Below are positions 1 to 64,000 of a DNA stretch of 64,000 bases, piece by piece. The position numbers and the translations under genes are program-made. The stretch comes from Planctomycetota bacterium. GTDB lineage: Bacteria > Planctomycetota > UBA8108 > UBA1146. The DNA is taken from the NCBI GenBank assembly GCA_016776905.1, contig JADHSM010000001.1, positions 180,455-244,454 on the forward strand, given 5' to 3'. The notes beneath the pieces were generated by a model. That model did no database searches, had not been told where the DNA came from, and saw only the letters and a list, made by a program, of their open reading frames with translations. Every line of letters starts with the position of its first letter. Positions within the stretch are counted from its first letter, which is position 1.

Positions 1-2
1 AA

Positions 3-212
3 GTGGTTGCCGGAACAGATAGAACCCGATTGGCCTATCTCCTGGCTCTCTTCCTGATTCGTAAGCGATCTCTCGTCTGGGAGGATCATGCAGGAGAGGC
101 CTTGTTGGTCCGGGAAAAAAACTCAGAAGAAATCTATCAGATTCCTGTGCCAGATCTGGATCGAGAGACCCTTGAGACGGCAGTGGGGGAGATTGAAGCT
201 CTCTTTAGTTAG
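3..212 (+). CDS. C-terminal fragment of a hypothetical protein (gene starts upstream of window)
   Basis: Open frame running in from the window edge to a TAG at 210-212. No recognisable motif. Confidence 0.3.
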   Translation: MVAGTDRTRLAYLLALFLIRKRSLVWEDHAGEALLVREKNSEEIYQIPVPDLDRETLETAVGEIEALFS

Positions 213-228
213 GGTTTCAGGCGCATTC

Positions 229-273
229 TTGAGCGCATCCGCTGAGGCTTGGGCTTGAGCGCATCCGCTGAGG
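229..273. repeat. Direct repeat 2 x 19 bp (ttgagcgcatccgctgagg) separated by 7 bp
   Basis: Identical copies seen at 229-247 and 255-273, just downstream of the stop of the partial ORF. Confidence 0.6.
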
Positions 274-776
274 ATTCAGCGATCTCCTGCTGAAGAACTC
301 TTCCTCGAAATATCGTCGCGCCCTTCTTCGTTGAGAGATGAATCCGGGAATTCTCTGCGATCCGTTCGATCTCTTTCTGGGATCTTTGGAAAGAGGGGCT
401 CTCGGTGTCGAGTCCTTCCCCCTCTCATTACATGATTCATTACATGATCGAGGGCTCCCTTCGATCCCCACTTTCCTCCACAAGTTGGATTATCGATGGG
501 CTCTCTCGTGGAGCTTCTCAGCTTTTACGGAGCCCTGGAATAGCCTTATCTTTGTGAGTATTGCGAGTATTTAGGTAATTGAAGGCGATTTCAGCTTCTG
601 AGACCGTCTTTGAAATTTATTTTGAGCCCTCCAAAAAAAATATCTTCAGGCAGGCCCCAAATATGGTGGGGGTCGATGAAGCCACCCGTAGATGTTGTGG
701 AGGGCTGGTCGTAAGTCCATATTTAACAACACTATGTGAAAACTAGTGCCTTGCGGGGGCGAATGATGCCCATAAA

Positions 777-802
777 GTGGGGCCAAGTGGGAACAAGGGG
801 AG
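777..802 (+). promoter_or_regulatory. Putative MraZ operator: three direct repeats GTGGGG / GTGGGA / GGGGA with 10-bp periodicity
   Basis: aaGTGGGGccaaGTGGGAacaaGGGGAg lies about 80 bp upstream of mraZ. MraZ is known (E. coli) to bind direct TGGGN repeats spaced 10 bp apart upstream of its own promoter. Confidence 0.45.
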
Positions 803-884
803 CATGGTTCCACGTTGAGGGGGCAGACGAGTGAGCTCTTTGTTCAGTGAGTTTGTTTTTTAATCCAGAGATTTGGAGTGGCCT

Positions 885-1388
885 GTGGCAGCGCATTTCA
901 AGGGACAGTTTGAACTGACCCTCGACGATAAGGGGAGAGTGATCATCCCTTCTCGTCTGCGTGCCAAGATCGATCCTCGTTGCGACGGTGAGGGATTTGT
1001 TGCCACCGCCGGAACGGCTCCATGTCTCTGGATCTATACGACCGCCGAATGGGATCGGATCTCAGAAGAGACGCGAAAGTACGCCCGAGGATCTGCGGAA
1101 CTGCATGAACTTCAGCGTTATCTCTTCGGAATGGCAGAAGACTTGAACCCGGATCGACAGGGACGGGTGTTGATAGGGAATCGTCTTCGCAACTGGGCCC
1201 AGCTCGATAAGGAAGTGGTCTTCGTCGGTTGCTTCGACAGGATCGAGATCTGGGATGCTGCCGTATGGAATGAACGTAATGAAGATCGCGAGGCTTACCA
1301 AAATCGATTGGATGCCTTCCGTGACGAACACGGTGACTACGCAAGAAGAATGGATCAGTACTTCGGTGGAACTTCCACCGACGTTTGA
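885..1388 (+). CDS. mraZ: Transcriptional regulator MraZ
   Basis: N-terminus AAHFKGQFELTLDDKGRVIIP matches the MraZ hallmark (FxGxxxxxLDxKGRxxxP). First gene of a dcw-type cluster. The ORF track starts at TTG 873; a GTG at 885 gives the canonical N-terminus. Confidence 0.8.
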   Translation: MAAHFKGQFELTLDDKGRVIIPSRLRAKIDPRCDGEGFVATAGTAPCLWIYTTAEWDRISEETRKYARGSAELHELQRYLFGMAEDLNPDRQGRVLIGNRLRNWAQLDKEVVFVGCFDRIEIWDAAVWNERNEDREAYQNRLDAFRDEHGDYARRMDQYFGGTSTDV

Positions 1389-1446
1389 CTGGGGAAGGGT
1401 TGACGAGGGGGAATCGTCAACCAAGGAAAAAAGATGGGGGACAGAG

Positions 1447-1710
1447 ATGATTTCGTTGTTAGATCAACATGTAGATTCGAATCAGAGACAATCGCAGGCC
1501 GTGAGTAGAATCAGGGACTTCCTTTTATCGGGACAGTACCTCGACGAAGCTCCTGATTCCGTATTACGGGATTTAGATCTGCTCTGGGAGCGTATTCAGC
1601 ACGCTCGTGATAATGGTGCAGACGGTGTCCGTCTGTCGAAGAATTTGCACAGGGCAGCCCGTGCACGTGCACTCGGAAAGTTCATCGCACCGACCCTCGA
1701 TCACGTTTGA
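1447..1710 (+). CDS. Small hypothetical protein (87 aa) inserted between mraZ and rsmH
   Basis: ATG at 1447 (MISLLDQHVD...) with a G-rich stretch upstream. The frame exactly fills the mraZ-rsmH gap (stop 1710, rsmH ATG 1724). No recognisable motif. The 5' part of the track ORF 1255-1710 overlaps mraZ and is discounted. Confidence 0.3.
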   Translation: MISLLDQHVDSNQRQSQAVSRIRDFLLSGQYLDEAPDSVLRDLDLLWERIQHARDNGADGVRLSKNLHRAARARALGKFIAPTLDHV

Positions 1711-1723
1711 ATCGTTCGGTCAT

Positions 1724-2614
1724 ATGGCGGGACACGTTCCAGTACTCCTAGAGGAGGTCTTGCAAGGCTTGGCCCCTCTACCCGGAGAAAACTTACTCGA
1801 TCTCACCCTGGGCAGGGGTGGGCACGCACTGGAGATTCTGAAGCTTACCGCTCCTCAGGGTCAATTAGTGGGTGTCGATCGTGATCCCGTTGCATTGGAA
1901 GAGACTGCCACTCGGCTTCCTGCCGAGAGAGTCTTGTTGATTCAAGGTGACTTTGGGCGAATTCCACAGTTGCGAGAGAAGATGGGTTCGGGGACATGGG
2001 ATCTCGTCCTCGCTGATTTGGGAGTCTCTTCACCTCAGATAGACGTGGGTGAAAGAGGATTTTCATTTCGATACGACGGCCCTCTCGATATGAGGATGGA
2101 CCCCACTGAAGGGGAAACAGCAGCGGAATATATTGCAAGGATCGACGAGGCAGGACTTGCCAAAATCATCCACGAATATGGAGAAGATCGTCATTCTCGC
2201 CGTATTGCTTCAGCCATCGTTCAAGAGAGACGTCGTGGAGCGATAGAGACGACAGCTCACCTGGCGAAAATAATTGAAGACCACATGCCGCGATCTCGAG
2301 ATCAGCATCTACATCCCGCGACGCGTACCTTTCAGGCGTTACGTATCGAAGTCAATCGTGAAATGACAGCGCTTCAGCACTTACTTGATCGGACTGGAAA
2401 TCTGCTCTCTCCGGGAGGGCGAATGGCGGTGTTGAGTTACCACTCTCTGGAAGATCGAAAAGTGAAGCAGGTATTCAAGGATCTTATCAAAGAGGGAGAC
2501 CATGAATTAGTGACGACGCGACCTGTTCGCCCAGGTGACGGCGAGTTGCGGAAGAATCCTCGATCTCGATCTGCACGACTCAGGATATTACGCAGGAAAG
2601 GGTCGTCAGAATGA
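1724..2614 (+). CDS. rsmH: 16S rRNA (cytosine1402-N4)-methyltransferase RsmH
   Basis: MAGHVPVLLEEVL...DLTLGRGGHA is the typical RsmH N-terminus and SAM motif. Follows mraZ. Real ATG at 1724 inside the longer track ORF. Confidence 0.9.
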   Translation: MAGHVPVLLEEVLQGLAPLPGENLLDLTLGRGGHALEILKLTAPQGQLVGVDRDPVALEETATRLPAERVLLIQGDFGRIPQLREKMGSGTWDLVLADLGVSSPQIDVGERGFSFRYDGPLDMRMDPTEGETAAEYIARIDEAGLAKIIHEYGEDRHSRRIASAIVQERRRGAIETTAHLAKIIEDHMPRSRDQHLHPATRTFQALRIEVNREMTALQHLLDRTGNLLSPGGRMAVLSYHSLEDRKVKQVFKDLIKEGDHELVTTRPVRPGDGELRKNPRSRSARLRILRRKGSSE

Positions 2615-2892
2615 CAATGAAACGATGGATCCTGATTCTGCTGTTGTTGACGACGGGTACCTTTGCGCTGGTTTGGTGTAAGTCAGATCAGCGAAGGCTG
2701 AAAAGCGAGATTTATAAGAACCAAGCTCTTCTTGTAAGTCTCGATGTGGAGCTCCAAGATTTGCAAATTTTGCAGCAGGGCGAAATCTCTTCACATGTAC
2801 AAAACGGAGCAGAATTGTACGAAAGGCTCGTGGACTTGAAAAATCATGGATTGATAGAGTTCAGTCCCATATTTGCGAATTGGGAAAAATAG
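2611..2892 (+). CDS. ftsL: FtsL-like septum formation protein (bitopic, coiled-coil)
   Basis: 93 aa with an N-terminal transmembrane helix (WILILLLLTTGTFALVW) followed by a coiled-coil-like region. ATGA overlap with the rsmH stop. Sits in the canonical ftsL position between rsmH and ftsI. Confidence 0.5.
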   Translation: MTMKRWILILLLLTTGTFALVWCKSDQRRLKSEIYKNQALLVSLDVELQDLQILQQGEISSHVQNGAELYERLVDLKNHGLIEFSPIFANWEK

Positions 2893-2939
2893 GAGAAGGC
2901 GCACGTCTGGCCCTGAAGTTGCATACCCAGCTGTTGTGA

Positions 2940-5219
2940 ATGAGCACAGCAAAGAGATCTGAAAGCGGTAACACATCCATGACACGAGTTCGTCGTTCTC
3001 CCGCCCAAAAAAAATCGAGCAAACGCCCCTCCAAAATTTCGGACTTCTCTTTGATTCGTGATAATAGAAATATTGTCGGATCCGCGATGTTCATCTGTAT
3101 CCTGCTGGGGTTATGCATCGTCGGTCTTCGTGTGGGGCAAATGCAATTATTGGAACGGGGGATCTGGGAGACTCGTATGGCAAAAGCTCAGAGTCGAAAG
3201 TCCACCGGGAATGAAACTCGCGGAAGCATTTCTGATCGCAATGGAAATTTTCTGGCAGTGGATGTGCCGTTTTTTATTGTCGGCATCGATCCCCTTGGGC
3301 TCTCCAAGAATTGCGCGTCAGATTTCGAAGTGAATCCATTGCTCGTCAAAAAGGAATCTAAGAGAGCCGTGTCTTCCGACGAGTTTTCGAAAGAAATCGC
3401 CATCGACGAGTTTCTAGATATGTTATTGGATTGTGGTCTCCAGCTCGATAATTCTTTGGAGGATACTCTCCTCTCTCTCAAAGCGAGTCTCAAATATAAT
3501 CGCAAATTGAGTCGAGATGCGGGAATCGAAACGGATTCCAAAACGGATTCCAAAACGGATTCCAAAACGGATTCCAAAACGGATTCTAAAACGGATTCTA
3601 AAACGGATTCCGAAACGGATTCCGAAACAAAGACTAGTCCTATTCAATATTTACGTTTGGGAATACTGAGGAGCGTCGCAGAGAAGAATCGATTCGAAGC
3701 ACTCGAGAGGGCACTGACAAAAGATTTTTTGAAGCGGAATGTTTTCCCGAGGTTTGTCACACGATTCGAACGGCTATATCCATATGAAGATTCCCTTCAA
3801 CTACTCTTAGGTGAGATGAGAGGGAAGACAAATGATGGAAATACGGGACTAGAGAATGACAATAATGCAGTATTGAAAAGTCAGAAGACACTTTCAAAGC
3901 AACGCACTGATAGTCGCGGACGTCCGTTAGAAGATCCCACGACGTTGATCCCAGGCTATTCAGGCCAGGACCTTATTCTTTCCATCGACATCTTGTTACA
4001 GAAGGAAGTCGAGCACCTTTGTCTCCAGAATATGCGGAGAACTTCCGCCAAAAGTGTGAGTGCCTTGGTTCTGGATCCATTCACTGGAGAAATCTTTTCT
4101 TGGGTCACTGTTCCAGCACTCGCGAGAGGTGAGAGAACGAGAATCCGCAACACGTTCGAGGAGGCTGAAGCGGATCGTCGGATTCGTGAAAAGAGTTCCC
4201 GTTTAGAGCGATTGCCGAAGGCCCCCGGTTCGGTGGTAAAACCATTGATCATGGCCAAAGCCTTGAGCATGGGTCTTCCTCTCACCTTGGCTCTCGATGT
4301 GAAGAGTAAAGATCAATTTATCGCCAATGAAAATAGTAGCCGAGGCCGCGGCCGAATATTTAGGGACAGTTCTCTTTTGAGAGATAAAACCTTGGCCGGC
4401 GCCGTGATCTATTCGAGCAATATCGGGATGGCTGATCTGGGGTTGCATCACATGTCCAAGAAGCAACTGGCTGAAGGCTTGGAGATGTTTGGTCTGGGGC
4501 AAAGAACTGGGATCGAGCTGTTCGGTGAAGATCTGGGTTTGCTCAAGCCTGTCGAAGATTGGGATTGGTACACCCGAGGATCCGCATGTTTCGGATACGA
4601 GATGCGGGTGACTCCCATCCAGGTGGCCCGGGCATATATGGCGATTGCAAATGGCGGTTATCTTCTCAATCCCACTTTTATGAAAGACAAAGAAGCGAAC
4701 TCAGTCCCTTTTCTGAATGAAGAGGTGGCTCGTAAAACTCGAACTGTTCTGCGGAGAGTCGTGACGGAAGGAACAGGGAGGCATGTGATTCAGCATGTCG
4801 GCCCCGAATTGGTCGATATCATTCGATCCGGTCGATTGGAAATGGCCGGGAAAACCGGCACTATCAAACTGTTGAATGAAAACAAAGAGTTCTCCACAGA
4901 ACTCTATTCCTCCAGTTTTGTGGGGTTTGCTCCCGTGGAAAATGCTCAATTTCTGACCGTTGTCATGGTGGAAGAACCGACAACGGAGGACCGAATGTAC
5001 TATGCCTCGAAGTCTGCAGCCCCGCTGGGAGCACAGATCTTGGCCTCGGCCATGAATCTGTCCGGTTTTGATCCCTATCAAGTGCGGGTGGAGAAGAAGG
5101 AAGAATCCGAGGCTGGGAACTTGGAGGTGAGCCATGAGGCCGGTAATGTGGCCTTGCGGGAAACCTCGACTGGGAGAGTCGTCGTCGAGGAGCAGGAGGG
5201 GGAACCGGAACAGTGGTAG
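2940..5219 (+). CDS. ftsI: Class B penicillin-binding protein (FtsI/PBP3-type transpeptidase) with an internal KTDS repeat insertion
   Basis: N-terminal transmembrane helix. SxxK motif (GSVVKPLIMAKAL), SxN motif (YSSNIGMA) and KTG motif (AGKTGTIK). Sits in the ftsI position of the dcw cluster. Confidence 0.85.
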   Translation: MSTAKRSESGNTSMTRVRRSPAQKKSSKRPSKISDFSLIRDNRNIVGSAMFICILLGLCIVGLRVGQMQLLERGIWETRMAKAQSRKSTGNETRGSISDRNGNFLAVDVPFFIVGIDPLGLSKNCASDFEVNPLLVKKESKRAVSSDEFSKEIAIDEFLDMLLDCGLQLDNSLEDTLLSLKASLKYNRKLSRDAGIETDSKTDSKTDSKTDSKTDSKTDSKTDSETDSETKTSPIQYLRLGILRSVAEKNRFEALERALTKDFLKRNVFPRFVTRFERLYPYEDSLQLLLGEMRGKTNDGNTGLENDNNAVLKSQKTLSKQRTDSRGRPLEDPTTLIPGYSGQDLILSIDILLQKEVEHLCLQNMRRTSAKSVSALVLDPFTGEIFSWVTVPALARGERTRIRNTFEEAEADRRIREKSSRLERLPKAPGSVVKPLIMAKALSMGLPLTLALDVKSKDQFIANENSSRGRGRIFRDSSLLRDKTLAGAVIYSSNIGMADLGLHHMSKKQLAEGLEMFGLGQRTGIELFGEDLGLLKPVEDWDWYTRGSACFGYEMRVTPIQVARAYMAIANGGYLLNPTFMKDKEANSVPFLNEEVARKTRTVLRRVVTEGTGRHVIQHVGPELVDIIRSGRLEMAGKTGTIKLLNENKEFSTELYSSSFVGFAPVENAQFLTVVMVEEPTTEDRMYYASKSAAPLGAQILASAMNLSGFDPYQVRVEKKEESEAGNLEVSHEAGNVALRETSTGRVVVEEQEGEPEQW
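3528..3623 (+). repeat. Perfect tandem repeat, 8 x 12 bp (g/aaaacggattcc), encoding (KTDS)8 in frame inside ftsI
   Basis: Directly visible in the sequence; only wobble variants (c/t) occur between units. Confidence 0.95.
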
Positions 5220-6676
5220 CAACACAAGGGATACCGTTGCCATCATTGAGCAACGAGGATCTGAATCAGATCCTCGGCGTATCTGTGTTGTCGTGTTCTC
5301 AAAAGTTCCGATTCAAGTCTATGGCATGGGACAGTCGTCAATCCGCTGGCGATCTGTTTGTTGCGATTAATGGCATCTCCTTTGACGGTCATCAGCTGAT
5401 CAAAGAGAAGATAGCAGCGGGTGCTCAAGGCATCGTCGCAGAGATTGAACCTCCGCAGGATCTTCCAAAGAATATCAGTTGGTGGCACGTTCAGGATTCT
5501 CGAAAAGAACTGGCTCATTTATCCCATGAGGCTTATGGATCTCCTGCGAGCAAACTTCAGGTCTATGGCGTCACGGGAACGAATGGCAAAAGTAGCACCG
5601 TGCGTTGGCTTGCATCTATTCTTCAATCTGCTGGATTGAAAACCGGGTGGATGACAACCGTGGATCGATGTGTCGCTTCAGAAATCTCGCAGAGTTCTTG
5701 CACCACCGCTCCGGCGACAGAGTTAGCAGAAGCTTTGAATCGTCATCACAAATCGGGGGGGCAAGCGATGGTCTTGGAGGTCTCTTCTCACGCGATTCAT
5801 CAGAGTCGCGTCGCAGGGATCTCATGGGAGGCGGCTGGCGTCACCCAGTTGGGGCGAGATCATCTCGACTATCACAAAACTGTGGACGCTTACCATCGGG
5901 TCAAACTGGGGCTGCAATCCAGTTGTAAGACAGATGGGGCTTTCCTTGTTCCTGTTGAAGGAGAAAGTGATTCTTATGAATCCGCTTTTGAGGACAGACT
6001 CGGAAATAACAGATGGACAGCTCAGGTCGAGGAACGAAACCTGAAGGTGACTCATGCTGTTCTGTCGGGCCCCGGCGTTTCATTGAAAGTGGCACTTCCT
6101 CGACCCGGAAAACACGATCTTTCAAATGCACTTTGCGCTGCCGCCATGGCCTATTCTTCGGGGATTTCAAAGGAAGCGATTCAGAAAGGGCTGGAAACAG
6201 GGGAGTTGGTAGAGGGGCGTATGGAGCAGATCTCTCCGGGGATTTTCGTAGATTACGCTCATACGCCAGATGCACTACAGGCGGTACTGACCACATGCCG
6301 TGATCTTTGCACCGGTTCCCTCAGAGTTGTTTTTGGTTGCGGAGGAGATAGGGATCGAGGCAAGAGGCCCGAGATGGGGCGCGTCGCTGATGAAGCGGCG
6401 GATGTCATCTATCTCACGGATGACAATCCCCGTTCTGAAAACCCATCGGCCATCATTGAGGACATCGTCTCTGGAGTCAGGGACAGAGATTCGATCCGAA
6501 TCAGTTCTGATCGAAGGTCTGCGATTGAAACCGCACTCTCTGATTATCGCCAGGGAGATATTCTGGTCATCGCAGGAAAAGGACATGAGAAAACTCAGGA
6601 AGTAGATGGAGTGTTCTCTCCCTTTAGTGATTCCGAGGTCATCTTAGAATGCCTCGGACAGGATGGTCTGGCATGA
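5213..6676 (+). CDS. murE: UDP-N-acetylmuramoyl-L-alanyl-D-glutamate--2,6-diaminopimelate ligase MurE
   Basis: P-loop GVTGTNGKSST. DNPR motif (LTDDNPRSENP), diagnostic of meso-DAP-adding MurE. GTG start overlaps the ftsI stop; an alternative ATG lies at 5321. Confidence 0.9.
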   Translation: MVATQGIPLPSLSNEDLNQILGVSVLSCSQKFRFKSMAWDSRQSAGDLFVAINGISFDGHQLIKEKIAAGAQGIVAEIEPPQDLPKNISWWHVQDSRKELAHLSHEAYGSPASKLQVYGVTGTNGKSSTVRWLASILQSAGLKTGWMTTVDRCVASEISQSSCTTAPATELAEALNRHHKSGGQAMVLEVSSHAIHQSRVAGISWEAAGVTQLGRDHLDYHKTVDAYHRVKLGLQSSCKTDGAFLVPVEGESDSYESAFEDRLGNNRWTAQVEERNLKVTHAVLSGPGVSLKVALPRPGKHDLSNALCAAAMAYSSGISKEAIQKGLETGELVEGRMEQISPGIFVDYAHTPDALQAVLTTCRDLCTGSLRVVFGCGGDRDRGKRPEMGRVADEAADVIYLTDDNPRSENPSAIIEDIVSGVRDRDSIRISSDRRSAIETALSDYRQGDILVIAGKGHEKTQEVDGVFSPFSDSEVILECLGQDGLA

Positions 6677-8133
6677 AAAAACGCTCTATTCAAGAAGTGC
6701 TGAGGCTCTTGTCGAAGCCGATAGAGATACGCCCCGGAGTGACTTCAAGAGTCGAATGTCAGCCGCTGCGTATCGTCGATGATTTCGCGGTGACCGGGGC
6801 AGCACTCGATAGCCGCCACATTCAGTCCGGGTTTATATTTGCTGCATTCCAAGGTGAGAACTGTCATGGACTGGATCATGTTGAAAGTGCATGGAAATCT
6901 GGAGCATCGGTGGTTCTGACAGAGATCGGAGCTGGAGCCCGAGTGAAAGGGCCCACTCTAGAGGTTCCAAATGTAAAAGAGGCACTGGTTCATCTCGCCA
7001 CGGCCGTGCGAAATGAAGATCGATCCTCAGCTTCCTCTGGATTAAAGACGGTGGCAGTGACGGGGAGTGTTGGAAAAACGACAACCTGTCATGTGGGTTC
7101 TCTTTTGTGTGACTCCCACTTTCAGGTCCATTCGCCTCGTAATTCCTTCAATAACTTGCTGGGTGTTCCGATCACAATTTTAGAGGCGGCAGAAAGTACG
7201 AATTGTCTTTGGTTAGAGATGGGAACCAACAGCCACGGCGAAATTGCTCAACTTGTTGATATCGGGCAACCCGATATAGGAGTAGTGACGGCAGTGGGTG
7301 CGACTCACCTCGAAGGACTGGGATCGGTGGAAGGTGTCTTCAGGGAAAAGTTTTCACTTTTCGACGTGGAGTCTCTTCAGTGGGGCATCGCTCCCGTCGA
7401 ATTTCGAGATGAACGTCTCGAAACCCTCAACGGCGCCCACAGCGGCACCGATTTTATTTGGACGGGGCCGGGAGGGGATCTTGAAATCCAAAACGATTCC
7501 TCCCACGAAATCACCGTCATTGATCGCAGATCAGATCAGAAATTCCCAATAGAAACTTCGATGACCGGATACGGATTCCTTCGCTGCCTAGAATCTTCCA
7601 TTGCGGTAGCTCTGCAACTGGGTATCTCTGCTTCAGACATTCAGCAAGTGGCATCGTCATTGACTCTCCCTCCTATGAGGGCAGAAGTTCACGACGTCAA
7701 AGGCATCCAATTAATTCTAGATTGTTATAACGCTTCACCTCCTTCAGTTCGTGGAGCGATTGGCGACTTGGCGCAATCGGTGGGCGGACGAAGAATCGCC
7801 GTATTGGGAACGATGGAAGAATTGGGTCCAGAGGAAAAACGATACCACCAAGAGATGGGGAGAGCGTGTGTCGAAGAAGGACTCGATTTCGTCGTGGCTT
7901 GGGGAAGAGCCGCGGATTGGATTACGGAGGGGGTGACCTCCGCTGGAGGCACCTGTGAGTCTCCTTCTGACCTAGAATCGGCTCTATCCTTCCTTTCCTC
8001 GGAGTTGAAGGTGGGAGACCGGGTACTGTTTAAAGCTTCCCGAAAAGAAAAACTGGAATTGATGGCTCAGCAGCTCAAAGCGAGATGGCTGACCGTGACC
8101 ACTGAATCAAGGTCGGGGGAGGCCCGTCAATGA
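6673..8133 (+). CDS. murF: UDP-N-acetylmuramoyl-tripeptide--D-alanyl-D-alanine ligase MurF
   Basis: P-loop VAVTGSVGKTTT and Mur ligase architecture. ATGA overlap with the murE stop at 6673-6676. The track ORF starts 24 nt upstream at 6649. Confidence 0.85.
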   Translation: MKKRSIQEVLRLLSKPIEIRPGVTSRVECQPLRIVDDFAVTGAALDSRHIQSGFIFAAFQGENCHGLDHVESAWKSGASVVLTEIGAGARVKGPTLEVPNVKEALVHLATAVRNEDRSSASSGLKTVAVTGSVGKTTTCHVGSLLCDSHFQVHSPRNSFNNLLGVPITILEAAESTNCLWLEMGTNSHGEIAQLVDIGQPDIGVVTAVGATHLEGLGSVEGVFREKFSLFDVESLQWGIAPVEFRDERLETLNGAHSGTDFIWTGPGGDLEIQNDSSHEITVIDRRSDQKFPIETSMTGYGFLRCLESSIAVALQLGISASDIQQVASSLTLPPMRAEVHDVKGIQLILDCYNASPPSVRGAIGDLAQSVGGRRIAVLGTMEELGPEEKRYHQEMGRACVEEGLDFVVAWGRAADWITEGVTSAGGTCESPSDLESALSFLSSELKVGDRVLFKASRKEKLELMAQQLKARWLTVTTESRSGEARQ

Positions 8134-9290
8134 CGACTCCTGTCGCCGAGATGTCCACCATGAGATTTGACCCTGCGGATCAGCAAAAAAAATTGCTCTT
8201 TACCCTCATCTCTTTGGTGCTCCTTGGAAGCATCACTTTGTTCAGTGCGACCAGTTATCGATCGGTCCTTGTCTCTCCTGACGATAACCCGTTGTGGATG
8301 TGGCAGGATCAGTTAAAGGGTTATGGTCTGGGGGCCTTGTTTTTCTGGGTGGGATATCAAGTTCGTCCTCGACGTTGGATCTCTAAAGGTCTGATTATTC
8401 CCGCGTTGTTTGCGCTGATTTTGTTTCTTTTGGCGACTAAATTTACGCCAATGGGTATTGGAATCAATGATGCCTATCGCTGGCTTCAATTCGGCCCCGT
8501 CCGTTTTCAGCCTTCTGAGTTAGCGAAAGTGATTGTGCCGGCTTTCATGATTTACGTGACGGGGACTTGGAAAATGAATTCTCGTTTGAGCCTCAAAAAA
8601 CTGCACTTCACAGGATTTGGACTGCTCTTGGTTGGGGGATTACTCCCTATGGGATTGATCTTCATCCAGCCTGATTGGGGCACCACTATTGTCGTTGGAG
8701 CATTGGCGACATTGACGGTGCCTCGCTGGCCTCGCATTTATGTATATGCCACGGTGGTGTTGATACCGGCTGCTTTGAGCTTGCTCTACCTGGGTAGAGG
8801 TCGTCTTCCCGAAATCAAGGAAAGACTGAGTGCCCCGTTTGATCCCGAGTCAGTTCCACAGGTTTGGACTTCTCTCCAAGCGGTGGGATCTGGAGGATTG
8901 ATGGGAAAAGGATTGGGAGAAGGAATGTCCAAAATGGGGCATCTTCCATCGTCCTACAATGATTTCATTTTTGCAGTGTATGCGGAAGAGACGGGATTCT
9001 TCGGTGTATGCCTTCTGTTGGGACTCTTTTCCTTATTGTTGCACGCAGGTTGGCGAGTGGCGAATTCCTTGGAAGATGAAGATCTCTCTTGCTTGGCTCT
9101 GGTTTTAACTTTCGCCATCACGGGTCAGGCACTGATCAATTTGGGTGTAAATGTCGCGCTGCTCCCTACAAAAGGAATCGCATTACCCTTCTTTTCCCAC
9201 GGATCGACCGGCTTGGCGGTATTCCTAGGTATGTGCGGGATTCTATTCTCTTTGACCCGTTGTCGGGGCAGGGAGGTATTGATCTCATGA
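8130..9290 (+). CDS. ftsW: SEDS-family peptidoglycan glycosyltransferase FtsW/RodA-like
   Basis: Polytopic membrane protein of about 10 transmembrane helices with typical SEDS sequence. ATGA overlap with the murF stop. Note that mraY and murD, which normally lie between murF and ftsW, are absent here. Confidence 0.8.
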   Translation: MTTPVAEMSTMRFDPADQQKKLLFTLISLVLLGSITLFSATSYRSVLVSPDDNPLWMWQDQLKGYGLGALFFWVGYQVRPRRWISKGLIIPALFALILFLLATKFTPMGIGINDAYRWLQFGPVRFQPSELAKVIVPAFMIYVTGTWKMNSRLSLKKLHFTGFGLLLVGGLLPMGLIFIQPDWGTTIVVGALATLTVPRWPRIYVYATVVLIPAALSLLYLGRGRLPEIKERLSAPFDPESVPQVWTSLQAVGSGGLMGKGLGEGMSKMGHLPSSYNDFIFAVYAEETGFFGVCLLLGLFSLLLHAGWRVANSLEDEDLSCLALVLTFAITGQALINLGVNVALLPTKGIALPFFSHGSTGLAVFLGMCGILFSLTRCRGREVLIS

Positions 9291-10411
9291 ATCGAAGAAT
9301 CCTATTTGTTGGAGGTCATACCGGAGGGCATCTTTTTCCAGCGGAAGCTCTCGCTCACTCTATTCTTGAAATGGGTGAAGGAACTCCCGTGCTTCTCGAC
9401 CATGGTCGGGATCAGGAAAAGAAAGTGTTCCAGAAGGCGGGAATGGAGAAAGTTCTCGCACCATGGAGAGGTAAAGGTCGCCTCTCTAGTGCGACAAAAG
9501 TCTTTGCAGCAAGGAAACTGTTACGCGAAGAAAAGATCGACGCCGTGATTTGTATGGGAGCATTTCCCTGTATCGCTCCGGGCTTAGCCGCCGCGACTCT
9601 AAGGAAACCTCTTTTTCTTCTGGAGCAAAACCGTGTGATGGGGAAAGCGAATCGTATTCTTTCTCTTTTCGCGTCGAAGATTTTTCTATCGATGCCCTTA
9701 TTGAAATCGAGTCGGTCTATCCGTGCTCGTTCTGCAATTCTGGGCTGCCCAGTCCGTGACGAATTTCAACCAGCAGGGCTTCCAGAAGAACCTCTTCGTC
9801 TTGTTGTGATGGGGGGGAGTCAAGGCGCTCGTGAAGTGAATCAAAAAGTATTAGAAATTTTTGGCCACGGCGTAGCTCCTCATGGAACTTCGTTGGACAT
9901 TCTTCATCAGATCGGTCCTAGAGAAGCATTGGAGCCCATCGTCGACTCCTGGGCGAAATTAGGGATTCCGGCAAGGGTTGTGCCGTTTATTCAGAATCCT
10001 GCCCGAGCGATGCGTGATGCACACTTTGTGATGGGAAGAGCGGGTGGTTCCACTTTGGCGGAACTGAACTCTGTTGGAAGACCATCGTTACTGTTCCCAT
10101 TGAGATCTCATTCTGATCAGCATCAGTTACACAATGCTCGTTATCTTGAAGATCACGGATCTGCACTGGTTTTTGATGGACAGAACGCGGCATTTCTAGC
10201 GGATCAACTGCGTCAGCTACTCGGTAGGCCGGACCGTTTGTGCTCCATGGTAAAAAGTGCACAGGCGTTGGGATCATCCGATGCGTCGAAGCGAATTGCG
10301 GAAATGATCGGAGTTCTTCTCCGTTGTCGTGAAACAGGGCGAATGAGAGTTCCTCATGTTTCTGGAGAAAATAGCATTCATCCAGCTCCTGGAAAAGTGA
10401 AGGAGGCCTGA
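9287..10411 (+). CDS. murG: UDP-GlcNAc--MurNAc-pentapeptide-undecaprenol GlcNAc transferase MurG
   Basis: N-terminal ILFVGGHTGGHLFPAEALA is the MurG G-loop, with GT-B C-terminal motifs. ATGA overlap with the ftsW stop. The track ORF is extended upstream in frame. Confidence 0.85.
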   Translation: MNRRILFVGGHTGGHLFPAEALAHSILEMGEGTPVLLDHGRDQEKKVFQKAGMEKVLAPWRGKGRLSSATKVFAARKLLREEKIDAVICMGAFPCIAPGLAAATLRKPLFLLEQNRVMGKANRILSLFASKIFLSMPLLKSSRSIRARSAILGCPVRDEFQPAGLPEEPLRLVVMGGSQGAREVNQKVLEIFGHGVAPHGTSLDILHQIGPREALEPIVDSWAKLGIPARVVPFIQNPARAMRDAHFVMGRAGGSTLAELNSVGRPSLLFPLRSHSDQHQLHNARYLEDHGSALVFDGQNAAFLADQLRQLLGRPDRLCSMVKSAQALGSSDASKRIAEMIGVLLRCRETGRMRVPHVSGENSIHPAPGKVKEA

Positions 10412-11109
10412 TGCATATGTTTCGCTGGGTCCTCTGCGTTTTCATCTTATTCGCGGGTGTTTTTTCATTTAATGGTTGGTGGGATTCTCGTGACGTCATC
10501 ACTTTTGAGCCTCAGGATGTTCTCGCTGTCTCCGAGGTTCAAATGGACTGGCATTCATTGTACTTGCCAAAAACAGACCCCTCAGGAGTGAATCCCCAAT
10601 TGAGAAGTAGTGGCAGAAATGCTGAGATATTGGAATCGGCTGAGAACCGAACGATACCCCAGAGAATCTCTGTTGAGACGGGGCTATCGGAAGAAGGGGG
10701 CAATTCGTCGAATCCCTCCTCCGAGTCTGCTATTCCGGAAACCTATACCATTCGATCAGGTGATACGTTAAGTGAAGTCGCGGAAAGATTTTTTGGCGCG
10801 TGGAGTCGGGGCCAAAAAGAGATTGAGCGATTGAACCCAAAAATTAATGTAAATCGTATCAAGGTCGGACAAGTTCTGATCTTGAGAGGATCTTCTCGAT
10901 TATCGAATCAGGAAGAGAATGAATCTTCCAATAAAATCTCCATAGATAATCAGTTATTAGTTCATCGTGTAAAGAATGGTGAAAGCTTAGCTGCTATTGC
11001 AGTCCGCTATTACGGAAATGAAAATTGGGAGAAGATTCATAAAGCGAACCTGAATATCTTACCTAACCCAAATCGACTGAAAGTCGGCATGGAACTTGTG
11101 ATTCCCTAA
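10411..11109 (+). CDS. Membrane-anchored protein with two LysM peptidoglycan-binding domains
   Basis: N-terminal transmembrane helix. Two LysM-like segments (YTIRSGDTLSEVAERFFG...IKVGQVLIL and HRVKNGESLAAIAVRYYG...LKVGMELVIP). AGGAGG ribosome-binding site at 10401-10406. Confidence 0.7.
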   Translation: MHMFRWVLCVFILFAGVFSFNGWWDSRDVITFEPQDVLAVSEVQMDWHSLYLPKTDPSGVNPQLRSSGRNAEILESAENRTIPQRISVETGLSEEGGNSSNPSSESAIPETYTIRSGDTLSEVAERFFGAWSRGQKEIERLNPKINVNRIKVGQVLILRGSSRLSNQEENESSNKISIDNQLLVHRVKNGESLAAIAVRYYGNENWEKIHKANLNILPNPNRLKVGMELVIP

Positions 11110-11137
11110 TGGTGATATCTAGAGAGTTGTTTCAGGA

Positions 11138-12544
11138 ATGGATCCTTTTTTGAGTGCTGTAAGTGGCGCAACGAATGATCACTCTGCAGTCCACATCGTG
11201 GGTATTGGAGGCAGTGCCACTCGTGGTATGGCAAGTCTGCTTCAATGTCAGGGGGTTCGAGTTTCTGGAAGTGACCAAGACGAGGCCATGAGGGAGTGGT
11301 TTAGTGAAAAAGGAATCGCTTTTCACTGTGATCATGACGCAGGAAATATTCCAGCTGAAGTGACCGCTGTCGTGCATTCGCGCGCGGTGGGTGAGGACAA
11401 TCCCGAAATCATTGAAGCTCAACGCCGAGGTATTCCTATTTATGCTTATAGTGAGTATTTGGGGCGCTTAGGAATCGGAAAGAACACGATAGCAGTATCC
11501 GGTACACATGGGAAAACATCGACAACCGCACTTTTACTGAGCGTTTTTCTTGAAGCGGATCAAGATCCCTCTCTCATCGCTGGCGGTGACATTCAGCAGT
11601 TAGAGGCTGGCTGGCGGCATGGAGAAGGAGATCACTTTCTCGTCGAGGCTTGTGAGTTCCAAAGAGCATTTCTCGATATCAAACCTGAAGCAGCCATCAT
11701 TACAAATATTGATCTCGATCATCCCGAAATTTACAGTAACAGATCCGAGGTTGTGGAAACATTCCGGGATTTCATCTCCGGATTCCCTCAGCAGTCGGTG
11801 GTGGTTTGTTCTCCCGAAATTCGTTCTGAATTGGGAGGAAGGGAAGATCTGCGTTGGGTGACATGTGGCCGAACTGAAGATTGTGATGTTCGAATCATTC
11901 ATGAGAGTGGTCAGGCGTATTCCACTGTTGAATGGAAACTTGAGAAGAGTGCCCAGCTCAAAGCGACACTTCAAGTCCCAGGGGATCACTCGGTAGAGAA
12001 TGCGACTAAAGTTGTCGCTCTCTGTCATGCTCTCGGAATTAGTCCTGAGCATATTCAGTCAGGATTGGAAAAATTCCAAGGTGTGGCCCGCAGGTTCGAA
12101 TCCAGAGAGGTTCTTCAAGGGACACATTGGATTGAGGATTACGCTCACCATCCTCAAGAGGTTGAGGCGACTCTTAGAACTGCTCAGTCCCTCTTCCGTG
12201 AAAATAAGATACATGCACTCTTTCAGCCTCATCAGGCAGGAAGACTCAGCGCATTCATGGATGGTTTTTCGAATTCCTTCCAGGGGATGGATGAAGTTTT
12301 CCTGTTACCGATTTATTCAGTCAGGGAGAACATTTCTGATTTCCCTGAGGATCTATTGGATCAATTACGAGCGAAAATTGAAGAGCAGGGTGTTCACTGT
12401 AAGATTCTTGACTTTGATACTGCTCCTGGTTTTCTTGCTGAAACATTGAGTGAAGGCGACGTTCTCGTTTCCTTAGGGGCGGGAAACGTAGATCAAATTG
12501 GAACTCGCACTCGTGAGATCGCGAGAGGGGTGATCCCATCTTGA
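11138..12544 (+). CDS. murC: UDP-N-acetylmuramate--L-alanine ligase MurC
   Basis: N-terminal IHIVGIGGSATRGMA and P-loop VSGTHGKTSTTALL. Position after murG. Confidence 0.9.
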   Translation: MDPFLSAVSGATNDHSAVHIVGIGGSATRGMASLLQCQGVRVSGSDQDEAMREWFSEKGIAFHCDHDAGNIPAEVTAVVHSRAVGEDNPEIIEAQRRGIPIYAYSEYLGRLGIGKNTIAVSGTHGKTSTTALLLSVFLEADQDPSLIAGGDIQQLEAGWRHGEGDHFLVEACEFQRAFLDIKPEAAIITNIDLDHPEIYSNRSEVVETFRDFISGFPQQSVVVCSPEIRSELGGREDLRWVTCGRTEDCDVRIIHESGQAYSTVEWKLEKSAQLKATLQVPGDHSVENATKVVALCHALGISPEHIQSGLEKFQGVARRFESREVLQGTHWIEDYAHHPQEVEATLRTAQSLFRENKIHALFQPHQAGRLSAFMDGFSNSFQGMDEVFLLPIYSVRENISDFPEDLLDQLRAKIEEQGVHCKILDFDTAPGFLAETLSEGDVLVSLGAGNVDQIGTRTREIARGVIPS

Positions 12545-12576
12545 AGCGACCCGAGGGAATAAAAACTGACATAGAG

Positions 12577-13452
12577 ATGAAGCAATACTCTTGGTTCAGA
12601 AGTGGGGGGCTGTCTCGATATTTTTCGAGACCCAAATCGATCGCAGAAATGATCGATGTGATTCGATGGGCACGATCGGAATCGCATGAGATTTCCCTAT
12701 TGGGTCTCGGTGCGAACATGTTGTTTCCCGACGAATATTTCGATGGTCTCGTTCTTCAAACAACCAAGCTCAAATCAACCATGCTCAAATCAAATGAGAA
12801 TTTCCAGTTTTTCAATGAATCTGAAATTGATGTTTCCGCAGGAGTTCAACTGGAGCGATTAGTGAACAGTTTAAATTCTCAGGGTTTAGCAGGATTGGAG
12901 AATCTTGCTGGAATCCCTGGGACAATTGGGGGATCTGTTTGGGGGAATGCCGGAGCAGGTCATGGTTCGATCTCGGAACAAGTGGTCGCAGTTCAGTGTA
13001 TCGACTCTAACTGTGAACTCCGTTGGATTTCGGCAGATGAGTTTGAATGGAGTTACAGGTACTCAGGTATCGGTGACCACATTATTTGTGCAGTTCGATT
13101 CCGTGTTGAACCGAACTCAGACCCCGTGAGATTGCAGGAAAGTAGTCGAGACCTGAAGGCATACAAGGAGAGTGTTCAGCCTTATGAGCAAAAATCGACA
13201 GGCTGTATTTTCCGAAACCCTGAATCGGGACCTGGAGCGGGTCAATTGATCGATAACGCAGGTCTTAAGGGTTGGACTGTTGGAGGAGCGAAAATCTCAG
13301 AGCTCCATGGGAATTTCATCGTCAATGAATCGAATGCGACCACAGCAGATGTTCTGGAACTTGTTCATACCATCGAAGAGAAGATTTTTTCGCAAACAGG
13401 TATCCGATTAGATCGTGAAGTCATTTTGGCATGCCAGGAGAAGTCGCGATGA
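12577..13452 (+). CDS. murB: UDP-N-acetylenolpyruvoylglucosamine reductase MurB
   Basis: FAD-binding-type N-terminus (FRSGGLSRYF...LGLGANMLF) and MurB C-terminal domain. The track ORF begins at TTG 12541, overlapping the murC stop; ATG 12577 gives the usual length. Confidence 0.85.
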   Translation: MKQYSWFRSGGLSRYFSRPKSIAEMIDVIRWARSESHEISLLGLGANMLFPDEYFDGLVLQTTKLKSTMLKSNENFQFFNESEIDVSAGVQLERLVNSLNSQGLAGLENLAGIPGTIGGSVWGNAGAGHGSISEQVVAVQCIDSNCELRWISADEFEWSYRYSGIGDHIICAVRFRVEPNSDPVRLQESSRDLKAYKESVQPYEQKSTGCIFRNPESGPGAGQLIDNAGLKGWTVGGAKISELHGNFIVNESNATTADVLELVHTIEEKIFSQTGIRLDREVILACQEKSR

Positions 13453-14288
13453 ACCAGCACTCAGAGGTCTCTCCCCCCTGGTTTCGATTCTTGTTTGCGA
13501 TCTTCCTGTTTGTGGGGGCGGGATTATTCATTTCTCACGCCAAGAATACTATCGATGACCAACAATTGAGAGCTCGGGGTGATTGGCAAATCGATCAAAA
13601 GAGTTTTCCAAGTTGGCTTCCTGAAAGTAAAACGCCGCAGTTCCGGGATCTGAATTTGATTCCTTCAAGAATCCAGCATGATAGTGTTCGTTGGAAAGAT
13701 CAGGTTCAGCAAGAGTTGCTCGGCAACCCTTGGATAGTGGCGGTCGATTCGATATCTCGCACGGGAACCCAAATTAGTTTTCATGCAAAAATTCAGAGAC
13801 CTTTAGTCGGTGTGGTCATTCCGGGAGGGCATCTCCTTGTGAATTCCAATGGCGGAGTGATTGAGTTTATCCGTGGTGATTTTCTGGATTCGAACTGGGG
13901 AATCCCTGAATTCATGCCATCTCGGGTTGGGGTGTTATCGGAAGAGTCGACGGAACTTCCGGAAGAATCTGAGTATCAACAATTACGATTACTCCTCCAG
14001 ACTCTTGAAAAAGGCGAAATCCTGAGGAGGTTTCCCCAATTTATTCGAGATATCCAACGCTTGCCTATGGAAGGTGGGGATCTATGGATTCTTGTTTGTA
14101 CAGGTGGGTTAAGGCTTCTCTGGGGACGTGTTCCCACTGCTGAGGTGGTGATGGCGTCCTCTCTGGGGGATAAATTGGCGGCTCTGGAGTACGTGATTGG
14201 GAAATCTCAGGAACTGATCGAGATCTCCCCAGGCATCGAGCGCATCAGCCTCTGTGAGGGCCCGGTTCCCTTTATTAAGATGCGCTGA
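13449..14288 (+). CDS. FtsQ/DivIB-like bitopic protein (candidate)
   Basis: Short cytoplasmic N-terminus, a single transmembrane helix (WFRFLFAIFLFVGAGLFI) and a roughly 230-aa extracytoplasmic domain. ATGA overlap with the murB stop. It occupies the ftsQ position; similarity to POTRA is assumed from position and topology only. Confidence 0.4.
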   Translation: MNQHSEVSPPWFRFLFAIFLFVGAGLFISHAKNTIDDQQLRARGDWQIDQKSFPSWLPESKTPQFRDLNLIPSRIQHDSVRWKDQVQQELLGNPWIVAVDSISRTGTQISFHAKIQRPLVGVVIPGGHLLVNSNGGVIEFIRGDFLDSNWGIPEFMPSRVGVLSEESTELPEESEYQQLRLLLQTLEKGEILRRFPQFIRDIQRLPMEGGDLWILVCTGGLRLLWGRVPTAEVVMASSLGDKLAALEYVIGKSQELIEISPGIERISLCEGPVPFIKMR

Positions 14289-14365
14289 GCCTAAATCTCA
14301 CCGTGATCCGTGACTTCGAGAGGTAGCGTATATCGGTCAGGAAGTTTATCCTGCTCAATTCATGG

Positions 14366-14704
14366 GTGGGTTGTCAGCAATCGAATGGATTTCTGAAACC
14401 CTCTCAGGATTTCAGCAACTCGACAGGAGTTAGGGTGGCCTCAAAGGATAGGTACCGGCGATTGATCGGAGAAGTGGCTCAGGAAATGGGTTTTGTGGAG
14501 GCAGATGCCATCCAGGAAGCGCTTTCACTGCAAAACCAACTTCGTTCAGAGGGCCGTAAGGTTCCATTGCTGGGACAGCTTCTGGTGGAGTTGAACCATC
14601 TCACTACGGATCAATTGCAGCAATTGATCGAGATCATCTACCCCGTGGAGGATGCGGATTCTCCACCTTCGGCGGAGACCCCAGAGGCAAGTGAGGAAGA
14701 CTGA
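14366..14704 (+). CDS. Small protein with two MshEN-like (cyclic-di-GMP-binding-type) motifs
   Basis: RLIGEVAQEMGFVEADAIQEALSLQ and LLGQLLVELNHLTTDQLQQLIEI both resemble the RLGxx(L/V/I)(L/V/I)xxG(L/V/I)(L/V/I)xxxxLxxxLxxQ motif of the MshEN/T2SE N-terminal domain. The stop overlaps the start of the next gene (TGATG). Confidence 0.35.
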   Translation: MGCQQSNGFLKPSQDFSNSTGVRVASKDRYRRLIGEVAQEMGFVEADAIQEALSLQNQLRSEGRKVPLLGQLLVELNHLTTDQLQQLIEIIYPVEDADSPPSAETPEASEED

Positions 14705-16791
14705 TGTCAGATGAAGGAAAAAAGAAACGGCGAGTCCCGGCACCTCGAAAAAAAGGTGTGGCTCCAGAAGGGCAAGCCAAAAAGGTCCCCCCAAGGAGAA
14801 TAGCACCCGGAAAAGCATCCGGAGCAGATCCCGTAGCAGCAGGAAAAGCAGGAGCTTCCCAGAACCCCGTCACTCCTGAAGGCGGCTCTCCGCAAGCGGC
14901 AGCACAGCAAGCGGCAGCAGCACAGCAAGCGGCAGCACAGCAATCCGCGGCAAAGCAAGCGGCAGCAAAGCAAGCGGCAGCAAAGCAAGCGGCGGCAAAG
15001 CAAGCGGCGGCAAAGCAAGCGGCGGCACAGCAAGCGGCAGCACAGCAAGCGGCGGCAAAGCAAGCGGCGGCAAAGCAAGCGGCGGCACAGCAAGCGGCGG
15101 CAAAGCAAGCGGCATTACAGAAGGCTGCAGCGGTGCAACAGGCGGCAGCCAAGCAAGAGGCCCTAAAACGAGCGGCAGGTCAACAAGCGGCAGGTCAACA
15201 AGCGGCAGGTCAACAAGCCGCTCCGACCGGAAAAGCCACTGGCAGAGCACCCGGAAAAACACCCGGAAAAACACCCGCAAAAGCATCTGGGAAAGCACCA
15301 TCGCGAGCAACCCGATCAGGTCGAGCTCCTGCCAGAGGAGCTTCTTCAGATCGAACTCAGCCCCGAAAGATGGCGAAGACTGGAAGACGTCAACCGGTGA
15401 AGGGGCCCTTGGCAGATGGAGATGAAGACGTCGCCGAGCAGTCGAAATCATTGCCGCTCATATTAGGTGGAGTCGGAGTCGTTCTTGTCATCGCAGTCAT
15501 CGGATTCCTGATGAGTGGGGGCGATACTCCAGTGGAGCCTGTCGTCAAGAAGGTTGCGAAGGCGCCAGTAAAGAGTCAGAAGGAAATTCGTGAAGAGAGG
15601 GCTCGTAAAGCTCTGGACCGTGCCGAGAAAGAAAATGCTGCAGAGCCCGGCGAGAGATTTAGGTGTGCTGCAAGGTTGAGAAGTGTGGCCATGGAATACT
15701 CCAATACCACTGCAGGTGCAGAAGCTGGAGAATTGCGTTCGACTCTCCTGAATACATGGCGTACCGAAGTCGATGGCGCATGGAACTCTCTCAGATCCGA
15801 TGTATTGCTGGCATTCAGCGAGGCACGATTTGAACAGGCGAGTCGCCTTCTTGAAGAATTGCCGCCAGTATTCCTGGGGGCTTCTCAGGTGCTCGAGGGG
15901 AAATTTGAACAAGAAATCGTTCTGTTGAAGAAGGATGCCAAAGCTCAATTACTCTTCAAGAAACAGCTAGATGAACTCTCTACTAAAGCCGGATTCTATG
16001 CACGAAAAGGCTACGAGGATATCGCCTTGGCAGTCATCGAGGCTCTTCCTGAAAAGGTTCAGGAAGATGCTCCAGACGTATGGCGTCTCAAAGAGGAGTT
16101 GATCCAGAAAATCCAGCGAGAAGGGCTCACTCTTCTTATGGAGCAAGAGTCTGCACTCGAAGCAGAAATAGCCGAAGCAAGACGTCTGGAAAAGGAACGT
16201 AAAGCGGCTGAAAGAATTCGTCGCTGGCTGGATATGAGAGACTCTGTGGCGTGGAAACCTCTGTTGGGGAAATCCAATCTGTATAACTGGGTTGCCTCCA
16301 GTGACAGAATGAGAGACATGCAGGGAGAAAGAACCTTGTGGCGCGTGATGGAGAGAAATGGTGAGGGAGTCCTTCTGATCGATAACCGTTCAGGGAGCGA
16401 TTCATACACCGGTGTCTATAGCAATCACTGGGAAGATTACCTCCTAGAGTTTGAGTTGAATCTCAAGGTGGGGGCACTTCGTATCTCACCTCGAACTCAG
16501 GCGGATGCGCAACGGGGAGCGATCACTGATGGGACTTCTCCACCTTTGGAGTTGGGAGACGATTTCCCTAAAAACCGCTGGCTGAAAGTGACTCTCGAAG
16601 TCCATGGGAAATCGGTGACACTTCGCTATGGAGATGGGGGAGACAAAATTGAGCTCGACCCTGAAACCACGCGATTGCCCAGCAGTGGTGGATTTGTTTT
16701 CTACGCAGCAGATGGAACTCGCCTCGAGATCAGGGGTGTGCGAGTGAAGATTGTCAATGACACTCGCGAGGGTGGTATCTTCGCCAAGTAA
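14704..16791 (+). CDS. Bitopic membrane protein with an Ala/Gln/Lys-repeat basic cytoplasmic tail, coiled coil and a C-terminal beta-rich domain (function unknown)
   Basis: 695 aa. Basic N-terminus (KKKRRVPAPRKK), about 45 x (AAAKQ/AAAQQ) repeats, a transmembrane helix (LPLILGGVGVVLVIAVIGFLM), a coiled-coil region and a roughly 150-aa C-terminal domain. Last gene of the dcw block, followed by a strong terminator. Confidence 0.6.
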   Translation: MSDEGKKKRRVPAPRKKGVAPEGQAKKVPPRRIAPGKASGADPVAAGKAGASQNPVTPEGGSPQAAAQQAAAAQQAAAQQSAAKQAAAKQAAAKQAAAKQAAAKQAAAQQAAAQQAAAKQAAAKQAAAQQAAAKQAALQKAAAVQQAAAKQEALKRAAGQQAAGQQAAGQQAAPTGKATGRAPGKTPGKTPAKASGKAPSRATRSGRAPARGASSDRTQPRKMAKTGRRQPVKGPLADGDEDVAEQSKSLPLILGGVGVVLVIAVIGFLMSGGDTPVEPVVKKVAKAPVKSQKEIREERARKALDRAEKENAAEPGERFRCAARLRSVAMEYSNTTAGAEAGELRSTLLNTWRTEVDGAWNSLRSDVLLAFSEARFEQASRLLEELPPVFLGASQVLEGKFEQEIVLLKKDAKAQLLFKKQLDELSTKAGFYARKGYEDIALAVIEALPEKVQEDAPDVWRLKEELIQKIQREGLTLLMEQESALEAEIAEARRLEKERKAAERIRRWLDMRDSVAWKPLLGKSNLYNWVASSDRMRDMQGERTLWRVMERNGEGVLLIDNRSGSDSYTGVYSNHWEDYLLEFELNLKVGALRISPRTQADAQRGAITDGTSPPLELGDDFPKNRWLKVTLEVHGKSVTLRYGDGGDKIELDPETTRLPSSGGFVFYAADGTRLEIRGVRVKIVNDTREGGIFAK
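14893..15225 (+). repeat. 15-bp tandem repeat array (caagcggcagcaaag / ...cacag variants, then 3 x caagcggcaggtcaa) encoding (QAAAK/QAAAQ)n and (QAAGQ)3
   Basis: Directly visible; it produces spurious antisense ORFs in the six-frame track. Confidence 0.9.
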
Positions 16792-16817
16792 GAGGTCGTT
16801 TTTAGTTGGAATCAAAA

Positions 16818-16856
16818 AGGGACGAAAACCGGTTCAGGTTTTCGTCCCTTTTTATG
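16818..16856 (+). terminator. Rho-independent terminator (13-bp perfect stem agggacgaaaacc/ggttttcgtccct followed by TTTTTA)
   Basis: Seen directly, 27 bp after the stop at 16791. Confidence 0.85.
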
Positions 16857-17308
16857 TATCGGACTGTTGGCGGGATGGGGCTGTGTGGAATTGAAGTTTC
16901 CCGATGTCGATTCTCGTCAGCAAGTGTTCAACGGCTCCGAAAATAGAGAGACTCTTTCTATTCCCGGGGGAAGTCGGGTCCTGTCAGGGTGGCAGGGCCT
17001 CATGTTGCTGTTGGCAGGCCTTCTGTCACAGTGGCAGGGGGGTTCTGGCCAGAATCCGAAGGTTATTTCTTAAGTCATTATTTAGTAATAGTTTATGGGG
17101 TCGATTTAGCGACGTGATGGCCCGCTCTTTGCTATATGATTATGCCGGACAGTCTATGGGGCGTCGGCAGGGGGGCTTCCAACGTTCAGGAAGAGCCTCT
17201 TTTCACTGGTGTTTACGTGTTCGGGAATTTGTTGCCGATCACCCAAAAGTCAGTGAATAAGTAACACAATTACCAGATGAGAGACCCGAGAAAGAGGAGA
17301 GATCCCAC

Positions 17309-18943
17309 ATGGCCAAGGAATTGACATTCGAGGACTCCGCCAGGGAAAAGTTGCTCATGGGAGCAGAGAAAGTCGCCCGCGCAGTTAAGACGACTCTCGG
17401 TCCCCGAGGACGAAATGCGATTATCGATCGTTCCTGGGGTGGACCTAAAGTGACCAAAGATGGAGCGTCAGTCGCCGAAGAAATCGATCTTGAGGATCGC
17501 GTCGAGAACATTGGAGCTCGATTGATGCGTGAAGCGGGATCGTTAACCGCCCGTGAGGCGGGAGACGGAAGCACGACAGCAACCGTTCTTGCGAATGCGA
17601 TCTTTTCCCAAGGTATGCGTCAGGTTGCTGCGGGAGAAAATCCCGTTCTTTTACAGAGAAGCCTGCTGACTATCTCAGGAAAAATCGATGCCGCTCTTCG
17701 CGAGATGGCTGTTGAAGTCAAGAATAACGACGACGTCACAAACATTGCGACCATTGCCGCAAATAGTGATATTCAAATCGGTAAGATGATCGCCGAAGCC
17801 CTCGAAAGAGTGGGAGAAGACGGTGTCTGTAGTATCGAAGAGGGGAAAAGCCTAGATACAGCTCTCGAAGTTGTCGACGGCCTTCACTTCGATCGTGGAT
17901 ATCTCTCTCAGCAATTTGTAACGAATGCAGATTCTGCAGCGATCACCCTTGAGGATCCTTACGTCTTGATTATGGAAGAAAAGGTATCGAACATTTCCCA
18001 GATTCTTCCCGTACTTGAAAAAGTCGTAGAAAAAAGGAAACCGCTGCTTCTTATTGCAGAGGACGTCGATGGCGAAGCACTTTCAACTCTCGTTGTGAAT
18101 TGCAAAAAAGGTGCACTCGAAGTCGTGGCAGTGAAGGCTCCAGGATATGGAGACCGCAGGAAAGCGATACTCGAAGACATTGCAGTTGCTACCGGTGGTC
18201 GGGCTATTCTCAAGGACCTTGGGATTGAGCCTTCTGGAATCAAGATTTCTGATCTTGGTAAGGCCCGGAAAATTGATGTGAACTCTCAGACTACGACGGT
18301 TCTTCAAGGCGGCGGCAAGAAAAAAGATCTCGCCGAACGTACACGATTGATCCGTCTTGAAATCGATAATGCCAGCAGCGATTACGATCGTGAAAAACTC
18401 CAAGAGCGCCTTGCAAGGTTGATTGGTGGAGTGGCTGTGATCCGCGTCGGTGGAGCCACAGAAGGAGAAGTGAAGGAGCGTAAGAAGCGTTTTGATAACT
18501 CTCTCGCTGCTACAAGGTCTGCTATTGAAGCAGGCGTACTCCCCGGAGGTGGTATCGGATTGATTTTGGCGAGTGTGCACGTCTCGGAGATGAGGCTCAA
18601 AGGAGCGACCGAGAAACTTGCTGCTGTGATCATGAAAAAGGCACTCGAGGAGCCGTTCCGTCAGTTGGCGGCAAACGCGGACGTGGAACCTTCAAGTTTG
18701 TTGCGACACATCCTTGCTGAGGAAAGCGAAAGTTTCGGCTATGACTTCGCCAAGTTGGATTATTGCGACATGTACGAGAGTGGAATCATTGACTCCTGTA
18801 CCGTGATTTCCAATGCTCTGCAAAACGCCGTGAGTACGGCGACTATGCTTCTTACCTCCAATGCGGTGATCACGGATATCCCGAAGGAGACTGAAGAAGA
18901 AGATCACCATCACCATGACCACGAAGGCGTCGGCGCATTCTAG
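17309..18943 (+). CDS. groEL: Chaperonin GroEL (Cpn60) paralog 1 with a histidine-rich C-terminal tail
   Basis: MAKELTFEDSAREKL...GPRGRNAIID...AGDGSTTATVLANA canonical motifs. The C-terminus is ...EEEDHHHHDHEGVGAF rather than a GGM repeat. AGGAGAG ribosome-binding site upstream. Confidence 0.95.
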   Translation: MAKELTFEDSAREKLLMGAEKVARAVKTTLGPRGRNAIIDRSWGGPKVTKDGASVAEEIDLEDRVENIGARLMREAGSLTAREAGDGSTTATVLANAIFSQGMRQVAAGENPVLLQRSLLTISGKIDAALREMAVEVKNNDDVTNIATIAANSDIQIGKMIAEALERVGEDGVCSIEEGKSLDTALEVVDGLHFDRGYLSQQFVTNADSAAITLEDPYVLIMEEKVSNISQILPVLEKVVEKRKPLLLIAEDVDGEALSTLVVNCKKGALEVVAVKAPGYGDRRKAILEDIAVATGGRAILKDLGIEPSGIKISDLGKARKIDVNSQTTTVLQGGGKKKDLAERTRLIRLEIDNASSDYDREKLQERLARLIGGVAVIRVGGATEGEVKERKKRFDNSLAATRSAIEAGVLPGGGIGLILASVHVSEMRLKGATEKLAAVIMKKALEEPFRQLAANADVEPSSLLRHILAEESESFGYDFAKLDYCDMYESGIIDSCTVISNALQNAVSTATMLLTSNAVITDIPKETEEEDHHHHDHEGVGAF

Positions 18944-18963
18944 AAAATTGAGGGAGAACTCTA

Positions 18964-20568
18964 ATGACGAAGCAAATTCTTTTTGATGAAGAATCCCGCC
19001 GCCAGTTGCGGAACGGAATCAGAACCCTGGCCCGCGCCGTAAAGGTGACCTATGGGCCTTCTGGTAGAAACGTACTTCTCGGAAAAAGCATGGGGAAGTT
19101 AGAGATGACCAAAGATGGTCAAACCGTTTCTAAGGAAATCGAAGTGGCTCAGCCCTTCGAGAATATGGGGGCTCGACTTCTGAACGAAGTGGCGAGTAAA
19201 ACTAATAAAGAGGTAGGGGATGGAACAACTTCTTCCATCATTCTTGCCGAAGCGATGATCGAAAAAGGAAGTCGCTATGCACTGACAGGTGTCAGTCCAG
19301 TGGAACTTCGGAATGGTATCGAAAAAGCGGTTGCGACTGCTGTGAAAGAGCTGGGGTCGCTGGCTTCTCCGGTTGAAAAGAAACAAGAGATTATCCACGT
19401 TGGAACCATTGCCGCGAATGAGCCGGAACTCGGTAAACTTTTCGGCGAAGCCATTCACAAGGTGGGCGAAAAAGGTGTAGTCACCGTTGAAGAAAACGAT
19501 GGTGTCGGCACTCACTTGGATCTCGTCGAGGGGCTTGAAATCGATAAGGGTTGGATTTCACCCTACTTTGTGACGGATCGCATGAGTGCGATGTGCCAAT
19601 TTGAGAAGCCATTCATTCTTTTCACTGATTACAAGATCAGTAATTTGCAAGATCTTCTTCCTGTCCTCGAAATTGTAGTACCTACTCGCAGACCTCTCGT
19701 GATTATCGCGGAGGATGTTGAAGGGGAAGCACTGGCAGGACTACTTCTCAACAAGTTGAGAGGCGTCATGGATGTTGTCGCCATCAAAGCCCCAGGGTTC
19801 GGAGATCGCCGAAAGGCTCTTCTTGAGGACTTGGCCATCGTGACTGGTGGTCAAATGATCTCGAAGGACTCCGGTACGACGTGGGATCAGGTGACAAAAG
19901 ATCAGTTGGGTACTGTGAAGAAGATCGAAGTGAGTAAAGATCGCACTATCTTCTTCAGAGGAACCGCGAATAAAGAATCTATCGCTGATAGGTGTGCTCA
20001 GATCGAAGCTCAAATCGAGCAAACCAACTCCAACTATGACCGCGAAAAACTGGAAGAACGTCTTGCTCGTATCCAGGGAAAAATCGCAGTGATTCGTGTG
20101 GGTGGAATGACTGAAGCAGAAATCATCGAGAGAAAAGCTCGTGCCACTGATGCCTTGAGTGCTACCCGCGCGGCGATGGCAGAAGGCATTGTTCCTGGTG
20201 CTGGAACTGCATTCCTCAGAATCGCAGAAAAAGTGTCGGCAACCAGAGCCAGTGGAGACGCTCGTTTTGGAGTGGAAGTTGTGGTGAGCGCATTGAATGC
20301 GCCCACAGCCCAGTTGGCGAGGAATGCAGGCTTTGACGGGCCTGCTATCGTTTCCGAAGTGTTGGAATACGAAGACTTCGAAATGGGCTTCGATGCCAAG
20401 AATGGCAAAGTTACAGATCTTCTTTCTTGTGGAGTCATCGATCCTGTCAAAGTCTTGCGAGTGGCTCTTCAAAACGCAGCCAGTGTCGCGGCTCTGTATC
20501 TGACATCTGACACTACAATTACAGAATTGAATAAGGACGAGGACGCCATACAGGGCGCACTGGTCTAA
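18964..20568 (+). CDS. groEL: Chaperonin GroEL (Cpn60) paralog 2
   Basis: [15 protein letters not shown]...GPSGRNVLL...[14 protein letters not shown]. Lies 20 bp after paralog 1, with no groES between or upstream. The C-terminus lacks a GGM tail. Confidence 0.95.
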
Positions 20569-20576
20569 GGGAATCC

Positions 20577-21692
20577 ATGGCAGTTAGAGATTACTACGAG
20601 GTTCTCGGAGTCACTCGCGATGCGAGCGACTCCGAGATCAAGAAGGCCTATAGAAAAATGGCTCTCAAGTATCACCCGGACAAAAATCCGGGCGATGAAG
20701 CGGCTGAACGTCATTTCAAGGAAGCCGCCGAAGCCTTTGAAGTTCTCAGCGATGACGATAAGAGAAAAATCTACGACGCCCATGGGCACGAAGGCCTCAG
20801 TGGTATGGGCGGTGGTGGAGGATTCTCCAACATCGAAGATATCTTCAGGAACTTCGGTGACATCTTTGGTGGCGGTGGAGTTTTCGGAGACATCTTCGGA
20901 GGTGGGCAGGCACAGCAGCGCAGAGGTGAGAGCCTCAGGGCTCATGTCACGATCCCATTAGAAGATGCTGCAGCAGGAACTCGCCGAACGATCACTCTTC
21001 GTCGAAAAGTGCATTGCCAACCCTGTAGTGGTTCGGGGGCTGCGGCGGGAAGTCGCCCCACCTCCTGTGGAACCTGCTCGGGTACGGGGCAAGTCTTAAG
21101 AAGCCAAGGCTTCTTCAGTGTCCGTACTCACTGCCCGAACTGTCAAGGGCAAGGCGAAATCATCGAAAATCCTTGCGGCTCATGCCGAGGTGTTGGGCTG
21201 ACACAAAAAAATGAAGAGATCGAGATCGAGATTCCCGCAGGTATAGAAGAGGGCATGATTCTTCGTGTCAGTGGTCGGGGGAATGAGGGTGCTCGTGGAG
21301 TCGCTGCTGGAGATCTCCAGGTGGTGATTGGTTATGAGAGTCACGCCTTTTTTCAAAGACGCGATAATCACGTGGGGTTTGAACTTCCCGTGTCATATTC
21401 TCAAGCCGTTTTGGGATCAGAAGTGGAAGTACCCACTCTTGAAGGCAAGGCTCTCTTGACTGTTCCTGCTGGGACACAGAGTGGAGAAGTCTTAAGAATG
21501 AGGGGCATGGGTTTCCATTCAGTGCATTCTCGCCGTAAGGGAGATCAACTCGTCGAGGTGACCGTTGAAGTCCCCCAAAATATCAGTGAGGAGCAGGAAG
21601 AGCTTCTTCGCCAACTCGCTGAGATAGAGGAGACGGAAGTTGGATCACGAAGAAGGGGATTCCTTGACAGATTCAAGGAATACTTCGGGTAG
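20577..21692 (+). CDS. dnaJ: Chaperone DnaJ (type I Hsp40)
   Basis: J-domain with HPDKNP, a Gly/Phe-rich linker, and four CxxCxGxG zinc-finger repeats ([32 protein letters not shown]). Confidence 0.9.
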
Positions 21693-21702
21693 GAGCCAGA
21701 AT

Positions 21703-22353
21703 ATGGAATCTAATCAACAAGAAACGTCTGAGGATCACGAGAATAACCAAAAGGGTTCTCTCGATAAAGAAGCACTAAATCCAGACGAAATGAGCTCTGA
21801 ACAGTCCGACTCTGAGTCTCCGGAATCTTTCTCAAGCGAGAATGAAGTAACGGATGAGACTGTGGAATTGACACCGGAAGAAGAGAAAGCTTTCCTTCTC
21901 GATCAATTGCAGAGAGCTCATGCCGAACTTGCGAATTTTCGGCGTCGTACTCTTGAAGACAGAGCTTCCCAGAGAAAGAGAACGACCGTGGATGTTGTTC
22001 GATCTTTTCTTCCAGTACTCGATGGATTAGATGCGGCCATCAAAGCCGTCAACGAGGCTGGCGAAGACTCGAGCATTCGACAGGGTCTCGAGATGATAGC
22101 TGAGCGGGTTAATGGGGTTTTGATCGATCTCAAAGTCGAACAAATCGTAACTTCAGGTAAAGATTTCGATCCGGAAATCCATGAAGCGATGATGCAAATC
22201 GATAATCCGAATGCTCGCCAGGGAGAAATCGTAGATGAGGTAGAGAAGGGATATCGCTGCGGCGATCTTCTGATCAGAGCCTCGCGAGTGATCGTTGCTC
22301 GGGGTGGAGACTCCTCCGACGAATCGGAAGGAGGCGAAGATGCCAACGTATGA
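21703..22353 (+). CDS. grpE: Nucleotide exchange factor GrpE
   Basis: Acidic N-terminus, then LANFRRRTLEDRASQRKR...FLPVLDGLD, typical of GrpE. ATG at 21703; the track ORF extends upstream and overlaps dnaJ. Confidence 0.85.
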   Translation: MESNQQETSEDHENNQKGSLDKEALNPDEMSSEQSDSESPESFSSENEVTDETVELTPEEEKAFLLDQLQRAHAELANFRRRTLEDRASQRKRTTVDVVRSFLPVLDGLDAAIKAVNEAGEDSSIRQGLEMIAERVNGVLIDLKVEQIVTSGKDFDPEIHEAMMQIDNPNARQGEIVDEVEKGYRCGDLLIRASRVIVARGGDSSDESEGGEDANV

Positions 22354-22630
22354 TTATGTGTGCGATGCATGCGAGCACGCCTTCGAAGAATTCCAAAGGA
22401 TTGACGAAGACGTTTTAAAGAAGTGTCCGGAGTGTAAGAAAATCAAACTCCGTAGACTTTTTGGCGCAGGAAGTGGGTTACTCTTTAAGGGTAGCGGTTT
22501 CTATGAGACTGATTACCGTAGTGAGAGTTACAAAAAACGGCAGAGTGAAGACAAGAAATCTCCGGGCAAAGGAGATTCTTCCTCGAGTGGTGGGAAGAAT
22601 AAGGCCTCTTCAGAAAAGACCGGTGGATGA
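22340..22630 (+). CDS. FmdB-family zinc-ribbon protein
   Basis: MPTYDYVCDACEHAFEEFQ...CPECKK matches the FmdB putative-regulatory zinc-ribbon pattern (MPxYxYxCxxC...CPxC). Overlaps the grpE 3' end. Confidence 0.6.
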   Translation: MPTYDYVCDACEHAFEEFQRIDEDVLKKCPECKKIKLRRLFGAGSGLLFKGSGFYETDYRSESYKKRQSEDKKSPGKGDSSSSGGKNKASSEKTGG

Positions 22631-22833
22631 GTTCTTCGGTCAAATGTCCCGTCTGTAGGGAATACCTCGCTGAGACCTCCGCAGGTGCCACCAAATCTTA
22701 TCATCCATTCTGTAGTTCCTCGTGTCGAGACAGAGATCTCGGGGGTTGGTTGCAGAACCAGTACCGTATGGGATCTCGTCCGATAGAATCCGATGACGTC
22801 GAGGATTATTCTGCGGATTCGAATTCGGAGTAG
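22627..22833 (+). CDS. yacG: DNA gyrase inhibitor YacG-like zinc-binding protein
   Basis: KCPVCREY...HPFCSSSCRDRDLGGWL matches the YacG signature (CPxC...PFCSxRCxxxDLGxW). Confidence 0.6.
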   Translation: MSSSVKCPVCREYLAETSAGATKSYHPFCSSSCRDRDLGGWLQNQYRMGSRPIESDDVEDYSADSNSE

Positions 22834-22850
22834 TGTTTTTCTAAGAGCAT

Positions 22851-22890
22851 AAAAAAAAGAGGCACGGGAAATTCCCGTGCCTCTTTTTGT
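22851..22890. terminator. Bidirectional rho-independent terminator (A-tract, stem gaggcacggg/cccgtgcctc, T-tract)
   Basis: Sits between convergent genes: yacG (+, ends 22833) and the DUF1559 gene (-, ends 22912). Confidence 0.8.
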
Positions 22891-22911
22891 GCAACTGTGC
22901 GTGAACTCTGA

Positions 22912-23532
22912 CTATTCGCCGCCGGTTTGGTCGACCAGTCGCTTGGGAAGAGATCTTCCCTCTGGGATTTCTTCTGCAGCCATCTTTCTTACGTCTCCAC
23001 CTGCGTAAACAACCATGAGGAATCCTTCATGGTTTTCATCGATTTCCTCTTCTTTGTTAGCAACGGAGTCGTCACTACCAAGAGCAGTATCGGCGGAGGT
23101 CGAAGATTTTGTGCGTTTGCCGAGCCATGCATAGGAGCATGAATCTTCATCTAGGATGAAATTGCTATCCGCATCTTTTTCTGCGGGGACCTCCAAGGAA
23201 GAGGGGCAGATAAAGACGTCAGGACTCAGGTCTGATCCTGCACCGGAGTTCACGAGGACATTGAGAGACTCGTATGCCGGAGGATTTTTACCTTCCGCGA
23301 CTGGGAAGAAACGCTTCTCGAGGGAGTATGCAATCGCTGCTTGTCCCATGTTTCTCAGATTATTGGTGCAACTGACCTCGTCACCTTTCCTCAAAGCACT
23401 CAAGATGTTGCCGGAGAAAAGAGCAGCGAGAGTTCCAATGATGGCGATAACCACCAGTAGCTCGACCAAGGTGAATCCCTCGGTTCCAATGCGAAATGGG
23501 CTCTTCAGCTCGTGGGTCCCTTTAATTTTCAT
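22912..23532 (-). CDS. Prepilin-type N-terminal cleavage/methylation domain protein, DUF1559 family (planctomycete-specific pseudopilin-like)
   Basis: GFTLVELLVVIAIIGTLAALF class-III signal peptide motif after a short leader. ATG at 23532 preceded by GGAG. The body resembles the abundant planctomycete DUF1559 proteins. Confidence 0.7.
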   Translation of the reverse strand: MKIKGTHELKSPFRIGTEGFTLVELLVVIAIIGTLAALFSGNILSALRKGDEVSCTNNLRNMGQAAIAYSLEKRFFPVAEGKNPPAYESLNVLVNSGAGSDLSPDVFICPSSLEVPAEKDADSNFILDEDSCSYAWLGKRTKSSTSADTALGSDDSVANKEEEIDENHEGFLMVVYAGGDVRKMAAEEIPEGRSLPKRLVDQTGGE

Positions 23533-24173
23533 GAAGTCTCCTTCCAGGAGTCTTTTTCTGGGAGTCTGTGAGATGATCAAGATTCAGGTACTGGAGCATG
23601 GGGGAATGACAGTACTCCCAGAGCCCAATAATCTTCCTTTGTCCTGATTACTGTTGTACTTGTGAAGGATCGACGAGGGGTTTCTTTCCGGTCCCCTACG
23701 GCGAGTCCACGTCAGGTCGGGTATCATAAGCCGACAGAATAACGATTACCACCCCACGGGGGACGTTGACACCCTAGATGTTGGGTTGCTATGATTTTCG
23801 CTTCATCTTGGTCCGGTTTGAGATCCTCGACCCCTTTCTTGCCCTGGCAGGAATCTGGGGAGGGTTTGACCCCGAAAAAAGGTGGAATCGGAAGAAATGT
23901 GGTTTGGGGATGATACGTTGCCTGAGATCGGGATGAGTCCCGGTTCCGGGCGCAGTTTTGCCTGAGGTCTTGAGGAATCGTGAAATGCCTTTCCAGTGTC
24001 GGTTCTCCTTTGGGAGTTTCCGGGAGTCATCGGATAGGGCAGTCCTTCTTTGGAGGACTGCTGCAGGTGACAGGGCAACTCTTCTGATTCAGAGCAGGGT
24101 GCGACTTTTCGCTTTGAATCCCGTTTGTTGAAAACCGGAATCGAAACCAGATTCGAAATCAGGGATTCCCAAA

Positions 24174-24965
24174 TTGGAATCCGCTAGCAACACAGGAGAA
24201 ATGCCCATGTCAAAAACGCCGCTGTCAATAACACAGGTATCTCGAGTTAGAAACAATGGTACGTTCAGTCGTTGGACGACAATGATCTTGTTGATGGTAA
24301 CGATCCTCGTTCCAGCAGGGTTCCTTGATTGTTCAGTATTCGCACAAGATGCAGATGATCCCGGGATCGCAAGGCTTGAACTCAAGTTTGAACGTCCTCG
24401 ACAAATCACAGTTTTCGGGGGGAAAGGTTACGACCTTCGTCCGGACGGAGTCCCGGAGTCGGGAAGAACATATTGGTATCTTCGATACACGGTTGAGAAC
24501 AAGAGTGGCATCGATGGAACCTTCTACGTAGGGATCAAAGCACGTTCCGACAAGAATCGTCGTTACGCAAACATTGCACTGCCTTGGGTTGAAGATGCCA
24601 TCGAGCGCAAAGAGGGCAAAATGCTCTTTTCGCGTGGAGATCTTCTGGCGACGAACGGAGCCGGAGACTTGGGACTGAAGGTCAATGCTGGTGAGAAGAA
24701 GGAGTGTGTGGCTATCTTCAACGCCATCGACCCGGAAGCCGACAATATTACGGTTGATTTCCACGGTTTGGTCGACGATATCGAGGTTGAAGAGACAGCT
24801 GGCGGGAATCTTAAATTGACGGAGAGAGTTCTTCGTTTGGATTTCCACCGTCCTGGAGATGAGTTTTACACCTCAATGGATCTGTTCCGATTCAAGAAGA
24901 AGTCTTGGATTCGTAACACACTGGAGTTTTCGGGCCCTGATCTGACACCTGTTAAACAGGACTGA
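24174..24965 (+). CDS. Hypothetical secreted protein
   Basis: Hydrophobic signal-like segment (MILLMVTILVPAGFLDCSVFAQ). The likely true start is the internal ATG around 24282. No recognisable domain. Confidence 0.4.
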   Translation: MESASNTGEMPMSKTPLSITQVSRVRNNGTFSRWTTMILLMVTILVPAGFLDCSVFAQDADDPGIARLELKFERPRQITVFGGKGYDLRPDGVPESGRTYWYLRYTVENKSGIDGTFYVGIKARSDKNRRYANIALPWVEDAIERKEGKMLFSRGDLLATNGAGDLGLKVNAGEKKECVAIFNAIDPEADNITVDFHGLVDDIEVEETAGGNLKLTERVLRLDFHRPGDEFYTSMDLFRFKKKSWIRNTLEFSGPDLTPVKQD

Positions 24966-24967
24966 TC

Positions 24968-25252
24968 ATGTCTCAAAACAGGGGAGGGGTGTCGGAGATG
25001 ACCGCAGAGCATGAGGACTTTGTGAGTCGTCTGCCGGACAAAGACAAAACTTTGCTGATTCTTCGAGATCAACTCTACGAAGGATCGTGGCAAGAGATGG
25101 TGATGGATCTGGACGGACGCCTCAATAATGGCTTCCAGGTCTTTGAACTCACGGAATTGATTGAAGCAGATTTAGCAAGGATCGAAGTCCTCGCTGATTA
25201 CGAAAATAAACATGACATCAATCTTGGGGACTTCCTCGAGGATGAGAATTAA
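24968..25252 (+). CDS. Hypothetical acidic protein (94 aa)
   Basis: ORF starts 3 bp after the previous stop. No recognisable motif. Confidence 0.3.
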   Translation: MSQNRGGVSEMTAEHEDFVSRLPDKDKTLLILRDQLYEGSWQEMVMDLDGRLNNGFQVFELTELIEADLARIEVLADYENKHDINLGDFLEDEN

Positions 25253-25331
25253 ATTTAGTCAGGTTCAATGAACACCAATTCGTGAACGCGATTTGGAGTA
25301 TCACCCTGACCAAGAGTGGAGAACCGAGCCC

Positions 25332-26546
25332 ATGATCTCGCGCATTTCACAGAGTCTTTTTGCCCTACTGTTGTTGGTCTCGATGCTGTCCGGATGTTCC
25401 GGAGGGGGAGAGACCCGCAACGAAGAAGCCAAGCCGATGAGTAAGAACGAAGTCCGGACGATTCGATCCGCAGCAAATGCTGACGGTATTGGATTCACCA
25501 AGGAGGACGTTGCTTCGATGGGTTTAGATGTCGGTTGGCAGTATCGTCATTCTGCTCCTGTGATCCAAACCTTCGTTGAGAACGACAATATCTACATCGT
25601 TTCTTCAACCAGTGATTATCCTTATGTCTTGATCAAGATAGACGGACAAACGGGCTTGCCTCGTTGGACATATCCTTTGAAGGCTCGATTGGAGTTCGCT
25701 CCTTCGGTCTACGTCTACCCCGAAGAAATTCGGAGTCAGAACGCTGACGAGCTCTACATTGTTGAGCTGGGTTCCATCTACTGCATCGACGATCAGTATG
25801 GAGCTCCTAACTTCACCATTAAGTGTGACTTTCCCATATCTACAGGAGTCTCTCCAGGACAGGATTCATTGATCCTGGGTGGATTTGATATGAGAGCATA
25901 CGGTGTTTCCAAGGAAGATCGTTTCGTCAGTTGGACCTTCCTCACTGGCGGTGGAGTCACTGCAGATGCTGTGAATTTCGCCAATGCTTCATTCGTGGGA
26001 AGTGAAGACGGCAACGTCTACAAGTTGATCCAATCTGCAGGATTTATCCGAAGTGACTGCTGGAGTTACGAAACGATGGGATCCATCGAGCATTCTCCTA
26101 CGGTTTTTGGAGACAGGATATATGTCAGTTCTAGAGATACAAAGATTCACTGCCTTTCCGATGCAGGTGAGGAGAGTTTCCTTCATTGGTCTACACCGAC
26201 AGGGAAGCCTGTGGTCTCCAGTCCAGTCGTGACAGCCGCTTCTGTTTACGCGATTCTGAGAGATGACCGTTACTCTGCTCCTGTGACTGAGTTGGTCAGC
26301 CTAGATACCGCTGACGGTAGTGAACGTTGGAGAAAAGCTGGAGTGACGGATGTCCTTCACACCTCTTCCAGAATGATTTCGTTCTTGGACGCTTCCGGGA
26401 AAATCGTCAGTTGCTCTGCAAGTGATGGCGAAGAGAAGTGGTCATTAGATACAGCAGATTGCGACGAGGTTCTCTCCTTGTCTTCCGCATTTGTGTTGGT
26501 CTACGATGCTGAAGGTTTGATCCAAAAAATCACCGTACGTCGCTGA
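25332..26546 (+). CDS. Lipoprotein with PQQ-like beta-propeller repeats (BamB-like fold)
   Basis: Lipobox LLLLVSMLSGCSG. Repeated 'D-G-x-x-W-x-x' blade-like segments (IKIDGQTGLPRWTY, LDTADGSERWRKA, SCSASDGEEKWSL). Confidence 0.55.
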   Translation: MISRISQSLFALLLLVSMLSGCSGGGETRNEEAKPMSKNEVRTIRSAANADGIGFTKEDVASMGLDVGWQYRHSAPVIQTFVENDNIYIVSSTSDYPYVLIKIDGQTGLPRWTYPLKARLEFAPSVYVYPEEIRSQNADELYIVELGSIYCIDDQYGAPNFTIKCDFPISTGVSPGQDSLILGGFDMRAYGVSKEDRFVSWTFLTGGGVTADAVNFANASFVGSEDGNVYKLIQSAGFIRSDCWSYETMGSIEHSPTVFGDRIYVSSRDTKIHCLSDAGEESFLHWSTPTGKPVVSSPVVTAASVYAILRDDRYSAPVTELVSLDTADGSERWRKAGVTDVLHTSSRMISFLDASGKIVSCSASDGEEKWSLDTADCDEVLSLSSAFVLVYDAEGLIQKITVRR

Positions 26547-26588
26547 TGGGTATCGCCCATCGTTGACTGAGATAACCGGAATTTCTTC

Positions 26589-28130
26589 TTATGAAGGAGT
26601 TCCGGTTTTTTCGTCAGTGAATGGGTTGTCGTTCATGTGATGCATATAGTTTTGGATTCTTAAAAGATGGAAGGCCAATTCCGTGATCTCGCTCGAATCG
26701 GTTCTCTCGATCTGAACCTGGGGGCAGGGAACTCCTGATGAGGTCACCAGTGCTGAAGTCACCAGTGCTGAAGTCACCAGTGCTGAAGTCACCAGTGCTG
26801 AAGTCACTCCAGGGGATCCGAGAATATTTCCGTCTCCGTCGACGAAAACCGGCCAGAAGCGTCGTAGATGCTTGGGAATCCCCAGTTGCCGTAGGCTCTC
26901 CTCCGTTCTGGTTTTCCTTCCCGGCCAGCGGTCTTCCGGCTTCAGTGGACGTAGAGTGACTTTAAAGTCAAAGGAGGCATGTTCAGAGGAGGCATGTTCA
27001 GAGGAGGCATGTTCAGAGGAGGCATGGAAAGTCCACTTCAGGCCTAGGTGCTGGAAGGGGCGATTCGGTTCTGGTGTGATCGCACGCCAAGCAGTGAGGT
27101 CTTGCTGGGGAATGGGTCCTAGGTGGATCCAGTGACCACAACGATGTGCCGTTCTTCCCGCCGGAAGGTCGAGGCGGGGTGATCGAGACTTTGAGGTTGC
27201 AAGCTGTTCAAGATGTTCTAAATGTTCTCTCGAGAGTTGGCCCTCATAGTCGGCAGCAATGATGAGAGCTTCTCTGATCACGTCTGAAATCTCTGGGCCT
27301 TGCAGATGGTCGAGTGAACCCGGTGGCAATGAGATGAATGGGCGCAGGCAATACGCCTGATCCAAACAGGTTTGCATACGGGTTTGTAGTGATTGCCACC
27401 GAAGGCGAGATTCCTGCGCTAACTGGTTGAGATGAACGAGGATTTCTGGATTTTCTTTTTCCAACTGGGGCAACAATTCGTGACGGAGTCTGTTTCTTCG
27501 ATGGTCCATAGAATCATTAGAGGAGTCGAAGATCCCTTTGGTATTTTCAGATTGGAGGAAACGCTCAATCTGATCTCGCGAACAGATGAGGAATGGCCTC
27601 AGAATTTTTATTTCTGACCCGGTCATATGTGTCACGGGATCCATGCCCCGAAGCCCCCGGAGTCCACACCCTCGAAGAATATTTCCAAGAACCGTCTCAG
27701 CCTGGTCGGAAGTGTGATGGCCTAACAGAACCCATTGGCAATCTCTGGCTTTGGCGACCTTCGCGAAATGCTCACGTCTTTTATGACGACAGAGAGTTTC
27801 CAAGGATGGTTGCCCTGGACCCAGTTGGCGATCCAGAGGTTCGTATACAACGTGGAGGGGGATTTCCCATTGGCGGCAGATGAGCAGGCAATGTCGTGCG
27901 TCTCTATCCGCTTCTTCTCCGCGAAGCCCATGGTGCATGTGGAATGCTTCCACTTGGACCTTTCTCTTCGAACGTTTGGCCCATTGTGCCGTTGCGATCA
28001 ATAGAGCGACAGAATCGACTCCTCCGGAAAGAGAGATCAAGAGTCGAGGATCCTCGGGCTGGATTTCAGCATCAATTTCCTGATCGAGAAGTCTTGCGAT
28101 CGCCTCGGGGATGGTGGGCAAGCTGCTCAT
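26589..28130 (-). CDS. tilS: tRNA(Ile)-lysidine synthetase TilS
   Basis: PP-loop SLSGGVDSVALL near the N-terminus and TilS-like architecture. Contains two in-frame 15-bp tandem repeats that encode (VTSAL)4-5 and (SSEHA)3. Confidence 0.8.
   Translation of the reverse strand: MSSLPTIPEAIARLLDQEIDAEIQPEDPRLLISLSGGVDSVALLIATAQWAKRSKRKVQVEAFHMHHGLRGEEADRDARHCLLICRQWEIPLHVVYEPLDRQLGPGQPSLETLCRHKRREHFAKVAKARDCQWVLLGHHTSDQAETVLGNILRGCGLRGLRGMDPVTHMTGSEIKILRPFLICSRDQIERFLQSENTKGIFDSSNDSMDHRRNRLRHELLPQLEKENPEILVHLNQLAQESRLRWQSLQTRMQTCLDQAYCLRPFISLPPGSLDHLQGPEISDVIREALIIAADYEGQLSREHLEHLEQLATSKSRSPRLDLPAGRTAHRCGHWIHLGPIPQQDLTAWRAITPEPNRPFQHLGLKWTFHASSEHASSEHASSEHASFDFKVTLRPLKPEDRWPGRKTRTEESLRQLGIPKHLRRFWPVFVDGDGNILGSPGVTSALVTSALVTSALVTSALVTSSGVPCPQVQIERTDSSEITELAFHLLRIQNYMHHMNDNPFTDEKTGTPS
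26743..26811. repeat. 15-bp tandem repeat (gtcaccagtgctgaa x 4.5) inside tilS
   Basis: Directly visible. On the minus coding strand it encodes VTSAL repeats. Confidence 0.9.
26972..27026. repeat. 15-bp tandem repeat (aggaggcatgttcag x 3.5) inside tilS
   Basis: Directly visible. On the minus coding strand it encodes SSEHA repeats. Confidence 0.9.
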
Positions 28131-28993
28131 TCGAGGCTCTGTACTCGAAGTTGGATCTTGAGGGGAGTCTCGACGCCTTCAGGGGCACTCGTCATGGGGT
28201 TCAAATTTGCGATGGCGTCACGAATGGCGAAAGCATCGATCTGGACGCCGGGTGCAGGTTTGAGTGCTAGGTCATAGATCCAGCCATCGGAGTCAATCCA
28301 AAATGAGATCAGAAATTGACCGTCGCCTTCGGCATCTGTAATGGAGGTGCCATTCCCTAGCAGTGTTGCCAAGCTGGTTCGAATCGGTTCACGAACTTCA
28401 AGGATGAGCCATCGATCTCGCTCTTTATCAGAGGAAACTTTCTCAATGGTGTCGTCGAGCAAAGATTGGATTCGGGTGATTTCTTCTTCTGTTGAAGAAA
28501 GTTTATCCAAGGGTGGGCTATCCAGATTTTGAGGAGCCACTGGTTGGGGAGAAGCTTGAGGAGGTAGAAAGTCTTCAGCCTCTAGAGGAGGCTCTAGTTC
28601 TTCCTGTGGAATCTCGGCTTCTTCTTCGGGCTCTGCCATTACGGGAGAGACCTCTTCAGCGGGGATCATTTCCGTTGGAGGAGGGGTTGGAGGTGGCGTC
28701 GAAAAAGCGACCGCTATACGAACGGAATTGGGCGGAAGAGTTTCGCTGGCCCCGGGAACCGGGACGAGGAAGAAAATACTCAAATGCATGAGACTGGAAA
28801 TCAGAGCAGCGCTCTTTATCCATGCATCTCCCTGATCATTCTGCATATTGTCCTGTGGGGTACTCAGGAAAGAAAATCGAGATCGGAGAGGCTTCACGAA
28901 TGCGCTGGAGCGGGTCACCGTAAGGTTCCAAAGACGGGAGATACCCTTCAGCCATGAGAATAGATTCTGGCGATCAGGCATCTTGGTCTTCAC
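28127..28993 (-). CDS. TonB-like protein (transmembrane anchor, Pro/Glu-rich spacer, C-terminal domain)
   Basis: Transmembrane helix (LISSLMHLSIFFLVPVP), then a proline-rich segment (PPPTPPPTEMIPAEE...PQASPQPVAPQ), then a roughly 100-aa C-terminal domain. Overlaps the tilS start by 4 nt (operon). Confidence 0.4.
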   Translation of the reverse strand: MKTKMPDRQNLFSWLKGISRLWNLTVTRSSAFVKPLRSRFSFLSTPQDNMQNDQGDAWIKSAALISSLMHLSIFFLVPVPGASETLPPNSVRIAVAFSTPPPTPPPTEMIPAEEVSPVMAEPEEEAEIPQEELEPPLEAEDFLPPQASPQPVAPQNLDSPPLDKLSSTEEEITRIQSLLDDTIEKVSSDKERDRWLILEVREPIRTSLATLLGNGTSITDAEGDGQFLISFWIDSDGWIYDLALKPAPGVQIDAFAIRDAIANLNPMTSAPEGVETPLKIQLRVQSLE

Positions 28994-30675
28994 TCCCTTC
29001 GGGTTTGTAAATCTCCGATCCAGCGTTGCTGGAGTTGGTGCAAGGTATCGATCTCTGTGGTGCTCCTCAAGAAGGGCTCCAAACCTTCATCACGAATTTG
29101 TTGAAGATAGAGAGGAAGCAGGGCTGTCGGCGTCGTTCCTAGGAGGTGATCCACGAGTGATCCACAAGCGGCCCTGAGGAGCTCATTTTCGAAGCAGGTA
29201 TCTTTTTCGAGTAAGGACTGCACCGAGGGGAGATGTCCCTTCCTGAGTGCGTCTTCGAGCAACCAGAGATCCCTAGAGCGCGCTAAGGGGCCTCTCGACA
29301 TCGAACACAGACCCTCTTCTAACCAAGGGGGGCACCGAGGGACTCCCAATAAGGAATCGATGAGGCTTCTGAACAGTTCTCTCGGAATCCCGTTCTGGTC
29401 GATAAAAGGTTCGGAGGGGACGACATGGAGCACAGATTTCTGAAAAGATCCATATTCCTGAACGGTTTCCAGCCTTGCTGGACCACAGGAAGATCCCAAG
29501 TGAGTCTCCAATTCCTCGAGGGAGGAATATTCTAGAATCTCAGGGATTGCGGGGGGGCGGCCGGGGAATCCAAATTTGGACCAGAAGTGATCGAGCCATT
29601 GACGGCAAAGGACATCTATTCCCTCTATTGGGACATGTTGTCCATGCAACTCAAGCCACGCTTTTGATCGGAGCTGAGATTTTATTTGAGTGACGTCGAT
29701 CTCTGCGCCCACAAGGTTTTGAACCGATTCCAAATGCATTCTCATGTCGAGTGGAGAATTGATCTTCGAAGCCCGATTCGCCAATGCCAGATGAAGAGCC
29801 GGTGAGAGTGGCGAAATCGTGAGCGCATCTTCCATAGATATTCCGTGACCCATAGTCGAAGCATAAACGAGGGCATGTCGCACTTTTTCCCACTGTCCTG
29901 GATCTCTTGTGATCAATTGATTTATTCTCTGGGAGAGGAGTGGGTAATCCTCAGAAGACATCGCCTCTGTTGCAGAGATGAGAGTTTGTTCACGGATGGT
30001 CGAACTCCATAAGCTTTCTTCAGTGGGAAACTCTTCCAGAAGAATGTGGATGGCTTCGAGAGCATGATTGGGTTGGCACATCTCCACAGCTTGATAGATG
30101 TTGAATTCCAAATCACGCAATCGATCTTTTTTCTGAATGACCAATGCTCTGAGTTCTTCAAAATCGGGGTGCTGACCCGGTAGGGCACACAGTTCTGTCC
30201 AGAGGGGGAGCGCTTCTCCAGGTGCCTTTTCGTGAATGATTCTCCGTGTTTCTCCGACGAGACAATTGCGATACAGAACAAGAAGTTCCTGATCACCGGG
30301 TTGTCGACGATATTCACGTCTCAAGTAGGGGAGAGCGGAACCTGGAAATCCGCCTTCTAGTCTTCGTTGGCACTCTGCCAGCATCGAATCGCGTGCCGGA
30401 ATTCTGACCAAATGATCGATGAGGGATCTCCTCAACGTCAACTTTCCTTCTGGGACCTCCAGAATGAGTTGTTGAGAATCGAGAGAGAGAATCTTTCCGG
30501 TCAACTGATGACCATTTTTGAGCCACACCTCGTCTCCATAGAGAACCCCTCCTGAAGCCAACAGAGCCAATATGAGGCCCATGCAGACTCTGATGAGGGA
30601 GTCAGACGGAAAAGCGGTCCACACCCATGAAAGGGGGACTCTTTTGCGGGAGGAGTTGACGCAGGGAGTCAGCAC
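28990..30675 (-). CDS. Hypothetical secreted protein with an N-terminal 'LKNGH' module
   Basis: Signal peptide (MGLILALLASGGVLYG; possible start at 30582), then DEVWLKNGHQLTGKILSLDSQQLILEV. The remainder is alpha-helical with no recognisable motif. 4-nt overlap with the downstream TonB-like gene. Confidence 0.4.
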   Translation of the reverse strand: MLTPCVNSSRKRVPLSWVWTAFPSDSLIRVCMGLILALLASGGVLYGDEVWLKNGHQLTGKILSLDSQQLILEVPEGKLTLRRSLIDHLVRIPARDSMLAECQRRLEGGFPGSALPYLRREYRRQPGDQELLVLYRNCLVGETRRIIHEKAPGEALPLWTELCALPGQHPDFEELRALVIQKKDRLRDLEFNIYQAVEMCQPNHALEAIHILLEEFPTEESLWSSTIREQTLISATEAMSSEDYPLLSQRINQLITRDPGQWEKVRHALVYASTMGHGISMEDALTISPLSPALHLALANRASKINSPLDMRMHLESVQNLVGAEIDVTQIKSQLRSKAWLELHGQHVPIEGIDVLCRQWLDHFWSKFGFPGRPPAIPEILEYSSLEELETHLGSSCGPARLETVQEYGSFQKSVLHVVPSEPFIDQNGIPRELFRSLIDSLLGVPRCPPWLEEGLCSMSRGPLARSRDLWLLEDALRKGHLPSVQSLLEKDTCFENELLRAACGSLVDHLLGTTPTALLPLYLQQIRDEGLEPFLRSTTEIDTLHQLQQRWIGDLQTRRE

Positions 30676-30807
30676 CAGTGATGATCCTTTCTTCGGGGAA
30701 TGCCCCGAGTCGTCTCTTCAGAGAGGCGACATCGTTGTATCGGCATCGTTTATCCCGATCTGTAGTAAATTTCGGGAGATTGAGGGATCTGAGAGTGAGG
30801 AATTTCG

Positions 30808-32226
30808 GTGTCTGAAGAGCTCTACATCGACCCCGTGGCCCAAAGATATGCATCCACGGAAATGCAAAAGTTGTTTTCCCCCCTAGAGAGAGCACGAACT
30901 TGGCGGGATGTCTGGATTGCACTCGCAAGGGTGGAACAGAGAGCAGGTCTGCCTGTTACCACCGAACAGGTCCAAGCGCTCGAAAATGCCAGAGATCAAA
31001 TCGATCTAAAAAGTGTCGCTCGCATTGAAAAAGAAACCCGGCATGACGTGATGGCTCATATCCATCATTATGGAGAAATGGCGCCAGAGGCTGCCGGAAT
31101 TATTCATCTGGGAGTCACTTCATGCTTCGTTACTGATAATGCAGATCTGATTCTCTTTAGGAAAGCGATGGAACTGACGGAAGATCGTCTTCTCAGAGCG
31201 ATTCATTCGCTCGCTGATTTTTGTCGTAATTTCGCAGATGCTCCAACGTTGGGATTGACCCATCTTCAACCCGCACAGTTAACCACCGTCGGGAAGAGAG
31301 CTTCGCTTTGGCTTCAGGATATGGTGGACGCATACAGAGACATCGTGGATCTCCGTACTCGATTACCATTGAGGGGACTCAAGGGAACGACAGGAACTCA
31401 AGCTACATTTTTACACCTCTGTGGTGGCGATGGAGACAAGGTCGACCATCTCGAAAATGATCTGGCAAATGAACTTGGATTTGAAAAAGTCTTCGATCTT
31501 TGTGGACAGACATATCCTCGTTCATGGGATCACAGACTTTCGAGTCGTCTCGCGGATGTCGCCATAGCGATCCACAAGGCGGCAACAGATATTCGACTTC
31601 TCCAGTCATGGGGTGAAGTTGAAGAGCCTTACGAAAGCACTCAAGTCGGTTCGTCTGCGATGCCTTACAAAAGAAATCCGATGAGATCAGAGAGGCTTTG
31701 TTCACTCTGTCGACATGTCATGACTTTGGCTCCTGGATTGGGACAGCTGGCTGCCAATCAATGGATGGAGAGAACTCTCGACGATAGTGCGCAAAGAAGG
31801 GTACAGATTCCTGGTTTGTTCCTCGCACTGGATGCGATTCTGTTGATTTCCAGAAATGTCTTTTCGGGACTTGTTGTTCATGAAGATATTCGGAAGAAAC
31901 GAATCGATGAACATCTACCATTCATGGCAGCAGAAGAATTATTGATGGAAGGCGTCTCCAGAGGTGGAGATCGTCAACAATTACATGAGCAAATCCGTAC
32001 TCATGCCTGGGCGGCTCGTGAAGCAGTCGTTCGAGGCGAATCTAATCCCCTTCGGAAACTGATCGAGGGAGATGAAATCTTGGCTCCGGTCGCTGCGGCC
32101 TTGCCATCATGGGACGCCCAACGATTCACGGGAAGAGCGGCTGAGCAAACCACCCGTTATCTGGATCAAGTCATCAGTCAACTTCCTCAACCCCGTGAGG
32201 ATCACCTCACGGATCTTAAAGTTTAG
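30808..32226 (+). CDS. purB: Adenylosuccinate lyase PurB
   Basis: Fumarate-lyase signature GSSAMPYKRNP. N-terminus QRYASTEMQKLFSP..W matches the Bacillus-type PurB. GTG start at 30808. Confidence 0.85.
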   Translation: MSEELYIDPVAQRYASTEMQKLFSPLERARTWRDVWIALARVEQRAGLPVTTEQVQALENARDQIDLKSVARIEKETRHDVMAHIHHYGEMAPEAAGIIHLGVTSCFVTDNADLILFRKAMELTEDRLLRAIHSLADFCRNFADAPTLGLTHLQPAQLTTVGKRASLWLQDMVDAYRDIVDLRTRLPLRGLKGTTGTQATFLHLCGGDGDKVDHLENDLANELGFEKVFDLCGQTYPRSWDHRLSSRLADVAIAIHKAATDIRLLQSWGEVEEPYESTQVGSSAMPYKRNPMRSERLCSLCRHVMTLAPGLGQLAANQWMERTLDDSAQRRVQIPGLFLALDAILLISRNVFSGLVVHEDIRKKRIDEHLPFMAAEELLMEGVSRGGDRQQLHEQIRTHAWAAREAVVRGESNPLRKLIEGDEILAPVAAALPSWDAQRFTGRAAEQTTRYLDQVISQLPQPREDHLTDLKV

Positions 32227-32233
32227 GACAAGG

Positions 32234-33154
32234 ATGCGGGGGCAGGTTATTTTTCGATCGAGTCGCGAAGTGAAAGTGATCAGCGAGGGGCAGGTCTTTC
32301 GGTGTGATCTTGCGGGACGATTGAGAAAAGAGGGTAAGAACCCGGTGGTTGTTGGAGACTGGGTCGAGTTCGAGAGAAATGAGAACGCAGATAGAAATTC
32401 CGATGGCCGAGTACTCTCCGTTGAGGAGAGAAAGGTCTGGCTCTCTCGACGGAGAGACGTCGGTAGGGCTCGTGAACTGATTCTTGCTGCGAATGTTGAT
32501 CAAGTCGCAGGAGTGTTTTCTGTACAAAAACCAAATATCAAATTTGGAGCTCTTGATCGTCTTTTGATGGCGAGTGCATGCATGGGCTTACCCGCAATCG
32601 TAGTCATCAATAAAGTCGACCTAGGAATCCCTGATGAAGTCGAAGATCGTCTCCGGGTTTATCCCACTCTGGGCTATCAGCTCATACGCACTTCGGCTGA
32701 GACAGGGGAAGGACTTGATGATCTTGAGGAGAATCTACGAGGGAAAGCCACTGTTCTCTCTGGACCGAGTGGAGCTGGAAAGTCATCTCTGATTTCTAAA
32801 GTGCTCGGTATCGATCTCAAGACACAAGAAGTGAGTGATCATAACGATAAGGGACGGCACACAACGACTGCCGTGACCTGGCATCCTGGAGAAGAAGAGG
32901 GATCTGCCATCGTTGATACTCCGGGATTCAGGGACTGGGCTCTGTGGGGATTAGAACCCAGAGAACTGAGCCATTGGATGCCGGATTTGGCCGCACATGT
33001 TGGAGATTGTCGATTCAATGATTGTATGCATTTGAAGGAACCGGGTTGTGCTGTACTTGGCGCAGTCGAATCGGGTGAAATCGAGGCTAGGCGCTACCGC
33101 TCATATGTCGGTATTCTGGAATCGGTGATTGAAAGACAGGATCGAGATCGTTGA
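32234..33154 (+). CDS. rsgA: Ribosome small-subunit-dependent GTPase A (RsgA/YjeQ)
   Basis: OB-fold N-terminus. GTPase motifs (VINKVDL, GPSGAGKSSLI, DTPGF). Zinc-finger C-terminus (CRFNDCMHLKEPGCAV). ATG 32234 inside the longer track ORF. Confidence 0.85.
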   Translation: MRGQVIFRSSREVKVISEGQVFRCDLAGRLRKEGKNPVVVGDWVEFERNENADRNSDGRVLSVEERKVWLSRRRDVGRARELILAANVDQVAGVFSVQKPNIKFGALDRLLMASACMGLPAIVVINKVDLGIPDEVEDRLRVYPTLGYQLIRTSAETGEGLDDLEENLRGKATVLSGPSGAGKSSLISKVLGIDLKTQEVSDHNDKGRHTTTAVTWHPGEEEGSAIVDTPGFRDWALWGLEPRELSHWMPDLAAHVGDCRFNDCMHLKEPGCAVLGAVESGEIEARRYRSYVGILESVIERQDRDR

Positions 33155-33220
33155 AAATACGAGGGATTCCTTGGTTTTCTTCGTCCTCTTTTATAGAGAG
33201 AATCAGATTTCAGGAGGCTC

Positions 33221-33808
33221 TTGGATATTCTTGATCCAAATGAACTAATCTCTCTCGTCAAGGAAGCCCGGCTGGGCAACCGAAATGCGTTCCACCGACT
33301 CGTGACATATCATCAGAGAGTCGCAGGGGGGGTGGCATACGGAATACTGGGCGACATACACCTTTCGGCAGATGCTGTTCAAGAAGCCTTCGTTAAAGCT
33401 TGGCAAAGTATAAGTATGCTGAAAGAAGACGAACGATTCAGTGCTTGGTTTCTCTCGATCGTTCGAAGCAAGGCTCTGGATCTGTTGCGTCAGAGGAAAA
33501 GAAAAGCTCCGGAATACGCCCAAGTCGACTCTGAAAGAGATGTCAGTCCCGATCTCGGTCCTCTTGAGAAATTGGAAAGTTCGGAAAAGGCCCAAAGGAT
33601 CAGGAAGTTGATCGAGGGTTTACCTCCTGAATATAGGGAGATTTTATTGCTCAAGCATCAACTGGATAAATCCTATCTCGAGATCGCTCGTATTCTTGGT
33701 TCGACCCCAAAAGCAGTGGAGTCAAAGTTAGCCAGAGCCAGGAAGTTGTTGGCAGAACGATGGAATCTTCAGGAAGATAATTCCAAGAGAGGTGGCGAAA
33801 ATGCATGA
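33221..33808 (+). CDS. ECF-family RNA polymerase sigma-70 factor
   Basis: Region 2 (LVKEARLGNRNAFHRLVTYHQ...AWF) and region 4 HTH (YREILLLKHQLDKSYLEIARILGSTPKAVESKLARARKLL). AGGAGG upstream. TTG start. Confidence 0.8.
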   Translation: MDILDPNELISLVKEARLGNRNAFHRLVTYHQRVAGGVAYGILGDIHLSADAVQEAFVKAWQSISMLKEDERFSAWFLSIVRSKALDLLRQRKRKAPEYAQVDSERDVSPDLGPLEKLESSEKAQRIRKLIEGLPPEYREILLLKHQLDKSYLEIARILGSTPKAVESKLARARKLLAERWNLQEDNSKRGGENA

Positions 33809-34841
33809 CCGGTCATGTGAAACAGTCAGGGATCTGATCTCCCTTGAAATGGATGGGGAGATTTCTGCTGATCAGCAGCAGTTTTTGGAGTCTCACCTCG
33901 ATACCTGTTCTGATTGTCGTCAATGGTCTGCGTCGCTTCACGATGGAGTTCACTCATTGAAATCCGATGTCGGTGAATTGAGTGGAGAACTCGATTCTCT
34001 GATTCGTGATTCACTCAATGCTGAAGATCTATTGGGGGCTGACTCTGATCTTCAAAGAAATCAGGCGTCAGAGAAGGCGGCTCCAGTATTAGCTCTCAGT
34101 GCATTTGCCATATTAGTATTGATCGCTGTGACTTCGACTCTGTTGTTTGATTTTGGTAGTCCCAACGGAACTCCTGTCGGAGTCGTCAGTGGATTTGGAG
34201 AAATCACGAGAGCGGATGGATTGCTGATCGAATCCAATGGTGTTGATTTCAACGGAACTATGAAGCTCATGCGTGGGGATACCATCGTTGCTACAGAAGG
34301 TGGTGTACGTGTTCGCGAGTTTTTGGGAGAGATCGTTGATTTAGATGAAGGAACCATTCTTCGGTATCAAAGCCCTCGATTTTTCGAGGTTGTGCAGGGT
34401 AAGGCCGAATTTTCTGTTCCTTCAGGAGGCTCTCGTTTTGTTGTGAAGACTCCGGAACTCTCAGTAGAAGTTGTAGGGACAAAATTCAGTGTGCAGCGTT
34501 GGAGTTCAAAGCAACAAAGTGAAGTGCGAGTTCAAGAGGGGCAAGTCATGATTCAGTGGGGGAAACGAATCCCGTTGCCCGTCGTCGATGGAGAATGGGT
34601 TGAGGTCAATTCCTCGGGCTTCATGTTTCATTCTGTCCCAAGATCTATTGAGCGCGATGACCAAGAGAATATTCAAAGGCCGGCCGCAAGAATCGGGAAA
34701 CCCATAAAGTTGTTTGATGAGGAATCTCAAAAGACTCCAAGGCAACTCAGACGTGAAAAAGGAAGAGCTCTAGATCTTCCTTCGGGAGCCTTTAAAGGTA
34801 GCTCTGAAGACGAAGAAGAGGACACCGACGAGAACGAATGA
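33801..34841 (+). CDS. Putative zinc-finger anti-sigma factor (bitopic, periplasmic FecR-like domain)
   Basis: N-terminal HxxxCxxC-type motif (LESHLDTCSDCRQW) and a central transmembrane helix (VLALSAFAILVLIAVTSTLLF). 8-nt overlap with the ECF sigma gene. Confidence 0.55.
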   Translation: MHDRSCETVRDLISLEMDGEISADQQQFLESHLDTCSDCRQWSASLHDGVHSLKSDVGELSGELDSLIRDSLNAEDLLGADSDLQRNQASEKAAPVLALSAFAILVLIAVTSTLLFDFGSPNGTPVGVVSGFGEITRADGLLIESNGVDFNGTMKLMRGDTIVATEGGVRVREFLGEIVDLDEGTILRYQSPRFFEVVQGKAEFSVPSGGSRFVVKTPELSVEVVGTKFSVQRWSSKQQSEVRVQEGQVMIQWGKRIPLPVVDGEWVEVNSSGFMFHSVPRSIERDDQENIQRPAARIGKPIKLFDEESQKTPRQLRREKGRALDLPSGAFKGSSEDEEEDTDENE

Positions 34842-34885
34842 TCGACCCTGCTCGTTCATATTGAGTGGGTCGAAGGTGAGTGCGC

Positions 34886-35815
34886 TTATCGCTGGGTCTC
34901 GATGTGCAATCCGAAAACCCGACCATCGATCATTCGCACGGACTTGTCTTTGTAGGACCAATCTTCCAGTAAATGATTTTCAAAGCGAATCCATTCCACA
35001 TCTCTGGGATCTCCCCATGCAAGACGAACTTGCTTACGACGGGTTCCCTGCCTGATATCTGAACTATTAGGTTCTCGTCTCGATACATTGATCAACTGGG
35101 CAAGATCGGCATGAGCTAACTTTGACAGTTCTACTCGGGCGATGGGAAGAATATTGTCGCCGACTCTCATCAGCCCCGAAAATTCCAAGAAGTCTTGTTC
35201 AGATATCCATTGCTGGCCATAGGGGTAGAGATCTGATTTCAGAGCCATTTTCGCCAGTCCGAATTTATCAATAGTTTCTTTCAGGACTGTTTTTCCGGAA
35301 AAGAAATTTGATCCTAATTTGAGCCAAGCCAGCTTGGCGACATGATCTTCAGGCTGAAATGAAATCCATAGTTTTGGCTGGTCTTGAACCGGGCTTTCCC
35401 TGAGAAGGAATTTTTCGAGGAGATGTGTCAGTGAGGAATCGTCGCTCTTTAAAATCGAATTTCTGCGTTCTTGAACCGCTTCTAAGACAAGAGCGCTTTT
35501 CAGCAGGCCGTGGAAATGGAATATTGTCCAACCGCTCTCTGATTTTCTGAGATCGAGTTCTAAAAATGGAGAATCCAGATTTCTATCCAAAAGAGGCAAG
35601 GTCACTTGATCCAGGATTCCCAAAGATTCGGAATGCCCAGAGATCTCAATCTGTTGTCCGACTCTGTCTTGGAGACGGGCATGGATTTTGACAACGTTCG
35701 AGGTGGTCAAATGGAGCTCATCTGGAGTCAGTGTGGATTGTGGAGTTGCCGCAATGAGTGATCCCAAAATGAGAAAAATACTAGAAATCATTTTACTTGC
35801 TCCTCGATGTCGCAA
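34886..35815 (-). CDS. Hypothetical secreted protein
   Basis: Signal peptide MISSIFLILGSLIAA. Overlaps the 3' end of the upstream DUF4388 gene (operon on the minus strand). Confidence 0.35.
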   Translation of the reverse strand: MRHRGASKMISSIFLILGSLIAATPQSTLTPDELHLTTSNVVKIHARLQDRVGQQIEISGHSESLGILDQVTLPLLDRNLDSPFLELDLRKSESGWTIFHFHGLLKSALVLEAVQERRNSILKSDDSSLTHLLEKFLLRESPVQDQPKLWISFQPEDHVAKLAWLKLGSNFFSGKTVLKETIDKFGLAKMALKSDLYPYGQQWISEQDFLEFSGLMRVGDNILPIARVELSKLAHADLAQLINVSRREPNSSDIRQGTRRKQVRLAWGDPRDVEWIRFENHLLEDWSYKDKSVRMIDGRVFGLHIETQR

Positions 35816-38718
35816 AGAGTTCCGTCGCTGAGAGTCACCATGATATGACCCGATCCAGCATGAGAGAGATCCAGTGCTGCTGCTCCGAGGGACACTTCGC
35901 TATATACAGTTTCGCCGGGTCCCATCAATCTTAAGATTCCATCTCCACCAGCGAGCCAGGCTAATTCCTGGTTCGAAGAATGCCTCAATGGTGGGCATGT
36001 ACTCGGAATGGGGGATTTGTGTTCTTCAGCAACGCCATTCTGTAAACAAGCCCAGCCATTCTTTGTTGAGTAAAGCTGAGTATTTCCGAGAAGGCTAATC
36101 TCGGACAGGGGAGGAGGTGCAAAGCGGGTTTGATCACGACTCCAAATTTCTCCAGAAGTGAGGAGTAGAGTTCCATCTTCAAGAACTGAATGTGGTTCTC
36201 CTGGAATAGTCATCGCTTCCTGAACGATTTCTCCCGAAGAGTGAACAGTATGAAGGCGACGAATCGCATCGATGACGATGAGATTCCCTGAGGCATCGGT
36301 TCCAATGTGTTCAATAGGTGCACCCATATGGACAAACCAAGCCTTGTCGCCAGAGACATTCAGACTCGTTAATCCCCCTGCGCCATCCCCGAGTATCCAG
36401 TGCTCGCCAAATTGGATTCCACATTTCCAGGGTGTATGGGTGATCTGACCTAAGGTCTTGATCTCACCTTCTTTTGATATCGAAAGAGGACGCCCTTCTC
36501 TCGGTAGAGCCAGAATGGAGTTGCTTCCTTGAATGAGAATGGGTGCTGGGTGTCCGATGATCCCTACCGAATGTTCGGAGATGAGTCTGAGATCGCCCAA
36601 GTCCACAACTCGGATTTTTCCATCGCGTCCTGAGAGGACGACTCTTTCTCCTAAGCTCAAGGACTCCAAACAGGGTTCTGTCAGAATGCTGCTTCTGAGA
36701 GGACTCCTGACAAGAGAAATGAGCATTCTTGGGGGGGATTCCCCACTGAGGTTCAGGAATCTAGGGCGACAGCCCTTTTTCTCAAGGTAGATTTCTAGCT
36801 GTTCTTCTTTTTTCAATGACACAGTTAATGGGCTGACGCCGATCAGTGAACGGTCTCGTCCTAGAATCTTCGCTCCAGATGGAACACTATCTATCAGGAC
36901 GGGGTATCGAATCGAGGCACGCTCTCGCATAGGTAAGGTCTCGAGTGCAGAGGGCGTCAAAGTATCAAGTAAGACTCTCGCTTCATGGGCTGAGCCTTCT
37001 TCTATAAGTGCCTCGGCCCTGATCAATGCATCTTTGACATCTACCTTTTTTCGATTTCGTTCGGCACGTGCGTTATTTCGCGTCTGAGTGATGAGATCTT
37101 TCTCAGCTGCAACTTCAATTTGAATCAGTTTTCGAATCCTTGACCCTGCAGTATCGCTATTTCCTGCCGCAAAGGTCCATGGGTGAAGAAGACTCACTCT
37201 TTCGTAGGCTTCTGCAGCTGTGATTTTAGATGAGATTTGGTCTGAGTTTTTTTCAATTTCTTTTGCAGCGGATAACATTCCCTGAGCACGCCATTCAGTA
37301 GAGATCTGTATTATGGCGAACAAGAACAAAAGAAATACTGAACCGAATTTAATATATCTGGCTTGTAACTTTTTATTGTCAATTTCGATTTGTCGGGAGA
37401 GTAACTCTTCAAGAGACTTTTCATCCATGCCGTGATCTGGCGACATGGTGCGTAGACTTCTCTCTGCTCGGAGTGCAATCTCCGGAGATTTTTTTCCTGA
37501 GAGGGCTATCGCATTTTCAAGGCAGGATTTCGCTTCTGGATCTTTGAATCTCAGCAGGGTTTCTCCCAGCTGTAGCCAGTAAGATCCTTCTTCTCCTTTG
37601 AGATATTCAGCTTCACGAAGAATTGTGATCAGTTTTTTGTATTCACCCTGTCTGCGAAGTGCTTTGCAAAGGTCATCAAATATCTGAGCGTTTTTCCGGG
37701 AAGGAATGAAATCTCGCATTTCCCAGCAATCGAGCAAATCCTCTAGGTGACCCGATGAGAGTATCAGGAGGCGCTGTAGTCGTTTCCATGCGGCTTCCTG
37801 ATCACCGTGCTCTCTCAAGTGTCGAACGGACATACGTAGGAAAACCGCCTGAGTTTCGGTGTCTGCATGCCCTGCGCAGTCTGCTGCTTCATCTAGGAGT
37901 GCGATATGGTTTTCGACTTCTCCCGAGTCAATCAGAGCTTCATAGATAGCGAGAGCCTCCGCAGGTATTTCTGCAGAACGATCTCTTGCTCTCCTCAGCA
38001 TTTCGTCATGAGTGGCTTCTCTGATCCATCCTTCTTCAAGAAAACGATAGAGAACTGTGCATGCATCAAATCGCGTGAGAGTGGACTCAGATAAAACTTC
38101 TTCAATCGTGCGAGAACCATCGTTGAGTTTGAACAATGAATTGTTCTCAGCAGGTTCTTCTGAGTTTTTTACAGGAACCAGAATCCAACGCTGGTCTTGA
38201 ATCCTCTGTCGGATCACATTCCACTCATCTGCTTGGCGCAATCCTTCAAGGACGATGGTCATGGGATCTACTTGAATACGCGTAACATGATAGATGTCAT
38301 CTTCGTGAGTCGACTTCAGTTGCTCTGGGAAAAATTCGAATGAACCTCGAGTCCACAGAAAGAGATCAAAAAGTTCTTCTTCGATTTTTGTTCTTAGAGC
38401 TTTTTCAAGTTCGGTCTCGGCGATCGCTCCGCGTTCGATCAGAGCTCTCCCTAACAAGATTCCAGTATCTTCATGATCTTTACTGGCTTGTTCGAGATCT
38501 TCGTGAGAGACGACACCCTGTCGCAGCAGGATGCTGCGTAGGCGAAGTTGTTGGGTGGTGGACGAACGAACAAGGGTGATGCGACCTGTCTCGAACACGA
38601 TCGAGACTTTTTCCCCATCTCGATTGATTTCGAGAGTTCCTGACCGCGCCCCTTGCGAGAGGGTCTGCAGTAACTCCTGTAATCCAAAGTGTTCTAGGTG
38701 TCCTTTTAAGATACTCAT
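35788..38718 (-). CDS. Large DUF4388-domain membrane protein with MshEN-like motif, TPR-like helical region, transmembrane helix and C-terminal beta-propeller-like domain
   Basis: N-terminus GHLEHFGLQELLQTLSQGARSGTLEI...GRITLV is DUF4388-like. LLGRALIERGAIAETELEKALRTK is an MshEN-type motif. A transmembrane helix (FGSVFLLFLFAIIQI) lies near residue 470. The C-terminal half is beta-rich. Confidence 0.6.
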   Translation of the reverse strand: MSILKGHLEHFGLQELLQTLSQGARSGTLEINRDGEKVSIVFETGRITLVRSSTTQQLRLRSILLRQGVVSHEDLEQASKDHEDTGILLGRALIERGAIAETELEKALRTKIEEELFDLFLWTRGSFEFFPEQLKSTHEDDIYHVTRIQVDPMTIVLEGLRQADEWNVIRQRIQDQRWILVPVKNSEEPAENNSLFKLNDGSRTIEEVLSESTLTRFDACTVLYRFLEEGWIREATHDEMLRRARDRSAEIPAEALAIYEALIDSGEVENHIALLDEAADCAGHADTETQAVFLRMSVRHLREHGDQEAAWKRLQRLLILSSGHLEDLLDCWEMRDFIPSRKNAQIFDDLCKALRRQGEYKKLITILREAEYLKGEEGSYWLQLGETLLRFKDPEAKSCLENAIALSGKKSPEIALRAERSLRTMSPDHGMDEKSLEELLSRQIEIDNKKLQARYIKFGSVFLLFLFAIIQISTEWRAQGMLSAAKEIEKNSDQISSKITAAEAYERVSLLHPWTFAAGNSDTAGSRIRKLIQIEVAAEKDLITQTRNNARAERNRKKVDVKDALIRAEALIEEGSAHEARVLLDTLTPSALETLPMRERASIRYPVLIDSVPSGAKILGRDRSLIGVSPLTVSLKKEEQLEIYLEKKGCRPRFLNLSGESPPRMLISLVRSPLRSSILTEPCLESLSLGERVVLSGRDGKIRVVDLGDLRLISEHSVGIIGHPAPILIQGSNSILALPREGRPLSISKEGEIKTLGQITHTPWKCGIQFGEHWILGDGAGGLTSLNVSGDKAWFVHMGAPIEHIGTDASGNLIVIDAIRRLHTVHSSGEIVQEAMTIPGEPHSVLEDGTLLLTSGEIWSRDQTRFAPPPLSEISLLGNTQLYSTKNGWACLQNGVAEEHKSPIPSTCPPLRHSSNQELAWLAGGDGILRLMGPGETVYSEVSLGAAALDLSHAGSGHIMVTLSDGTLCDIEEQVK

Positions 38719-38879
38719 CCTTCAACTCCCGCTCGTGTGCCGAAAACGGACGGCGATCACCGGAGATCGAAAGCAGCAGATGCCCCCAGGTTCATGAGGG
38801 GGTAGGATCCGCTGATAGACCTCGAATAAGGATACAAAATCATTTCGATATCAACCAATCGGGGTCTGGAGCGGGATTC

Positions 38880-40046
38880 ATGAAAGTCAAACCTGAGGGC
38901 TCTCCGGGGCTATATGTTCACGTCCCGTTCTGTCGAAGCCGATGCACATATTGTGACTTCCATGTGGCAGCCCTTCGTCCGGGGGTCGTCACCGATTATG
39001 TTTCCGCCCTGATTTTGGAGATCCAGCACCATGCCGATGCCGGATTCTCTCCCGAAACTATTTTTATCGGCGGAGGGACTCCTAGCGCTCTTTCCGTGGA
39101 AGACTGGACTCGCCTTCTTAAATGTTTGTCCGAGTCTTTTCAGTCTGGTCTCAAAGAGTGGACGATCGAGGCGAATCCTGAATCCATCGATGAGCAAAAA
39201 ATAGAGATAGCGTTGTCATTAGGAGTTGATCGTTTGAGTACAGGAGCGCAAACGTTTGTAGAGACAGGGCTCGCTTTACTGGGCCGGAGGCACGACGCTC
39301 AAAGGGTGCACGAGGTTCATGATCTGTTTCAGAAGTTAGGTGTACCTCGAACAAGCTTAGATCTCATTGTGGGATGGCCTGGGCAAGCCATCGACTCCGT
39401 AAATACTGACCTTGCGGCGGTCAAAGAGATCGATCCTGATCATATCAGTCTCTATCACCTGAGTTATGAACAAGGAACTTGGCTTCATTCGATGCGTGAG
39501 CGTGGCGGACTCAAACCAATAATGGACGACACCTGTATCGAACTCTCAAGAGCATTTCTCCAAGGGCTTCAAGAGCAAGGTTTTGAGCGATATGAAGTTT
39601 CAAATTTGTATGCAAGAGGTGGAGCCTCTCTTCACAATCTCAACTATTGGGAGCGGGGTGAATACCTCGGAGTTGGCAGCGGTGCTGCTTCGTTTATGGA
39701 GGGGTTGAGATGGAAAAATAAGCCGGACGTTCAAAAATATATCTCGGCGGGTGGTTCTCCTGAAAAGGTCTCCATTGAAACTCCAGAACTCTTGGAAGTG
39801 GTCACTGAACTGATCATGCTCGAACTGAGATTGACTCGGGGTATGAATCTGAACCGGTTCAAAACCGAGACAGGGTTGGATTTTCATGAGATTTGTGGTG
39901 AGAGTTTGCACAGTTTTGAAAAACGGGGTTTGCTCATACAGGGGGAGAATGCCATTCGGGCTTCCTCCGAAGGATTCGAGGTCCTCGATTCCGTGATCGT
40001 CAAATTTGTAGAAGACGCTGAGGAGAGGCTCAATGAGGGAACGTGA
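38880..40046 (+). CDS. hemW: Radical SAM heme chaperone HemW (coproporphyrinogen-III-oxidase-like)
   Basis: CxxxCxxC motif (FCRSRCTYCDFH) at the N-terminus and HemN-like C-terminal domain. GGAG ribosome-binding site. Confidence 0.75.
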   Translation: MKVKPEGSPGLYVHVPFCRSRCTYCDFHVAALRPGVVTDYVSALILEIQHHADAGFSPETIFIGGGTPSALSVEDWTRLLKCLSESFQSGLKEWTIEANPESIDEQKIEIALSLGVDRLSTGAQTFVETGLALLGRRHDAQRVHEVHDLFQKLGVPRTSLDLIVGWPGQAIDSVNTDLAAVKEIDPDHISLYHLSYEQGTWLHSMRERGGLKPIMDDTCIELSRAFLQGLQEQGFERYEVSNLYARGGASLHNLNYWERGEYLGVGSGAASFMEGLRWKNKPDVQKYISAGGSPEKVSIETPELLEVVTELIMLELRLTRGMNLNRFKTETGLDFHEICGESLHSFEKRGLLIQGENAIRASSEGFEVLDSVIVKFVEDAEERLNEGT

Positions 40047-40617
40047 CATTCCACAGTTGGAAGTGAGCTTGGCAATTCGGCTCCTCAGGCATCGGGGCTG
40101 GGTCTCCATTGAGATTCTTGCAGACGTCCTCAAAGAAATGGGCCCTCAAGCCGGTTTGGGCGGATTTCTAGATCTACTTCAGGTGGGATCGCCATTGCCC
40201 TTAAGTGCTGAGAGAAGCGCTCTTTTGGTGGATAGAGTTCGAAACCAAATGAGAAGTTTACTTTCTCATGGCCCGGATTCCAGAATCGACGACGGTAGAC
40301 TCGGACGGCTCGCTCTCGGTAAGGGCTGGATATCCTCTCCAATGCTGGAGTCTGCGCTTTTAGAACAAGCAAGACTTCGTCGTATGGGTTTGAGGTTTCG
40401 TTTGGGAGAAGTTTTTGTTCGCCTTGATCATTTGACGAAACGACAGGTTGAGACACTCCTGGAAGAGCAGGGGGCTTTGATCAAAACCTGTAAGAGTTGC
40501 CGAAGAGTGGAGAAATTCTCGGCCCAAACCTGTGAATGCGGAAAACCTCTATTTCCGGGTCCTACCCTAGGACCGGTCGTTACAGACCGTTATCTGATCG
40601 CTCAGACTTATTCCTGA
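40033..40617 (+). CDS. Protein with tandem MshEN-like motifs and a C-terminal zinc ribbon
   Basis: RLGRLALGKGWISSPMLESALLEQ and RLGEVFVRLDHLTKRQVETLLEEQ are two consecutive 24-aa motifs of the MshEN type (tandem RLGxxLLxxGLIxxxxLxxxLxxQ). C-terminus CKSCRRV...CECGKPL. Overlaps the hemW 3' end. Confidence 0.4.
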   Translation: MRERDIPQLEVSLAIRLLRHRGWVSIEILADVLKEMGPQAGLGGFLDLLQVGSPLPLSAERSALLVDRVRNQMRSLLSHGPDSRIDDGRLGRLALGKGWISSPMLESALLEQARLRRMGLRFRLGEVFVRLDHLTKRQVETLLEEQGALIKTCKSCRRVEKFSAQTCECGKPLFPGPTLGPVVTDRYLIAQTYS

Positions 40618-40717
40618 GAGAAGCCATTTGCCAGCTTTCGTGTTCCCATCCTAGTCTTCTATGACGCTTCATGGCCACCCTTAGGTCTGGAGTCAAAGTC
40701 ACAGGTAGGGGAAAAAG

Positions 40718-41332
40718 ATGAAGGACGACGATTTGCAGTCCAATCAAAATGAATCCTCTGGGGATACTGGAGCCAAGAGCTCTACCCCAGAGAGAGATTT
40801 GCCAGAAGTTGAAGCATTGCCCATAGACGACGCGGCAGCAGTGTCCGGTCTAGGCGAGGAGTTCAATGATGACGATGTCATTGTTTATCTCGATGACGTC
40901 GCTGAGATTTCTTCTGATGTGAGTGATTCCGATCTACTTTCTCACCGACCCGGTGAAGAAGACGTTCTCACTGAGTTCGAAAGATTGCCTGAAGTTCAAG
41001 TTCAATTGGTGGAGGGTCTTCCTGAAGTCTTCGATGTCGAAGAGATCACAGATCTGGTGACCGAAGAGGTTGAAGGAAACTGGACAGACATATTCTCTGA
41101 CAGAGAAGCATTGTTTGACCGGTGCAAGACGGTGGTCCTTGAAAACCAGAAAATCTTCGCAAGTGTTGCCGCGGTGTTTGTTATTGCAGCCGTAGCGCTT
41201 TGGATGCCAGGTGAGGCTTCTTCAGAGTCGGCATTGGTGAATCCTAATAGTGTCGTGTCTTCGGCTGAATCATTTGACCATTGGGTAGGTGGGGTGATTT
41301 CCGATCATCTCACTGAGATCGGAGGGGAATGA
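40718..41332 (+). CDS. Acidic hypothetical protein with a C-terminal transmembrane segment
   Basis: Asp/Glu-rich, with a transmembrane helix (IFASVAAVFVIAAVALWM). ATGA overlap with the next gene. Confidence 0.35.
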   Translation: MKDDDLQSNQNESSGDTGAKSSTPERDLPEVEALPIDDAAAVSGLGEEFNDDDVIVYLDDVAEISSDVSDSDLLSHRPGEEDVLTEFERLPEVQVQLVEGLPEVFDVEEITDLVTEEVEGNWTDIFSDREALFDRCKTVVLENQKIFASVAAVFVIAAVALWMPGEASSESALVNPNSVVSSAESFDHWVGGVISDHLTEIGGE

Positions 41333-42204
41333 TGAATAAGTTATTTCTTTGCCTACTAGCGTTCCTGTTTTTATTGACCCCTAGATTCCTATTCGCAGGA
41401 ACCATCGTTCTTAAGAACGGGCACGTTATCAATGGCAAGATCATTGCCAGTGACGAAGAGAAAGTCATCATGACTTGGGGTAATGGGCGGACGACGATCT
41501 ACCATCGTTTTATTGAGTCTGTCGTACTCAGCAAAGATGAAGAGCAGTACATTCTTCAGTACAGAAGTCCTAAAAACATTCAGGCTTCAAATGCACTGAC
41601 TGAAGAAATACAACTTCCGGATTTCGAAGAATTGCATGGAGAACCCGTTACCGATTTAGTTGAGGTTGATCAGGAACCCAGCGATTTAGTTCCAACGGAA
41701 CTCGCAGTCGATCCCGTATTGGACGACTCGAGTATTGTTTCGTCCGTGAAAAAGTTCCCAAATTTTGAACAACGAGTTTTTGCGCACCTCAGTTTTTCCA
41801 TGGAAGTTCCAGAGAATTGGTCAGTCAGCGATTCCGAGAACTCCATAAAAGTTCAATCTCCCAATGGGGGAGTGTTGATTTCTCTCGATCGATATTCTGG
41901 AGGAGAGCTCGCGGTTGATCGGGCTGCTGCGGGTTTATTGGGGAAGCTTGAGGAACATGGTTTTAAGGAAAAGCGAAATGGTTTTATTTCGCTCGTCGAT
42001 CATTTGGGCAGTGTGTGGTCGAGAGAGACTACAACGCTAAATGGTTCGCATGACTGTGTTCATGCCCTGATTCTGCCCGATTCCGATAATTCCCAAATGC
42101 TCATTTCTGTCTACAGAGACAATGGATCTGAAGAAATCAGCGAGGGATTGTTGACGACTGTGTTGTCGTCGTTGGTTCCGATTCAGGTCTCCGCGCAGAG
42201 ATAA
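41329..42204 (+). CDS. Hypothetical secreted protein with an N-terminal 'LKNGH' module
   Basis: Signal peptide, then GTIVLKNGHVINGKIIASDEEKVIMTW. This is a paralog of the N-terminal module of the 28990-30675 protein. Confidence 0.4.
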   Translation: MMNKLFLCLLAFLFLLTPRFLFAGTIVLKNGHVINGKIIASDEEKVIMTWGNGRTTIYHRFIESVVLSKDEEQYILQYRSPKNIQASNALTEEIQLPDFEELHGEPVTDLVEVDQEPSDLVPTELAVDPVLDDSSIVSSVKKFPNFEQRVFAHLSFSMEVPENWSVSDSENSIKVQSPNGGVLISLDRYSGGELAVDRAAAGLLGKLEEHGFKEKRNGFISLVDHLGSVWSRETTTLNGSHDCVHALILPDSDNSQMLISVYRDNGSEEISEGLLTTVLSSLVPIQVSAQR

Positions 42205-42229
42205 TTGAGACAAAAAAATGTAGTTTTCG

Positions 42230-42265
42230 TCGCAGGTGGCCTTTGCCGCCTGCGATTTTTTTTTG
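42230..42265 (+). terminator. Rho-independent terminator (stem tcgcaggtggc/gccgcctgcga followed by T9)
   Basis: Seen directly, 26 bp after the stop at 42204. Confidence 0.8.
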
Positions 42266-42887
42266 TCTGGAGAGAAAAAAAATGTTGAACTTCATTAAAT
42301 TTTCTCGTTAACATACTTACAGAACGAGAGAGGAACCATTTCGGAAGGGGAAATCCGGAGGTGCCTTGAACACAGAAATGAAGTCGTGGGGGAAATCTTT
42401 AGCTCACCTTTTCTTTGGGTGAGACTGTGAGTGCCCTCCGATTTTATTTTGCGAGATCTCTTTTGGTCATTTCTTCATCGACCAGCCCAGGGGAAGGGTT
42501 GTCTCGACTCCCTCATTTATTGCCCTCATCCTTTCGGCTATTCCAATTCTGGAATGGTAAGAGGAAACTTTCACCTTACCGGGCCGTGAATCGTGATCAT
42601 CCACTCTGGAAATTGAGTGCCACCCAGGTGGCGGGCAGATGATTTCATAAAATTCCATTCCAGTTTTCGAGGTAACAGTTTTCCATCCGTACACCGCGGA
42701 TGATCTAACTGCCATGGAACTTTCAAGTTGTGTCTTGCATCTATAGTCTTTTTTCACGCATACTCTTGGAGATTTCTATCGGCGAGCGGCAGGGCAGTGG
42801 TTGCCCCACTCCGTTCACCGGGCGTCCCCTCGGAGGGGGGCGGGAGCATCAGGATTGAGGGGCATGTCCCCCGATAGGAGTTGGCTC

Positions 42888-43250
42888 ATGGCCAAGAAAA
42901 AGGTAGCGCGTAAGAAAGCAGCCAAGAAAAAGGTTGCTAAGAAAAAGGTAGCTAAGAAAAAGACTGCCAAGAAGAAGGTAGCCAAGAAGAAAGTTGCCAA
43001 GAAGAAGGTAGCTAAGAAGAAGGTTGCCAAGAAGAAGGTAGCTAAGAAGAAAGTTGCCAAGAAGAAGACTGCCAAGAAGAAGGTAGCCAAGAAGAAGGTC
43101 GCCAAGAAGAAGACTGCCAAGAAGAAGGTAGCCAAGAAGAAGGTCGCCAAGAAGAAGGTCGCCAAGAAGAAGGTCGCCAAGAAGAAGACCGCCAAGAAGA
43201 AGGTCGCTAAGAAGGCAGCCAAGAGAAAGACCACGCTTAGAAAAAAGTAA
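42888..43250 (+). CDS. Histone H1-like lysine/alanine-rich basic protein (Hc1/AlgP-type repeat protein)
   Basis: [30 protein letters not shown]..., built almost entirely of (KKVAK)n and encoded by 15-bp tandem repeats. ATG 42888 with AGGAG 8 nt upstream. The track ORF is extended upstream. Confidence 0.6.
42895..43215 (+). repeat. 15-bp tandem repeat array (gccaagaagaaggta and variants, about 21 units) encoding ([10 protein letters not shown])n
   Basis: Directly visible; it creates the antisense artefact ORF 42815-43234. Confidence 0.9.
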
Positions 43251-43435
43251 GTTCGCCTTCAGGTCAAGCGAGGCCCTGGCGAAAGAGGGCTTCTCTTTCT
43301 AAGCAGAAACCTGACACCAGTCCTAAGTACAGTTATTGGGATTGATCAGTTGAACGTTTAGAAAGACGAAGTTTACAGGAGAACACCTGAAGGCGGTTAG
43401 CGTCGCCTACGTATTCTCCGGGGCTCATACGCGGA

Positions 43436-43471
43436 GGTACGGGATTCATCCCGTACCTTCGCGTTTTTTTG
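43436..43471 (+). terminator. Rho-independent terminator (stem ggtacgggat/atcccgtacc followed by a T-tract)
   Basis: Seen directly, downstream of the histone-like gene. Confidence 0.75.
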
Positions 43472-43545
43472 TGCACAGTTTCTTTATGCACAGTTTTTTA
43501 TGCACAATTTTTAAAACACAATTTTTCAAACACAGTCAAAAGCAT
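43468..43545 (+). repeat. Degenerate tandem repeats (about 14 bp, consensus RCACARTTTTTWAW, 4-5 copies) upstream of the sirtuin gene
   Basis: gtgcacagtttctttatgcacagttttttatgcacaatttttaaaacacaatttttcaaacacagtc, seen directly. Confidence 0.7.
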
Positions 43546-43665
43546 TAAAGAGAAGTGAACTGGTTTTGAGATATGTGAACGGATGTCCGTTCTTCACTCT
43601 CGAAGTTCTCATACTCTCGACATTCTTCTCTTGCCGTACCGCATTTATGAGAGGCATATCCAGTC

Positions 43666-44373
43666 ATGAACCTGATACGAGAACAGCAATTGATACTTCA
43701 ATCTGAAAAGGTCGTTGTTTTTACAGGAGCTGGAATGAGTGCCGAAAGTGGAGTGCCCACATTCCGAGGGAAGGATGGTCTGTGGCGAGGTCGGCGCGCC
43801 GAGGAGATTGCCACACCAGAGTTCTTCGCTTCTTCGCCAGAAGAGGTTTTGGAATTCTACCGCTGGCGAAGGGAATTATTGAAGCACGTCGAATTGCATC
43901 CTGGTCATGTCGCCTTGGGTGAATGGACAAAAAAAAGAGGTTCAGCGGTGAGCGTGGTGACTCAGAATGTGGATGGGCTTCATCAGAAAAGTGGTTGTCC
44001 TGAAGTGATTGAGTTGCATGGTTCTATTTGGAGTGAGCATTGTCAGCGCTGTCAAGAAACTGTTGAGGAGACTGACGCTGGTTTGTGTTCTTGTGGTGGG
44101 AGGTTTCGTCCGTCGGTGGTTTGGTTTGGGGAGTCACTCCCAGAGAAAGGGTGGTCTCGCGCCACCGATCTCATGAGCAATGCTGACCTTATACTCGTGA
44201 TTGGAACTTCAGCGGTCGTCTATCCTGCTGCGGGTCTTGTCTCTCTGGCTCTGAAGAATGGGGCCCACGTGTTGGAAGTGAACCCTGAACCCGTTTTGGA
44301 AGATTCGGCTCAAACGATTTGTGGAACAGCGGCGACGGTTCTTCCTGAACTATTGAGATCTCCACAAGCCTGA
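43666..44373 (+). CDS. cobB: NAD-dependent protein deacetylase, Sir2/CobB family
   Basis: GAGMSAESGVPTFRG NAD-binding motif, VTQNVDGLH, and a Cys4 zinc site (CQRCQE...CSCGG). Confidence 0.85.
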   Translation: MNLIREQQLILQSEKVVVFTGAGMSAESGVPTFRGKDGLWRGRRAEEIATPEFFASSPEEVLEFYRWRRELLKHVELHPGHVALGEWTKKRGSAVSVVTQNVDGLHQKSGCPEVIELHGSIWSEHCQRCQETVEETDAGLCSCGGRFRPSVVWFGESLPEKGWSRATDLMSNADLILVIGTSAVVYPAAGLVSLALKNGAHVLEVNPEPVLEDSAQTICGTAATVLPELLRSPQA

Positions 44374-44440
44374 AGGGTCCGCTCGAAGGAATGTTTCATT
44401 CGAAGTGCAGAGGCTTCAGCCACACGGTGATGTTTTCAAC

Positions 44441-44481
44441 ACAGTCATGTACTCAATACAGTCATGTACTCAATACAGTAG
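44441..44481. repeat. Tandem repeat 2.4 x 17 bp (acagtcatgtactcaat)
   Basis: Seen directly in the cobB-tRNA intergenic region. Confidence 0.8.
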
Positions 44482-44592
44482 ATATCCCATTTGAAAGTCA
44501 GTGAATACAGACGGATCGACGTGTTGGAAAGTCTCAGGAAAAAAATGAGAGAACTCTCACTAGCCGATAGATTTCAACTGCAGTGAGGAAGA

Positions 44593-44645
44593 GGCATTAT
44601 TCTGAACGGGCATTATTCTGAATAGGCTTTGTTTTGAACGGGCGA
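44593..44645. repeat. Tandem repeat 2 x 16 bp (gggcattattctgaa) plus a degenerate third copy
   Basis: Seen directly. Confidence 0.7.
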
Positions 44646-44715
44646 GTCTTTTGTTCCGAAACGAGGAAACACTTTTCCCCGAGATAGAAATAGGGGAGCT
44701 GGTTGCCCCGAAAAA

Positions 44716-44815
44716 CAGAAGTCGTTTACCCAGATATAGAAGCCGTTTACCCAGATATAGAAGCCGTTTACCCAGATATTAAGGGGTGCCGTTTACCCAG
44801 ATATTAAGGGGTAAG
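44716..44815. repeat. Four copies of CCGTTTACCCAGATAT at 21- to 26-bp spacing, ending 12 bp from the tRNA 3' end
   Basis: agaagYcgtttacccagatat x 3, then taaggggtgccgtttacccagatat. Seen directly. Confidence 0.85.
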
Positions 44816-44826
44816 GAGTTAAAGAG

Positions 44827-44910
44827 TGCCGAGGGGGGGACTCGAACCCCCATGAGCCTAAGCTCATCAGATCCTTAGTCTGACGCGTCTGCCAGTTCCG
44901 CCACCTCGGC
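44827..44910 (-). tRNA. tRNA-Leu (type II, long variable arm); anticodon read by hand as AAG
   Basis: The reverse complement GCCGAGGTGGCGGAACTGGCAGACGCGTCAGACTAAGGATCTGATGAGCTTAGGCTCATGGGGGTTCGAGTCCCCCCCTCGGCA folds as a 7-bp acceptor stem, a D-arm resembling E. coli tRNA-Leu (GCGGAAtTGGtAGACGCG), an anticodon stem TCAGA/TCTGA with loop CTAAGGA, a 15-nt variable arm, and a T-arm GGGGG-TTCGAGT-CCCCC. No encoded CCA. Confidence 0.75.
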
Positions 44911-45001
44911 CAAGATCGGAAACAGGAAGTTTAGGCGTCGAGATCCATATGTCAAGTTTGACGAGGATATTGCCACCAGAACTTCCCATAATATCCGATT
45001 T

Positions 45002-45919
45002 CTACGGCTCTGCGCCTTGGTCGATCCAGTCCTGAATCAGTTGTATTTCTGCTGTACTGAGGCAACAGAACCCTCCGATAGGCATTTGGCTTCCTGCGGC
45101 AGCAGTGGAGCAGCCTGCCGCTGTCGCGGCCTCGATATGTGTCCCTACGATCTTCCGGAAAAGCCAACTGGCCTGAGAATCAAAGGGTTCTACGAAGTCG
45201 TAGGATCCACATTCGTCGGAAGGCTGATTCACGATGGTGGCATATGAATCGTTTGTTGTTGTGTCAGCGAGATTCAATCCTCCAAAGTTGGATGGAGGAG
45301 CATGGCATACCGTGCACTGGGTATCGATGATTTGAGTGTAAATGTCTGCTGAGTAAGAAAGTGCAATCGCGCAGTTGGGAGCTGCAGAGCAGTCGCTGTC
45401 TTCACAATCAATCAGATTATCTGCATCGTTATCGATACCATCGTTGCAATTGAGCGATTCGTCACAGCTGGGATCACTGAGCAGGCAGTCTTCGTCTTCA
45501 CAATCGATGAGGCTGTCTCCGTCATCGTCGAGGCCATTCCCACAAATTTCAGGAGTTGAAGCGCAACCATTGCTGGTTGTTGGACAATCGAGCCCGTCTG
45601 CGGTGGCATCGGGTCCGCAATCGTTCGGCGCTGGGGGAGGACCTCCCGATCCAAAGAGATTGCCCAAAAGGAAGATGGGGTCACTGATATCGCTTCCACC
45701 ATCATCGTTGATATCGCAGGCATCTGGGCAGAGAGCCGGCCCGGCTCCTGAGAACAGAATGGCTAATCCGATCACGGCATCTGCAATATTTACCTGATCA
45801 TCGAGGTTGCAATCTCCTCGAGTGAAATTTTCCTGCGCCTCTAATGGGCTGACGAGGAGGGTGAAAATCAGCAATATGAAGGCTAAACGCCCTTGTAAAT
45901 GTGTTTTTGGCATCACCAA
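45002..45919 (-). CDS. Secreted protein with dockerin-like N-terminal repeat, Cys/Asp-rich repeats and a planctomycete-type cytochrome c (CxxCH) C-terminal domain
   Basis: Signal peptide. DCNLDDQVNIADAVIGL is a dockerin-type Ca-binding repeat. CGNGLDDDGDSLIDCEDEDC and CNDGIDNDADNLIDCEDSDC repeats. The C-terminal segment CTVCHAPPSNFGGLNLADTT...SQASWLFRKIVG matches the planctomycete cytochrome C domain. Confidence 0.5.
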   Translation of the reverse strand: MVMPKTHLQGRLAFILLIFTLLVSPLEAQENFTRGDCNLDDQVNIADAVIGLAILFSGAGPALCPDACDINDDGGSDISDPIFLLGNLFGSGGPPPAPNDCGPDATADGLDCPTTSNGCASTPEICGNGLDDDGDSLIDCEDEDCLLSDPSCDESLNCNDGIDNDADNLIDCEDSDCSAAPNCAIALSYSADIYTQIIDTQCTVCHAPPSNFGGLNLADTTTNDSYATIVNQPSDECGSYDFVEPFDSQASWLFRKIVGTHIEAATAAGCSTAAAGSQMPIGGFCCLSTAEIQLIQDWIDQGAEP

Positions 45920-46134
45920 AATCTTTCAATTGCGGGAATTCCTGTGTGGATTCGGCGAGATATCGCTCACCAGGCTCAACTGCACTATCCCTTATTTTAG
46001 CCATTTAAGGCGGGCTCGCAACTTTGCCCTTCTTTACTGTTGTAAACCCGTTCACCTCGCCTCGACGTCCGGACAGGGCTAAGATCCCGATTGTCCGGCA
46101 GGAAAAATAGCCGTGAATGTCAGGAGTGAAAGCC

Positions 46135-47316
46135 ATGATCAGCCAGAGAGTCCGCACCATCACACCGTCTGCAACCTTGTCGCTGAATGCGCGCCTTCAA
46201 GAATTGAGGGCGAAAGGGTCGGAGATCATCAATCTCAGTGTCGGCGAACCTGATTTCGAAACCCCGAAATTTATTCGTGAAGTGGCCCACGAAGCGATGG
46301 ATTCCGGTTGGACTCGATACACCGCGACGTCTGGACATCCTGAAGCGAGGGAAGCCGTTTGTGAACATGTTCAACGAACCCGAAATGTCACCGTTGATCC
46401 GGATCAAGTCGTCTTGTCTTCAGGTGTCAAGCATTCGCTCTCACAGGCATTGTTGTCTTTAGTGAATCCGGGTGATGAAGTTTTGATGGGTGCACCTTAT
46501 TGGGTGTCCTATCCGGAGTTGGTTCGACTTGCGGATGGAATACCGGTGGCCGTCGAAACTCGTATCGAAGATGGCTTCCGTCTGACACGAGAATCGTTAG
46601 AAAAAAAACTCACTCCTCGGACGATGGGAATCATTCTTAATGAACCTGGAAATCCTACTGGAATAGTGAGTAGTGCTTCAGAAGTTTTAGAGTTGGTTGA
46701 GTTTGCACGTGATAATGATCTGTGGATCTTGAGCGATGAAATTTATGAGGCACTGATTCATGAAGGACAACTGAATAGTCCCTTTAGCATTGATCCCGAA
46801 AGAGTGAGTTACATTTCAGGTCTTTCCAAATCGTTTGCCATGACCGGTTGGCGATTGGGCTGGAGTGTTAGTGAACCCAAACGAGCCGCTGCCATAGGAC
46901 GGTTACAGAGTCATAACGCTGCCAATCCCTGCAGTATCTCTCAGGCTTGCGTGTCGACGGCACTCTCCAAAATGGATCATCCTGAACTTCAGTCGATGTA
47001 TTCCGCTTTTAAAGCGAGACGTGAAATCGTTGTCGATCGATTGGATAAGATGCCGGGAGTGAATTTTGTTTCACCGAAGGGCGCTTTTTATATTTTCGTC
47101 GACCTTCGTACCCATCTGGGGGAGGGGAAAATAGCAGCGGATTCCAATGAGTTTTGCCTTGGATTATTAGAAGAGTTTGGCGTTGCCGCGGTTCCCGGAG
47201 ATGCATTTGGGACCCCCGGGTGCATCCGTCTCTCCTACGCTCGCCCTGTCGAAGAGATCGAAGACGCACTGGATAGGCTTTCGAAATTCCTTGAAACAGG
47301 GGCAAAGGACTCCTGA
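46135..47316 (+). CDS. aspC: Aspartate/aromatic aminotransferase (class I PLP-dependent)
   Basis: INLSVGEPDFETP N-terminal motif and the PLP-lysine motif SGLSKSFAMTGWRLGW. AGGAG ribosome-binding site upstream of ATG 46135. Confidence 0.85.
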   Translation: MISQRVRTITPSATLSLNARLQELRAKGSEIINLSVGEPDFETPKFIREVAHEAMDSGWTRYTATSGHPEAREAVCEHVQRTRNVTVDPDQVVLSSGVKHSLSQALLSLVNPGDEVLMGAPYWVSYPELVRLADGIPVAVETRIEDGFRLTRESLEKKLTPRTMGIILNEPGNPTGIVSSASEVLELVEFARDNDLWILSDEIYEALIHEGQLNSPFSIDPERVSYISGLSKSFAMTGWRLGWSVSEPKRAAAIGRLQSHNAANPCSISQACVSTALSKMDHPELQSMYSAFKARREIVVDRLDKMPGVNFVSPKGAFYIFVDLRTHLGEGKIAADSNEFCLGLLEEFGVAAVPGDAFGTPGCIRLSYARPVEEIEDALDRLSKFLETGAKDS

Positions 47317-47541
47317 ACAGGGGTAGATTTGCTAAAAGTCCATAAGGACTTCGCTTCGGGTCGTTGATATCCCACCCTTCCTGGGTCTAAAATCTATGAA
47401 CGACGATGAGTGCTCAAGGGGGAGAAAGACGACGGCGTCTTTTTCAGGTACTCGTCGGAAGTTCTGGGGGAACTTTTCGCTCACATGATTCGACCGATCA
47501 TCCACCTCCAGCAAAATCAGATAGACCGGAAGGGACTTGTT

Positions 47542-49554
47542 ATGACCCACGCCAAGACTATCGGAGCAGCGCTGCTGTTTTTGATGTTCTCATTCAGTTC
47601 AGGATTGTTTGCCATGCCGGAATCGAATCCGACATTTGAGCAGATAGACGATGATCTTGAAAAACTCCAAGAAGAGTTCTCCAAAGAGATGGAGCAACTG
47701 CAGAAGGAATTCTCAGATCGACTTCAAAGTCAACGTACAGAATTTCGATCTCGTCTCGAGGCCGCTCGTGATCGTTTAAAAGAGATTGAATCCGATTCTC
47801 GTGAACAGTTGGAGCAAGCTCGAGTTCGCATGAAAGAGATGGCCGCTCAACTTCAGCGGCTGGAGTTAGAAAACGAAAAGTTGCAGAAGGAACTGATGAC
47901 TTATCAGTTATCAGGATCGTCAGGCACTCAGGCTCCCGGAAAGCTCGGTCTTTCGATCGTCCCTGCTGACGATTCAGTCTCAGAGTGGGTGGGTGTTTCG
48001 GCAGCAGATCTATCTGTTGTCAGTAGCATCGAGCCCGCTGGAACTGCCGCTCAAATGGGATTGAAAACTGGAGATGTCCTCGTTGAGGTTGAGGGTGTTC
48101 CAGCATCTTCCGAGGCATTGATTCGTATTCTCGGAGAGCAAAAATTTGCAGGAGATGGAATCGTGATGAAGTGGGCCCGTAAGGGACCCGATGGAGTGAT
48201 GCAAATTCAAGGTAGAGGAAGACTTCAATCTGCCGATGAAGAGATTCGCTCTGTCGAGACTACTGATGCTCCAGTGGTCACGGATGAAGAAGAGAGCTCA
48301 AAGCCCGGAGTATCGATGGGCATCAGCGTCCTTCAGCAAGACGACTTTGGCATTGAGGTGACTGAAGTGGAGTCTGGATCTAACGCCGCCGCCGCTGGTT
48401 TGATAGCGGGTGACGTGATGACCGCTGTGGGCGATGCCCGCATCCGTACGGTGGCTGGACTTCGCGACATTCTGCAAAGAACTCAGCCCGGTTCCCAGAT
48501 CGAGATCGCTTTTCGTCGTGAAGGGCTTGCCTGGATCTCAACGGTGAAGCTGGGATCCGAAAAAGCGGAGGCGGAAGGCCTTTCTCTCGAGAGAGCTTCA
48601 ACCGTCGCAGGATTCCTCGGAATCGTTCCTACCGTTGAAGAGGGTGGATTACTGATAGAAGAGGTGATCACCGGATCCTGTGCCGAATCGATGGGTCTTC
48701 GATCTGGCGATCGTCTCATTGCCGTCAATGGGAGAACGATTTCAGATATCGGTTCATTAAGGACGATTTTGACGGATCTCAGAGCTGGCGACAGCATCAT
48801 GATCAATTACTCCCGTGGTGCAGGCGAGCGGCTGGAGGCAAAGGGGGTTTTGGGAGTATTCCCAGCAGAAGACCCTCAATCCAAAGTGATCCCTGAAAAT
48901 AAACCGTCAGTCGCATTGAAAACCTCGGTTGTGACTTCAAAGGCTTCCCCTGAAGTCTTGGTCGTCGAATCTGAGCGTGTGTCCCGTCGGGACCCTCTGG
49001 GTGTCGTTGTGGTTTGGACCGAGGCGGGTGTGATCGTCGAGAGGGTTCTCTCAGGCAGTCTCGCCGAGGAAGCCGGAATCGAAGTGGGTGATCGATTGAT
49101 TCGAATCGAAGAGTCCTCTATCGATTCGCTGATGGCCATTTCTGAAGCCTTGTCGGATCGCGATAACTTTGGAGTCACAGTAGAAGTTGAGCGGGGATTG
49201 AATCGGGTTCAGTTGATGACTCGTCCCATGCCTGCTGTGGCCTCTATTTCAGAATTCTCTGCACCTGTTCCGTCTTCTATGGCATTGAGTGCTCCTGAAG
49301 ATCTATTTCTGGGACTGGACGTCGAAGAGAACGCGGTAGGTATTCTCGTTACGGGCATCGTCGAAGGGTTCTCCGCCTCTGAGGGCGGGCTCGAGCCGGG
49401 AGACTGGATTATCAGGATCTGTGGATCCGAGGTGAGGACGATCGAGGATCTGAAAACTATTTTTCAATACCAGGGACTGGATTCCATCGAGTTCACTGTC
49501 CGTCGTGGTTTGGAAACTTTGGAGTTAACGATTCCTCTGGTTCTTCCTGAATAA
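47542..49554 (+). CDS. Periplasmic multi-PDZ-domain protein with an N-terminal coiled coil (no protease domain detected)
   Basis: Signal peptide (MTHAKTIGAALLFLMFSFSSGLFA), a coiled-coil segment, then five PDZ-like G-[LI]-x-x-G-D-x-[LI] cores (GLKTGDVLVEV, GLIAGDVMTAV, GLRSGDRLIAV, GIEVGDRLIRI, GLEPGDWIIRI). No GDSGGP serine-protease motif. Confidence 0.6.
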   Translation: MTHAKTIGAALLFLMFSFSSGLFAMPESNPTFEQIDDDLEKLQEEFSKEMEQLQKEFSDRLQSQRTEFRSRLEAARDRLKEIESDSREQLEQARVRMKEMAAQLQRLELENEKLQKELMTYQLSGSSGTQAPGKLGLSIVPADDSVSEWVGVSAADLSVVSSIEPAGTAAQMGLKTGDVLVEVEGVPASSEALIRILGEQKFAGDGIVMKWARKGPDGVMQIQGRGRLQSADEEIRSVETTDAPVVTDEEESSKPGVSMGISVLQQDDFGIEVTEVESGSNAAAAGLIAGDVMTAVGDARIRTVAGLRDILQRTQPGSQIEIAFRREGLAWISTVKLGSEKAEAEGLSLERASTVAGFLGIVPTVEEGGLLIEEVITGSCAESMGLRSGDRLIAVNGRTISDIGSLRTILTDLRAGDSIMINYSRGAGERLEAKGVLGVFPAEDPQSKVIPENKPSVALKTSVVTSKASPEVLVVESERVSRRDPLGVVVVWTEAGVIVERVLSGSLAEEAGIEVGDRLIRIEESSIDSLMAISEALSDRDNFGVTVEVERGLNRVQLMTRPMPAVASISEFSAPVPSSMALSAPEDLFLGLDVEENAVGILVTGIVEGFSASEGGLEPGDWIIRICGSEVRTIEDLKTIFQYQGLDSIEFTVRRGLETLELTIPLVLPE

Positions 49555-49573
49555 TTTATGAGACAGGAGCCCC

Positions 49574-50086
49574 TTGGCTCGAATCGCTTTGATTGGCCTC
49601 CCGGGAAGCGGAAAGAGTACGGTGGGACCCCTTCTAGGGGCTGCTCTCGAATGCTCTGCTTTCGACACGGATGGATTACTCGAGTCTCACTCCGGCTGGT
49701 CCCCGTCTCGTTGGATATCTGAACTGGGTTGGTCGACTTTTCGTTCAGCAGAATCAGTCGTTCTTTCCAGTATCCATCGTCAGTATTCTCAGATTCCCAT
49801 GATCTTGTCTTGCGGAGGCGGAATCGCCGAACTCGAAGAGAACAGAACCCTATTGGAATCTTGGAAGTGTATCTGGTTGGATGCCTCCGATGACGTTCTG
49901 ATCGCAAGGACGAGAGGTACAGATAGGCCAGTATTGGAAGGTCTTTCTCCAGAAGATCTCATGATCCAATTACGAGAACAGCGTGTCGGAAAGTACCGTT
50001 CTCTAGCGGGCACTCCCATCGACACTTCTCTACGAAGCCCCGAAGATGTGGTTTTGGAAATCATTGATCGAATGGAGTCCGAGTAA
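49574..50086 (+). CDS. aroK: Shikimate kinase AroK
   Basis: P-loop IALIGLPGSGKSTVG, about 170 aa. TTG start preceded by AGGAG. Confidence 0.8.
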   Translation: MARIALIGLPGSGKSTVGPLLGAALECSAFDTDGLLESHSGWSPSRWISELGWSTFRSAESVVLSSIHRQYSQIPMILSCGGGIAELEENRTLLESWKCIWLDASDDVLIARTRGTDRPVLEGLSPEDLMIQLREQRVGKYRSLAGTPIDTSLRSPEDVVLEIIDRMESE

Positions 50087-50088
50087 AG

Positions 50089-51165
50089 ATGACAGAATTT
50101 TTCCTGGCGGGTGTGGACCCCGAACCGCTAGCTTTGATTTTGCAAATCTTTGCGGTTCTCGTCGGAGCGTCTGTGGGTTCGTTTTTGAATGTCTGTATCT
50201 ATCGAATTCCTATCGAGGGACTTGGAGTCAGTTCTCCGAGTGGTTCTTTTTGTCCCGGTTGCAAAAAACCTCTGCGCTGGTTTGAAAATATTCCAATCTT
50301 GGCGTGGCTGGGGCTCAAAGGGCGTTGCAGCGGTTGCAAGATGAGGATTTCATTCCGATATCCCTTTGTGGAGGGTCTGACGGCCCTGTTTTTCTTATGG
50401 GCGATGCTGAGAATAGGTGGAGAGCCGTTTTTTGTTGATCCACTGGGGGAGAGTGGAGCCCTGTTATTGGGCTCCTGGATATGGATTTCTCTGGTCATCG
50501 TTGTCAGTGGCATCGATTTTGATCATCGCATCATTCCAGACGGACTCTCTGTATCTGCGACCGCTTTGATGCTTTTGCTGGCACCTTGGAATTCTCTCTT
50601 ACCTGGAACTGCGACTATCGATACTTCTCAAGGTCTTTTCTGGGGAGCGGCTTTGATCGGTGGCGCACTCTTTGGAATCGTATTTCAGCGTTTCGTACCG
50701 AGTTGGTCAGGTCAGCGGCGGACTTTGGCAGAAAGCTATCTGGCCTATGTTGTGGGTGCTCTTTCCGGTTATTTTGCCGCAGGGTTTATTTTCGGGAGTT
50801 TGGATCTGAACGAACTTCTGGCGTATCGATCCGTGGAGTCACTGCTCGGAGCAGCCGCAGGGGCGGGGCTGATTTGGGGGATTGGTCTCATCGGGAGTTG
50901 GGTTTTCCGAAAGCCGGCGATGGGCTTTGGTGACGTCAAATGGATGGGAATGCTGGGAGCAACTATAGGAGTTTTTCCAGTGGTGATATCTTTCTTTCTT
51001 GCCTGCATTCTGGGATCCATGATCGGGGTATACCTGAGAATCAAGAAGGGTCAGGCTTATATTCCGTTTGGGCCCTTTCTGTCCGGCGGGGCTCTTTTGT
51101 GGATATTGGCTCGTCCCGAACTGACAGATCTCTGGCACTGGTACATTGGGCTTCTAAGCCGTTGA
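50089..51165 (+). CDS. pilD: Type IV prepilin peptidase PilD (A24A family)
   Basis: N-terminal tetracysteine (CPGCKK...CSGCK) and the catalytic-Asp region GFGDVKWMGMLGA. About 8 transmembrane helices. Confidence 0.85.
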   Translation: MTEFFLAGVDPEPLALILQIFAVLVGASVGSFLNVCIYRIPIEGLGVSSPSGSFCPGCKKPLRWFENIPILAWLGLKGRCSGCKMRISFRYPFVEGLTALFFLWAMLRIGGEPFFVDPLGESGALLLGSWIWISLVIVVSGIDFDHRIIPDGLSVSATALMLLLAPWNSLLPGTATIDTSQGLFWGAALIGGALFGIVFQRFVPSWSGQRRTLAESYLAYVVGALSGYFAAGFIFGSLDLNELLAYRSVESLLGAAAGAGLIWGIGLIGSWVFRKPAMGFGDVKWMGMLGATIGVFPVVISFFLACILGSMIGVYLRIKKGQAYIPFGPFLSGGALLWILARPELTDLWHWYIGLLSR

Positions 51166-51417
51166 CAGGAGCGGATCCTCGGTGGGAGTCGCAGGCGGGG
51201 GAACTTAGGAAGAGACCGTTCCTCCGCTCTCCAAGGCAGGGTATCCTTTGGATTGAATAAAGCGGGGGGAAAGAGACAGAGGAGCCTTTCTGGTGAACTT
51301 CTGTCGATGCAAGGGCCGATATTTCGACCTTGACCATCAGTTTCCTCTTTGGCATGAGTGAAGTGAAATTAGCCGGTGCTCTGGATCACCATGAACACTT
51401 GAAAGGGGATCGCTGAA

Positions 51418-52155
51418 ATGAATGTCGTTACCAAGGTGTCCTTGATTCTTGGATTGCTCGTACTTGTTTCCGGTTGTCAATCGACCAGCTTCGAGAGGCA
51501 ACTGAGTTATAACAAAAGTAAAATGGTCGAATTGGAGCAAGAGCGTGACCGACTTGAATTCCAGTTGGCCACCTGTGAAGGAGCGCAGAGTGCTGCAACA
51601 AAAGAGCTCGTGTCATTGCAGGGACGATTCGCAAATGTGAGTGCCAAAAATGCTTCACTTGAATCCGAAATCAGTGCACTCATGTCTCGACCCGAACCGG
51701 CCTCAGCCATCATTGAAGAATTGCAGATCCCTGATCTCGAATCCTTCGAAGGCATCGAAGGATTGACAGCGACCTCTGACGAATCCGGAATCCGTTTAAC
51801 GATTGATCAGTCAGTTCTCTTTAGTTCCGGAAGCGCAGATGTAACCCGTAAAGGACAAGAGACTCTCAAGAAAATGGCCGGCATTTTAAAGAGAGAATAC
51901 TCCGGAAGAAATGTTCGAGTGGAAGGACATACAGACTCCACTCCCATCGTGAAAACAAAAAGTCGCTGGGGTAGTAACTGGGAACTGAGTTCCTTCAGAG
52001 CTTGTGCGGTTCTTCGAAAACTTCTTTCTGAAGGAGCGATGAAGCCGACGAAAGTCTCTGCCGTTGGATTTGGCGAGCAGCGTCCTGTTGCGGACAATAA
52101 AACTAAAGCAGGTCGTCGACTCAATCGTAGAGTTGAAGTGATCGTCGAAAACTGA
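51418..52155 (+). CDS. OmpA/MotB-domain lipoprotein with coiled-coil linker
   Basis: Lipobox LLVLVSGCQS. C-terminal OmpA-like peptidoglycan-binding domain (VEGHTDSTP...NWELSSFRACAV...NRRVEV). Confidence 0.75.
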   Translation: MNVVTKVSLILGLLVLVSGCQSTSFERQLSYNKSKMVELEQERDRLEFQLATCEGAQSAATKELVSLQGRFANVSAKNASLESEISALMSRPEPASAIIEELQIPDLESFEGIEGLTATSDESGIRLTIDQSVLFSSGSADVTRKGQETLKKMAGILKREYSGRNVRVEGHTDSTPIVKTKSRWGSNWELSSFRACAVLRKLLSEGAMKPTKVSAVGFGEQRPVADNKTKAGRRLNRRVEVIVEN

Positions 52156-52179
52156 TCGCCTCGATCGTATCTGAGTTTA

Positions 52180-52220
52180 AAACTGGCGTGACAACGATCG
52201 TTGTCACGCCAGTTTTTTTA
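52180..52220 (+). terminator. Rho-independent terminator (palindrome ctggcgtgacaacg-at-cgttgtcacgccag followed by T7)
   Basis: Seen directly, 25 bp after the stop of the OmpA-like gene. Confidence 0.85.
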
Positions 52221-52504
52221 TGTTGACCCCGTCCCTCGCCGTCCACGATGTGTGCATTATTTCTCAATGAGATCTCTCTCCGCCCTATTTCGTCTCCTTT
52301 GTCCCTAGAAGGCACGCAACAAGGCAGCAGCGACTACCGAGAAGAATCGTATGAAGTTCTGAAGTATTGCCAAACTGCCGCTCTTGGCCCGATTGCACCT
52401 ATCGATGCTACTCTTCCACGTGGAGAAATTTCTTCAATTCGAGGCTCATGGAGTCTCGTGAATTAAGAGGGACGATCAGCGTTCCATTGATAAGGAGTCG
52501 GGGC

Positions 52505-53569
52505 ATGACCATAGAAGACCTCGTTCAACAACTCGTTGAGAGAGAAGGTTCGGACCTCCATTTGGGGGCGGGTACATCGCCGATGATTCGTATCCACGGA
52601 AGACTGGTCGCTGTTGGCGACTCAGCCATGGATGCAGAGGACGTTAGAAAGATCGTTTATTCCATTCTTGATAACGAGCAGATTCGGAACTTTGAAAAAG
52701 ATCAAGAATTGGATATGGCCTTCGGCATCTCAGGACTTGGGCGATTCAGAACCAATGTGTTCTATCAACGAGGATCTATTGGAGCCATTCTCAGGGTGAT
52801 TCCAACTCAGGTTCCAGAACTGAGTACGCTTGGCCTTCCCGAGGATGTCTGTGAAGGCTTGGCGATGAAGAAGAAGGGACTCGTTCTGGTAACGGGTGCA
52901 ACAGGGAGCGGTAAATCCACTTCCTTGGCTTCGATGGTGGACTTTATCAATAAAGGTCGTAACGACCACATCGTGACCATCGAAGATCCCATTGAATTTG
53001 TGCATCGTAATCAGAATTGCAGAGTGACTCAGCGTGAAGTGGGAACAGATACTCCTTCTTTTGCGAGTGCACTCAGGAGAGTACTTCGCCAGGATCCTGA
53101 CGTGATCATGGTGGGGGAACTCAGAGATTTGGAAAGCATTGGCTCTGCATTGACCTGTGCAGAGACAGGACACCTCACTTTTGGAACGCTTCATACGAAT
53201 GATGCGGTGCAAACACTCAACAGATTGATTGATGTTTTCCCTGCCCACCAGCAACAGCAGGTCAGAACTCAGCTCTCCTTTGTCCTTGAGGGGATTGTAT
53301 GCCAACAATTGGTCACCCGATCCGATGGACGCGGAAGAGTTCTCGCCAGTGAGGTTCTTTTGGCGACTCCAGCTGTTCGCGCTCTGATTAGGGATGACAA
53401 AGCCCATCAAATTCCTTCGGCGATTCAAACGGGAGGAAAATTGGGAATGAGAACGATGAACCAGTCTCTCTACGAGTTGTACAGGACTCGTCAGATTACC
53501 TATGAAGAGGCTCTTTCTAGGTCCACAGACGTCGAAGAACTCAAAAGAATCTTCCAGAGGCAGAGTTAA
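52505..53569 (+). CDS. pilT: Twitching motility ATPase PilT
   Basis: Walker A GATGSGKSTSLASM, Asp box, and the His box TLHTNDA. About 354 aa. ATG 52505 with an AGGAG ribosome-binding site; the track ORF is extended upstream. Confidence 0.9.
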   Translation: MTIEDLVQQLVEREGSDLHLGAGTSPMIRIHGRLVAVGDSAMDAEDVRKIVYSILDNEQIRNFEKDQELDMAFGISGLGRFRTNVFYQRGSIGAILRVIPTQVPELSTLGLPEDVCEGLAMKKKGLVLVTGATGSGKSTSLASMVDFINKGRNDHIVTIEDPIEFVHRNQNCRVTQREVGTDTPSFASALRRVLRQDPDVIMVGELRDLESIGSALTCAETGHLTFGTLHTNDAVQTLNRLIDVFPAHQQQQVRTQLSFVLEGIVCQQLVTRSDGRGRVLASEVLLATPAVRALIRDDKAHQIPSAIQTGGKLGMRTMNQSLYELYRTRQITYEEALSRSTDVEELKRIFQRQS

Positions 53570-53571
53570 AT

Positions 53572-55290
53572 ATGTCACAGGCCATCGCACGCTTTAATCG
53601 AAGACTTGGGAAAATCCTTGCTCGCCACAGGTTGGTCGAGGATCAAGCAATCGATGAAGCGATTCAACGTTCAGGAGAAGGGGGATCTGTCATGCGGATC
53701 CTCATCGAAGAGGGACAGGTTGCCGAGGACGAGTTTCTTGGAATCCTAGCGATGGAAACCGGAGTCGCTCCTATTGATCTGGGACGACTGTCGATGGATG
53801 AGAATCCTTATGAAGAATTGAAAGAAAAGATCGCCCGTTCTTGCAAAGTCTTACCCGTTGCGCATGCCGCGGGTGTCTTGACAGTCGCGATTGCTGATCC
53901 TCACGACATTCTTCTGCTCGACGAAATCAGAAATATGACACGGTGCCAAGTTCAGCCTGTCCTTGCTTGTGATTTTCGGATCGAAGAAGCGATTGATCGA
54001 CTCTATGGAGACGGTCGTAAAGAAATTGAAGAAGTCCTCGAGGATTATGGCCACTTAGACCTAGAACTCCGCGAAGGACACGATGAAGTAGACGAGGCGA
54101 TACAGGAGCTCTCTTTCGAAGGAGATGAGTCTCCAGTCGTCAAAATCGTCAATCATATTATCTACCAGGCACTGAGAGAGCGTGCTTCGGATATCCACGT
54201 CGAACCTCAAGAGAGGTCGATTCGAGTACGTTACAGATCTGATGGAGTATTGAGCGAAGCTCAACAACCTCCTGCACAGCTTCGTGCATCCATTGTTAGT
54301 CGTCTAAAGATCATGGCCGGACTGGATATCGCGGAGAGACGTATTCCACAAGATGGAAAGTTTCAACTTCGAATAGAAGGCCGCCAAGTTGATTTCAGAG
54401 TCTCTACTTTACCGACAGTGCACGGTGAAAAAGTGGTACTGAGGATTCTTGATTCCTCAAACCTGGCATTAAATCTGGAAAGTTTGGGTTTTGAAGAGAA
54501 GGCATTAAGAGATATCCGAAGTGCCATTTCTAGCTCATACGGAATGCTTTTGGTCACTGGGCCAACAGGCTCTGGTAAATCAACGACTCTTTACTCATGT
54601 GTGAATGAGGTTCTGTCTCCGACAGAAAATATCACAACAGTGGAAGACCCTGTTGAGTATCAGATTGAGGGAGTCGTTCAGGTTCCCGTCAACGCGAAGA
54701 GAGGCCTGACCTTTTCTAGGGCACTTCGTTCTATTCTTCGCCAGGACCCTGACACCGTCATGATCGGTGAGATCAGAGATCTTGAAACTGCGGAAATCGC
54801 CGTCAAGGCTGCCCTCACAGGGCATCGTGTTTTCTCAACCTTGCATACAAATGATGCACCTTCGACAGTGACGCGAATGGTCGATATGGGTATCGATCCT
54901 TTCCTTGTTGCTTCTTCGACCCAATGCATTGCTGCTCAAAGGCTTTGCAGGCGTCTCTGTGAAGACTGCAAGCAAGACGCAGGAGAATTGCCTTCAGAGA
55001 GACTTGTCGCGCTGGGATTCACGCCTGAAGAAGCGGAAGGGGCTCAGCTGTTTGAACCCCATGGGTGCGCCCGTTGTCAGGGTGGATACAGGGGAAGGTT
55101 TGCGTTGTTAGAAACGATGCCCCTCGACGAAGCTGTTCGACGAGTCGTTGTCGCTGGTGGTTCAGCGCTCGAAATCCGTGACGTAGCCATGGCCAATGGA
55201 ATGCAAACCCTCAGGAGGGTTGGAATCCTTAATTCGCTTAGAGGGAAAACTTCACTTGAGGAAGTACTCCGAGTGACACAGGGCGATTAG
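53572..55290 (+). CDS. pilB: Type IV pilus assembly ATPase PilB (GspE family) with N-terminal MshEN/T2SE_Nter-like motif
   Basis: Walker A GPTGSGKSTTLYS. Tetracysteine (CEDCKQ...CARCQGGYRGR). N-terminal RLGKILARHRLVEDQAIDEAIQ. Confidence 0.9.
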   Translation: MSQAIARFNRRLGKILARHRLVEDQAIDEAIQRSGEGGSVMRILIEEGQVAEDEFLGILAMETGVAPIDLGRLSMDENPYEELKEKIARSCKVLPVAHAAGVLTVAIADPHDILLLDEIRNMTRCQVQPVLACDFRIEEAIDRLYGDGRKEIEEVLEDYGHLDLELREGHDEVDEAIQELSFEGDESPVVKIVNHIIYQALRERASDIHVEPQERSIRVRYRSDGVLSEAQQPPAQLRASIVSRLKIMAGLDIAERRIPQDGKFQLRIEGRQVDFRVSTLPTVHGEKVVLRILDSSNLALNLESLGFEEKALRDIRSAISSSYGMLLVTGPTGSGKSTTLYSCVNEVLSPTENITTVEDPVEYQIEGVVQVPVNAKRGLTFSRALRSILRQDPDTVMIGEIRDLETAEIAVKAALTGHRVFSTLHTNDAPSTVTRMVDMGIDPFLVASSTQCIAAQRLCRRLCEDCKQDAGELPSERLVALGFTPEEAEGAQLFEPHGCARCQGGYRGRFALLETMPLDEAVRRVVVAGGSALEIRDVAMANGMQTLRRVGILNSLRGKTSLEEVLRVTQGD

Positions 55291-55308
55291 AAAAACAGGA
55301 GACATGGA

Positions 55309-56550
55309 ATGAAAAATTACGATTACAAATCCCGAAACCCACAGGGGAAATCAGTCACTGGCGTGATCGAGGCTGAAACTGAATCAGAAGCGATTCAGGA
55401 GTTGCGTCGACGTGGTCTCACTGTGACTTCTATTCAGGGAAACAAGAGCTTTAAGAAGAAAGGGAAACTTTCCTTTTCGCTGCCGAATTTTTCGACATCT
55501 GTGAACTCTTTGAGCAAACGAATTCCACGGAAGGAAATCGTACCTGTGGCACGTCAGTTGGCCACCATGTTTGAATCAGGAATCCCGCTCGTCGAGTCTC
55601 TCGAAGTTATCGAAGAGCAGTGTGACAATGAAAATCTTAAATCTGTTCTGGGAGATATCGCTTCCGAGGTGAGACAGGGAAAAGACTTCTCTCATGCACT
55701 CTCTCGCCATCCGAAGGTGTTTGATAACATCTTCATCAATATGATTAAAGCGGGAGAAGCGAGTGGACAACTCGATGACGTTCTCGATCGACTCGCGACT
55801 CATATGGAAGAATCAGAAGAGCTCAAAGGCGAGATTAAATCTGCGATGACATATCCAGTCGTCAGCCTTGTGATGATTTGTTGCATCAGCCTAGGACTGC
55901 TCGTTTTCGTTCTTCCCCAGTTTCGAGATATTTTCGATAGCCTCAAGCAAGACATGCCAATATTGACGGAGGCGGTCATGAACTTGAGTGACCTTGCTCA
56001 ATCAAACTTTGGACTGATCTTGTTTTCGGTTCTGGGTTCCATCCTTGGAACCAGAATGTTGATCAATACTCATCGGGGTAGAAGAGTCTGGGACGCATTG
56101 ATTCTACGGATACCCATCTTTGGCCCACTGATGCAGAAGACTATTGTGAGTCGATTCAGCGGTACTTTTGCTACGCTCATCAGGAGTGGAGTACCGATTT
56201 TAGGTGCGTTGGAAATCGTAAGTAAAACAACAGGAAATGTTCATTATTCAGAAGCGATTGAGAAATCAGCCGAGGCTGTTCGCCAGGGTGAAAATCTTGG
56301 TAATCCTCTCAGCAGAACAAAAAGATTCCCTCCCATGGTTTGCAGAATGATCGCTATCGGAGAGAGATCTGGATCACTAGAGCAATTACTTGAAAAGGTC
56401 TCGCAGTTTTACGACTCAGAAGTTCGTTCCACAGTGAAACAATTGACCTCACTGATCGAACCATTCCTGATTCTCATTATGGGTGGAGTGGTGGGAACCA
56501 TGGTTCTCGCGATGTTCCTTCCTTTGTTGCAGATGATCGGAAACATGTAA
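55309..56550 (+). CDS. pilC: Type IV pilus inner-membrane platform protein PilC (GspF family)
   Basis: Two GspF-type repeats and 3-4 transmembrane helices. N-terminus MKNYDYKSRNPQGK...EAIQELRRRGL is typical of PilC. AGGAG ribosome-binding site. Confidence 0.85.
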   Translation: MKNYDYKSRNPQGKSVTGVIEAETESEAIQELRRRGLTVTSIQGNKSFKKKGKLSFSLPNFSTSVNSLSKRIPRKEIVPVARQLATMFESGIPLVESLEVIEEQCDNENLKSVLGDIASEVRQGKDFSHALSRHPKVFDNIFINMIKAGEASGQLDDVLDRLATHMEESEELKGEIKSAMTYPVVSLVMICCISLGLLVFVLPQFRDIFDSLKQDMPILTEAVMNLSDLAQSNFGLILFSVLGSILGTRMLINTHRGRRVWDALILRIPIFGPLMQKTIVSRFSGTFATLIRSGVPILGALEIVSKTTGNVHYSEAIEKSAEAVRQGENLGNPLSRTKRFPPMVCRMIAIGERSGSLEQLLEKVSQFYDSEVRSTVKQLTSLIEPFLILIMGGVVGTMVLAMFLPLLQMIGNM

Positions 56551-56572
56551 TCAGACTGGGGGCTGTTTCGAA

Positions 56573-58102
56573 ATGGGAGTGATGACTCAGGATACAATGA
56601 CGAGATTAGCAACGAGAATCAGTATGCCGATGGTAGGTTTTTGCCTCCTTGGTTTACTGACGGATGATGCTGTGTCTTCTTCTGTTCTGATTATCTTGTC
56701 GACTTGGACCGGCTTGACGATGGGCACCTTGCTCAGTCCTGGCCTCCGTCGATCCCGAGATACTATTGATCTGGTGGGATCTCTCATTTTGACGTGTTCG
56801 ACAGGTTTCTTTGCATCTCCATTTGTACCGGTTTTATTGTTGGTCGTTGCCCTTTCTGGGTTTCGATATGGAGCAAGAAGAGCACTTCGACAAGCGTTTG
56901 TCACCACCGTTGTGATCGCTATGGCTTTCATGATGACGGCCTCCGAATCCGTATCCGTTTCCCATTTCTTGGGAAGTATATTAGCGCTATCTCTCGCATT
57001 GCATGGATTGGCTCTTCTGGGAGGTCGACTGGCTGGAAGATGGCATGACCTTGAAGAGCAACATGATCAAATCCTCTGGGCTTTGGAGGAAGGGATCGTT
57101 GTCACTGATCGTTCTGGGTTTGTGATAGAAGCGAATCCAGCGGCCAAATCATTCCTTAGATTCCCAACAGTGAAATCTTGGGAGGGTGTCGCACTCAATG
57201 TGTTGTTGCGCCGAAACTCTGATAGAGAGTTCATGGAAGCGTTGACTCAGCCAGCAGACACGCAAAGAGACGTCCAGTGGAATGGTCGAGACGGTATAGA
57301 AAGATCATTTAGGATTCGAACTACTTTACTTGAATCAGGTCTTCTACTCTCCGTTTTCACCGACCGGACTGCTGAGCGCAGGGCATTCGAGGCTGAAGCG
57401 CGACTGACACATCTACAGGAGTTAGATGAACTGTCATTAGGACTTGCTCATGAAATCAGAAATCCTCTGGCTTCGCTCAGAGGAGCTGCAGAAGAACTTT
57501 CCGCCGGACGACTCAGCGAAGTCCAGACCGAGAGAATGACTCGAATCATTACCCGGGAATCAGATCGTTTGGATCGTACGGTTAATAATTTCCTCGATTA
57601 TTCAGCAAGAAGGAAAACTCAGAAGAGTCAAAAAGTTGAAGCCTCGAAGGGTGTTAATGAAGTTATTGAGACGATTCGAGAGAGAACCGATTGCTCAGAT
57701 ATGTCCATCTGCTCAGAGATCGAATCTGGATTGTTTATTCAGAGTGATCGAGATGCATGGAACAGCATTGTCAGCAATCTAGCCATCAATGCGATCGAGG
57801 CTTGTTCTGGAGTTGGGGTCTTAAAGATCTCGTTGTCTCAGGAAGAGAAGATGATTCTTCTTCGTGTTTCCGACGACGGACCCGGCATGTCAGAAGCCGT
57901 AAAGAAAAAAGTCTTTCATCCATTTTTTACAACTAAGCCTCGAGAGGGGGGCCTTGGCCTCGCGATCGTAAGGAAAATTGTTGAAGAATCGGGTGGTTGG
58001 ATTGATCTCGAAACCGGGGTTGATTCTGGAACTGAATTCACAATAGGAATTCCAGGGATCTTTGAAGAAGAGATTTTTGAAATGAAGGCAGGTCAGAGTT
58101 GA
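56573..58102 (+). CDS. Sensor histidine kinase (PilS-like; polytopic N-terminus, PAS-like domain, HisKA, HATPase)
   Basis: Six N-terminal transmembrane helices. H-box LAHEIRNPLASLRGAAEEL. G-boxes DDGPGMS...GGLGLAI. Confidence 0.75.
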   Translation: MGVMTQDTMTRLATRISMPMVGFCLLGLLTDDAVSSSVLIILSTWTGLTMGTLLSPGLRRSRDTIDLVGSLILTCSTGFFASPFVPVLLLVVALSGFRYGARRALRQAFVTTVVIAMAFMMTASESVSVSHFLGSILALSLALHGLALLGGRLAGRWHDLEEQHDQILWALEEGIVVTDRSGFVIEANPAAKSFLRFPTVKSWEGVALNVLLRRNSDREFMEALTQPADTQRDVQWNGRDGIERSFRIRTTLLESGLLLSVFTDRTAERRAFEAEARLTHLQELDELSLGLAHEIRNPLASLRGAAEELSAGRLSEVQTERMTRIITRESDRLDRTVNNFLDYSARRKTQKSQKVEASKGVNEVIETIRERTDCSDMSICSEIESGLFIQSDRDAWNSIVSNLAINAIEACSGVGVLKISLSQEEKMILLRVSDDGPGMSEAVKKKVFHPFFTTKPREGGLGLAIVRKIVEESGGWIDLETGVDSGTEFTIGIPGIFEEEIFEMKAGQS

Positions 58103-59517
58103 AGAATACTGCACACGATATACTGATCGTGGATGACGAACTCAGCATGCGCGAGTTCTTGGAGATTATTCTCTCCAATGAGGGCTATTCGGTACGCTGT
58201 GCCGAATCTGGTGAAGAGGCTCTTCAGATTCTCGAAAATGAGGGTGCCCGTGTATTCATGCAAGATCTTCGCATGGGTGGTCTTGATGGTATGAACTTGC
58301 TGGACAAAGCACGTGAAGTTGCCCCGAATATGCCTGTCATAGTGATGACTGCATATTCCACTTCTGATGTTGCTGTCGAGGCGATGCGGCATGGAGGCTT
58401 CGATTTTCTTCGTAAGCCATTCCAAAACGAAGAGGTTAAGGGTGCCGTCAAACGAGCTCTTGATTCGACTCATCGTGGACAACAGCGTGTTCAGAATCTT
58501 CGTCAACGGATGGTTGGAAACACTCCTGTGATGAGAGATCTTTTTAGTATGGTCGAAAGAATCGCTCCCACAGATTCGACAGTATTTGTGACCGGCGAAA
58601 GCGGTTGTGGTAAAGAACTGATAGCCCGAGCTATCCATGATGGCTCTCAACGTAACAATTCTCAATTTGTAGCTGTGAACTGTTCTGCATTTACCGAAGG
58701 ACTGTTGGAGAGTGAACTCTTTGGTCACATCAAAGGCGCATTTACAGGTGCTGTAGAAGAACGTAAAGGTGTATTTTTGAGCGCCAATGGAGGAACACTG
58801 TTCCTCGACGAGGTCGCTGATATGAGTCTTTCTACACAAGTCCGAATCCTCCGAGCACTCGAAGACAGAAGAGTGGTACCTGTCGGTGGTGATGTCGAAA
58901 TCGAAACAGATGTTCGTATTATCGCAGCCACAAATAAGGATTTAGAGAAAGAGGTCCGGGAAGGGCGATTCCGTGAAGACCTGTACTACCGATTAAATGT
59001 AATACCGCTTCACCTCCCTCCATTGCGTGATCGTAAGGAAGATCTTCCACTTCTAGCGGGGCACTTCATTCGTCGTCATGCAGAGGCGATGGGGAAACCC
59101 GTAAAGGGGCTCTCTGAGACGGCATATTCGACTCTTGCTGGTCATGATTGGCCAGGGAATGTCAGAGAACTCGAAAATGTGATACAGCGTCATGTGGCAC
59201 TTTCAGAGGGTGATCAAATCGAGAATCTTGATATTCCTCGTACCTCGAATACCTTGTCGTCGGTGACGACTGACGAATCTGGTGCTGTTGAAGATTCATG
59301 CAAAACGATATCGACGTCGGAGGTGAATTTCCCTGATTCCGGATGCAATCTTGAAAAGCGGCTAGAGAGCTATGAGAAAGATCTCATTCTTCAGGCGCTC
59401 AAGAGATGTCAGGGAAATCAGACTAGAGCCGCGGACTTACTTCAAATCTCTTACCGACAGTTTCGATATCGTGCGGGTAAACTTGATCTTCAAATAAAAT
59501 CGACGGAGTTTGCTTAA
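58099..59517 (+). CDS. pilR: Sigma-54-dependent response regulator (PilR/NtrC family)
   Basis: REC domain (ILIVDDE...D54-like). AAA+ sigma54 activator domain (GESGCGKELIARAIH, GAFTGA, ESELFGH). C-terminal Fis-type HTH. Overlaps the kinase stop. Confidence 0.85.
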   Translation: MKNTAHDILIVDDELSMREFLEIILSNEGYSVRCAESGEEALQILENEGARVFMQDLRMGGLDGMNLLDKAREVAPNMPVIVMTAYSTSDVAVEAMRHGGFDFLRKPFQNEEVKGAVKRALDSTHRGQQRVQNLRQRMVGNTPVMRDLFSMVERIAPTDSTVFVTGESGCGKELIARAIHDGSQRNNSQFVAVNCSAFTEGLLESELFGHIKGAFTGAVEERKGVFLSANGGTLFLDEVADMSLSTQVRILRALEDRRVVPVGGDVEIETDVRIIAATNKDLEKEVREGRFREDLYYRLNVIPLHLPPLRDRKEDLPLLAGHFIRRHAEAMGKPVKGLSETAYSTLAGHDWPGNVRELENVIQRHVALSEGDQIENLDIPRTSNTLSSVTTDESGAVEDSCKTISTSEVNFPDSGCNLEKRLESYEKDLILQALKRCQGNQTRAADLLQISYRQFRYRAGKLDLQIKSTEFA

Positions 59518-61340
59518 TGGGTGACTCCCTCAGGTTTTTTCCCCATCGTCACGCGGGCCTAATGCTGGGATTTATTCTTTGCATGGGGCTACTGATTTGC
59601 CTGGAATCATCCGGAGATCCGGATGTCATTACCGGTGTATCGGAAGTGATGAATGAGGTGGGGATCTGGCCATTTGCAGAGGCGAGAGCGATCCATTTAG
59701 GAATCGAATCCGGAGTATCAAATTCTGGAAGCAAGCCTCTTTTGACTGCCTTGGCAGTCAGCACCTTTCATTTCTTTGGGCACGGGATCTCAACGCTACT
59801 GATTTTTTCAGCGATTCCATTCATGCTGTGTATTTTTACTGTGGCATATTATCTGTCATGGCGAAGAGGCAGTATTTATGGATTATTAGTCGCGGCTTGG
59901 ATGGCGCTGCAACCTAGTTTCGTCGCTTGGTCGAGTGTTCCATCTACGATTCCCCTTGCGGCCTTTATATGTTTGTTGCTTGTCCTGAATGCCGGTCGAG
60001 CCTACCGTTGGGCGCCATGGATTTCATTGCTGTTGGGCGGCGTAGCCACATGGGGTTTGAGTCCACTCGTGATGGTGGCATTACCTGCATGCTGGATAGA
60101 AGGCGTTCGAAGAGAACTTCCCGAGAAACTGAAAGTGGGAGGTTGGAGTCTTAGTCTAGCGTTTCTGTGCACCTTACTGGGTCTCTCATTTCTTGGCGGA
60201 GACCTTCAGACTCTTTGTCGAGGTATCTCCGGAGTCTCTGGAGAAATGGAAACAGGATCATTTGTTTCCTTCTTAGCGGTGGAACCCGGTTCGTTTCTTT
60301 TGCTACTTCTGGCATTGGTGGCTGGATTTCGAAAGACTGAGCCTGGATTAAGACCTTTGACGGCTATGATTGTCACAGGTTCCGTTCCGTGGTTGATCGC
60401 TGGAGAACTCCATCTGTTTCCTCTGATCGTATTATTCCCCTCAGCTTTATTATTGATCGTTGATACCTTCGCCGACCGAAGTCGGGTCAAGGTATTGGAG
60501 GTTTCCAATAGCGGTAAGGGAATGCGTGAAGCACTTTATGTCTTCATTTTTGCACTCTTATTGGGTGGTGGAGTGATGTCTAGCTTAGTCCATAGCCCGA
60601 AGATTGTTTGGTTCGGTTCTGTCCTTCTTGGTGCTTCAATAGTTGGATTATTGGTGGCCGTTAGGTCAGGATTTGATCGATCCACTGCAGCATGGGTCGG
60701 TCTCTTGACTCTTTTCTGCCTACTCTTGCCCGTCAATTTGAATCGTATCGCTCACACAACAGATCGTTGGGAAATCGCTCGAAATGAATTAGATCGTTTG
60801 ATTCCGCAAGGAGAACCCATCTCCGGGAAATATGCACACGCTCTCGTTTTGGATTCTGATCGGACGGCATTTAAGACTTCGAAGCATCTCAACTTAGAAG
60901 TTACGGATGAGAACTCGGCAAGGGGACTTCAACTAGAGACTTACCGGTTATTCGATAAATCGATTCTTCTTCAAAGGAGAGAAGGAGCCGCTCGAAGTCT
61001 GTTTGAAATAGCCGTTTTCCAACATCAAATGGGTGATCATTCAGAGTCGAGAAAAACACTGTCCGAGATATTGAAAAAAGATCCCAAATGTAGTCCTGCT
61101 TGGGAGCTCTTGGCGCTACTGCTTCAAGAAGGTGGAATCGAAGATATGGCTGCTGAATGTTATTTCTTTGCTCTTCAGGGTGATCCTTGGCGGGTACGAT
61201 CGCATCAGCAGTTAGCCCTGTTATATGCGGATCAAGGATTCTTTAGGGAAGCGCTCTATCACTTGTCCCGAAGCGAACATCAAAAGTATGTTCAGTTTCC
61301 TTTTGGAGAATCCATTTCTTCAACTCCAAATCGCCGGTAA
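59517..61340 (+). CDS. Polytopic membrane protein (GT-C/ArnT-PMT-like fold) with C-terminal TPR repeats; putative glycosyltransferase
   Basis: About 11 predicted transmembrane helices followed by a soluble TPR-like C-terminus (SPAWELLALLLQEGG...ALQGDPWRVRSHQQLALLYADQG). Follows pilR with a 1-nt overlap. Confidence 0.4.
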   Translation: MGDSLRFFPHRHAGLMLGFILCMGLLICLESSGDPDVITGVSEVMNEVGIWPFAEARAIHLGIESGVSNSGSKPLLTALAVSTFHFFGHGISTLLIFSAIPFMLCIFTVAYYLSWRRGSIYGLLVAAWMALQPSFVAWSSVPSTIPLAAFICLLLVLNAGRAYRWAPWISLLLGGVATWGLSPLVMVALPACWIEGVRRELPEKLKVGGWSLSLAFLCTLLGLSFLGGDLQTLCRGISGVSGEMETGSFVSFLAVEPGSFLLLLLALVAGFRKTEPGLRPLTAMIVTGSVPWLIAGELHLFPLIVLFPSALLLIVDTFADRSRVKVLEVSNSGKGMREALYVFIFALLLGGGVMSSLVHSPKIVWFGSVLLGASIVGLLVAVRSGFDRSTAAWVGLLTLFCLLLPVNLNRIAHTTDRWEIARNELDRLIPQGEPISGKYAHALVLDSDRTAFKTSKHLNLEVTDENSARGLQLETYRLFDKSILLQRREGAARSLFEIAVFQHQMGDHSESRKTLSEILKKDPKCSPAWELLALLLQEGGIEDMAAECYFFALQGDPWRVRSHQQLALLYADQGFFREALYHLSRSEHQKYVQFPFGESISSTPNRR

Positions 61341-61845
61341 ATCCACCGAGTGTTCCATTGGATGCCACAATCCTGTGACAAGGTATCCTGAGTGGGAATG
61401 GATTTTTTCCACAAGCGGATCCTACCGCTCGTACGGCTTTAGAATTCCCTGAGCGATCTGCAAGCTCCTTGTAACTCCAGTAATCTCCATGAGGGCACTG
61501 TTCTAGAATCTTCCAGATTCGTTGTTGGAATGCTGTTCCCGAATCCAGGTTTGGGAACCAGTCCCATTCAACAGGTTCACCATGAAGGGCCTGAATCAAT
61601 TGTTCTTCCAATATTGAAGGCAGAGATTTTTGAGTGAGTTGCCCAGGCATGGATTCAGGAAGAGATCTTTTCAATAACTGAGTTTTATCCGGGGAGAGAG
61701 TGATCGCCAGAAGGGTGTTCGGTTCACTCCAAATCACACCTAAGCCTGTTTGAAGGCGTCCTAGATCCACGATTTGGTGATTCCAATGAAGCTGATTCAA
61801 GTTTCCTCCACAGGAGCAGTCTCTCCGATAAGTCAATCGCAGCAA
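61243..61845 (-). CDS. ogt: Methylated-DNA--protein-cysteine methyltransferase (Ogt/MGMT)
   Basis: Active-site PCHRIV and the HTH region YKELADRSGNSKAVRAVGSACGKNP. The 3' end overlaps the convergent upstream gene by about 98 bp. Confidence 0.75.
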   Translation of the reverse strand: MLRLTYRRDCSCGGNLNQLHWNHQIVDLGRLQTGLGVIWSEPNTLLAITLSPDKTQLLKRSLPESMPGQLTQKSLPSILEEQLIQALHGEPVEWDWFPNLDSGTAFQQRIWKILEQCPHGDYWSYKELADRSGNSKAVRAVGSACGKNPFPLRIPCHRIVASNGTLGGFTGDLELKKWILQKETEHTFDVRFGTSDRALP

Positions 61846-61899
61846 AGTGTGAAGGTTTTAAACTGACGGGTTGATGGTTTCAGGTGAGGGTTTCAAGAT

Positions 61900-63150
61900 G
61901 TGGGGAGATGTCATGTTCTTGTCGTGGGAGGTCCTGAAGTGAAATTCTCTGAAGTGGTTCGAGATCCCGTGCATGGTCTTGTTCGCCTAGAAGAAGCGGA
62001 CATGGCTTTCGTCGATAGTATTCCATTTCAGCGATTGCGTCACATCTCCCAACTGGGGCTGACCAATCGGGTCTATCCCGGTGCATGTCACAGTCGATTT
62101 GAACATGCGCTAGGGACGATGGAGGTGACGACCCGATTACTGGAAGAAATGAAATCCAGATTGGGAATGGACGCGCTTCTCGGACTTCTGGCTCTTCCAG
62201 TTACTGAAGACGCTTACGAGGGGCTCCTTCGAGTCTCCCGACTTGTCGCTTTACTGCATGATCTCGGGCATCCACCATTTTCCCATGTGACGGAACATCT
62301 GTTACCCGGTGGGATGCATGAAGAACTATCTCTGGCGATTCTTGATCATCCTGATCTCCTTCGTGCTTTTGATGCCAGAGAAGACGATCTCTTGCCATCA
62401 GTACGAGAAGTGATGGACCCGGCGAGATCAGATCTTCTTCCTCATCTCAGGTTTATTAGATCGCTGGTGAGTGGTGAGTTTGGTTCTGATCGTATGGATT
62501 ATCTGCTGAGAGATGCTCATCACGTAGGTGTGGAATATGGAACGTTTGATTTACCTCGTATACAGCACACTCTTCTTCCTGTCGAAACAGAAGAGGGAGT
62601 GAAGTTAGGGATTGAAAGAGGGGGGCTACTGGCAGCGGAAGGTTTGCAGTGGGCACGCTTCTCTATGTTTACCCAAGTCTACTTTCATAGAACTCGTAGA
62701 ATCCTCGATCTACATCTCGTTGATTTTTTAACTCAGACTCTGGAAGGTCGAAGATATCCGGAAGAACCTGAGGAGTACCTTCGTTGGGATGATCTTCGTG
62801 TCCACCAGATGTTGATTGAAGCAGACATGGATACGGCCCATCCCGCTCATGGTTCTGCGCGAAAGATCATTCGTCGGCAGCAGCACAGGCCTCTCAAGGA
62901 GGTTATCGAAGGACATGATATTGAAGAGGTTGCAGAGCGACTCGCATTTAGGGTGAATGAGATCAGGGCGAATGAACCTGATAAGGACCCGATGGCTGAT
63001 GTTGTGAGTCCTCCTCCTGATTTATCTAAAGGCGGAGATCTTCCGGTCGTGATCGAGAATGGCGAAGTCCGTCGACTTTCGGAACTCAGTTCATTAGTGG
63101 GCCGATTACGAGTCAAGCCACATGGACGCATATACTGCGCGACCTGCTGA
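61900..63150 (+). CDS. HD-domain dNTP triphosphohydrolase-like protein (Dgt/SAMHD1 family)
   Basis: VRDPVHGLV...IPFQRLRHISQLG...YPGACHSRFEHALGT, HDLGHPPFSH, and DRMDYLLRDAHHVG are the family signatures. The true start may be a downstream GTG near 61948. Confidence 0.7.
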   Translation: MGRCHVLVVGGPEVKFSEVVRDPVHGLVRLEEADMAFVDSIPFQRLRHISQLGLTNRVYPGACHSRFEHALGTMEVTTRLLEEMKSRLGMDALLGLLALPVTEDAYEGLLRVSRLVALLHDLGHPPFSHVTEHLLPGGMHEELSLAILDHPDLLRAFDAREDDLLPSVREVMDPARSDLLPHLRFIRSLVSGEFGSDRMDYLLRDAHHVGVEYGTFDLPRIQHTLLPVETEEGVKLGIERGGLLAAEGLQWARFSMFTQVYFHRTRRILDLHLVDFLTQTLEGRRYPEEPEEYLRWDDLRVHQMLIEADMDTAHPAHGSARKIIRRQQHRPLKEVIEGHDIEEVAERLAFRVNEIRANEPDKDPMADVVSPPPDLSKGGDLPVVIENGEVRRLSELSSLVGRLRVKPHGRIYCATC

Positions 63151-63152
63151 GA

Positions 63153-63758
63153 TTAATTTTTGAGTTCCTGCTGCCAGTAAGCATCGCTCACAAATTTTTC
63201 CCAAGAAGACCAGATCGGGTGCGTGGGTATTCTTCGTATCTGTGACCAGCTTGGACGCTTTGGTGGGGTCAATAGTTTTACCGATGCTTCCTCTGGAGTG
63301 CGATTGGCTTTGCGTTTATTGCACGTCACGCAAGCGAGTACACAGTTCTCCCAACTCAATTCTCCACCACGACTTCTGGGCATGATGTGATCAATAGTGA
63401 GTTCTTTTGTTCCTGGGCGTACGCCGCAGTACTGGCAGGTGTTCTTGTCTCTTCGATAGAGATTCAATCTTGAGAAGGTCACCTGTTGATCTCCGACCCC
63501 GGAGTATCCGGTTAATACAATCACCTCAAGAGGAGCAAGGCAGAGAAGTTCGGACCGAATGAGGAGTGGGTTCTCTTCTGACCGAGAGAGTGATAGGTCA
63601 TGCCATGATTTGAGATTATGGGCTTCGTAGGTAGAAGGATCGATGATGCGTGCAGCGTCGCGAGCTACCAAGCATATGGCCATTTTGGCGGGCAGAGTGT
63701 GGGTAGGAGTCCAACTACGATTGAGTACTAATGTCGGCGTTTCGAGTAACGAGGACAT
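63153..63758 (-). CDS. HNH endonuclease-domain protein
   Basis: CQYCGVRPGTKELTIDHIMPRSRGGELSWENCVLACVTCNKRK carries the HNH CxxC...H...N...CxxC. It sits 2 bp from the convergent HD gene. Confidence 0.75.
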   Translation of the reverse strand: MSSLLETPTLVLNRSWTPTHTLPAKMAICLVARDAARIIDPSTYEAHNLKSWHDLSLSRSEENPLLIRSELLCLAPLEVIVLTGYSGVGDQQVTFSRLNLYRRDKNTCQYCGVRPGTKELTIDHIMPRSRGGELSWENCVLACVTCNKRKANRTPEEASVKLLTPPKRPSWSQIRRIPTHPIWSSWEKFVSDAYWQQELKN

Positions 63759-63838
63759 TTCTGACTCTCCTCACGATTGCCCTGATGAAGTCTCGATATA
63801 AGACTGCTCCTCAGATTAATACTCACCATGGACCGGAT

Positions 63839-63864
63839 CCAGTAAGGATTCAGTAAGGATTCAG
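63839..63864. repeat. Tandem repeat 2 x 11 bp (agtaaggattc)
   Basis: Seen directly in the 5' leader region of the HNH gene. Confidence 0.6.
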
Positions 63865-64000
63865 CGAGTCTTGGCAGTGGAGTGTGAGGTAGAAAAAAAA
63901 TAATGCCCCGGCTTCCGTCTGAGACGGGAAGCCATCCCTGTCCTCCCGCAACAGTGCGAGGAGCCGGGGCGATCGCGCATAATAGGTCGCGCGCTGGATA

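Follow-up and report, generated by a model that had tools for sequence, protein, structure and literature searches.

Lysine-repeat proteins and sirtuins in prokaryotes

The control of lysine-repeat nucleoid proteins by sirtuins is already known from the couple formed by HupS and CobB1. In archaea, deacetylation of a lysine by a Sir2 homologue reportedly raises the affinity of the chromatin protein Alba for DNA (Bell et al. 2002, Science); unlike the polylysine repeat described here, Alba is folded and has a single key lysine. In Streptomyces, CobB1 controls how far the lysine-repeat domain of HupS is acetylated and hence its DNA affinity, which is lowered by acetylation; this modification is reversed by a Sir2/CobB-type deacylase, which promotes compaction (PMC11229371). 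The HU protein of M. tuberculosis is both succinylated and acetylated, and the desuccinylase activity of Rv1151c relies on a YxxR motif binding the carboxylate of the acyl group (PMC13445592), a motif that the sirtuin of the present locus shares. HupS and HupB have an H1-like lysine-repeat region as does the protein described here, but as a tail on an HU fold. Furthermore, HupS–CobB1 and HupB–Rv1151c belong to another phylum, the Actinobacteria. The papers on these two systems do not describe the genes as a conserved neighbouring pair. What is new here is this conserved adjacency and a lysine-repeat protein reduced to the tail.

Other polycations resemble the protein of this locus. The chlamydial Hc2 (HctB) is also rich in lysine and alanine and built of lysine-rich pentamers, and its host, like that of the lysine-rich gene, belongs to the PVC superphylum, but the latter host, unlike that of Hc2, is not known to have a developmental cycle. 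The hctB gene is not known to be linked to a sirtuin gene. Hc2 is polymorphic in size (165-237 aa) according to its number of repeats (PMC2848022), a polymorphism found again in the lysine-rich protein (50-150 aa). AlgP and PhaF of Pseudomonas are Lys/Ala low-complexity polycations that are likewise termed histone H1-like, but their repeat, KPAA, differs from the AKKKV/T unit found here. AlgP localises to polyphosphate granules and spaces them (PMC9239181), whereas PhaF has a disordered H1-like region that binds RNA and also activates translation (PMC12818456). These precedents imply that DNA is not the sole candidate ligand of the lysine-rich protein.

The planctomycete locus

The locus lies in a window of 64 kb, which is the whole stretch of DNA that was analysed. 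It comes from a marine planctomycete and is found in many marine assemblies (TARA and similar). An earlier note reported a 120-aa lysine-repeat protein followed on the same strand by an NAD-dependent lysine deacetylase, with a spacing of about 415 bp. Both identities hold, as judged from the ORF, the repeat and the Pfam/NCBIfam scores, and the distance from the stop of the first gene to the start of the second is exactly 415 nt. The label "eukaryote-like" that was given to the pair is unnecessary since bacterial precedents exist (PMC11229371). The features of the locus are the following:

42229..42256, + strand: intrinsic terminator closing the upstream p204-p291 operon (12-bp stem, 8 GC pairs, then T8)
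42735..42764, + strand: promoter-like element TTGCAT-N18-CATACT, inferred by comparison
42766..42887, + strand: 5' leader (about 120 nt) folded into three main stem-loops, from conservation and covariation
42876-42880, + strand: conserved Shine-Dalgarno sequence AGGAG, 7 nt before the ATG
42888..43250, + strand: CDS of the lysine-repeat protein, 120 aa, (AKKKV/T)n, without globular domain
42921..43214, + strand: array of 15-nt tandem repeats (19.6 copies) within the lysine-rich CDS, from a repeat search
43251..43428, + strand: conserved structured 3' UTR, long-range stem GCCUUCAGG/CCUGAAGGC plus internal hairpin around AAGUACAGUUAUUGGGA
43429..43471, + strand: strong intrinsic terminator of the lysine-rich gene (16-bp stem 43429-43464, 10 GC pairs, then T7)
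43465..43534, + strand: 14-nt tandem repeats, TTTTTTATGCACAG-like, directly 3' of the terminator
43666..44373, + strand: class III sirtuin, NAD-dependent protein deacylase, CobB/SIRT5/Sir2-Af1-like, 235 aa, from profiles and alignment

The lysine-rich gene and its product

The product of the first gene has 68 Lys (57% of its residues, which makes it rich in lysine but not "almost pure lysine" as initially proposed), 25 Ala, 16 Val and 6 Thr, arranged in about 23 A-K-K-K-V/T units with a C-terminal end RKK, for a mass of 13.4 kDa and a pI of about 12. The sequence is of low complexity, several frames are open, some of them on the opposite strand, and the predicted protein has no significant family membership; the array could then be a non-coding AAG-rich DNA repeat from which no protein is made. 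This is very improbable. The ORF is a real gene because the Shine-Dalgarno sequence, the start (ATG or GTG, at the same position) and the stop are kept in all relatives, because position 3 of the codons varies 3-4 times more than positions 1 and 2 (variability of the repeat unit of 0.07/0.10/0.29 at positions 1/2/3) and because lysine codons are biased in the direction opposite to that of the rest of the window (AAG:AAA of 60:8 vs 145:215 in 13 other window genes). Furthermore, all lineages have repeat units whose lengths are divisible by 3 (12 or 15 nt), which also speaks against a non-coding repeat. The copy number of the array varies between strains and lineages, leading to orthologues of 50-150 aa, lengths that are partly assembly-dependent since several scaffolds carry N gaps inside the array.

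The protein had been assigned to the Hc1/AlgP/histone H1 type. The resemblance in composition stands but the family assignment does not: the best Pfam match, HC2 (PF07382), scores 36.5 for a cut-off of 40, and two NCBIfam H1-like models remain far below theirs, namely NF038052 (Hc2; 17.2 against 135) and NF038053 (Burkholderia-type histone H1-like DNA-binding protein; 22.9 bits vs 80). The likeness to Hc2 or histone H1 is compositional and homology cannot be claimed. No HU/IHF fold (PF00216) was found N-terminal to the lysine repeats, the whole protein being repeat, which sets it apart from the HupS/HupB type. Homology searches returned only compositional matches, i.e., domains of the SWIB, HU, RHH or phasin-like type that carry a lysine tail, and among 88 such matches none fuses a Sir2 domain to a lysine-rich tail. 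As the protein search matches only composition, orthology was defined by leader, position and synteny.

Promoter, leader, 3' UTR and terminators

The terminator of the p204-p291 operon marks the 5' limit of the lysine-rich transcription unit. Between this terminator and the gene, the element TTGCAT-N18-CATACT is the sole match in the 64-kb window, for 0.01 expected by chance. Both hexamers are kept in lineages L009, L011 and L012 with a spacer of variable sequence, and they read TTGCGT...CATACT in L019 and L020. A sigma-70 promoter scan found no + strand site upstream of the lysine-rich gene or of the sirtuin. A minus-strand ORF called in the public MAG at 42467..42757 was taken to be spurious since it is not conserved in relatives.

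The nucleotide identity of promoter and leader reaches 81-85% in lineages whose neighbouring proteins are 40-67% identical. In the leader consensus structure, built from eight sequences, 93.9% of cells are paired, and 7 compensatory pairs were counted vs 2.7 +/- 1.1 in shuffles and 1-4 in slid controls. The 3' UTR shows 13 compensatory pairs vs 6.7 +/- 1.8 in shuffles and 3-9 in slid controls, and its motif was found again in L025. Rfam, searched with a permissive E-value, gave nothing credible for either region. A search of metagenomes with the invariant leader motif recovered four loci only, and the motif had no match in a viral collection. Prediction from the window sequence proposed that a long-range stem pairing GAUUUCUAUCGG with CCGAUAGGAGUU sequesters the Shine-Dalgarno sequence; this was rejected as a general mechanism because the stem is lost in L019/L020 and absent from the eight-sequence consensus. 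The fold of the single sequence, too, is no more stable than shuffles (z = -0.5). The neighbouring proteins are less conserved than the promoter, the leader of about 120 nt and the 3' UTR (about 200 nt), and expression of the lysine-rich gene is therefore probably tightly controlled. The 5' leader and the 3' UTR are candidate new cis-regulatory RNAs, few of which are known in the phylum Planctomycetes.

The terminator that the earlier note placed in the intergenic space is indeed there. Equivalent hairpins (dG of -26 to -30 kcal/mol) followed by a T-run occur 205-230 nt past the stop in L007, L009, L011, L014 and L020, with stem sequences that differ between these lineages, and a strong terminator separates the lysine-rich gene from the sirtuin in every lineage examined. 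With a terminator between them and no shared promoter, the two genes are probably not an operon, although some read-through may occur. As for the repeat-containing promoter region proposed for the sirtuin, the 14-nt repeats exist (other lineages have different repeats, made of a T-run plus 7-8 nt, at the same place after the terminator), and a search of the spacer gave no sigma-70-like promoter on the + strand, so that the promoter stays putative.

The sirtuin

The protein encoded by the second gene scores above the cut-offs of Pfam SIR2 (PF02146; 152.9 bits for 24) and of NCBIfam NF001753, "NAD-dependent protein deacylase" (259.6 bits for 243), and below that of the CobB equivalog NF040867 (224.9 bits for 320). 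It is similar over its full length to Sir2-Af1, SIRT5 and E. coli CobB (E 2e-51 to 1e-44), its best solved relatives being A. fulgidus Sir2-Af1 (4twi, E 2e-51) and human SIRT5 (E ~1e-46). It shares with these three enzymes the GAGxS NAD-binding motif, the catalytic His, the Cys4 zinc site and the YxxR pocket, although its zinc module is shorter. The corresponding residues (G21-A-G-M-S25, the catalytic H118 in LHGS, the zinc ligands C126/C129/C141/C143) all align with Sir2-Af1. In the same way, Y65-R-W-R68 aligns with Y-A-W-R of Sir2-Af1, i.e., the YxxR pocket for acidic acyl groups, and this Tyr/Arg pocket is predicted to allow both desuccinylation and deacetylation. The enzyme is a genuine class III sirtuin and an ordinary one, as none of its features sets it apart from the general CobB type.

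Conservation of the gene pair and its possible meanings

The earlier note made its proposal depend on the pair being syntenic in at least some relative, and this is the case: the lysine-rich gene and the sirtuin gene are adjacent in 9/9 sampled lineages whose sirtuin is 53-63% identical (P0001, P0004, P0005, P0006, P0007, P0012, P0013, P0016 and L019), and the pair is absent at the four nearest outgroup sirtuins (4/4; 49-51% identical). A genome-contig search with the single sirtuin sequence gave at least one near-identical locus (L007) among the matches listed. The pair sits in a larger conserved block of four genes, p204-p291-KKK-Sir2, where KKK is the lysine-rich gene; loci of the L014/L021/L025 type have other flanks on both sides but keep p291-KKK-Sir2. 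The conserved upstream p204 is a membrane-anchored polyacidic protein with a net charge of -33. The window also encodes a DUF1559/N-methyl protein, as befits a member of the Planctomycetota.

Most paired sirtuins group in one clade of the NJ tree, and the nine lineages are therefore best counted as one evolutionary event. The adjacency is best read as a single origin followed by retention in a family- or order-level clade of marine Planctomycetia. Synteny provides weak evidence for function, as a single clade has the pair, which lies inside a larger block. Furthermore, the closest outgroup sirtuin (P0018, 50% identical) has the same downstream PKD gene, with a lipoprotein gene upstream where the lysine-rich gene would be; at this locus the sirtuin therefore works in its absence.

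These data could mean that the adjacency is a historical accident maintained by phylogenetic inertia, without any specific link, and that the main targets of the lysine-rich protein are RNA, ribosomes or polyphosphate and not the nucleoid. The outgroups that carry the sirtuin without the lysine-rich gene, the larger block, the grouping of paired sirtuins, the fusion of lysine-repeat regions to many unrelated domains (SWIB, HU, RHH, phasin-like) and the ligands of AlgP (PMC9239181) and PhaF (PMC12818456) are in line with this. We nevertheless regard it as rather improbable: a broad-specificity deacylase is expected to act on any abundant acylated protein with 68 lysines, and the adjacency has outlived rearrangements on both sides.

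At the other extreme, the lysine-rich protein could be the main substrate of the sirtuin in a co-regulated module whose adjacency is selected, the 3' UTR and terminator constituting an attenuator with conditional read-through. Read-through from the lysine-rich promoter would tie the "eraser" to its substrate and to the NAD+/metabolic state. The pair is kept in 9/9 clade members though the window-type and L014-type loci have few of the surrounding adjacencies in common, and a structured, conserved RNA with a terminator behind it, 5' of a gene, is how attenuators are classically laid out. In addition, the sirtuin ATG of L009/L012 comes only about 50 nt after the T-run of the terminator, therefore leaving little room for an independent sirtuin promoter, and the window spacer gave no sigma-70-like promoter. 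The latter point means little since planctomycete promoters are poorly described. The terminators are also very strong (dG of -26 to -30 kcal/mol, T5-T9), a conserved antiterminator pairing is not established, the spacers between terminator and sirtuin cannot be aligned across lineages and the nine lineages are best counted as one event. Such a module is thus unlikely. More doubtful still is its fullest version, a minimal hard-wired "histone-tail plus eraser" module combining charge-proportional nucleoid compaction, acylation by acetyl-phosphate and acyl-CoA, reset by the deacylase, a read-through-gated sirtuin and p204 as a tether or chaperone.

The reading that we prefer, with middling confidence, is that of two adjacent, separately terminated units, the lysine-rich polycation being probably one sirtuin substrate among many and not a partner in a dedicated module. 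Unit 1 would be a monocistronic gene whose product is a tail-only, intrinsically disordered polycation with a charge of about +70. By analogy with chlamydial Hc2, the C-terminal domain of histone H1 and the lysine-repeat tails of HupS/HupB, this protein most likely coats polyanions, above all DNA, although similar lysine-repeat regions bind polyphosphate or RNA, as seen for AlgP and PhaF. Unit 2 is the ordinary sirtuin. The 68 exposed lysines are an obvious target for acetylation and succinylation, which would be largely non-enzymatic, and each acyl group would remove or reverse one positive charge. The adjoining NAD-dependent deacylase could then restore the charge and hence the affinity for polyanions.

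The sequence data thus establish the structure and coding status of the genes, their conservation, the terminators, the class of the sirtuin and the pattern of synteny, while polyanion binding, acylation, its removal by this sirtuin and any regulatory role are inferred. A functional coupling of the two proteins is plausible. Against it stand the 16-bp terminator that parts the two genes, which share no promoter, the ordinary nature of the sirtuin, the P0018 locus and the lack of any Sir2 fusion among the 88 compositional matches. Likewise, no acetyltransferase (GNAT) gene was detected among the ORFs scanned, which cover 22-63 kb of the window.

Significance for planctomycete biology

If the coupling is false, the locus consists of a new H1-like low-complexity protein adjoining a housekeeping CobB-type enzyme. 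If it is true, this would be the first bacterial polycationic chromatin-type protein kept with its own deacylase as a gene pair. The 13-kDa repeat protein and the 26-kDa sirtuin would then provide a very simple, recombinantly tractable system for acylation-tuned polyanion binding, and the pair could suggest a candidate factor for the condensation of the nucleoid in Planctomycetes.

The lysine-rich gene and its product

The window belongs to a marine MAG that bears the annotation Planctomycetia bacterium, and carries a lysine-repeat ORF followed on the same strand by a gene for a Sir2-family deacylase. This succession, first described in the earlier note, was borne out, the lysine-rich stop and the sirtuin start being separated by exactly 415 nt. 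The features concerned are the following.

Features of the lysine-rich gene, the sirtuin gene and the DNA around them (window positions)
42229-42256, + strand: terminator ending the upstream operon
42735-42764, + strand: promoter-like TTGCAT-N18-CATACT, sole occurrence in the window; hexamers conserved, spacer variable
42766-42887, + strand: structured 5' leader of ~120 nt, three main stem-loops
42888..43250, + strand: lysine-repeat protein ORF, 120 codons, about 21-23 A-K-K-K-V/T units
43251-43428, + strand: conserved structured 3' UTR of ~180 nt after the lysine-rich stop, in which a hairpin around AAGUACAGUUAUUGGGA accompanies a long-range stem
43429-43464, + strand: strong terminator-like hairpin closing the 3' UTR, 16-bp stem, then T7
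43666..44373, + strand: sirtuin, 235 aa, Pfam SIR2 152.9 bits

The lysine-rich ORF is a 15-nt tandem repeat (19.6 copies) encoding a 13.4-kDa protein of pI ~12, with 68 Lys (57%), 25 Ala, 16 Val and 6 Thr. That it might not be a gene is extremely improbable, and on four lines of sequence evidence it is a genuine one. An AGGAG Shine-Dalgarno motif lies 7 nt 5' of the start, at the same position in every relative, and the start codon is ATG (GTG in the homologous locus L014). All orthologues retain the reading frame and the stop despite differing units (KKKVA, KRKTA, KKKA), which measure 12 or 15 nt without exception. Among the 23 repeat units of the window ORF, variability is 0.07, 0.10 and 0.29 at codon positions 1, 2 and 3. 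Lastly, AAG:AAA among the Lys codons is 60:8, versus 145:215 in 13 other window genes; this preference keeps long A-runs out of the gene, and A-runs cause ribosome slippage. ORFs on the opposite strand and in shifted frames across the gene were discarded as shadows of its repeat.

The length of the protein varies from 50 to 150 aa among strains and lineages through repeat number, although part of this variation may be artefactual because several scaffolds have N gaps in the repeat array. Repeat number varies likewise in the chlamydial Hc2 (PMC2848022). A sediment contig of 1.7x coverage (L016 1-1754) is common to the window over 42121-43010; its lysine-repeat ORF is truncated (39 aa) and has its own terminator, and its flanks are unrelated on both sides. 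Either the strain is rearranged here or the contig is an assembly chimera.

Membership of the histone-H1 type, which had been proposed for the lysine-rich protein, was not upheld. HC2 is its sole Pfam match (36.5 bits, below the cut-off of 40), it falls far under the cut-offs of the NCBIfam H1-like models, and a search of 5.8 billion proteins gave compositional matches only, namely lysine-repeat tails on SWIB, HU, RHH or phasin-like domains. It would act in the manner of an H1/Hc2-type polycation but is not assignable to those families; it is a tail without a globular domain. The lysine-repeat regions of Hc2 and HupS bind DNA (PMC2848022, PMC11229371), that of AlgP binds polyphosphate granules (PMC9239181) and that of PhaF binds RNA (PMC12818456). 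By analogy, DNA would be the likeliest ligand of the lysine-rich protein, yet not the sole possible one.

Transcription of the lysine-rich gene and the sirtuin gene

The terminator of the upstream operon is followed by a non-conserved spacer of ~480 nt. A 96-aa ORF (42467-42757, - strand) called in the public MAG annotation (L001 1759-2049) is kept in no relative and is probably spurious. From ~42725 onward, nucleotide identity among lineages is 81-85%, whereas the neighbouring proteins there are only 40-67% identical. The leader consensus structure has 93.9% of its cells paired, and compensatory changes occur at 7 pairs, where shuffles gave 2.7 +/- 1.1 and slid controls 1-4; for the 3' UTR, 13 pairs were found versus 6.7 +/- 1.8 in shuffles. 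An equivalent terminator (dG -26 to -30 kcal/mol), whose stem sequence differs, occurs 205-230 nt past the lysine-rich stop in five relatives (L007, L009, L011, L014, L020). An Rfam search with the leader and the 3' UTR returned no family for either. The conserved promoter-like element, leader, 3' UTR and terminator suggest that the gene is an independent, heavily constrained transcription unit, and this constraint argues for an expressed, tightly regulated product. Both UTRs (42766-42887, 43251-43471), whose nucleotide conservation (81-85%) exceeds the amino-acid conservation of the adjoining proteins, are candidate new cis-regulatory RNAs.

The earlier note was also right in placing a terminator and repeats in the spacer between the two genes, 14-nt tandem repeats lying directly 3' of the hairpin (43465-43534). 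Short tandem repeats crowd both sirtuin-flanking spacers (43465-43534, 44436-44479, 44593-44643, 44717-44812), with units of 14, 17, 16 and 21-25 nt, many sharing CACAG(T); in other lineages the stretch immediately past the terminator is taken up by different repeats, each a T-run plus 7-8 nt. An imperfect inverted repeat, GTGAACGGA-TG-TCCGTTCTTCAC, at 43575-43597, ~70 nt 5' of the sirtuin start, is retained in the near-identical locus L007 and could serve as an operator or form a hairpin in the 5' UTR.

In the L009 (5950-6001) and L012 lineages, only ~50 nt separate the terminator T-run from the sirtuin ATG, and expression of the sirtuin there may require either read-through of the terminator or a promoter overlapping it. 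No recognisable promoter was found upstream of the window sirtuin. Both points lend some support to a dedicated, co-regulated module, in which the structured 3' UTR and terminator would be an attenuator. A conserved antiterminator could not be established. Such a module is regarded as doubtful.

Conservation of the pair

Genomic contexts of sirtuin homologues were sampled at falling identity to the window sirtuin, the pair being scored as present when a lysine-repeat ORF lay directly upstream of the sirtuin on the same strand.

Sirtuin homologues, identity to the window sirtuin and presence of the pair
Same-species contigs: ~100%, present
P0004: 58%, present
P0005: 60%, present
P0006: 59%, present
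P0007: 53%, present
P0012: 54%, present
P0013: 53%, present
P0016: 54%, present
L019 (located via the leader motif): 63% (partial match of 52 aa), present
P0018: 50%, absent
P0021: 51%, absent
P0022: 49%, absent
P0032: 50%, absent

The pair is thus found in nine lineages. Judging from orthologue identities to the window (HemN 63-67%, aminotransferase 63-84%, p291 30-42%), the clade that has it is deep. In a rough NJ tree, the paired sirtuins fall mostly into one clade, P0016 being placed apart, so that a single origin followed by retention best accounts for the nine lineages.

Loci of the window type have the order PatA_N, HemN, MshEN-like, p204, p291, lysine-rich gene, Sir2, p305, aminotransferase, and so on. 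Those of the L014/L021/L025 type share with it only the block (p204-like)-p291-lysine-rich gene-Sir2, flanked by an ECF sigma/anti-sigma pair upstream and by PKD and RND efflux genes downstream; the adjacency therefore outlasted rearrangements on both sides. Conversely, the P0018 locus retains Sir2-PKD with a lipoprotein gene where the lysine-rich gene would be, so the sirtuin does not need this partner there. A purely coincidental adjacency, with a ligand other than DNA, is considered improbable.

Within the four-gene block, p204 (40718-41332, + strand) has a 145-aa N-terminal region of net charge -33, then a transmembrane helix, and p291 (41329-42204, + strand) a signal peptide and a Leptospira-type N-terminal domain. 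A membrane-anchored polyacid adjoining a polycation invites the idea of a link, which is purely speculative. The small protein encoded at 40033-40617 (+ strand), conserved in window-type loci, resembles the MshE-related cyclic-di-GMP-binding motif at a sub-threshold 32.7 bits (cut-off 38) and has a C-terminal Cys-rich segment; its gene overlaps the end of the HemN-like gene. Downstream of the sirtuin, 45002-45919 (- strand) encodes an acidic double-disulfide-repeat protein whose CxxCH C-terminal domain reappears in the rearranged loci (L014 9011-9253, L021 3560-3802), where it ends the PKD protein encoded after the sirtuin. At 44826-44910 (- strand), convergent with the sirtuin gene, is a tRNA-Leu whose anticodon, AAG, has A at wobble position 34; its position is conserved in L001, L007, L009, L011, L012 and L020. 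An A34 is unusual for bacterial leucine tRNAs.

The sirtuin and its possible relation to the polycation

The sirtuin exceeds the NCBIfam "NAD-dependent protein deacylase" cut-off (259.6 versus 243) and stays below that of the CobB equivalog; it is otherwise unremarkable. Its closest solved structures are A. fulgidus Sir2-Af1 (E 2e-51), human SIRT5 and E. coli CobB. It has GAGxS, the catalytic His118, four zinc cysteines and YxxR (Tyr65/Arg68), the motif underlying succinyl-lysine recognition in SIRT5 and M. tuberculosis Rv1151c (PMC13445592). It is thus a class III deacylase, probably with both deacetylase and desuccinylase activity.

The preferred reading, given about an even chance of being right, is that of two separate transcription units whose adjacency was inherited in one clade, the polycation being one of many substrates of the sirtuin. 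The polycation would bind the nucleoid or other polyanions and, with its 68 lysines, would be especially prone to acetylation and succinylation, for the most part non-enzymatic. The adjoining sirtuin would strip the acyl groups and so restore charge and affinity. No acetyltransferase gene was found among the ORFs scanned between window positions 22 and 63 kb. This relation agrees with that demonstrated for HupS-CobB1 in Streptomyces (PMC11229371).

The interpretation of the pair as a reversible acetylation system is partly supported. The pair passes the synteny check suggested in the earlier note, but synteny confined to a single clade, with a strong terminator between the genes, does not count as evidence that acetylation works as a switch here. 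Calling it "eukaryote-like" adds nothing, sirtuin control of lysine-repeat nucleoid proteins being established in Actinobacteria. The archaeal nucleoid protein Alba is under sirtuin control as well, and the concept is thus not new. A literature search found no published description of a lysine-repeat gene/sirtuin pairing. What is new is the free-standing lysine-repeat protein in Planctomycetia, the conserved adjacency of its gene to a class III sirtuin gene in a family- or order-level clade, and two strongly conserved structured UTRs without an Rfam family.
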